Virus record (IMG/VR): IMGVR_UViG_3300001881_000108
Coordinates: 1 to 30,386 of that record
Reading direction: 5' to 3' (one strand)
DNA length: 30,386 nucleotides
Source: a virus
Taxonomy: Duplodnaviria > Caudoviricetes
Shown: positions 1 to 30,386 of the stretch, piece after piece
Layout: each line of letters starts with the position of its first letter
Position numbering within the stretch: position 1 is the stretch's first letter
Translations under genes and position numbers: made by a program
The notes under the pieces: generated by a model
Database searches by the model: none
What the model was told of the DNA's origin: nothing
What the model saw: only the letters and a program-made list of their open reading frames with translations

Positions 1-486
1 GTGGAGACTCATGAGGTTTTAAAAACAGCCATAGGTAAGCCCACTGATGCCGTTATTAAGGCGCTGCGAGTGAGCAAGAGCACTGTTTACAAGTGGACTG
101 AGCCTATTGAGGATATTAATGACAGCGGTGCCATTAACCCCCTGGACAGAATTGAAGCGATTATATCCACAGCACTGAGCTTTGACAGACCTACTGAAGA
201 GGCCTTTGGACCTATTCAGTATTTAGCAACCCGTTTCAACGGGGTGTTTATCCCATCTATCCCCAGCCATACCAGCAAAAACGAAATTTTTCGTCATACG
301 TTTGAGACCAGCAAGTCTTTTTCTGATCTGCTGAACACTATTGGTGCATCTACTGCCCCTGATTCTGAATCTGGTGAGAAGTTATCCCCCAATGAGCATA
401 AGCAGATTAGGTGTCAAGGCATGAAAGCTATCCAGCAGATAGCTGAGTTGTTGGCGCTGCTGGAAAATGAGGCGGTGAAGCCATGA
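1..486 (+). CDS. Phage CII-like (CP76/YmfL type) regulatory protein
   Basis: N-terminal HTH-like 'ALRVSKSTVYKWTEP' followed by 'NPLDRIEAII'; position ahead of the replication genes. The start lies at the window edge. Confidence 0.6.
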   Translation: METHEVLKTAIGKPTDAVIKALRVSKSTVYKWTEPIEDINDSGAINPLDRIEAIISTALSFDRPTEEAFGPIQYLATRFNGVFIPSIPSHTSKNEIFRHTFETSKSFSDLLNTIGASTAPDSESGEKLSPNEHKQIRCQGMKAIQQIAELLALLENEAVKP

Positions 487-596
487 AAAAGCCACCTATT
501 GAAACCTGGAAGCCGGAAGAGAGGCAGGCATACCTGAGGGTTGCCGAGTTGATTATAAGCCTTAAAGCCAAGTTAAAAGGGGGACAGCATGCGTAA
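483..596 (+). CDS. Small hypothetical protein (37 aa, MKKPPIETWKPEERQAYLRVAELII...)
   Basis: ATGA overlap with the upstream gene, GAGG RBS, fills the gap to the next ORF. Confidence 0.45.
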   Translation: MKKPPIETWKPEERQAYLRVAELIISLKAKLKGGQHA

Positions 597-837
597 CGAC
601 AGAAAAAGTAATCCTATCGCCACCGTGTTTGTTTTGTTGGTTGTTCTGGCTGCGCTGGGGCTGGCTGGTAATGCAGACCGTAAGGATGCAGAGGTAACCA
701 CCGCCACCATTCAAGAGGTTGCTACAGCTGGCATTGTTTACAGCAAGCCTGCTGCCTATCGGTTACAGACCCCTACCCAAGAGCAGATGGATAACCTGGA
801 ACATTTGCGGGTGGTGGCTAAGTTGGTGGAGCAATAG
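589..837 (+). CDS. Hypothetical membrane-anchored phage protein
   Basis: Hydrophobic N-terminal stretch IATVFVLLVVLAALGLAG; GGGGGA RBS. Confidence 0.6.
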   Translation: MRNDRKSNPIATVFVLLVVLAALGLAGNADRKDAEVTTATIQEVATAGIVYSKPAAYRLQTPTQEQMDNLEHLRVVAKLVEQ

Positions 838-841
838 TGTC

Positions 842-1045
842 ATGGCCCGCAGAGGTTACGATCCTGGAGCGACGGTGTCTGATGTGTACCGTTGCATCTG
901 TGATGGGTGCCGCCTGCAGGCCCGTTGCCGGGATCATCAATTATTCTGCCGTGACCGATTGTTGGGCAGTGTTAACGGATACATCGTTGAGTGCCCGGAA
1001 TATCAGCCAGAATGCTGGCACGGCCTGGATGAAGTAAGACCATGA
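842..1045 (+). CDS. Small Cys-rich hypothetical protein (MARRGYDPG...)
   Basis: Internal ATG at 842 of ORF 719..1045, preceded by GGAG; ATGA overlap with the next gene. Confidence 0.5.
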   Translation: MARRGYDPGATVSDVYRCICDGCRLQARCRDHQLFCRDRLLGSVNGYIVECPEYQPECWHGLDEVRP

Positions 1046-1305
1046 CTGCAATGGCTCTGAATGTATGCCCTGAAATGTCGGTAATACCCTACCCAGATGG
1101 CGGGTTTATGTGGGTGATCAGGCGGCCTGAATCACCGCTGGTGTATTTTGCAGGTATTGAACCTACTGAGGTTTCTGCCCAGGTGTTTGGTGCTCATTAC
1201 TGGCGCGCTGCCTGTCTGGAAATAGGGGCAGAGGTGCCGCAGGGTTGCCAGCAAATACTTGATAGCGTGGCGGCGCAATTGCAGTTGTTTGAGAGGCCAG
1301 CATGA
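1042..1305 (+). CDS. Hypothetical protein with C-terminal QLQLF (clamp-binding-like) motif
   Basis: ATGA-coupled on both sides; ends AQLQLFERPA. Confidence 0.6.
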   Translation: MTAMALNVCPEMSVIPYPDGGFMWVIRRPESPLVYFAGIEPTEVSAQVFGAHYWRAACLEIGAEVPQGCQQILDSVAAQLQLFERPA

Positions 1306-2204
1306 TTGAACTGTTTGATTGCATACCGTTGGGTGCCAGGATCAGCAAGGCCACCTGTGAACAAAATCGCAAGCGCGGCGGTACTGGTGGACACGGCAAA
1401 GGTCCTGAAAAGATTTTTGCCTGTATGGATTGCCCTGGGTTGGGTGTGAAACCCCATAAAATAGATTTGGAGGTATCTGAAATGGCTGCTGATAAAAAGA
1501 GAAAAGTTACCACCTGCAGTGTTGCTGGATGCGACAGACGTCCGCAGCATAATTGTAACGGCATGTGTAAGACTCATTTTAGGCAGGCCTGTACAGAGGC
1601 TGGCGTGACTCCTGAAACAGCCAGCAGCGCTGCGGCACCCGAAGAATCCCCCAAAGAGTCAATACAGGACTATCTAGACGGCGAACATCTGCCAGACACT
1701 CCCGCAACAACAGACCCCCGTATTACGTTTGAATGTCCGAACTGCCATGTAGCGCTTTCCTCTGCTGAGGTGGAAGATCCGCTGTGCCCCTGTTGTGACA
1801 AGCCGCTGCACACCCATATTGATGTTGGTGGACGGGTGTTTACCCCAGATGTCGCGCACGGGTTTATGCCAGAAAAGGAGCTCTGCGAACAAATGCTTCG
1901 TAAGCCCGTCATCACCTCCCGCGATGCTTCACCGTTTGAAATGATCGGCATGCAGATCGGATCGCTGGTGACCGAAAAGAACCAGGCCTACGGCAATTCA
2001 TTTGCCCAGTCCGGTGATTTTCTGCGGCTGCTGTACCCCGATGGCGTTAAGCCTGATCAGTTCCAGGAGGCCCTGGGGATGGTACGGATTTTCGACAAGA
2101 TGAAGCGGATAGCCACGGACAAGGACGCATTTGGCGAAGATCCGTACCGTGACATTGCTGGCTACGCGATTCTTGCGGTTGCCCGTCGGGAAGGTGCGAT
2201 ATGA
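1302..2204 (+). CDS. Multi-Zn-finger protein with C-terminal DUF1599/Nmad1-like (nucleotide-modification-associated) domain
   Basis: Several CxxC clusters; C-terminus 'EKNQAYGNSF...RIFDKMKRI...EDPYRDIAGYAIL' is typical of that family. Confidence 0.65.
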   Translation: MIELFDCIPLGARISKATCEQNRKRGGTGGHGKGPEKIFACMDCPGLGVKPHKIDLEVSEMAADKKRKVTTCSVAGCDRRPQHNCNGMCKTHFRQACTEAGVTPETASSAAAPEESPKESIQDYLDGEHLPDTPATTDPRITFECPNCHVALSSAEVEDPLCPCCDKPLHTHIDVGGRVFTPDVAHGFMPEKELCEQMLRKPVITSRDASPFEMIGMQIGSLVTEKNQAYGNSFAQSGDFLRLLYPDGVKPDQFQEALGMVRIFDKMKRIATDKDAFGEDPYRDIAGYAILAVARREGAI

Positions 2205-2536
2205 GCCGTTTTTCTGGCCTGGCTGCAGTTGATCAATACAAGGCAAAGCTGACGTTTGACCGGGCAAAGGCCCTGCAGGTGTTACGTGACGGCGTGAAGC
2301 AGGTTGCAGATATGTACCCTGCAGGTGCGCTGGATTGGCTACAGCAGCACAAGTCTGACCTGTACGCCCAGTGCATGGGGTCTATGGACAAGATTGAGCA
2401 GGCATTTGGCAAAGAGGCACCCGCCATGGTTGCGGCCTCTGTTGATCTGTATGTGAGGCTGCATAAGCAGGCGTTTGAGCTGTTCAAGGAACATACGAAA
2501 CCGCTTGTGACTCTGAAGGAGGAACAGCATGCCTGA
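2201..2536 (+). CDS. Hypothetical phage protein
   Basis: Translationally coupled ORF in the early operon. Confidence 0.6.
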   Translation: MSRFSGLAAVDQYKAKLTFDRAKALQVLRDGVKQVADMYPAGALDWLQQHKSDLYAQCMGSMDKIEQAFGKEAPAMVAASVDLYVRLHKQAFELFKEHTKPLVTLKEEQHA

Positions 2537-2855
2537 TATTACATTTGATATGTACGTTTCCGGAACGGGGAAGGCCCTGGAGGATTGGGAGCGTGAGGCA
2601 TCCACAGCTTTTTTGCGTGTGGTTTACGATTACCGTATGGGGCCAACTGGAAAGACTTTTTTGCTCCAAAAGATGGCTAGCATGGGCGATGTAGTTTGTT
2701 TTGAAGACAAAAACCTGCGGCCCTGGCAGTGGGAAGCAGCTGTGGCTTTTTATTCAGCCTGTTTGCGTAGCAAGGCTGCTGCCGATGATCAGCAGCAGCT
2801 GGTTAAGAAGTTAAGCCGGTTTATTGAAGAGCACGGCAACACATTCAGGCTCTGA
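2529..2855 (+). CDS. Hypothetical phage protein
   Basis: Strong AGGAGG RBS; overlaps the upstream stop. Confidence 0.6.
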   Translation: MPDITFDMYVSGTGKALEDWEREASTAFLRVVYDYRMGPTGKTFLLQKMASMGDVVCFEDKNLRPWQWEAAVAFYSACLRSKAAADDQQQLVKKLSRFIEEHGNTFRL

Positions 2856-2903
2856 GATATCAGCCTACCCCTAATACCATTCTGATTATCCCCTGGAGGC
2901 CGC

Positions 2904-5453
2904 TTGCGGTTTTGTGAAGAGCACATGAGTGAGGAACAGCGCACGGTAATAGCTCGTGAGCTGTTTGAGGTTAAGGAAGTGCTGAAGGGCAAGGGCGAGC
3001 TGCACGGCCTCTGCCCTGCGCATGACGACCGTAACAAGCCCTCATTCTCGTACAACTACAAGAAGGATCTCTGCAACTGCATGGTGTGCGGTTTTAGTGG
3101 TGATCTGGTTGAGTTGTGGTGCCATGCCAATGGCATGAAGCGGGATATGGGTGGATTCAAGGCCTTTTGTCAGGCTTTCCACATTAACGCATCCAGCGAC
3201 CACGCTCCCACATCCGCTACACAATCCAAGCCAGCAGATGCACCCCCGCAAAAAAAACCGTCTGAAGCCAAGCCAGTAAAGCAATCCACAAAAAAAGAGT
3301 CTGATGCTGCCGATGATGAACCGTTGCAGCCTATCCCCTGGGATCAGTTTAACGCTCTCCCTCCCCTCCCCGAGGATTGGATTGAGCGACTGGCTAAAGA
3401 ACGGGGCTGGACCCGTGAGGTGATGGAGCGTCAGCAGCTGCGGCAGTATGTGCATACCCGCGAGAATGCCAAGCTGTTTAGGGTGTCTCGTATGCCTTTT
3501 GGACAACGCCGGGTTGCTATACCCATCCCTGATGATGCTGGCGACCTGGTTAATATCCGCTTCTACCTGCCCTGGGATCGATCTGAAGACGATGAAAAGG
3601 TTATGTCCTGCGCTGGGCGTGGTGAGGCCCGCCTCTACCCTCCCCCCTCCCAGTGGGGCGCTGGTCCGCTTTGGCAGGTTGAGGGCGAGCCTGATCTGAT
3701 CTGTGGACTAAGCCAGGGCCTGAATGCGGTCACCAAAACAACCGGCGTCAAGGTTTGGAAGGAAGAGTGGAACCAGCACTTTGAAGGCCGTGAGGTGGTT
3801 AATGCCTACGATGCCGACAAGCCAGGCATGCAGGGCAATGAGCGGGTAGGCAAAGATCTGGCCCCCATTACCAAGCTGTTCCGGTATCTGCGTTGGCCTG
3901 GGTTTATGTATGAGGGCACTGACCAGCCGCTGGATGATCCTAAACAGAAGTTTTCTGAATTTGTGCTGACTGAGGCCCGTATGTGGCCGGTTAAGGGCGG
4001 CAAGGATTTAACTGACTGGTTTGTGAAGCATGGCCGGTGCGTGGCTGATCTGAAGGATCTGCTGGCCACGGCTGGCACTATCGCCCCTCCTGATCAGAAG
4101 CCAGCTCTGGGGCCACGTCGGTTTTTTGGTGGACGCAACGGCAACGCCTTCAAACCAGCACTGCTGGCTGAGGCCATTCTTGAAGATACCGATGTTATTT
4201 CAGATCCTGAGACCGGTCTGATCTACAAGTGGAACGAGCGGTTCTGGGAACGGTTCAACCTGGCCTATATCCAAAAGCGCGCACTACTGATGCTGGAACG
4301 TGAGGCATCTACAGCCCGTGCCAGTGACGTTGCCACCATGGTTCGTATTTTGTCCAGCATGGAGCCAGGCAGGCGGATGGATGATTCTCTTGAGTGGATC
4401 TGTCTCAAGAACTGCCTGTTTAACCTGGAGAGCGGCATCACGGCCCAGCATTCACATGACTACTATTTTTCATACATGCTGGGGGTTGAGTTTAATCCTA
4501 ATGCCAGCCCTCGCTGTGATCGCTGGTTGGCGTTCCTGGCTGAGACAGTGCAGGACCCTGTCACCATTATGGCCATGCAGGAGTTTTTCGGATACTGCCT
4601 GACGAATAATACCATCTACGAAAAATGTCTATTCCTGTACGGCCCTGGCTCTGACGGTAAATCAAAGGTGATTAACGTCCTGTCTGCTTTGCTGGGTGAA
4701 CAGAACTGTGCAGCGGTAGGCCTGAAGGATCTTGAAAAAGAGTTCTACAGGGCCTCTCTGTTGGGGAAAAAGCTGAACGTTTCGGCTGAATTTGACAGCG
4801 GGGCTTTCACGTCTGAGTGGTTCAAAAAGCTGATCACCGGCGACCTGATCTCTGCTGCATTCAAGCACAAGGACTTCTTTGAGTTCCGCTTTACCGGCAA
4901 GCTGGTCTTTGCATCCAACCGCTTCCCCAAGGTGCTGGACAATACGGATGGATACTGGCGACGCCTGCTACCCATCCGATTTAAAAAGCAGTTCCTGACC
5001 GTCTCAGACGGCAAGGACATCCACCTTGAAAAGACGCTGCTGTCAGAGCTGGACGGAATATTCGCCTGGGCGCTGGCTGGTCTGGAGCGCCTGTACGAAC
5101 AGGGCGAGTTCTCATGGTCAGATGACATGGAGGATACGCTGAACGAGTACAAGTCCACCAATGATCCGGTGCTGGTATTCGTTCAGGAGCGGCTACTGTG
5201 TCGCGAAAGCGACACCTCTCGTGTCGGCGTAGCCGCACTTTACAAGGCCTATCTACGTTTCTGCAGCGAGGGTAATTTCTCGCCCCACAACCGTATTCAT
5301 TTCGGCAGGGAATTCAAGCGCTGTGTGCCTCACGTCACCAAGGGCAAGCTTCACGGTACCCGTGATGAGGCGTGGATAGGCATTTCTTTGCTTGATGTGG
5401 ACGGCTCTTCCTCCCCCGCCCCCCTCCCGTCAGGCTCCGCTACCAGTGGATAG
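2904..5453 (+). CDS. P4-family DNA primase/helicase (CHC2 Zn finger + TOPRIM + D5-like SF3 helicase)
   Basis: CPAHDD...CMVC Zn finger; 'VEGEPD' and 'YDAD' TOPRIM motifs; Walker A GPGSDGKS; 'FASNRFP', 'YWRRLLPIRF'. GGAGG precedes the TTG start. Confidence 0.92.
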   Translation: MRFCEEHMSEEQRTVIARELFEVKEVLKGKGELHGLCPAHDDRNKPSFSYNYKKDLCNCMVCGFSGDLVELWCHANGMKRDMGGFKAFCQAFHINASSDHAPTSATQSKPADAPPQKKPSEAKPVKQSTKKESDAADDEPLQPIPWDQFNALPPLPEDWIERLAKERGWTREVMERQQLRQYVHTRENAKLFRVSRMPFGQRRVAIPIPDDAGDLVNIRFYLPWDRSEDDEKVMSCAGRGEARLYPPPSQWGAGPLWQVEGEPDLICGLSQGLNAVTKTTGVKVWKEEWNQHFEGREVVNAYDADKPGMQGNERVGKDLAPITKLFRYLRWPGFMYEGTDQPLDDPKQKFSEFVLTEARMWPVKGGKDLTDWFVKHGRCVADLKDLLATAGTIAPPDQKPALGPRRFFGGRNGNAFKPALLAEAILEDTDVISDPETGLIYKWNERFWERFNLAYIQKRALLMLEREASTARASDVATMVRILSSMEPGRRMDDSLEWICLKNCLFNLESGITAQHSHDYYFSYMLGVEFNPNASPRCDRWLAFLAETVQDPVTIMAMQEFFGYCLTNNTIYEKCLFLYGPGSDGKSKVINVLSALLGEQNCAAVGLKDLEKEFYRASLLGKKLNVSAEFDSGAFTSEWFKKLITGDLISAAFKHKDFFEFRFTGKLVFASNRFPKVLDNTDGYWRRLLPIRFKKQFLTVSDGKDIHLEKTLLSELDGIFAWALAGLERLYEQGEFSWSDDMEDTLNEYKSTNDPVLVFVQERLLCRESDTSRVGVAALYKAYLRFCSEGNFSPHNRIHFGREFKRCVPHVTKGKLHGTRDEAWIGISLLDVDGSSSPAPLPSGSATSG

Positions 5454-5470
5454 AGAGGTTGGGCGTTTTC

Positions 5471-5767
5471 TGTCGCAGATGTAGTAGATATGTAGTAGAT
5501 GGTTTGTGGTATCTACTACATAGAAAATCAAATTATATTAATAGCTTACACAGTTTGTAGTAGATGTAGTAGATAGTTTGAACATAAATACATGCGCACA
5601 TGCGCGCGCGTCGGTTTGTTCAGATCATCTACTACATCAAACAAGATAATAAATAGTTATATCTATCTACTACATCTACTACAAAGAAATAAATAGTTAA
5701 TATTAAAGGTTTATTCTGTCGCAGATGATTAAAAGCTATCTACTACAATCTAAGACAATCTACGACA
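5471..5767. repeat. Iteron-like 10-mer array (TGTAGTAGAT/ATCTACTACA); putative phage replication origin
   Basis: Nine exact copies (+: 5480, 5491, 5556, 5565; -: 5511, 5627, 5665, 5674, 5738) and four variants (5471, 5717, 5748, 5758) in an AT-rich intergenic gap right after the primase-helicase. Confidence 0.75.
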
Positions 5768-5783
5768 AAAAAAGGAAAAGGCT

Positions 5784-6614
5784 ATGTTGAGCATAAAGGT
5801 GGATATCAAAGAGGTAGTAAACCGGTTGGGCGTTATGCAAGCAAAGCTGCCGGAAGTGCTGAAGAACAGCGTCAACCAGACGGCGTTTGAGCTGAGAAAC
5901 AAGTATATCGAATCTCTCAAGAGCTCATTCCCCAGCCTGAAACCACAGACAGCAAAGAACGTGTTTGTAAGACAGGCAGATACAAAGACAAAGTCATATG
6001 ATCGCCGTGGCAATTATTCAGCATCTATCGTGTTTGATCAGATATGGAAGGGCCCCGGCATTGATGAATACATGGTTGCCCAGGTTCAGGGCGGCAAGCG
6101 AGCCATGAAGCCATCAGAAAAGAGACTGGGTCACTACTATGTGCCAGGCATGGGGGCAAAGCTGGATGCATACGGCAACATGTCAGGCGGTCAGGTGACT
6201 CAGATCCTGTCTCAGATGGGTAGGTTTGGCAATGTTGGCAGCAGTATGAATCAAACAGCAAAGAGCAGGAAGCTGGCAAAGCAAGGATCAAAGACCACTG
6301 AATACTTCATGATCCAGCGTCAACGTGGTGGCCTGAAGCCGGGTGTCTACCAGCGTACTGAGAAGCGTAACGGGTTCACGTCAGTCGGTAAACCAAAGGC
6401 TATGAGAGGCCAACAAGGCCACAAGGCCCTGCAGCAAGGGCGCTCAAGAGCGATACAGGGTCGCGGTGCTATTCCAGTCCTCGTGTTTACTAAGGCTGCA
6501 CCGACATACACCGTGCGTTGGCCATTCTTCAATCAGGGTCAGGCGTTCATCAACAAGCGCCTGCCTGAGGTTATGAGCAAGTATATTGATTATGCAATCA
6601 AGGGCCGGTTGTGA
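5784..6614 (+). CDS. Basic phage protein, probably gpZ-like neck/minor tail family
   Basis: Lys/Arg-rich; 'LKNSVNQTA' start and 'LDAYGNMSGG' resemble gpZ-like proteins found just before cos in lambdoid prophages. Confidence 0.45.
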   Translation: MLSIKVDIKEVVNRLGVMQAKLPEVLKNSVNQTAFELRNKYIESLKSSFPSLKPQTAKNVFVRQADTKTKSYDRRGNYSASIVFDQIWKGPGIDEYMVAQVQGGKRAMKPSEKRLGHYYVPGMGAKLDAYGNMSGGQVTQILSQMGRFGNVGSSMNQTAKSRKLAKQGSKTTEYFMIQRQRGGLKPGVYQRTEKRNGFTSVGKPKAMRGQQGHKALQQGRSRAIQGRGAIPVLVFTKAAPTYTVRWPFFNQGQAFINKRLPEVMSKYIDYAIKGRL

Positions 6615-6620
6615 TTTCGC

Positions 6621-6676
6621 GGGTCCTTCCTGGCCTTTCGCTCCATGCGGGTAATTGAGCCCTCGACCTTTTCGCG
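6621..6676 (+). other. Putative cos (packaging) region
   Basis: GGGTCCT (identical to lambda cosQ) at 6621-6627, followed ~21 nt later by partly symmetric CGGGTAATTGAGCCCTCG; intergenic; the phage encodes a GpA-type terminase. Confidence 0.5.
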
Positions 6677-6732
6677 CAATTAATGTTTTTCGAGTTCCGG
6701 AATATCGGAACGTTACCACAGGATGGTGAGTT

Positions 6733-7131
6733 ATGAACCTGGCTGCAGTGCTTGACATAGTAGATCGTGCCACCGCCTGGGCGTGGATCCAGCGGACGCA
6801 CTTGCCGGACGGCGTCCAGTGCCCGGTCTGTGGAGCCATGGTTGACGGTGAGCTTGCGCTCAAGGCCTTCCGATCCCTGAAGCGGACCTACTGCCGATCG
6901 CACAACGGGGCTTTCCGTCCTCAAGCTGCTGTTGCAGTCCTTCGCGGCACTGAATGGGCACCAGAGGAATACGTCAAGTTTCTGCTTATGCACCATGCTG
7001 GTCGTACTGATGCCGACATTGCCGCGCTACTCGGCAAGTCCAGCGGCTGCGTTCGCGATATGTCCGCCCGTGTCGCATGCCTGGCCCAAACATCACCACT
7101 GGATGCTGATGTTTTAGACGGTAAGGGATAA
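6733..7131 (+). CDS. Zn-ribbon + HTH protein (resembles the IS1595 transposase N-terminus; no catalytic domain)
   Basis: 'AWAWIQRTHLPDGVQCPVCG...YCRSH' plus 'TDADIAALLGKSSGCVRDM' HTH; only 132 aa. Confidence 0.5.
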   Translation: MNLAAVLDIVDRATAWAWIQRTHLPDGVQCPVCGAMVDGELALKAFRSLKRTYCRSHNGAFRPQAAVAVLRGTEWAPEEYVKFLLMHHAGRTDADIAALLGKSSGCVRDMSARVACLAQTSPLDADVLDGKG

Positions 7132-7195
7132 AAAGGGCGCGCCGCGCGGGGGAGGGGCGGGAAAGAACCCCCTTAATTAATCCAGGAGACAAGCC

Positions 7196-8317
7196 ATGAC
7201 CACAGAGAAAATATCATTCACCGTACCACAACAAGGCCTGCGCTATCTTTTGGACCGTGCGCGAGGTGCTGTTGGCCGGATGCATCCATACTTCAAAATT
7301 GACATCTATTTAACCGGTCGCATCACCTGTTGCGCTACAGATCTGCGCGTGGGGGTATTGACAGAGCTGGATAACCGCAACAATGACACCGCGGTCGAGT
7401 GTGGCGGAACATTCTGTGTAGCTGCCGATAAATTTTTCAACCTTGTATCTGCCCTTCCCGCAATTGATGTACAGCTGCAGGGCCTGGACAACTACAAAAT
7501 CCGCATATCGTGCGGCACCTACACCGGTGTAGTTGCCTGCGTAGATCCCGAACAGCATTTTCCCGACATGATCCTCCCGGGCGGTGATCCTGATATCGTC
7601 TGCGCTGGCGGATTCCTAAACGACATCTACGCCGCCATCGGTCACGCCGTCGGAAACCAGGAAGACACCGCCACTGCAGGCATCAACATACAGGCCCTTA
7701 ATGGCCGGTTAGTCGGTGCTGCCACCAACGGTCATCGTCTCTCTGTTGCTGGCATAGCCACCCCGTATGATGGTGAATGTGAACCATTCGACACCGGAAT
7801 CACCCTGGCCCCAAAATCCATAGCTGAAATCAAAAAACTAAACTGCGGTGCCTGCGATGTCCGTATCCGTGAAAACAGAATGAGCATAGAACAAACCAAC
7901 ATCACAATAGTATCCAGACTCTATGAAGCAATCTACCCAAACTACCGCCGCATAATACCAGAGCACCCAAACTGCGCTGTCGTATTGGTATCAAAACTCA
8001 TAGAGGCCGTGCAAAGAGTAGGCATACTCAACGACACCCGGGAAATAGGCCTGTCAATCGGTAGCAACAGCATAACCGTATCTGCTCAAAGCACTGCCGG
8101 TGAATTGATTGATATAGTCCCCTGTGAAACAGAATCTGAACCCGTGCTGATACTCCTAAGCCCTGCGTACCTGCTTGAATCCCTGAAATCCCTGGTTAAA
8201 GACGGCGATGACGTAATCATCAAATGGCTTGATGACAAATCTCCCATAATGATTCTGCCTGCTGATTTCAGTAATTGGGATGAACGGCTTGAATTGATCG
8301 TGCCCAGGAGCAATTGA
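7196..8317 (+). CDS. dnaN: DNA polymerase III beta sliding clamp homologue (phage-encoded)
   Basis: 373 aa; 'CATDLRVG', 'AATNGHRLS', 'SRLYEAIYPNYRRIIP', 'SPAYLLESLK', C-terminal 'LIVPR' match DnaN motifs. No dnaA/recF/gyrB context. Confidence 0.88.
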   Translation: MTTEKISFTVPQQGLRYLLDRARGAVGRMHPYFKIDIYLTGRITCCATDLRVGVLTELDNRNNDTAVECGGTFCVAADKFFNLVSALPAIDVQLQGLDNYKIRISCGTYTGVVACVDPEQHFPDMILPGGDPDIVCAGGFLNDIYAAIGHAVGNQEDTATAGINIQALNGRLVGAATNGHRLSVAGIATPYDGECEPFDTGITLAPKSIAEIKKLNCGACDVRIRENRMSIEQTNITIVSRLYEAIYPNYRRIIPEHPNCAVVLVSKLIEAVQRVGILNDTREIGLSIGSNSITVSAQSTAGELIDIVPCETESEPVLILLSPAYLLESLKSLVKDGDDVIIKWLDDKSPIMILPADFSNWDERLELIVPRSN

Positions 8318-8318
8318 T

Positions 8319-9824
8319 ATGGAAGCCAGAACGTACCTTGAGACCATAACGGTATTAGACATCCCTGTTGCTGTGTTTAGTGACAGCAGCGTAGAGGCTG
8401 CCGAAATAGGCCCATTCCCCTTTTCGCCCACTGGGTACAGATCAATACTGGGAGAAGACAAGCCCCTGTTCCTTCAAAAAGTGGCAAAAATTTTAGAAAT
8501 AACATCCAGGGACTACGCTAAGGAGTTTGCTGGTGTAGTGAAACGCGCAAAAAAAACCTTAACGCAAAAAGCCGGCAACGATCCTGTAAGCAACTACATC
8601 CATCTTACTGGAGATCTTCAGGTGCTGCTCAGTTACGGATATTTTCAGGCATGGGATACCACTGCAGAAATATTGCATATAGCCATTAGGCTGGTTAAAG
8701 CGTGCGAAAAAATAACAATCCCTGAAAACTATCACGAAACCTGCAATCCCAACTGGCCTGCAGATTACCTGCGCCAGCGGATTGATAACGTGCAGACCAT
8801 AGAACCTGTGTTGCAGCGATGCCTGGCAGCAAAAAACCTGTACGAACTGGCGGCAACTCCCTGCATTGATCACCTCTGCTGCACCAACTCTGTCTATGCC
8901 AGGCTGTTTGAAACAACCGTGCTGCCAACCTTGTCACCATCTGCAGAATACTATTTCTACTGCCGGATCTGTGCTGAAAGAGGCGCAACTGTTGCGCCTG
9001 AAACAAAGTCTGATACTTTAACGCCCTACTTCTGCCACCCCGTTAATGGTGATTGGGCTCAGCACCCCCTGCCTGATCCTAACCCCATGCTGCTGGCAAG
9101 CGACATGCCCCACGCAATATGCAAACAATGCCCGCTTAGCACCAGGGCGCATATTCTTGTCCCGTCTGAAAGCGACAAAAACAGCTACACCAAATATTGC
9201 ACGGTCACAGCCATAGCTGCAGGCCTGATAACATCAGACGCAGCCTTGCAAAACGATAGAGGTATAGCAACGGAAGATGAAAATTTTGTGGTAGATGCCC
9301 TTGTTCAGCGTTTATCTGGCAGCTGCAGTAAATGCCCCCGCAAAAAAGAATGTATCCAGCAGCCGATAGGCCCTGATGCGGAATGCCTGGCTCAGAGAGA
9401 TAAACAATCCACGTGGGTAGATGTTGTTTCTCCCGTATCACCTTCGCCAGATCCGGTTATAGCTGGCCCCACGTACTCACCTGTCAAAACCACCTATGTT
9501 GTAGGCTGGCAATCAGCAGAAACGCCAGACCACGGCCCCCTGCAGCTCTATGTCATCAAAACAAAAAAAGACTTTGGCGTAACCTACAACCCCTCAGAGG
9601 CCACCAGATTCAAGACAATCGACGCTGCCCTGTACTATTACCGCCAAATAGGCCACCTCCACGGCGATCCAGAAGTGAATATTTACAACGGATTCCTGCA
9701 GATATTCCAACACGGCCCTGCAGGACTGCGCCAGGTGCCAAAGATCACCCGTCAAGGCTCCCTGTTTGATGCCATAGAGCCCGGAAACTGGGATCAGCCA
9801 GCCCTGCCAAAGGTGGTGAAATAA
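8319..9824 (+). CDS. Large hypothetical Cys-rich protein with C-terminal QGSLF clamp-binding-like motif
   Basis: 501-aa ORF coupled to dnaN and terS; several Cys clusters; 'ITRQGSLFD' near the C-terminus. Confidence 0.65.
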   Translation: MEARTYLETITVLDIPVAVFSDSSVEAAEIGPFPFSPTGYRSILGEDKPLFLQKVAKILEITSRDYAKEFAGVVKRAKKTLTQKAGNDPVSNYIHLTGDLQVLLSYGYFQAWDTTAEILHIAIRLVKACEKITIPENYHETCNPNWPADYLRQRIDNVQTIEPVLQRCLAAKNLYELAATPCIDHLCCTNSVYARLFETTVLPTLSPSAEYYFYCRICAERGATVAPETKSDTLTPYFCHPVNGDWAQHPLPDPNPMLLASDMPHAICKQCPLSTRAHILVPSESDKNSYTKYCTVTAIAAGLITSDAALQNDRGIATEDENFVVDALVQRLSGSCSKCPRKKECIQQPIGPDAECLAQRDKQSTWVDVVSPVSPSPDPVIAGPTYSPVKTTYVVGWQSAETPDHGPLQLYVIKTKKDFGVTYNPSEATRFKTIDAALYYYRQIGHLHGDPEVNIYNGFLQIFQHGPAGLRQVPKITRQGSLFDAIEPGNWDQPALPKVVK

Positions 9825-10513
9825 TGCCCACCATTATTAACGCTCCAGATCAGGAAGAAATCCGGCTTACAGAAGCACGTGACGCAGCCCTTGTTGCGGC
9901 AAAAGCTAAACCTATTACCAATGCTAAATTTAAAATTCTGGCCAAAGCAGAGCGCGAACTAGAGCAATATCGTGACCGGCGCGAAGCTGCAGCTGGCCAG
10001 CTGTTTGCCAAGCTACCAGACGTCATCGCCTACTTAGACGCTGAGGGCTGGAAAATACCGACTTCAACCGCCTATGAACACAAGCAAGACGGCAAAATCA
10101 AAACCAACTCAGAAGGGAAATACACCCTTAACGCTGTCCTTGATTACGCACGTCAGCATCTGCAGCGCAAAGACGGCACCGAACCAGACGACAAAAACAA
10201 CCTACAGGAACACAAAATAACCGCAGAAATCCGCCGGATAGAGGCCGATGCAGAGACAAAAGAACTCAAACTAAAAGAACGTCGGGGCGAACTTATCTCA
10301 AGGGATCACGTAGAAGTCGAACTTTCCAGCCGTGCCCGTGACCTTGATGCTCACCTGGACGCTTTCTTTCGTTCCGCTGCTGGCAGAATCATCAAGATAG
10401 TCGGCGGTGACATGCAAAAAGCCCCAGACCTGATCACCTTCATGCGTGGTGCAAAAAAACAAGCCATGGACAACTACGCCCGCCCCATACATGGGCCTGA
10501 TGAAGAGGAATAG
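9824..10513 (+). CDS. terS: Terminase small subunit (Nu1-like)
   Basis: Winged-HTH-like segment then coiled coil 'AETKELKLKERRGELISRDHVE' characteristic of Nu1-type proteins; upstream of GpA. Confidence 0.7.
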   Translation: MPTIINAPDQEEIRLTEARDAALVAAKAKPITNAKFKILAKAERELEQYRDRREAAAGQLFAKLPDVIAYLDAEGWKIPTSTAYEHKQDGKIKTNSEGKYTLNAVLDYARQHLQRKDGTEPDDKNNLQEHKITAEIRRIEADAETKELKLKERRGELISRDHVEVELSSRARDLDAHLDAFFRSAAGRIIKIVGGDMQKAPDLITFMRGAKKQAMDNYARPIHGPDEEE

Positions 10514-10517
10514 ATCC

Positions 10518-10769
10518 ATGACTCTTGATCAATGGCTGCAGGTGCCCGTCCTGCTATGGCAGATTTTATCAGAGCTAAGGCGCTCATACCGCAAGCATGG
10601 AAACTGGAAAAACTACCGAGCAAAGCATGTCAGGTGGGTGATTGACGGCGAACTTGATGAAGCAATAGAGGCATACCGCAAAGGTGATAGCCATGGCCAG
10701 CACGGATACCGTGCAGAATTCTGCCAGGTTGCCGCATGTAGCATCAAGGCAATTTTAGAGGGTAACTAA
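10518..10769 (+). CDS. Small MazG-like (all-alpha NTP pyrophosphatase fold) protein
   Basis: 'ELRRSYRKHG...VIDGELDEAIEA...RAEFCQVAACSIK' pattern; ATG at 10518 with GAGG RBS. Confidence 0.45.
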   Translation: MTLDQWLQVPVLLWQILSELRRSYRKHGNWKNYRAKHVRWVIDGELDEAIEAYRKGDSHGQHGYRAEFCQVAACSIKAILEGN

Positions 10770-10826
10770 GACTGTAAGCGGCCCGCGCAACCGCTTCAGA
10801 ATATAGCTTCAAAAAGGATATTTATT

Positions 10827-11462
10827 ATGAACAGACCCCCCATAGCAACCGTCATTAACAACAACCAACCAGGCTGGACCAACATTATTGAGACAGCCCC
10901 CAATGTAACCCTTCCGATCGGAACCGAACTGTTTCTCGCAGAAGGCCTGCCCACCCGTGCCGCCATAGGCAGCGCCTTTGGCGGTGGATTCTTCGGCGGT
11001 GAAATAACCATCGCCGGTCAGCGTTATGCCCTTATTGTCGCCCCTAAAGCTGAAGGCGAAAAGATGGCGCTGGAATACAAATTAAACGACCGAAGCACCA
11101 GTGACGGTACCGACATTGACGATGATGGCCTGACCAACACCAACCTCATAAACGATGAAAACCACCCTGCAGCACACTTCTGTCGGTCACTCACCATCGG
11201 AGGTTATGATGACTGGTACCTGCCCTCACGGGATGAGCTGATGATGTTGTGGCGCAACCTGGGGCCACGTCGCAAAAATGTTCCAGAACTTTTCAGTGAA
11301 GATGCAGCAGAAGCGTTTGACACTGAATGGTACTGGTCCAGCACCGAACACGCCCAGTACTCAAACAGTGCTTGGATCGTGGGTTTCGGCGATGGCAACC
11401 AGATCTACAGCACTAAGAACTACGGTTGTGGAGTCCGGGCAGTCCGCAGAATTCAACTTTAA
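10827..11462 (+). CDS. DGR target 1, DUF1566/C-type-lectin-fold protein
   Basis: 'GGGFFGG', 'DDWYLPSRDEL', 'WYWSSTE', C-terminal 'VRAVRR'; contains VR1. Confidence 0.92.
   Translation: MNRPPIATVINNNQPGWTNIIETAPNVTLPIGTELFLAEGLPTRAAIGSAFGGGFFGGEITIAGQRYALIVAPKAEGEKMALEYKLNDRSTSDGTDIDDDGLTNTNLINDENHPAAHFCRSLTIGGYDDWYLPSRDELMMLWRNLGPRRKNVPELFSEDAAEAFDTEWYWSSTEHAQYSNSAWIVGFGDGNQIYSTKNYGCGVRAVRRIQL
11349..11450 (+). repeat. DGR variable repeat VR1
   Basis: 102-bp ungapped match to TR 12581-12682; 12 mismatches, all at TR adenines. Confidence 0.97.
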
Positions 11463-11483
11463 CAATTTAACCATTTATCAATT
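11455..11483 (+). promoter_or_regulatory. IMH-like target-side element, copy 1
   Basis: AACTTTAACAATTTAACCATTTATCAATT, identical after VR2 and absent after TR. Confidence 0.65.
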
Positions 11484-11498
11484 TATGGAGGTTCCGTC

Positions 11499-12023
11499 AT
11501 GGCAAAGAAAACAGCAGTACCCCAGATAGGCGCAGCATTCGGTGGCGGGTTTTACGCAGGCAGCATGGAACTTGATGGCGTCAAGTATGCCTTGGTGGTT
11601 TCACCAAAAGCCCAGGGCGAAAAGATGGAGCTTCAATACAAAAAGAGCAAGCTCAGCACTGCTGATGGTGCTGACACTGACGATGATGGCTTTTACAACA
11701 GCTGTCTGCTGGATAATGCCAACCATCCTGCGGCACACTTCTGTATCAGCCTCCAGATCGGTGAATATGATGACTGGTACCTGCCCTCACGGGATGAGCT
11801 GATGCTGATCTGGATGGCCATGGGGCCAAACCGCAAGAAAACGCCTGATCTGTTCAAAGCCGGTGCTGCAGAAGCATTTGAAGAAAAATGGTACTGGTCC
11901 AGCACTGGAAACGCCCAGTACTCATACTATGCTTGGTTCGTGGGTTTCGACAATGGCTTCCAGGACTACAACGATAAGAACTACGATTGTGGAGTCCGGG
12001 CAGTCCGCAGATTAAAACTTTAA
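11499..12023 (+). CDS. DGR target 2, DUF1566/C-type-lectin-fold protein (paralogue of target 1)
   Basis: 'GGGFYAG', 'DDWYLPSRDEL', 'WYWSST', 'VRAVRR'; GGAGG RBS; contains VR2. Confidence 0.92.
   Translation: MAKKTAVPQIGAAFGGGFYAGSMELDGVKYALVVSPKAQGEKMELQYKKSKLSTADGADTDDDGFYNSCLLDNANHPAAHFCISLQIGEYDDWYLPSRDELMLIWMAMGPNRKKTPDLFKAGAAEAFEEKWYWSSTGNAQYSYYAWFVGFDNGFQDYNDKNYDCGVRAVRRLKL
11910..12011 (+). repeat. DGR variable repeat VR2
   Basis: 102-bp ungapped match to TR; 11 mismatches, all at TR adenines. Confidence 0.97.
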
Positions 12024-12044
12024 CAATTTAACCATTTATCAATT
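12016..12044 (+). promoter_or_regulatory. IMH-like target-side element, copy 2
   Basis: Exact 29-bp copy of 11455-11483. Confidence 0.65.
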
Positions 12045-12061
12045 CAGACAGGAGCAACACC

Positions 12062-12415
12062 ATGGCCCTGGCCTCAACACTTCCCATATACCGCGTTACC
12101 TACGAGTTGCTGCAGGTGGTCACCCGCATAACCAAAGATATGCCACGGGATTACAAGCAGTCACTGGGCAACAAGATTCGTGAGGAATGTGTTGAGCTGA
12201 CGGTGTTGATCTACCGGGCAAACTGCTCCCGTGAAAAGCGCCCACACATTGAAGCTCTGCAAGAACATCTTCAAGTGGCGACGCTTTTGATCAGGCTGTC
12301 AAAGGACATGAAACTGATCAGCACGGGTCAGTTTGCCCAGACCATAGAATTAACTGACCAGATCGGACGGCAGGCATCCGGTTGGTTTAAATCCGCATCG
12401 TCGCCCGCTGCATAG
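12062..12415 (+). CDS. avd: DGR accessory variability determinant (four-helix bundle)
   Basis: 117 aa; 'LPIYRVTYEL...MPRDYKQSLGNKI...LIRLSKDMKLIS...IGRQASGW'; between targets and TR. Confidence 0.9.
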   Translation: MALASTLPIYRVTYELLQVVTRITKDMPRDYKQSLGNKIREECVELTVLIYRANCSREKRPHIEALQEHLQVATLLIRLSKDMKLISTGQFAQTIELTDQIGRQASGWFKSASSPAA

Positions 12416-12580
12416 CCGTCATGGCGACTATGCCTGTGCGAAATAATCTGGTCGTGCCCCTGGGAATGCCCCACGGTTATGCGCCGGCAACGAAACCAGC
12501 GGGAAAGCCTGTAAGGTCGTGGCGCAGTTTCACAATGGATCGGTACCGCCTTCTGTTGTGCAACGTGATCAGCACGACAT

Positions 12581-12682
12581 AACGCCCAGAACTCAAACAA
12601 TGCTTGGATCGTGGGTTTCAACAATGGCAACCAGAACAACAACAATAAGAACAACGATTGTGGAGTCCGGGCAGTCCGCAGA
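12581..12682 (+). ncRNA. DGR template repeat (TR), part of the DGR RNA
   Basis: 37 adenines and 13 AAY codons in the VR frame; template for both VRs. Confidence 0.95.
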
Positions 12683-12692
12683 TCATAACGAT

Positions 12693-13790
12693 GTGGATGT
12701 AACGGTGGATGAGCTGCTGTGCTCCTATTACGACTGCCGCAGGCGCAAGCGCAACACCATCAACGCATTAAGGTTTGAAACCAATTTAGAAAGCAACATC
12801 ATGGGCCTGTACCGGGAACTGGTAGACGGCAGCTATCGCCCCGGTACATCCATCTGCTTTGTCATCACCAGGCCTAAGCCGCGCGAGGTATGGGCTGCAG
12901 ACTTCCGTGACAGGGTTGTGCACCATCTGCTTTACAACCGCATTGCAGATCGTTTCCACAACTCGTTCATAGCTGATAGCTGCGCCTGCATACCAGGAAG
13001 AGGCACGCTGTACGGAGCAAAGCGGCTTGAGCGTAAAATAAGAAGCATTACACAGAACTGGTCACAGAAAGCCTATTACCTGAAGCTGGATATGGCCAAC
13101 TTCTTTGTCAGCATTAACAAGAACATCCTGCGAGATCTGCTGGCCAAGAAAATAACAGATCCCTGGGTCATGTGGTTGGCAGAGACAATCCTTTTTCATG
13201 ATCCGCGGCAGGATGTCAAAATTAAGGGCAGCCGGGGACTACTACAGATGATTCCGACACACAAAAGCTTATTTAATCAACCTCAGCACCTGGGACTGCC
13301 AATTGGAAACCTCAGTAGCCAGTTCTTTGCCAACGTCTACATGGATGCCCTTGATCAGCACGTAAAGCACCAGGTTAAGGCAAAGCATTACATCAGATAC
13401 GTAGATGACATGATTCTGCTGCACGAAGATCCGGCCTGGCTGAACCATGCTGCTGACCAGATCAGCGCATTCGCCAGCGAAAGGCTGGGACTGAAACTCA
13501 ACACGGGCAAGACCATCATCCAGCCTATCCACCGTGGAGTTGATTTTGTTGGCCAAGTCATCAAGCCTTGGCATCGGGTAACACGTAAATCCCTGATGGA
13601 TAATGCACTATCGGCACTATTTTCAAAAATAGGTGAGGACCTGCTTATGAGTGCAAACAGTTATTTGGGGCTGTTCAGGCAATCAACCCACAGCCACCAT
13701 GCCCGTGCGCGGCTGGCACGGATAGCAATCGTCAAAGGGCATTGCGTGGATGGTTCATTCAAAAAAGTATTCCGGAGGCACGCAGCGTGA
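12693..13790 (+). CDS. DGR reverse transcriptase
   Basis: 'KPREVWAADFRDRVVHH', 'LKLDMANFFVSI', DGR-type 'GLPIGNLSSQFFAN', 'YIRYVDD'. The frame is open from 12519; GTG 12693 just past TR was chosen as the likely start (uncertain). Confidence 0.93.
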   Translation: MDVTVDELLCSYYDCRRRKRNTINALRFETNLESNIMGLYRELVDGSYRPGTSICFVITRPKPREVWAADFRDRVVHHLLYNRIADRFHNSFIADSCACIPGRGTLYGAKRLERKIRSITQNWSQKAYYLKLDMANFFVSINKNILRDLLAKKITDPWVMWLAETILFHDPRQDVKIKGSRGLLQMIPTHKSLFNQPQHLGLPIGNLSSQFFANVYMDALDQHVKHQVKAKHYIRYVDDMILLHEDPAWLNHAADQISAFASERLGLKLNTGKTIIQPIHRGVDFVGQVIKPWHRVTRKSLMDNALSALFSKIGEDLLMSANSYLGLFRQSTHSHHARARLARIAIVKGHCVDGSFKKVFRRHAA

Positions 13791-13792
13791 TT

Positions 13793-13969
13793 ATGACCGA
13801 TCACTATTTAAAAATAACGGTACAGCACAACTGCGTTAACTGCGGCAAGGTCAGGCGTGCTGATGTATCTGCAGGAAAGGCTGAAAGGCAAACCACCTGC
13901 ATGGCCTGTAATACAACCTACGTGGTTACAAGAGCCATGCACGTACCAGGATTAATCAACAAACAATAA
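13793..13969 (+). CDS. Small Zn-ribbon protein
   Basis: CVNC...CMAC; GGAGG upstream; stop overlaps the terL start (TAATG). Confidence 0.55.
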   Translation: MTDHYLKITVQHNCVNCGKVRRADVSAGKAERQTTCMACNTTYVVTRAMHVPGLINKQ

Positions 13970-16014
13970 TGCCACAGACTGCCCTCGCCATAGCCCAGGA
14001 CTACTCCTGGGTACCGCAAGCCCCCCCACGGGCCTACCGCCTCTACCCTGGCGAAAGGCTTGTTTTCCGCTCGCGTCCGTACCTTAGCGCATCGGATTGG
14101 GCACAAGGCAACTGCTACATAGCTGTATCGGCCATGCCAGGTTTGTATGATGGCGATGTCACCCCCTATGCAAAAGGCATTTTAGAAGCGTTCTCCACAG
14201 AATGGGTCCGTGAACTATTCCTGGCCGGTGGCAGTCAATCAGCAAAATCGCAACTGCTGCACATCATGTACAGCTACACCGTCGAAAACTGCCCCGGCCC
14301 CGCCCTGCTGGGCATGCAAGATCGCAACACCGTGCGCGAGACCGTTACGGATCGCCTCGTTACCATGCTTAAAAACACCCCATCGTTGCGCCGGTTTGTC
14401 ACCCGCAACCCGGACGACATAACCGGACAAATGATCCGAACCAGAACCTCGGTACTCTACCTCGCCTGGGCTGGATCAGAAGGGCGTCTAGCCAGCAAGC
14501 CAATCTGTCACGGCTTTTTTGATGAGGTTGATTTGTGGGATGAAACCGCCGTAACCAGCGCCCGCGCTCGGTTCAGAACCTATGAATCAATGCTCATGAG
14601 CAAAATCGTCGAAGCCTGCACCGTCTCAACCGCAAAAGGCCGGATCTGGTCCGCGCAACACGAATCCCACTCTAAATGGGATTTTTACGCCATCTGCCCC
14701 TACTGTGGACACCCGCAACCGCTATCGTTCTCGGGTATCCGCTGGGCTGATGGCATAGTAGACCCTGCCGAACTCTCCACCCGGGGCGATGCCTGGTACG
14801 AATGCGAAAAATGCCAAGCCCACTGGGATGAAGAAGACCGCAACGAAGCCGTGCTCAACGGATCAAAACAACACGATCCCCCCCAGATCTGGCACGGCTG
14901 GCGTCCACGTCCAGGCACTCCAGAACGCCACGTCAACCGGCCGGAAAAAATATGGATACACATACCGCCCCTGCTCTCCCGCTTCGTCATGTTCCACGGC
15001 GTAGCTGCGGCCTACCTGCGCCAACTCCAACAGCCAACAGCCGCCAACATCAAATATTTTTACTGCGACTGCTGCGCAATGCCGATACCTGAAATTTCCG
15101 ACGGTATAGAAATCAAAGAGACAGAACTCCTCAAACGCCGTGAAAACTACGCACCAGAACAAGCTGATTGGCAGATCCCCATGGCCGCCTGCGTCCTCAC
15201 CGGCGATAGCGACGTACAGGCCAACCGGATAGAGGCAGAGGTTGTAGCCTGGGGTCCTGGCCATGAATCCTGGGGCATCATCTACAAAATATTCCACGGC
15301 GACACCTCCCGTGATCAGGTCTGGGATGATCTCCACAACTGGGTGCAAACCGTCCGCTTCACCCATGAAACCGGCGCTGAAATGCGGATAGAAAAATTCG
15401 GCATAGACCTGGGGTACGCCGCCCGTAAAGTAGCCAAATTCGTCAAGCGCGCGCCACGGCTCTATGTGGCCCACAAAGGCAGCAACAACGCCAGCGATCC
15501 GTTCATCCCGCGTCGACCATCAAAAAGCAAATACGGCGTGCCGTTCTACCTGCTGGGGGTCAGCGAAGGTAAAGACGATCTATTTTCCTGGATACAGGCC
15601 GGTCAGGATCGCAACGGGCAGATGATTCATGTCGGTCCTCGCGCCTGTCACTGGAGCATGAACTACGATTTTGACTACTTCCGTATGCTCTGCGCTGAAG
15701 CTCCCAAATGGGATAAAAACAAGAAAACAGGTGAGCTTGAAAAGGTGTGGATTCTTAGAGACGGCTATGTCCGCAACGAATCTCTTGATATCAGAGTCGG
15801 TAACATGGCCGTGCGTGAAATCCTCAACCCAAACTATGAGCGCCTGGCTGAGCGCCTTAAAAACGCATCAGCAATAGCTGCAGCGGCAGAAATAGAAAAC
15901 GCGGTAACCAGCAGACGCGCCAACAAAACCAGAGAAAATCAAGAAATAGACCCTGAAGAAGAAACAGCAGACGCCCCAGGGCGTAACCGTCCCGGCTGGT
16001 ATCGCCAGCGATAA
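13969..16014 (+). CDS. terL: Terminase large subunit, lambda GpA family
   Basis: 'GGSQSAKS' Walker A, 'FFDEVD' Walker B, 'CPYCGHPQ...CEKC', 'DVQANRIE', 'RNESLD'. Confidence 0.93.
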   Translation: MPQTALAIAQDYSWVPQAPPRAYRLYPGERLVFRSRPYLSASDWAQGNCYIAVSAMPGLYDGDVTPYAKGILEAFSTEWVRELFLAGGSQSAKSQLLHIMYSYTVENCPGPALLGMQDRNTVRETVTDRLVTMLKNTPSLRRFVTRNPDDITGQMIRTRTSVLYLAWAGSEGRLASKPICHGFFDEVDLWDETAVTSARARFRTYESMLMSKIVEACTVSTAKGRIWSAQHESHSKWDFYAICPYCGHPQPLSFSGIRWADGIVDPAELSTRGDAWYECEKCQAHWDEEDRNEAVLNGSKQHDPPQIWHGWRPRPGTPERHVNRPEKIWIHIPPLLSRFVMFHGVAAAYLRQLQQPTAANIKYFYCDCCAMPIPEISDGIEIKETELLKRRENYAPEQADWQIPMAACVLTGDSDVQANRIEAEVVAWGPGHESWGIIYKIFHGDTSRDQVWDDLHNWVQTVRFTHETGAEMRIEKFGIDLGYAARKVAKFVKRAPRLYVAHKGSNNASDPFIPRRPSKSKYGVPFYLLGVSEGKDDLFSWIQAGQDRNGQMIHVGPRACHWSMNYDFDYFRMLCAEAPKWDKNKKTGELEKVWILRDGYVRNESLDIRVGNMAVREILNPNYERLAERLKNASAIAAAAEIENAVTSRRANKTRENQEIDPEEETADAPGRNRPGWYRQR

Positions 16015-16032
16015 AACAAAACAGGAGCCTCC

Positions 16033-16275
16033 ATGTCACACATCCCGGCATTACCGCACGCCAGAGACGAAAAACGGCGCCCTACCTGCAACGTAGAACA
16101 GGCCAGAGAAAGGCTCTGCCCTGATCAGCCGCCCAGTAGACAGCACGTCTACAACCTTTTTAACCGCAACGAGCTTGCCGGGTACTTCACTGGCAACCGC
16201 CGGGGGCTCAGGATCTATCTGGACTCAATTAAAACCTATTTAGCAAAAGACCCTGACGCAGATCCGGACGGGTAA
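16033..16275 (+). CDS. Excisionase/MerR-like (HTH_17, BldC-type) DNA-binding protein
   Basis: 'NVEQARERL...SRQHVYNLFNRNELAG...GLRIYLDSI'; AGGAG RBS. Confidence 0.7.
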   Translation: MSHIPALPHARDEKRRPTCNVEQARERLCPDQPPSRQHVYNLFNRNELAGYFTGNRRGLRIYLDSIKTYLAKDPDADPDG

Positions 16276-16306
16276 GAAAGGAAAATATGCCAAGCTGTAT
16301 CCAGGG

Positions 16307-16428
16307 GCATAACGCAACCGTGATAACCGGCTGGCGACAACGAAGCGGGTTATACACGGACGAGCGAGAGCGGCATTGTACCTATTGCGGACAGAGTAAG
16401 ACAGTCCGAGTTGATTAAGGCGTTAAGC
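16307..16428 (-). other. attC-like recombination site 1 (122 bp)
   Basis: + strand GCATAAC-n7-GATAACCGGCTG...CAGTCCGAGTTGATT-AAGGC-GTTAAGC; imperfect inverted repeat with three unpaired bases on the right arm. Confidence 0.8.
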
Positions 16429-16463
16429 GCCGGGAAGGTGGCTTGAAATGACGGGTGTAAACG

Positions 16464-16643
16464 ATGCCAGACTTTGAGCGTTTGACCGACAATTTAAGGA
16501 TATTAACGGCTCCTGATGCTGTTTCTAGGGAGTGGGCCAGAGGATACCAGGCGGGTAAAACACGTGCCAGGTATGAGGTATTGGCCGTGGTTGTAGTGCT
16601 GTTTTTTCTGGTAGCTCTAATTGGCAAATTTAGTGGTGCTTAA
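16464..16643 (+). CDS. Cassette gene: 59-aa protein with C-terminal TM helix
   Basis: MPDFERLTDN...VLAVVVVLFFLVALIGKFSGA; the TAA stop lies inside the GCTTAAC core of the next site. Confidence 0.6.
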   Translation: MPDFERLTDNLRILTAPDAVSREWARGYQAGKTRARYEVLAVVVVLFFLVALIGKFSGA

Positions 16644-16762
16644 CGAGCAGGATAAGGGGATGGTTAGCCAAGAAGAAATGAACTGTACGGAAGAAGCGTA
16701 CAGTTGGGGCAAAGCAAAATTGAGCGCACGGCTAACCATTCCCACTTGATTAGGCGTTATGC
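16638..16762 (-). other. attC-like recombination site 2 (125 bp)
   Basis: GCTTAAC-n6-GATAAGGGGATGGTTAGCC...GGCTAACCATTCCCACTTGATT-AGGC-GTTATGC. Confidence 0.8.
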
Positions 16763-16785
16763 GACTTAGCGAACGGAGAGAAGAA

Positions 16786-16914
16786 ATGAGAACAATAACA
16801 CCAACTAGAAAATGCCCTACCTGTGGCAAGGATCAGGGCACAGTAGTAGAACATGGCCCCATAGGAGGGTTGCAAATCGTATGGTCATGCCGACATTGCG
16901 GGAGGCGGGGATAG
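16786..16914 (+). CDS. Cassette gene: 42-aa Zn-ribbon protein
   Basis: MRTITPTRKCPTCG...WSCRHCGRRG; GGAG RBS; stops just before the next core site. Confidence 0.55.
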   Translation: MRTITPTRKCPTCGKDQGTVVEHGPIGGLQIVWSCRHCGRRG

Positions 16915-16916
16915 GC

Positions 16917-17041
16917 GCATAACGAAACCGGATAACCGGCTTGCGTGAAATGAAATGACTAAAACACCTAAACAAACCAGAAAGGAAACGCCAGAAAACG
17001 CGCCCACAGTAAGCAAGTCCGCGTTAATTAAGGCGTTATGC
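16917..17041 (-). other. attC-like recombination site 3 (125 bp)
   Basis: GCATAAC-n7-GATAACCGGCTTGC...GCAAGTCCGCGTTAATT-AAGGC-GTTATGC. Confidence 0.82.
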
Positions 17042-17057
17042 CACAGGAGGCCCAGCG

Positions 17058-17555
17058 TTGAGCGGATTGTTTGGAGAGGATATAGAACGGCCAAAATTCA
17101 AAAGTGTGGAATGGTACACGCCAAAGTGGGTTTTCGACGCGTTGGGTGTTGACTTTGATCTGGATCCTGCCAGCCCGCACGATATGGAATCGGCGGTACC
17201 AGCAAAAACCAAGTACACCAAATTTGATAACGGCCTCAAAAAACCTTGGTTCGGTCGAGTCTGGCTAAATCCTCCGTATGGGCCAGACACGGGAGTGTGG
17301 ATCCGCAGGATGATGCAGCATGGTAATGGCATTGCTCTTGTATTCAGCCGCACCGATGCGGCGTGGTGCCAAGATGCTATGCGATCGGCGTCGGCTATGC
17401 TTTTCGTTGCTGGGCGGATTGATTTTGTGCCAGGCATAGAAAACCAGCACAAAAAGAGTAGATGCGGAGCCGGTACCGTTATTTTTGCGTGGGGAACCGA
17501 TTGCGTACAGGCGTTGCGGCGGATGGGCGATCGCGGAATATTGATTGGGGCATAA
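17058..17555 (+). CDS. Cassette gene: phage DNA N6-adenine methyltransferase (phage Dam-like)
   Basis: 'EWYTP', 'FDLDPAS', catalytic 'WLNPPYG', 'SRTDAAW'; AGGAGG RBS; TAA inside the GCATAAC core. Confidence 0.88.
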   Translation: MSGLFGEDIERPKFKSVEWYTPKWVFDALGVDFDLDPASPHDMESAVPAKTKYTKFDNGLKKPWFGRVWLNPPYGPDTGVWIRRMMQHGNGIALVFSRTDAAWCQDAMRSASAMLFVAGRIDFVPGIENQHKKSRCGAGTVIFAWGTDCVQALRRMGDRGILIGA

Positions 17556-17679
17556 CCAACGTGATAACCGGGTTGGTGGAGCCGAAGAGGCGGACCCGGC
17601 ATATCTCATAACTGACGACTACGATACGGACTGAAACAAGGAGCGTCCACCAACTCCGAGTTGATTGAGCCCGTTAGAG
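17550..17679 (-). other. attC-like recombination site 4 (130 bp)
   Basis: GCATAAC-n6-GATAACCGGGTTGGTGGA...TCCACCAACTCCGAGTTGATT-GAGCCC-GTTAGAG. Confidence 0.82.
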
Positions 17680-17695
17680 GGCAGGAGGCTCTAAT

Positions 17696-18019
17696 ATGGA
17701 TGTAAAAATATTGGTTCCCACCGGAACAGACATTAGCAAAATTGAGGCTGAATACCCTGATATTTACCAGGATGACGCCGATTGCGACGGCTACGATATT
17801 TATTTCGTCGGGAAAAGCAGTGACGACGAGGATAACGATCGAGACAGCGAAAACGAGTGGATGACGTGGGATGAATCTCTTGCCTGTTGCGGATTTGTCG
17901 AGGGAGTTTCCCCCGGATCGGAAACAGCTATGGAGGGAAGTGGCGAATGGGCAATGGCAAAAGCCCGTAAAACCGACATATATAAAGCGGCGTTTGATCG
18001 TGGTAAAGCGTCCATCTAA
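17696..18019 (+). CDS. Cassette gene: 107-aa highly acidic protein
   Basis: AGGAGG RBS; D/E-rich; TAA inside the ATCTAAC core. Confidence 0.7.
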   Translation: MDVKILVPTGTDISKIEAEYPDIYQDDADCDGYDIYFVGKSSDDEDNDRDSENEWMTWDESLACCGFVEGVSPGSETAMEGSGEWAMAKARKTDIYKAAFDRGKASI

Positions 18020-18148
18020 CATCCCGTGATAACCGGCTGTATTGGAAAGGAGACGAATGTGATAGGACCCGCGGGGTTTATGCAGGCACCCAATACCCAT
18101 GAAAATAGACGCAGCCCAATACAGTCCGCGTTGATTAAGGCGTTGGGA
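18014..18148 (-). other. attC-like recombination site 5 (135 bp)
   Basis: ATCTAAC-n7-GATAACCGGCTGTATTGG...CCAATACAGTCCGCGTTGATT-AAGGC-GTTGGGA. Confidence 0.82.
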
Positions 18149-18301
18149 GACGATTACGAGCAAAGATTGCGTGAACGATATAACTGCACCGCTGGTGCTG
18201 CAAGCGGCTGGTGTGATGGCACAAAGCGTGGAACAAGGATGCGCTGCCCAGAACTGATACGCTGTAAAAACGGAGAGACCGCTTGCGAGTATGCGCTGTA
18301 G
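18143..18301 (+). CDS. Possible cassette gene: small Cys-rich peptide (start uncertain)
   Basis: 3' part of ORF 18026..18301; fills the interval between GTTGGGAGAC and its complement GTCTCCCAAC. Confidence 0.35.
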   Translation: MGDDYEQRLRERYNCTAGAASGWCDGTKRGTRMRCPELIRCKNGETACEYAL

Positions 18302-18330
18302 TCTCCCAACGAGTATTAGGCCCCCTAATT
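18301..18330 (-). other. Lone core site closing the cassette array (attI-like)
   Basis: Minus strand GCCTAAT-ACTC-GTTGGGAGAC; no attC arms follow. Confidence 0.5.
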
Positions 18331-18376
18331 TTTGATAAATACGACACATTGACCACATAACCGATAACAGCCACAT

Positions 18377-18430
18377 AAAGCGACAAGGGCCACAGTTTAA
18401 CCACCGTGGCCCTTGTCGCTTTTCTGCTTT
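18377..18430 (+). terminator. Intrinsic terminator-like hairpin
   Basis: 17-bp stem AAAGCGACAAGGGCCAC/GTGGCCCTTGTCGCTTT, 12-nt loop, T-rich tail. Confidence 0.7.
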
Positions 18431-18443
18431 ATGAAAATATTTT

Positions 18444-18472
18444 GTCAACCTCGTCAACCTCGTCCACCTCGT
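18444..18472 (+). promoter_or_regulatory. Three tandem 9-bp direct repeats upstream of the head operon
   Basis: GTCAACCTC GTCAACCTC GTCCACCTC GT, ~40 bp before the first head gene. Confidence 0.55.
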
Positions 18473-18510
18473 AAATGACCAGCCCCTTATTGCCATGTTA
18501 ACCCTCACAC

Positions 18511-18744
18511 ATGGCAATATTCACGCTCGAAGAAATAGCCGATCAAATGACGGTATGGAAAGAGGCTCTGCGGGTCACCTCTGGTGGTCAATCTTTCCGG
18601 ATGACGTCCGGCGGCACTGACAGAACCCTCACTATGTCAGATCTGCCTGAAATCAGAATCACCCTCCAGTGGCTGGAAGCTGAGCGTCGTGGCCTGACTG
18701 GGAAGCGCGGTCCGGTTTCAATTATTGCGAGGCCTGCCCGATGA
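18511..18744 (+). CDS. gpW-like head-tail joining protein
   Basis: 77 aa; 'SGGQSFRM...RTLTMSDLPEIR'; directly before the portal. Confidence 0.75.
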   Translation: MAIFTLEEIADQMTVWKEALRVTSGGQSFRMTSGGTDRTLTMSDLPEIRITLQWLEAERRGLTGKRGPVSIIARPAR

Positions 18745-20315
18745 AAAAGCCCCTGGTCCGTCTCAATACCATTGATAAGCTCATCGGCGTGTTCTCGCCT
18801 CAAGAGGCCTTTCGCCGTGGCCGTGCTCGCGCCGCGCTTGATTTTATGGCTGGCTCTGTATCACGCACAGCCGGTGGCAGTAAAGGCACACTCTCAAACT
18901 GGTTCACCCGCCGTATCAACAGATTTTCTGAAGAGCGCGAAAGGGTCAGCATAACTGATCGTGCTGGCGATCTGGTCGCAAACAACCCACATGCCGCCTC
19001 AATCATAGACAGCAGCACGCTTAATACCGTTGGTGGTAAGGGCCTTGTTCCGCAGTCTCGTCCCAACTTCAAGATTTTGGGAATAACCGAAGCCCAGGCA
19101 GAAGATATTGCAGAACAGGCAGAATACTGGTTCGGCATCTGGTCAACTGAATGTGATGCAGAGGGCATTTGTTCGTTCCCCGAAATGCAGTACCAGTCCG
19201 CCTATTCCCTGTTCAAAAACGGTGAATATCTGAACCTGCCCGTGCAGATGGATGTCGGTGTAGATCGCCACTTTTCCTTTGCCCTGCAGGCCCTTGATAA
19301 CCTCCGGCTGCGTACTCCTCGTGATATGCGTAACGATAAAGATGTTCGGGACGGCATCCGCCTGGGTAACCACAACCAGCCTCTAACCTACTACATCGCA
19401 GATCCTGATGACGGCAGGCTTACCACTAACCTGCAGTCACAAAGTTTTCAGGACATAGCTGCCCGCCGTGGTCACCAGCCAAATATATTCCATGGATTCC
19501 ACAAAAAAGATGCAGAGCAGGTTCGCGGCGTATCTATCCTGGCCCCCATTACCAAGCTGTTTAAGGATTACGACGATTATATTGACTTCCACATTGTGGG
19601 CGAGATCCTCGCCGCTTCGTTCCCGGTATTTATCGAGACACCGTTAAGCGAAGAACCGGAAGACTTCACCGGTGATGATGTTAAAACCAACCGCTCCGGC
19701 CAACGGATTAAAACCGTTAATCCCGGTACCGTAACCTATGGCGAAGTGGGCCAAAAACCGCACATTCTAAAATCAGAGCGGTCTCAGGGTTTCGGCGTAT
19801 TCCTTGAAACCGTCCTGCGCGCCCTGGGTGCCGGTGCTGGCCTGCCCTATGAGATAGTCGCAAAGGATTTCAGCAAAACAAACTACTCCTCTGCCCGGGC
19901 GGCCATGTTGGAAGCCTACCGCGTTTTCTGCTTTTACCAAGCGCTGTTGGAAACAAAATTTTGCCAGCCGGTCTGGGCAATGGTCTTTGAAGAAGCCTGG
20001 TTGCGTGGGCGGATCAAACTGCCCAAGTCTGCACCTGATTTTTACACTGCCCGTGCTGCCTATACTAACGCCAAGTGGACTCCTCCAAAGCGTGGCTCTA
20101 TTGATCCAGTCAAAGAGGTTGCCGCCGGTAAAGAGGCCATTATCAGCAACATGGGCACCCTGGCTGATTGGTATGCAGAGCAAGGACAAGATTGGCAAGA
20201 GGCGCTACGGCAGATTGCCAGAGAGCGGAAGTTAATGACTGACCTGGGTCTTACCATGGCCGATCTGCCCGGATTCGATCTGGGAAAACTGGCAACCCAG
20301 CCAGACCACCAGTAG
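18741..20315 (+). CDS. Portal protein, lambda family
   Basis: 'RAGDLVANNPHA', 'EQVRGVSILAP', 'DFSKTNYSSARAAMLE', 'IDPVKEV'. Confidence 0.93.
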   Translation: MKKPLVRLNTIDKLIGVFSPQEAFRRGRARAALDFMAGSVSRTAGGSKGTLSNWFTRRINRFSEERERVSITDRAGDLVANNPHAASIIDSSTLNTVGGKGLVPQSRPNFKILGITEAQAEDIAEQAEYWFGIWSTECDAEGICSFPEMQYQSAYSLFKNGEYLNLPVQMDVGVDRHFSFALQALDNLRLRTPRDMRNDKDVRDGIRLGNHNQPLTYYIADPDDGRLTTNLQSQSFQDIAARRGHQPNIFHGFHKKDAEQVRGVSILAPITKLFKDYDDYIDFHIVGEILAASFPVFIETPLSEEPEDFTGDDVKTNRSGQRIKTVNPGTVTYGEVGQKPHILKSERSQGFGVFLETVLRALGAGAGLPYEIVAKDFSKTNYSSARAAMLEAYRVFCFYQALLETKFCQPVWAMVFEEAWLRGRIKLPKSAPDFYTARAAYTNAKWTPPKRGSIDPVKEVAAGKEAIISNMGTLADWYAEQGQDWQEALRQIARERKLMTDLGLTMADLPGFDLGKLATQPDHQ

Positions 20316-20323
20316 AGGACACA

Positions 20324-21787
20324 ATGAGACTAGCAGACATCATAAACGGACCCTGGGCCATAACCGGCGATATGCACCGCGAAATTCAGGACATCTACAG
20401 ATCGAAGCGCCTTGATTCTGCAGACCTGAAAACCACCCTGGAAGGCCTCGCCATCACTAAGCGTGATCCCCTTGCTGGCGCTGCCATCGTTGCAGCCAGC
20501 GCAGGCCGTAAAACTGAAAGCCGCGGCACCTACACCGTGGTTGATAATGTGGCCATCATCCCTGTGCATGATGTCATTTCCAAGCGGATGAACATGTTCA
20601 TGGAAATCTGCGGTGGCACCTCAACACAAATTCTGTCCCGTGATTTTGCAGCTGCACAGAATGATCCATCAATCAAGGGTGTGCTGCTCTACGGCGATAC
20701 TCCAGGCGGCACGGTAGACGGCACCATGGAGGCCGCTGACATAATCACAGCATATCGCGGCAACAAGCCAACCATAGCTTTCACTGACGGCATGATAGCA
20801 TCAGCAGGCATTTGGTTGCTGGCTGGTGCAGATGAAATCTACATATCCAGCGACACCAACCCCATCGGGTCAATCGGTGTCGTAGCTGCCCACGTTGATG
20901 TCTCAAAGCGTGAAGAAATGTGGGGGCGGAAGATCACCGAAATAACTGCTGGCGACTACAAGCGGATTGCCAGCAACTACGCCCCGCTCACTGCTGAAGG
21001 CCGCGCCCAGATCCAGGCAGATCTGGATTACATCTACACCGCGTTTGTCAATCATGTAGCCGCCATGCGTGGGCTAGATGTAGCAGACCACGAATCCTGG
21101 GCAAATGGCCGTGTATTCCTGGGTAAACAGGCCATGGCTGCCGGTCTGGCAGACGGTATCTCAACCATGGATGAACTCATAAACAGGCTTTCCAGCGGTC
21201 AAGGCCGCGTAACTCAAAAGCAGCAACAACGTAAAGCCGTGGCCACCAGCCCGGCGACACTCTCACAGGAGGAAAAGGACATGGATGCTAAGAAGCTGAA
21301 GGAAGAGTATCCCGGTGTCGTCGCGGAAATTGAACAAGCGGCGCGTGCGGGGATGGTTGAACAAGCCAAGGTCACAGAAGAAAAAGACCGTGTAGTTGCT
21401 CTGGCAGCTGCTGCATTTGGTGAAGAAGCAGGCGCAAAATTCGGGGCTGTAGTTGACAAAGGTCTGTCTGCAGACGACCTGAAAACTCTGGGCATTAGCT
21501 TTGCCACAACGCAGGCAGCAGATAGCGGTGTTGACAAAGAAAGCCGCGAACAGATCCTGGGCGCGCTCAAGGACGGTGGCAACCAGCCGGTGGGCAAGCT
21601 GAATGAAAAAGACAAGGCAGACGCAACCGGTGGTTTTGCAGACAAAGTTGCTGCCTATGCACGTGAAAACAAAATCAGCCAGTCAGAGGCAATCAAGGCC
21701 TGCCGAAAGTCAGACCCTAAAGGGTATGCCGCCTGGATCGATGACGCCAACGCCAACCCCGCCGCCGAATCTGGCGACGAAGAATAA
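20324..21787 (+). CDS. Head maturation protease (S49/gpC-like) with C-terminal scaffold
   Basis: 'DTPGGTVDG', 'MIASAGIWL', 'IGSIGVV'; low-complexity helical C-terminus. Confidence 0.9.
   Translation: MRLADIINGPWAITGDMHREIQDIYRSKRLDSADLKTTLEGLAITKRDPLAGAAIVAASAGRKTESRGTYTVVDNVAIIPVHDVISKRMNMFMEICGGTSTQILSRDFAAAQNDPSIKGVLLYGDTPGGTVDGTMEAADIITAYRGNKPTIAFTDGMIASAGIWLLAGADEIYISSDTNPIGSIGVVAAHVDVSKREEMWGRKITEITAGDYKRIASNYAPLTAEGRAQIQADLDYIYTAFVNHVAAMRGLDVADHESWANGRVFLGKQAMAAGLADGISTMDELINRLSSGQGRVTQKQQQRKAVATSPATLSQEEKDMDAKKLKEEYPGVVAEIEQAARAGMVEQAKVTEEKDRVVALAAAAFGEEAGAKFGAVVDKGLSADDLKTLGISFATTQAADSGVDKESREQILGALKDGGNQPVGKLNEKDKADATGGFADKVAAYARENKISQSEAIKACRKSDPKGYAAWIDDANANPAAESGDEE
21281..21787 (+). 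CDS. Nested in-frame scaffold protein (Nu3-like)
   Basis: Internal AGGAGG-n8-ATG, in frame with the protease, as for lambda C/Nu3. Confidence 0.55.
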   Translation: MDAKKLKEEYPGVVAEIEQAARAGMVEQAKVTEEKDRVVALAAAAFGEEAGAKFGAVVDKGLSADDLKTLGISFATTQAADSGVDKESREQILGALKDGGNQPVGKLNEKDKADATGGFADKVAAYARENKISQSEAIKACRKSDPKGYAAWIDDANANPAAESGDEE

Positions 21788-21807
21788 ACCAAACAGGAGA
21801 CAAAACC

Positions 21808-22188
21808 ATGCAAGTCAACGGACCTAAAACATACACAGCAGGCGAAGCCCTGGAAGAAAAGCGCCTGGTTAAACTCTCTGCTGCTGGCACCGTATCCTAT
21901 GCTGATGCAGCTGACGATGCCATTGGTGTCAACGACTACGGCGTACTGATCGGCGAGCCCTGCGCAGTAAACGGCCTCTGTGGTTGCGAGACCCGCGAGA
22001 TTACCGCTGCTGATGCAATCACTGTCAATGCCGATGTCTACCAGGCTGCAGACGGCAAAATTCAGGCCCTGCCGGTTGCTGCTGGCACTTACCACCGTAT
22101 TGGTAAAGCCCTGGAAGCTGCAGCCGGTGCCGACAGCATTATTGAGGTTCTGCCGTATCGTACCGGCGAAACCGTAACCGTATCCTAA
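21808..22188 (+). CDS. Capsid decoration/cement protein (DUF2190-like)
   Basis: Ala/Gly-rich 126 aa, 'IGKALEAAAGADSIIEV'; between protease and capsid. Confidence 0.7.
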   Translation: MQVNGPKTYTAGEALEEKRLVKLSAAGTVSYADAADDAIGVNDYGVLIGEPCAVNGLCGCETREITAADAITVNADVYQAADGKIQALPVAAGTYHRIGKALEAAAGADSIIEVLPYRTGETVTVS

Positions 22189-22212
22189 TAACTCCCCAGG
22201 AGGAAACACATC

Positions 22213-23178
22213 ATGTCTGGAAGACTTAAAACAAACACAACCATCCGCCCTGATCTGGGCGCGCTCGCCTATGAATTTTACATGGAGTCCGCAACATCAG
22301 GCTTCATCGGACTGGAGCTGTTCCCGGTCTTTGAGACCGCTAAAAAAACAGCTACCTTTCCCACCATCACTGCCAAGTCAATGCTCTCTACTCCAGAAAC
22401 CAAGCGCGCCGCCCGCTCTGCCTATGGACGGTCAGATTATGTCCTGGATGAAGGCAACTACAACTGTAGCAACCACGGTTGGGAAGAGCCGGTAGATGAT
22501 GAAGAGCGCGAGCTGTACGCCGATTATTTTGATGCAGAAGAAATTGCCACCCAGCGCGCCACTGGCATTGTGCTGCGTTCACAGGAAATCCGCATTAAAA
22601 ACAAGGCCCTCGACACCAGCGTCATTCACAACGGTGCTGCTGGCGTCAAGTGGGATACCATTGCCACCGCAGATCCTAAATCAGATGTACAGGATGCTGT
22701 AGAGCTGATCCGTAAGCGTACCGGCCTGCTGGCAAACACTATCGCAATGAGCCGCACCCGCTTCCTCAAGCTACTTAACACCACAAAGTTCCTGGAAGCC
22801 ATGAAGTACACTGTTGCCATCCAGGCCCAACCTTTTGAGGTGCAACGTCAAGCTGTCGCCCTGTATCTGGGCATTGACAAACTTCTTATCGCCGGTGGCA
22901 TCTACGACAAAAACCAGAAAGGCAAAGCCGTTGATCCTGATGACATCTGGGCAGCTGATAAGGTTGTGGTCTGCCGTACCGCTTCACCCGGCTCCAAGGA
23001 CCTGAAAGAGCCCTGCATCGGCAGGACATTCCTCTGGACCCGGATGACGCCAAACAACATCACCACGGACACCTACCGCGAAGATCAGACCGAAAGCGAT
23101 ATCTACCGCGTTAAGGCCTACACCGACGAACAGCACATGTTTACCGGTGCTGCAGAAATCATCACCGGACTGGTGTAG
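22213..23178 (+). CDS. Major capsid protein
   Basis: 321 aa, AGGAGG RBS, 'KWDTIATADPKSDV', 'IGRTFLW'; synteny. Confidence 0.8.
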   Translation: MSGRLKTNTTIRPDLGALAYEFYMESATSGFIGLELFPVFETAKKTATFPTITAKSMLSTPETKRAARSAYGRSDYVLDEGNYNCSNHGWEEPVDDEERELYADYFDAEEIATQRATGIVLRSQEIRIKNKALDTSVIHNGAAGVKWDTIATADPKSDVQDAVELIRKRTGLLANTIAMSRTRFLKLLNTTKFLEAMKYTVAIQAQPFEVQRQAVALYLGIDKLLIAGGIYDKNQKGKAVDPDDIWAADKVVVCRTASPGSKDLKEPCIGRTFLWTRMTPNNITTDTYREDQTESDIYRVKAYTDEQHMFTGAAEIITGLV

Positions 23179-23181
23179 TCC

Positions 23182-23496
23182 GTGGGGTTTAACGACCTCA
23201 TAGCCTTTGGCGACCGCTCTATGTTGCAGGTGTTCGGCGAACCCTGCACCCTGCAACATAGAGCAACCCGCCGCCCGGTCACCGCCATTGTCTCAGACAT
23301 CAACGAGCCTGGCAGCGTGTTAACTGGCGAAGGGCCAGTGGAAGAACACAGCATTGAAGTATCAGTAGCAGACGCAGCAGGTGTTAACACAGACTGGACC
23401 GCCACCGTCCAGGCAACCGGCATCACCCGCCCGGTGTTGTGGGTATCATCATCAAATGCCGGGTTTGTCAAAATCATCCTGGGGGCTGCAGTATGA
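23182..23496 (+). CDS. Head-closure / head-tail connector protein
   Basis: ~100-aa beta-rich ORF right after the capsid gene; mostly synteny. Confidence 0.55.
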   Translation: MGFNDLIAFGDRSMLQVFGEPCTLQHRATRRPVTAIVSDINEPGSVLTGEGPVEEHSIEVSVADAAGVNTDWTATVQATGITRPVLWVSSSNAGFVKIILGAAV

Positions 23497-23939
23497 GCAC
23501 CGTAACCTACAGTCAGATTGTGCAGCACATGGTGGCCACCATGGCCAACCTGCTGCCGGTAAAGCACAAGGCCAGCGTCATTGCCTGGCCGGATCGCCCC
23601 GATGATCTGACTGAACAGAAGCTGGAAAAAGATCACCCGCAGGGCTGCTATGCCGTGCGGTATCTGAAATCAACTGCCAGTGAAACCGGCCATGAAACCG
23701 CTCTGTTTGGCGTGGTGCTGGTGGCAAATAGCTTTACCCGTGTGGGCAACATGGCGGCAACGGTAAAAATTGCCATGCAGGATGAAGTTTCGCCACTTGG
23801 CCAAAAGTACACCTTTGCCGGGGTAGAGCCTATTGAGCACCTGGCAGGCTGGGTAAGGGATACCGCAATATTCGCGGTTTCAAGAGGCAAACAGAGCATT
23901 ACCAACAAGGCCGCGTTGATCGCGGATCTTAACCTTTAA
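23493..23939 (+). CDS. Tail terminator/completion-like protein
   Basis: ATG 23493 overlaps the upstream stop; precedes the tail tube gene; synteny. Confidence 0.5.
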   Translation: MSTVTYSQIVQHMVATMANLLPVKHKASVIAWPDRPDDLTEQKLEKDHPQGCYAVRYLKSTASETGHETALFGVVLVANSFTRVGNMAATVKIAMQDEVSPLGQKYTFAGVEPIEHLAGWVRDTAIFAVSRGKQSITNKAALIADLNL

Positions 23940-23950
23940 GGAGAAAAACC

Positions 23951-24721
23951 ATGCAAGGACCATTGAGAGCAACAAAGTATTTCATGCCTCAAGGCCGGTT
24001 GATGATGGCGGAAAAAGACCCTACCACCGGCGAACCGATGGGCTTTATTCATGTTGGAAACGCCATTGATATCAAGGCCTCTCTCAACGTATCAACCATC
24101 GATAAGAAAGAGGCAATGACCGGTCAGTTTGGTCTGGCTGCCCAGTTTGAAAACGAAAAGGGCGTTAACTTTTCATTCACTCTGGAAAGTTTCCATGAAG
24201 AAAATCTGGCCATGGCATTGCGTGCCAACATTACAACTATTGCTGCGGGTACAGCCACTGATAAGCCCATCAAATTGTACAAGGGCAAAGAAATGGCCCT
24301 GCCGCATATCAAGGGTACGATAATCGAAATTACCTCTGAAGACGGCTCAACCACCTATGTAGCCGGTACCGATTACATCGCCTATGACAACTCTGTACTG
24401 GTGCCTGCTGCATCTGGAGCCCTTGCTACTGCCGACACCGGTAATGGCGTTGACGTGCTGGTCACCTACAGCTACCCCGCCCAAAAGAAAGTTGATTCAT
24501 TCACCACTGGCCAGAAAAGTTACTGGTTCTGGCTGGACGCAATTGACGCCGCTAACGACCTGGGCGTTAAGAGCTTCCACTTTTACAAAGTCAACCCGCA
24601 GCCACTGAAAGAGCTGCTGCTGATCTCAAGCGAGCCGGGGAATATCTCTATTGAAGGTGCTTGTATGCTGGATGAAACCCGTCCGGCCGGCACGTCAAAA
24701 TTCTTCAGCTACAGCGAGTAA
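23951..24721 (+). CDS. Major tail (tube) protein
   Basis: 'GFIHVGNA', 'FTLESFHEENLAMAL', 'ISIEGACMLD'; typical size; AGGAG RBS. Confidence 0.7.
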   Translation: MQGPLRATKYFMPQGRLMMAEKDPTTGEPMGFIHVGNAIDIKASLNVSTIDKKEAMTGQFGLAAQFENEKGVNFSFTLESFHEENLAMALRANITTIAAGTATDKPIKLYKGKEMALPHIKGTIIEITSEDGSTTYVAGTDYIAYDNSVLVPAASGALATADTGNGVDVLVTYSYPAQKKVDSFTTGQKSYWFWLDAIDAANDLGVKSFHFYKVNPQPLKELLLISSEPGNISIEGACMLDETRPAGTSKFFSYSE

Positions 24722-24734
24722 CCGATGCAGGCCA

Positions 24735-24760
24735 GCGGGGATGATTAAGATCATCCCCGC
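24735..24760. other. Perfect 11-bp hairpin after the tail tube gene
   Basis: GCGGGGATGAT-TAAG-ATCATCCCCGC; no U-tract on either strand. Confidence 0.5.
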
Positions 24761-24792
24761 GAACAAGCATTGATTAAAAAAGGCCCCAGCCC

Positions 24793-25062
24793 ATGACCAC
24801 CGCCATAACCTTCAAAGCCTCAATAAAAGAATCCCTGATCTCTCTTGATCAGACGCTAAACACCCGCATAAAAATTGCGGATGATGGCTACGGTTATGCA
24901 GACGAAATGCTCTCAGCCCGCGCCTGGCGGTTACGGGATAAATCACGGCTGTATGTCTGGATAGATCGGCTGTTCTTCTGGGACAAAGACCACTGTGAAG
25001 AGTGCTACAAAATTGAGCTTGAGCGGAAGCAGTTGCCGCCTGAGTATAGGGTATTCAAATAA
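24793..25062 (+). CDS. Conserved small phage protein
   Basis: 'ISLDQTLNT...ADEMLSARAWR...IDRLFFWDKDHC' pattern common near phage tail genes. Confidence 0.65.
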   Translation: MTTAITFKASIKESLISLDQTLNTRIKIADDGYGYADEMLSARAWRLRDKSRLYVWIDRLFFWDKDHCEECYKIELERKQLPPEYRVFK

Positions 25063-26387
25063 TGGCAACTGAATATTACCTTGTAACTCAAAATGGTTCT
25101 GCTGGCATCTATTGGGCTGGTTTGCCGGAGTTTGATCTGTTTGATGGCAGCAACTATAAGTATCGTTACTATTGGGGCGGGGCTTATCAGGTATATGCTG
25201 ATTTCAACACACTGGAAGACAACCGCATAAATCAGGCTGGAAACCGCGGCCCATCGAAAAGCATTGTTATTGAGGTGCAGGGCAAATGGGATGACACCAG
25301 CACATGGAACAGTAGTACGGTGTGGCTTGGTTATTATTCAGTTACTATAACTACTAAAATAAATGGAGTACGCGATGCTGCTGCTTTTCATAACGGCGTG
25401 CCAGGCGGTGGTTTCCGCAGAATTGTAAATACAACGTACCCGGCATATCAAATACAAAAACAGTCAAATATGACTATTGATGGATTGGAAATTATCAACC
25501 AGAACACAACGGGCGGTTATGCCATAAGAGTTTACTATGCAGCTAATGCACATATAAAAAACTGTATTATTACTGGGTATAGAGGTTTGGAATGTTTGAG
25601 TTATGCCAGTAAGTACCAAAATAATATATTTAGAAACTGCCTTTTGTATGGGATTAGTATTAATGCAGGATTCGGTTATTCCGACGTAGTAAACAATAAT
25701 TTAGCTACAGGATGTGGCACAGGTATATATAGCGATGGTGCAACAACGTATGCAACAGTAATTAACAATGTTTCCGTAGGCAATACAACAAACTGGACAG
25801 CAACAGGAATTGGTCCAAACGGATATGCTGCAAATAATGCGGGCCTATCTGGAGAGGCATGGGATACCAGTGGATCAACCAGGATAACTGTCGCCGTCAC
25901 CGATTTTAATAATCTTTCTGGCGGTGATTTTACCTATGTATCAGGCAGCCCGCTTATTAACTCTGGCATCGATTTTGTAGCGTTTTCCGCTGAAAATAGA
26001 GACATACTGGATAAGTATCGCCCGGATTACGAATCAGCAACCTACCCCAGTAACCTGTGGGATATTGGTCCGTTTGAGTACGACCATGGAGAAGGCAACA
26101 CCCCCCCCGCTTCCTGCACTATAACCATATCCGCCCCTGTCTCTCTGGTTGGTGCTGAAATCCGCATTTACGATAACGACAACACTCCTGCCGGTTCATT
26201 TGGTACTGAATTGGCTGGCACTGAATCCCACACTGCAAGCACCTACACCTACACCGGCCTGCAGGGCAACTCCATTGCTATCCAGATCATGCAATCCGGC
26301 TATGAAGAGTTTGTCCAGGTCTACACCGTACCAGCAACCGATACCCTTGATTTTTACGCACGCATGACCCCTGACACTAACGCCTAA
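25062..26387 (+). CDS. Putative beta-helix virion protein (tailspike/adhesin-like)
   Basis: Asn/Gly/Tyr-rich repeats ('IKNCII', 'YQNNIF', 'VNNNLA', 'INNVSVGN') and 'WDIGPFEY'; AT-rich core. Confidence 0.6.
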   Translation: MATEYYLVTQNGSAGIYWAGLPEFDLFDGSNYKYRYYWGGAYQVYADFNTLEDNRINQAGNRGPSKSIVIEVQGKWDDTSTWNSSTVWLGYYSVTITTKINGVRDAAAFHNGVPGGGFRRIVNTTYPAYQIQKQSNMTIDGLEIINQNTTGGYAIRVYYAANAHIKNCIITGYRGLECLSYASKYQNNIFRNCLLYGISINAGFGYSDVVNNNLATGCGTGIYSDGATTYATVINNVSVGNTTNWTATGIGPNGYAANNAGLSGEAWDTSGSTRITVAVTDFNNLSGGDFTYVSGSPLINSGIDFVAFSAENRDILDKYRPDYESATYPSNLWDIGPFEYDHGEGNTPPASCTITISAPVSLVGAEIRIYDNDNTPAGSFGTELAGTESHTASTYTYTGLQGNSIAIQIMQSGYEEFVQVYTVPATDTLDFYARMTPDTNA

Positions 26388-26399
26388 AGGAGCATTACC

Positions 26400-27902
26400 A
26401 TGTCCCTGATAGATCATACCAATTACAGCACCACACTGAAACAGAGCAGCAACCCTGCCGGATCTTCGCCAAACGGCAACATCTATTTTGATGTTGCTAA
26501 TAATCGTATTCAACTGATCGGCGCTGATGAACTGACCACCGTTGATTTTGGATCTGGTGCGGTTACCAACCCTCTGAACAACGCAGATGGTATCACTATG
26601 CGTGCGTTATATAATTTTGAAAACGCACGACGGCGTGTTGATGAAACACTGCGTAAATACAAGCGGGGTACTGATGGTGATTATCGTTTCTCTGGTGCCT
26701 ACAACTTTGTTAACGGCGTAAAACTGCGGGATGCAGACCGTAAGAAAATGCGCGGTTCCGGCTTTATTGAATTTGCTGATCTGACGGATGGCTACACAAC
26801 AAAAGACCGGATCTACCACGGCGTTAAATCGCTGGTGGATATTCAGGCCACCACCACCCCCTACTATGCCCTGGTCACAGCAACCGATGAAGCTACCCTG
26901 CAGGCCGCAACCTGGAACACGTTCCAGCGCCCCGGTGATATTGATGAGGTTGTGCAGGTCATGGGCACCACGGCCAATGGCGATACCGGAGCTGGTGATT
27001 TCGATTACACTTCTCGCACGCTGGTGGTGCGGGTCCGGTCATGGGGCTACAACCCTGGCGAAACCACCTCGGTTGCATCAGGCGTGACTGAGTTTAGCGG
27101 ATTCAGCGCAGGTTATGGTGTGGGTGAATCCCTTAATGCCAACAACACCTATACATTGGCTGACGTTATCGGCGGCGCTGCTGTTTCCCCTTTTACCGGT
27201 CTTACCCTTGAAAAACTTGGCACGCCACAGGTTGAGACAGGCTTTAACGAGGCCGATGGATCTTTTACCTGGGTACTCAACAACTCAGCCGGCGCAACGG
27301 TAGAACAGTGCGCGGCTTACCTTGATGCAATCACCCTGCAGGATTCTGATGTTGATGCCGGGGCTGGCAGCTACAACGGCAAGAAAGGCCGTGTCTGGTA
27401 CACCCGCAATGCTGCCGGTAAAGTGGTAACCACCTCAATCGGTGGGGCTGGACTGTTTATCGAAGGTCTATCGGTTGCAGAAAAACAGAATGTCATCATG
27501 ACTGACAATGCCAGTAATCAGAAGACCTACCCCTATTTCCCGTCTTGTGAAATCACCGTAGGCGCTGCAGCCGTGGCAGATCCTAACGCATGGTACCAGG
27601 TGTTTTATGCAGATGGTGCTGCCGGTGCAGATTTTGATACTGCCAACGCAGTAACCGTGCAGGACAGCTCTGGTGCTGATGTTAAGGGTAACGTGGCAAC
27701 CGATGCCAGCGGTAACAAGATCAGCTTTGCCTATGCCTACGACACCAACACACAGGCCGGGCTATCTGCCGGTGCAGACAAAGCCATGGTCGCGGTGGTG
27801 GAAGGTGACGGCTATGCAGGTCAGGCATTAACCTACTTCACCATGACCCGGACAGCAGTGGTTTCCGTTACCTGTGCGCCAACGGTTGACACCAATGCGT
27901 AA
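26400..27902 (+). CDS. Large Gly/Ala/Thr-rich putative virion structural protein
   Basis: 500 aa, AAGGAG RBS, composition and location. Confidence 0.6.
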   Translation: MSLIDHTNYSTTLKQSSNPAGSSPNGNIYFDVANNRIQLIGADELTTVDFGSGAVTNPLNNADGITMRALYNFENARRRVDETLRKYKRGTDGDYRFSGAYNFVNGVKLRDADRKKMRGSGFIEFADLTDGYTTKDRIYHGVKSLVDIQATTTPYYALVTATDEATLQAATWNTFQRPGDIDEVVQVMGTTANGDTGAGDFDYTSRTLVVRVRSWGYNPGETTSVASGVTEFSGFSAGYGVGESLNANNTYTLADVIGGAAVSPFTGLTLEKLGTPQVETGFNEADGSFTWVLNNSAGATVEQCAAYLDAITLQDSDVDAGAGSYNGKKGRVWYTRNAAGKVVTTSIGGAGLFIEGLSVAEKQNVIMTDNASNQKTYPYFPSCEITVGAAAVADPNAWYQVFYADGAAGADFDTANAVTVQDSSGADVKGNVATDASGNKISFAYAYDTNTQAGLSAGADKAMVAVVEGDGYAGQALTYFTMTRTAVVSVTCAPTVDTNA

Positions 27903-28218
27903 AGTGTTGCGTACCCAGCAGATTGTTATAGATCTGCCCAAGCGCGGTGCTGAACCGTGGATGCACGTAGTGGTGCAGCAGGTGGATTTGGAAGGCGATA
28001 CGGTGGTTAACACCGTAGATCGCTGGAACCAGTTTAGTGTCCGTGTTGCTGCGGTGGCTGGCTCTTTGTATCCGCTGGTTGATCCCGTGCAGCCTCCTGC
28101 TGGGATGATCAGCAACGCCGGTATCGTGCAATCAATTGGGCTATCAGTCATTGACATGATCATCCATCGGTATGGCGGAACATTTGATCCGGCAACCGGC
28201 GACATCGTACTGGAGTAG
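27895..28218 (+). CDS. Hypothetical phage protein
   Basis: ATG 27895 overlaps the upstream gene end. Confidence 0.55.
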   Translation: MRKVLRTQQIVIDLPKRGAEPWMHVVVQQVDLEGDTVVNTVDRWNQFSVRVAAVAGSLYPLVDPVQPPAGMISNAGIVQSIGLSVIDMIIHRYGGTFDPATGDIVLE

Positions 28219-28220
28219 CA

Positions 28221-28706
28221 ATGGCCCTGATAGACCACATAGATGGTGCAAACCGGGACATCTACCTAAGTGCTGACACCGTGGGGGCCTCAATCCACCC
28301 GATTGACATATACAAAGAGTATCGGGGACTACGCCGCACCAATGAGGCGTTGCGCCGGTTTGCTCCCCTGCTGTCTGCAAAGGGTAACGATTCCAAGGGT
28401 GGCGGAAAATACACGGAACGGTACGTGATTGAACACAATGGCACGCGGATCATCCCCTATGACGTGAGCCATGCACTGACGATAACCGGAACGATCATCA
28501 CCGACGATGGACAAGAGGGTATCGCCTGTTTTGACCGGACGCCATTAAGCAGCACTACTCGTGTGGATATCAACTACGTTCCACCACAGGTAGAAATTAT
28601 TCAGGTGTCCTCTGGCAGCGGGCTGTCAACTGAAGAACACAACAAGCTAATGGCGGTACCAACGGCAACCGGCAACGCAAGTGCGGTTTGGGAGTATGAA
28701 CGCTAA
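28221..28706 (+). CDS. Hypothetical virion-associated protein
   Basis: GGAG RBS; coupled ORF. Confidence 0.6.
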   Translation: MALIDHIDGANRDIYLSADTVGASIHPIDIYKEYRGLRRTNEALRRFAPLLSAKGNDSKGGGKYTERYVIEHNGTRIIPYDVSHALTITGTIITDDGQEGIACFDRTPLSSTTRVDINYVPPQVEIIQVSSGSGLSTEEHNKLMAVPTATGNASAVWEYER

Positions 28707-28966
28707 TGGATGCCTGGGAAACACTGGCAGCCCTCTCCACCACCGGTGATGCCTGGGAACGGTTGAATGGGATTACCGGGGGTGGCGGTGGGGTTATCGC
28801 CCTTGATGTAGGCACACTGACACCAATAGAGGCCGGTGTTGTTATCATCGGTACCGACCTGGTGACGCTGGCTGAACCAATTGATACAGAATTGCTGCTA
28901 TCTGCAGCAGATCTGCAAGCCATAACAGAAACACCGGATCTTACCAGTATTGAGGTGTGCTCATGA
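28706..28966 (+). CDS. Hypothetical acidic protein
   Basis: TAATG coupling; internal DAWE repeat. Confidence 0.5.
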   Translation: MDAWETLAALSTTGDAWERLNGITGGGGGVIALDVGTLTPIEAGVVIIGTDLVTLAEPIDTELLLSAADLQAITETPDLTSIEVCS

Positions 28967-29268
28967 TAGAGAAAATAGCCGGTAGCAGCATTTTCAGAGA
29001 TTACCGCAACGAAGCCGGGACAGAGTTTGGTCCAGAATGGGCAGGCTCCAGCTGGGCTATAAAAACAGACGTTGTTTCAGCTACTGCTCTGGCATCTGGC
29101 CCTATTACCATCAGCACAGACAAGCTGCGGCTTGAACTGCGGGTATCCGGCGCTGACACAGACCTGCCACCGGCAGACTACTTCTTTGCCGTGCGGTTTG
29201 TAAACTCTGCTACCGGATTTGCGGAAGAACAGCAGGATACGCTGCAGATTCAGGCCAGGGGGATTTGA
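28963..29268 (+). CDS. Hypothetical beta-sandwich-like phage protein
   Basis: ATGA overlap, GAGG RBS. Confidence 0.5.
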   Translation: MIEKIAGSSIFRDYRNEAGTEFGPEWAGSSWAIKTDVVSATALASGPITISTDKLRLELRVSGADTDLPPADYFFAVRFVNSATGFAEEQQDTLQIQARGI

Positions 29269-29495
29269 TGATCACAGATGCCATTAAACAGGCTGTTGCA
29301 GTAACCGGAGGTGCCGCCCTGTGCGCCCAGCTTACCACCAGCCCCACAGCAAACGCCGCTTTTATGATTATCGTGCTGCTCACCTGCTTAACGGTTATGG
29401 GCCACATTCTGGCCAAATGCTGGCTGGCCAACCGAAAGGCCAAAAAGAAAAAGGAGGCGGCCCGTGGAAGAGCTGACAAAACTGATACCCCCTGA
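29265..29495 (+). CDS. Small membrane protein (holin candidate)
   Basis: Two hydrophobic segments and a very basic C-terminus; upstream of the lysozyme. Confidence 0.45.
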   Translation: MMITDAIKQAVAVTGGAALCAQLTTSPTANAAFMIIVLLTCLTVMGHILAKCWLANRKAKKKKEAARGRADKTDTP

Positions 29496-29721
29496 TGTCG
29501 GCTGGAAAGTAGCGGGCTGGTCCTTTACCGCAGCTGTGACCATGGGCACCATGCTGTACAAGGGGATATGGAAGCGAATCAACCAGCTGGCAGAAGATCA
29601 GGATAATACCCGCACTGACCTGGATAGGCTGATAGGTGCCTACGGAGCCGACCCAACCCACCAAGCGCCATGGGTTGGGCTAGAACGCAGAAAGGCAAAA
29701 AGGGACACAGACGATGAATAA
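29464..29721 (+). CDS. Small single-TM protein (holin/antiholin candidate)
   Basis: AGGAGG RBS; one hydrophobic segment; overlaps the lysozyme start. Confidence 0.45.
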   Translation: MEELTKLIPPDVGWKVAGWSFTAAVTMGTMLYKGIWKRINQLAEDQDNTRTDLDRLIGAYGADPTHQAPWVGLERRKAKRDTDDE

Positions 29722-30187
29722 AACAAGAATCGGCATAGCATCTTTAATGCTTTCCGCCCTGGGGATGATCGGGATTACCAACCACGAACGGTTCGTCGGC
29801 CACACCTACAAGGATGCTGTTGGCGTTAACACCATTGGCTACGGTACCACCGCAGGTGTCAAACCTGGCCAGACCATTACCCCTGAACGCGCCCTGGTGC
29901 GGCTGGGTCAAGATGTAGGCCAGTTTGAAAAAGAAATGAAGGCCTGCCTGCCTGCAGACCTGCCACTGCATCAGTATGAATGGGATGCCTATGTCTCGCT
30001 TGCCTACAACATCGGAAGCGGTGCGTTCTGTCGCTCCAGCATTGCCCGCAAGCTGAAGCAGACCCCCCCTGATTATGCCGGTGCCTGTGAATCAATCCTG
30101 CTGTTTAACAAGGCTGGCGGCAAGGTCTTAAAGGGGCTGGTGGTACGGCGGCAGACTGAATACCAGCTGTGCAAGGGGCAAAAATGA
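29714..30187 (+). CDS. Phage lysozyme (GH24), SAR-endolysin type
   Basis: E-x8-D-x5-T triad in 'HERFVGHTYKDAVGVNTIGYGTT'; 'YNIGSGAF', 'LKGLVVRRQTE'; weakly hydrophobic N-terminal SAR-like helix. Confidence 0.92.
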   Translation: MNKTRIGIASLMLSALGMIGITNHERFVGHTYKDAVGVNTIGYGTTAGVKPGQTITPERALVRLGQDVGQFEKEMKACLPADLPLHQYEWDAYVSLAYNIGSGAFCRSSIARKLKQTPPDYAGACESILLFNKAGGKVLKGLVVRRQTEYQLCKGQK

Positions 30188-30324
30188 GCGTCGGAAGATT
30201 CTGCAAAAAGTGCAACCGGTTTACCGCTGCTAAAAACTGGTGCGACCGTCACGGCAAGTACGTTACCGGCTGGACAGATATGTGCGCAGAGGAAAAGGCA
30301 GAGCGTAAGGAGCGGATGCAATGA
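30184..30324 (+). CDS. Small Cys-containing hypothetical protein (46 aa)
   Basis: ATGA-coupled on both sides; CKKC...WC...MC. Confidence 0.4.
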   Translation: MSVGRFCKKCNRFTAAKNWCDRHGKYVTGWTDMCAEEKAERKERMQ

Positions 30325-30386
30325 GTTGCTGTTTTTTCTGTCGGGTAAATAACTGCAAGGTCTGTGATGGCAGTTGCGGGGCATGC

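What the first reader, a model, noticed from the sequence alone, without database searches (positions are those of the whole stretch)
16307..18330. Phage-borne integron-like cassette array with attC sites inverted relative to the genes
Seen: five 122-135 bp imperfect inverted repeats (16307, 16638, 16917, 17550, 18014). They share arms nnnTAAC-n6/7-GATAA(C)CGG... / ...TCCG(A/C)GTTGATT-n4/6-GTTnnnn, have unrelated centres and show compensatory stem extensions (e.g. GTTGGTGGA/TCCACCAAC, CTGTATTGG/CCAATACAG, ATGGTTAGCC/GGCTAACCAT). Each site separates single short genes, and three of those genes stop inside the TAAC core. Known: this is the R''-L''-L'-R' attC architecture, in which the unpaired bases lie on the arm next to the upstream gene. 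Here the three unpaired bases (T, A/C, G on +) are on the right arm, so the canonical attC top strand is the minus strand while the genes read on plus. Inference: a cassette-capture platform inside the phage late region, expressed from phage transcription and served in trans by an IntI-type recombinase, since no tyrosine recombinase is in the window.
Basis: partly seen in the sequence, partly recalled or inferred. Interest (0 to 1): 0.92.

Follow-up and report, generated by a model that had tools for sequence, protein, structure and literature searches.

The report
Phage integron with backward-facing cassettes
This prophage carries five small gene cassettes and a docking site of the same sequence family as the integrons of Geobacteraceae bacteria, but every gene points the opposite way, a layout that recurs in dozens of other phage contigs and likely lets phages use an integron integrase to swap their own accessory genes.

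Summary
Confirmed and extended. Five attC sites (16307-18148) belong to the attC family of Trichlorobacter/Geobacter chromosomal integrons; + is the canonical bottom strand, yet the genes read on +. Its motif is single-copy in 14 of 124 Geobacteraceae genomes and followed by intI in 12. Each cassette's own ends pair (30/35; 2 of 720 permutations reach that). Relatives lack the block. Genes are inverted in viral arrays (36 inverted, 0 canonical, 21 unclear of 57 units) and mostly canonical in chromosomes (33, 11, 33 of 77). Other phage contigs encode their own IntI just past an attI-like junction (31 of 35), co-directional with the cargo. This record has no integrase but is 41% complete; host IntI in trans is likely, not shown. 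No rearranged copy of this array was seen. Nine paper searches found phage CALINs (Qi 2023; TJE1 is canonical) but not this polarity. The scan noted similar inverted arrays before on other DNA, mostly with non-IntI recombinases.

The parts
13969..16014 (+). terL (gpA type), upstream flank
   Evidence: Pfam GpA_ATPase/GpA_nuclease
16033..16275 (+). 80-aa gene, likely HTH regulator (no family hit); last native gene before the inserted block
   Evidence: 44% identical gene sits between terL and the gpW position in empty relative L322; a contig of run X9 joins 16275 to 18434
16307..16428 (+). attC1; + = bottom (recombined) strand; predicted crossover AA|C at 16312/16313
16464..16643 (+). cassette 1 gene, 59 aa, C-terminal hydrophobic stretch; stop in the next TAAC core
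   Evidence: 59% homologue inside an inverted cassette of complete phage L028
16638..16762 (+). attC2, with compensatory CC/GG swap
16786..16914 (+). cassette 2 gene, Zn-ribbon-like, 42 aa from the ATG with an RBS (51 aa if started at 16759)
   Evidence: (below Pfam cut-off)
16917..17041 (+). attC3 (first extrahelical base A, not G); 85% identical to a site in IntI-bearing phage L017; a 65-codon ORF starts in its loop at 16955
17058..17555 (+). cassette 3 gene: phage Dam-type N6-adenine methyltransferase, 165 aa; stop in the next core
   Evidence: PF05869 over cut-off, phrog_111; attC3+dam found before a different attC in a contig of run X4
17550..17679 (+). attC4; 84% identical to a site in IntI-bearing phage L010
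17696..18019 (+). cassette 4 gene, 107 aa acidic protein of unknown function; stop in the next core
   Evidence: 22 homologues, none named; no usable Atlas hit
18014..18148 (+). attC5; its loop holds GGAG and a GTG start
18059..18301 (+). cassette 5 ORF (80 aa), predicted to start inside attC5 and read through its right arm; cassette unit 18020-18309 with 10/10 complementary ends
   Evidence: no family hit, so coding status is not proven
18308..18367 (+). attI of Trichlorobacter type; predicted insertion point 18309/18310
   Evidence: 93% over 60 bp at the array end of phage L005/L024; homologue between first cassette and intI in T. thiogenes and Geobacter
18377..18422 (+). 20-bp inverted repeat followed by a T-rich run, terminator-like; closes the block
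   Evidence: consensus match only
18511..18744 (+). gpW-like head-tail adaptor, followed by the portal gene (18741-20315); short tandem repeats at about 18450-18475 precede it
   Evidence: phrog_118, phrog_21

Best explanation
The locus is a phage-borne integron platform made of a host-type attI and five attC-bounded cassettes whose genes lie on the attC bottom strand, and it is likely loaded and reshuffled by the IntI of a Geobacteraceae host acting in trans. Shown: site anatomy, attI homology, cassette limits, gene polarity, absence of the block in relatives, and the same layout in many other phages. Inferred: IntI binds the folded + strand and cuts at the left AA|C, so a cassette is an attC body plus the gene after it. 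New cassettes would enter at 18309/18310, so cassette 5 would be the newest. The genes, most with their own RBS, are predicted to be read through from the upstream phage operon up to the hairpin at 18377, with no Pc. Because the polarity is reversed, host cassettes caught here would be antisense and phage cassettes caught by the host integron would face away from its Pc: one recombinase, two pools that do not express each other's genes. The cargo (DNA methyltransferases above all) likely serves counter-defence.
For: Anatomy and covariation. Extrahelical bases opposite the AAC arm define the bottom strand (PMC5027507 discussion). Own-end complementarity 30/35 against 18/35 for the two arms of one site; 2 of 720 permutations reach it. 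The array ends in a junction with no attC body, followed by the attI; motif single-copy in 14 of 124 Geobacteraceae genomes, intI 136-783 bp behind it in 12 of 14. Crossover side: a duplicated cassette in phage L149 is identical from the left CTAAC through attC and gene; attC3+dam ends at 17556 before another attC in run X4. Empty locus in L322 and in an X9 contig. Polarity: 36/0/21 of 57 viral units (window's 5 included) against 11 inverted, 33 canonical, 33 unclear of 77 genome units. Beside phage intI genes, 36 of 108 ORFs on the bottom strand hit PHROGs against 0 of 98 on the top strand (19 loci). Genome G121 has a Mu-like prophage with inverted cassettes, this attI and no intI beside it, plus a chromosomal intI with the same attI type and canonical cassettes. 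Complete phage records G016 and G018 have arrays and no IntI.
Against: No recombination was observed for this array: run X1 (possibly the source) and run X2 show it with no differences in the listed pieces and no excision joint of its own (contigs drop rare variants). The joints come from related elements laid at 88-90% likeness, with unknown letters between. Sites 1 and 3 do not fold into the attC hairpin at minimum energy, site 5 is no more stable than shuffles, and site 3 lacks the first extrahelical G. The record is 41% complete, so a phage intI elsewhere is not excluded, and the close relative L323 does encode its own IntI. ORF length alone gave a mixed result beside phage intI genes (15 inverted, 12 canonical, 21 unclear); only the family scan resolved it. 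No promoter was found for the array (0 sigma-70 matches) and expression was not tested. The host is inferred from site family and related prophages, not read from the contig.
Confidence: 0.7

Rival explanations
1. The array is a real but now frozen integron relic: built by IntI earlier, moved here as one block, and no longer shuffled.
For: Same array in two runs with no variant; poor predicted folding of sites 1 and 3 and loss of the G in site 3; the whole block 16276-18433, terminator included, is missing in a relative.
Against: The attI is 93% conserved against a phage whose terL is only 27% identical; cassette ends keep near-perfect complementarity; attC3+dam and the other attC bodies occur in other contexts.
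Confidence: 0.13
2. The phage supplies its own IntI from the part of the prophage outside this record.
For: Record 41% complete. Related prophage L323 (terL 50%, terS 57%) and phages L010 and L017, which share attC variants with the window, encode IntI over the TIGR02249 cut-off.
Against: In those phages intI follows directly on a different, short attI-like junction. Here the attI is host-type and is followed by a hairpin and gpW. The equivalent position before terS holds no recombinase.
Confidence: 0.1
3. A non-IntI tyrosine recombinase, or recombination of the other strand, serves these sites, so that each attC travels with the gene before it as in an ordinary cassette read on +.
For: Earlier AI notes of this scan describe inverted phage arrays beside short non-IntI recombinases (unchecked). 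Shared attC bodies often end right after the right-arm GTT with different genes behind. Top-strand recombination occurs at low rates.
Against: The terminal cassette has no attC body after it; the duplicate in L149 and the X4 contig break at the left core; the neighbouring recombinases found here are IntI by model score (12 of 12 tested); attC and attI match an IntI-linked chromosomal family.
Confidence: 0.04
4. The repeats are RNA-level elements (processing hairpins or translation leaders) spread by homologous recombination, not DNA recombination sites.
For: Several viral ORFs start inside the hairpin loop and read through the right arm.
Against: Does not explain the attI, the intI linkage, the cassette-own end pairing or breakpoints at the 3-base core.
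Confidence: 0.03

Closest known systems
Sedentary chromosomal integrons (intI, attI, Pc, attC cassettes), here those of Trichlorobacter/Geobacter
   Same: Same attC family (three extrahelical bases, 5-nt spacer on the 3' arm), same attI motif, same geometry of attC to attI.
   Different: Genes lie on the bottom strand and face the attI; no intI or Pc beside it; sites are heterogeneous rather than one 132-bp repeat; cargo is phage-type. Nivina et al. 2016 (PMC5027507, discussion read) state that cassettes inserted facing the promoter were never observed; individual antisense genes with their own promoter, such as toxin-antitoxin cassettes, are known (recalled).
Phage-borne CALINs and integrons of Qi et al. 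2023 (PMC9892861)
   Same: attC arrays in phage genomes, often with DNA methyltransferases; five of six sites tested there recombined with IntI1.
   Different: TJE1, the one case I checked, is canonical: bottom strands on minus, genes on plus. Their complete integrons include host and class 1 pieces. The parts I read do not mention inverted cargo or phage IntI lineages. PH101, P12002L and the Dryad annotation file were not checked.
Inverted-integrase (reverse) integrons, e.g. Treponema (Cury et al. 2016, PMC4889954, passage read)
   Same: intI and cassette genes are co-directional.
   Different: There intI is turned relative to the attC sites. Here intI keeps its usual geometry and lies downstream of the array, while the genes are turned. 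Three viral loci (L189, L201, L202) do show the reverse layout.
Inverted cassette arrays noted earlier by this scan in Bacteroidota and giant phages (AI notes, unchecked)
   Same: Genes face the attI-like site and often start inside the hairpin.
   Different: Those notes mostly name short non-IntI recombinases; here the sites are tied to true IntI and to a named host integron family.

Membership tests
Complete integron | intI gene next to the array | tested here: not met
   No PF00589 match in the record (41% complete); gpW follows the attI
Complete integron | attI site at the array end | tested here: met
Complete integron | attC anatomy: R/L boxes, extrahelical bases, unpaired spacer, variable loop | tested here: met
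   site 3 has A for the first G; minimum-energy folds of sites 1 and 3 differ
Complete integron | Cassette genes on the top strand, read from Pc beside attI | tested here: not met
   Genes on + (bottom strand): Dam hit, 0 of 6 minus ORFs hit PHROGs; no sigma-70 match on either strand
Complete integron | Cassettes are discrete units with crossover in the AAC/GTT core | tested here: met
   End complementarity; breakpoints in related elements. Indirect: no circle seen
Complete integron | IntI-catalysed, strand-selective recombination | not testable with these tools
   needs the conjugation assay
CALIN | Two or more attC sites with no intI nearby | tested here: met
CALIN | Hits to the IntegronFinder attC covariance model | not testable with these tools
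Inverted-integrase (reverse) integron | [quoted passage not shown] | tested here: not met
   No intI here; in most related phage loci intI lies past attI with usual attC geometry
Diversity-generating retroelement as cassette maker | Link between the RT locus and the array | tested here: inconclusive
   The DGR targets two Lcl genes; relatives with arrays show no RT match in the stretches fetched, which are not whole genomes

The most novel reading that the evidence does not exclude
Temperate phages run their own class of integrons: phage-specific IntI lineages plus integrase-less platforms that borrow the host enzyme through a copied attI. Reversed gene polarity keeps phage and host cassette pools from expressing each other's genes, while cassettes can be converted between polarities by flipping the attC body (the same gene family is canonical in TJE1 and inverted in L017). 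Integrons, now known as anti-phage defence banks, would then have a mirror-image counter-defence bank in phages.
Probability: 0.5. Interest if true: 0.9.

Novelty: new variant of a known kind. Interest (0 to 1): 0.8.

Why it matters
Integrons are treated as bacterial devices whose strand selection puts genes under Pc. Here the same chemistry appears to be used by phages with the genes turned round, in lambda-like and Mu-like phages, with and without their own IntI. It offers a mechanism for the fast turnover of small accessory genes between phage replication and packaging modules. It also makes cassette genesis more testable: near-identical attC bodies carry unrelated genes, and one gene family occurs in both polarities. 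Tools that assume canonical polarity would misassign these cassettes.

Tried and rejected
Single-protein searches for close relatives found little: one distant terL locus, no portal relative in genome contigs, only the window's own metagenome contig. That contig's record is not held for genome search, so the rest of the prophage and the host chromosome stayed unread. Rfam has no match to the sites. The promoter scan found none. Unconstrained folding was uninformative for three of five sites. ORF length alone misled in GC-rich loci (12 'canonical' calls were ORFs without any family hit). The host-side control from 80 genome intI loci yielded only 3 scorable units (2 canonical, 1 unclear), so the chromosomal control rests. 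The one RNA run (X12) gave only short contigs on attC arms and 18364-18500 and says nothing on strand or expression. Cassette 4 and 5 proteins stayed unexplained. Rejected: a captured piece of a host array read on minus (real genes are on +); random insertion of empty attC sites at stop codons (would not give paired cassette ends); a role of the DGR reverse transcriptase (no link seen).

Full report
Setting. The window is a 30.4-kb provirus record, 41% complete, of a lambda-like phage: primase, sliding clamp, terS, a DGR, terL, gpW, portal, head and tail genes, endolysin. The best portal relatives (61% and 54%) among 124 genomes of the Trichlorobacter family are prophages (4 of 124 matched); a search of genome contigs by peptide pattern found none. 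The host is therefore inferred, not read.

The observation. All five sites are present at the stated places and nowhere else in the window. Their arms pair in one register with three unpaired bases on the right arm. On 26 hand-picked window, viral and chromosomal sites, 99.1% of cells pair and 7 of 13 inner pairs change on both sides. Nivina et al. 2016 (PMC5027507; passages and the whole discussion read) place these bases opposite the AAC arm on the recombined bottom strand, so + is the bottom strand. The genes read on +: the 165-aa gene is a Dam methyltransferase, and none of six minus-strand ORFs has a PHROG hit. Folding energy is mixed: z from -4.3 to +1.5, and sites 1 and 3 prefer another fold.

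Cassettes. The GTT flank after each site pairs with the AAC flank at the far end of the same gene unit (30 of 35 positions beyond the core) better than with its own left arm (18 of 35); 2 of 720 permutations reach 30. This is what circular cassettes leave behind. It also reveals a fifth unit, 18020-18309, with 10 of 10 paired ends and no attC body after it.

The attI. The 60 bp from 18308 are 93% identical to the array end of phage L005/L024, whose terL is 27% identical. Homologues close arrays in L020, L147, L148 and, more distantly, L026. In T. thiogenes and a Geobacter MAG the homologue lies between the first cassette and intI (TIGR02249 477 and 493 bits). The motif occurs once per genome in 14 of 124 family genomes, with an intI match 136-783 bp behind it in 12 of the 14.

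Polarity is a phage trait. An arm pattern found 27 viral and 119 genome stretches, many of the latter chance single hits. In 17 viral loci (window included) and 26 genome loci chosen for having sites, with duplicates and units over 1300 or under 60 bp dropped, ORF fill gave 36 inverted, 0 canonical, 21 unclear of 57 viral units and 33 canonical, 11 inverted, 33 unclear of 77 genome units. Some inverted genome units lie on likely prophage contigs; two have homologues in inverted, phage-type arrays. Many viral ORFs start in the attC loop and read through the one open frame of the right arm.

Phages with their own IntI. Of 19 viral records, 6 hold a tyrosine recombinase; of 5 tested, 2 pass the IntI cut-off, each placed just past the last cassette and co-directional with it. 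An IntI alignment found 142 viral contigs, 80 kept; 12 of 12 proteins tested, 11 of them from these contigs, pass the cut-off. In 31 of 35 loci with an attC within 1.5 kb upstream, a junction with 8 or more of 10 paired bases lies just before intI (best of all AAC in 270 bp, no null computed). ORF length alone was mixed there (15 inverted, 12 canonical, 21 unclear). A family scan of both strands in 21 of the 80 loci gave 39 of 121 hits on the intI strand and 0 of 107 on the other; without the two loci of reverse layout, 36 of 108 and 0 of 98. Named cargo is mostly DNA methyltransferases, PAPS-reductase-like, Mom-like, Lar-like and radical SAM proteins. In a tree of 58 viral and 68 genome IntI proteins the label changes 6 times against 42 shuffled (quick method, midpoint root, host sample from 6 of 64 parts of the collection), which suggests several phage lineages but fixes no origin.

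Mobility. Relative L322 has terL, the small HTH-like gene, a short spacer and the portal module with no array or attI; a contig of run X9 joins 16275 to 18434. L323 has other genes at this position and its own intI after an array before terS. In L149 a duplicated cassette is identical from the left CTAAC on. In run X4 a contig carries attC3 and dam (26 differences in 627) to 17556 and then another attC. These are related elements, laid at 88-90% likeness. The array itself is unchanged in X1 (possibly the source) and X2, so present activity is not shown.

Which integrase. None lies in the record, and the longer contig could not be searched. The attI is host-type, unlike the junctions before phage intI genes. 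Genome G121 shows the predicted pairing: a Mu-like prophage with two inverted attC sites, a methyltransferase cassette, this attI and no intI beside it, and a chromosomal intI with the same attI type and canonical cassettes; it also has three other IntI genes, one of the L010 phage type. Complete records G016 and G018 have arrays without IntI. I put active use of a host IntI at about 0.7. SOS induction of integron recombination (stated) would coincide with prophage induction; that link is inferred.

What is in print. Qi et al. 2023 (PMC9892861; abstract, introduction, part of methods, section 3.4, passages and supplement part 1 of 2 read; figures and Dryad file not seen) report 17 phage CALINs and IntI1 activity on five of six sites. 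TJE1 is canonical, yet its orf3 is 65% identical to an inverted cassette gene of L017. Cury et al. 2016 (PMC4889954, passages) describe inverted-integrase integrons, a different layout. Nine searches (listings only for other papers) showed no title or abstract start on uniformly inverted phage arrays; subscription papers are not covered. The scan's own notes hold 88 findings with these words, eight shown, mostly with non-IntI recombinases (unchecked; read after my reading was fixed); none came up for this genome or this host group.

Verdict. It works like an integron and uses true attC and attI sites, but fails two defining features of a complete integron (intI beside it, genes under Pc). It is a new variant of a known kind, interest 0.8.

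Noticed in passing
window 10827-13790: Complete DGR between terS and terL: two Lcl/C-type lectin targets, Avd, template repeat (Rfam RT-15, 12399-12584) and RT. Template-versus-target mismatches fall mostly on A (15 of 23 and 13 of 20, ragged ends included). The location is unusual for a tail-fibre DGR.
   Followed up: partly
window 16304-16313: The flank before attC1 ends in the same 10 letters as the Dam cassette; it may be the remnant of a lost cassette.
   Followed up: no
window 16651-16786; runs X4, X7, X9: Other contigs share attC2 plus about 20 bp up to just before the ATG at 16786 and then carry other sequence: an attC-plus-RBS leader may be fused to different genes, a lead on cassette genesis.
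   Followed up: no
L189, L201, L202: Viral contigs with the other co-directional layout: intI first, then attC sites with genes in canonical polarity.
   Followed up: partly
L017 3580-3635; L323 15685-15800: attC variants whose first extrahelical base is C rather than G and whose right spacer is short.
   Followed up: no
L052 2151-2384: The first cassette next to attI in the T. thiogenes chromosomal integron scores as inverted; no homologue among fetched loci.
   Followed up: partly
P0005, P0009, P0015: Several Dam homologues end in extensions that begin with PN or HN, as expected if they read through an AAC core into an attC; DNA not checked.
   Followed up: no
L326 (KX853513) 4680-5678: A deposited phage, Rctr41k, has an IntI-like gene annotated xerD amid co-directional small genes and methyltransferases; sites not scanned.
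   Followed up: no
window 25000-26000: Low-GC stretch (0.40-0.43) in a 441-aa ORF without a PHROG hit in the tail region.
   Followed up: no
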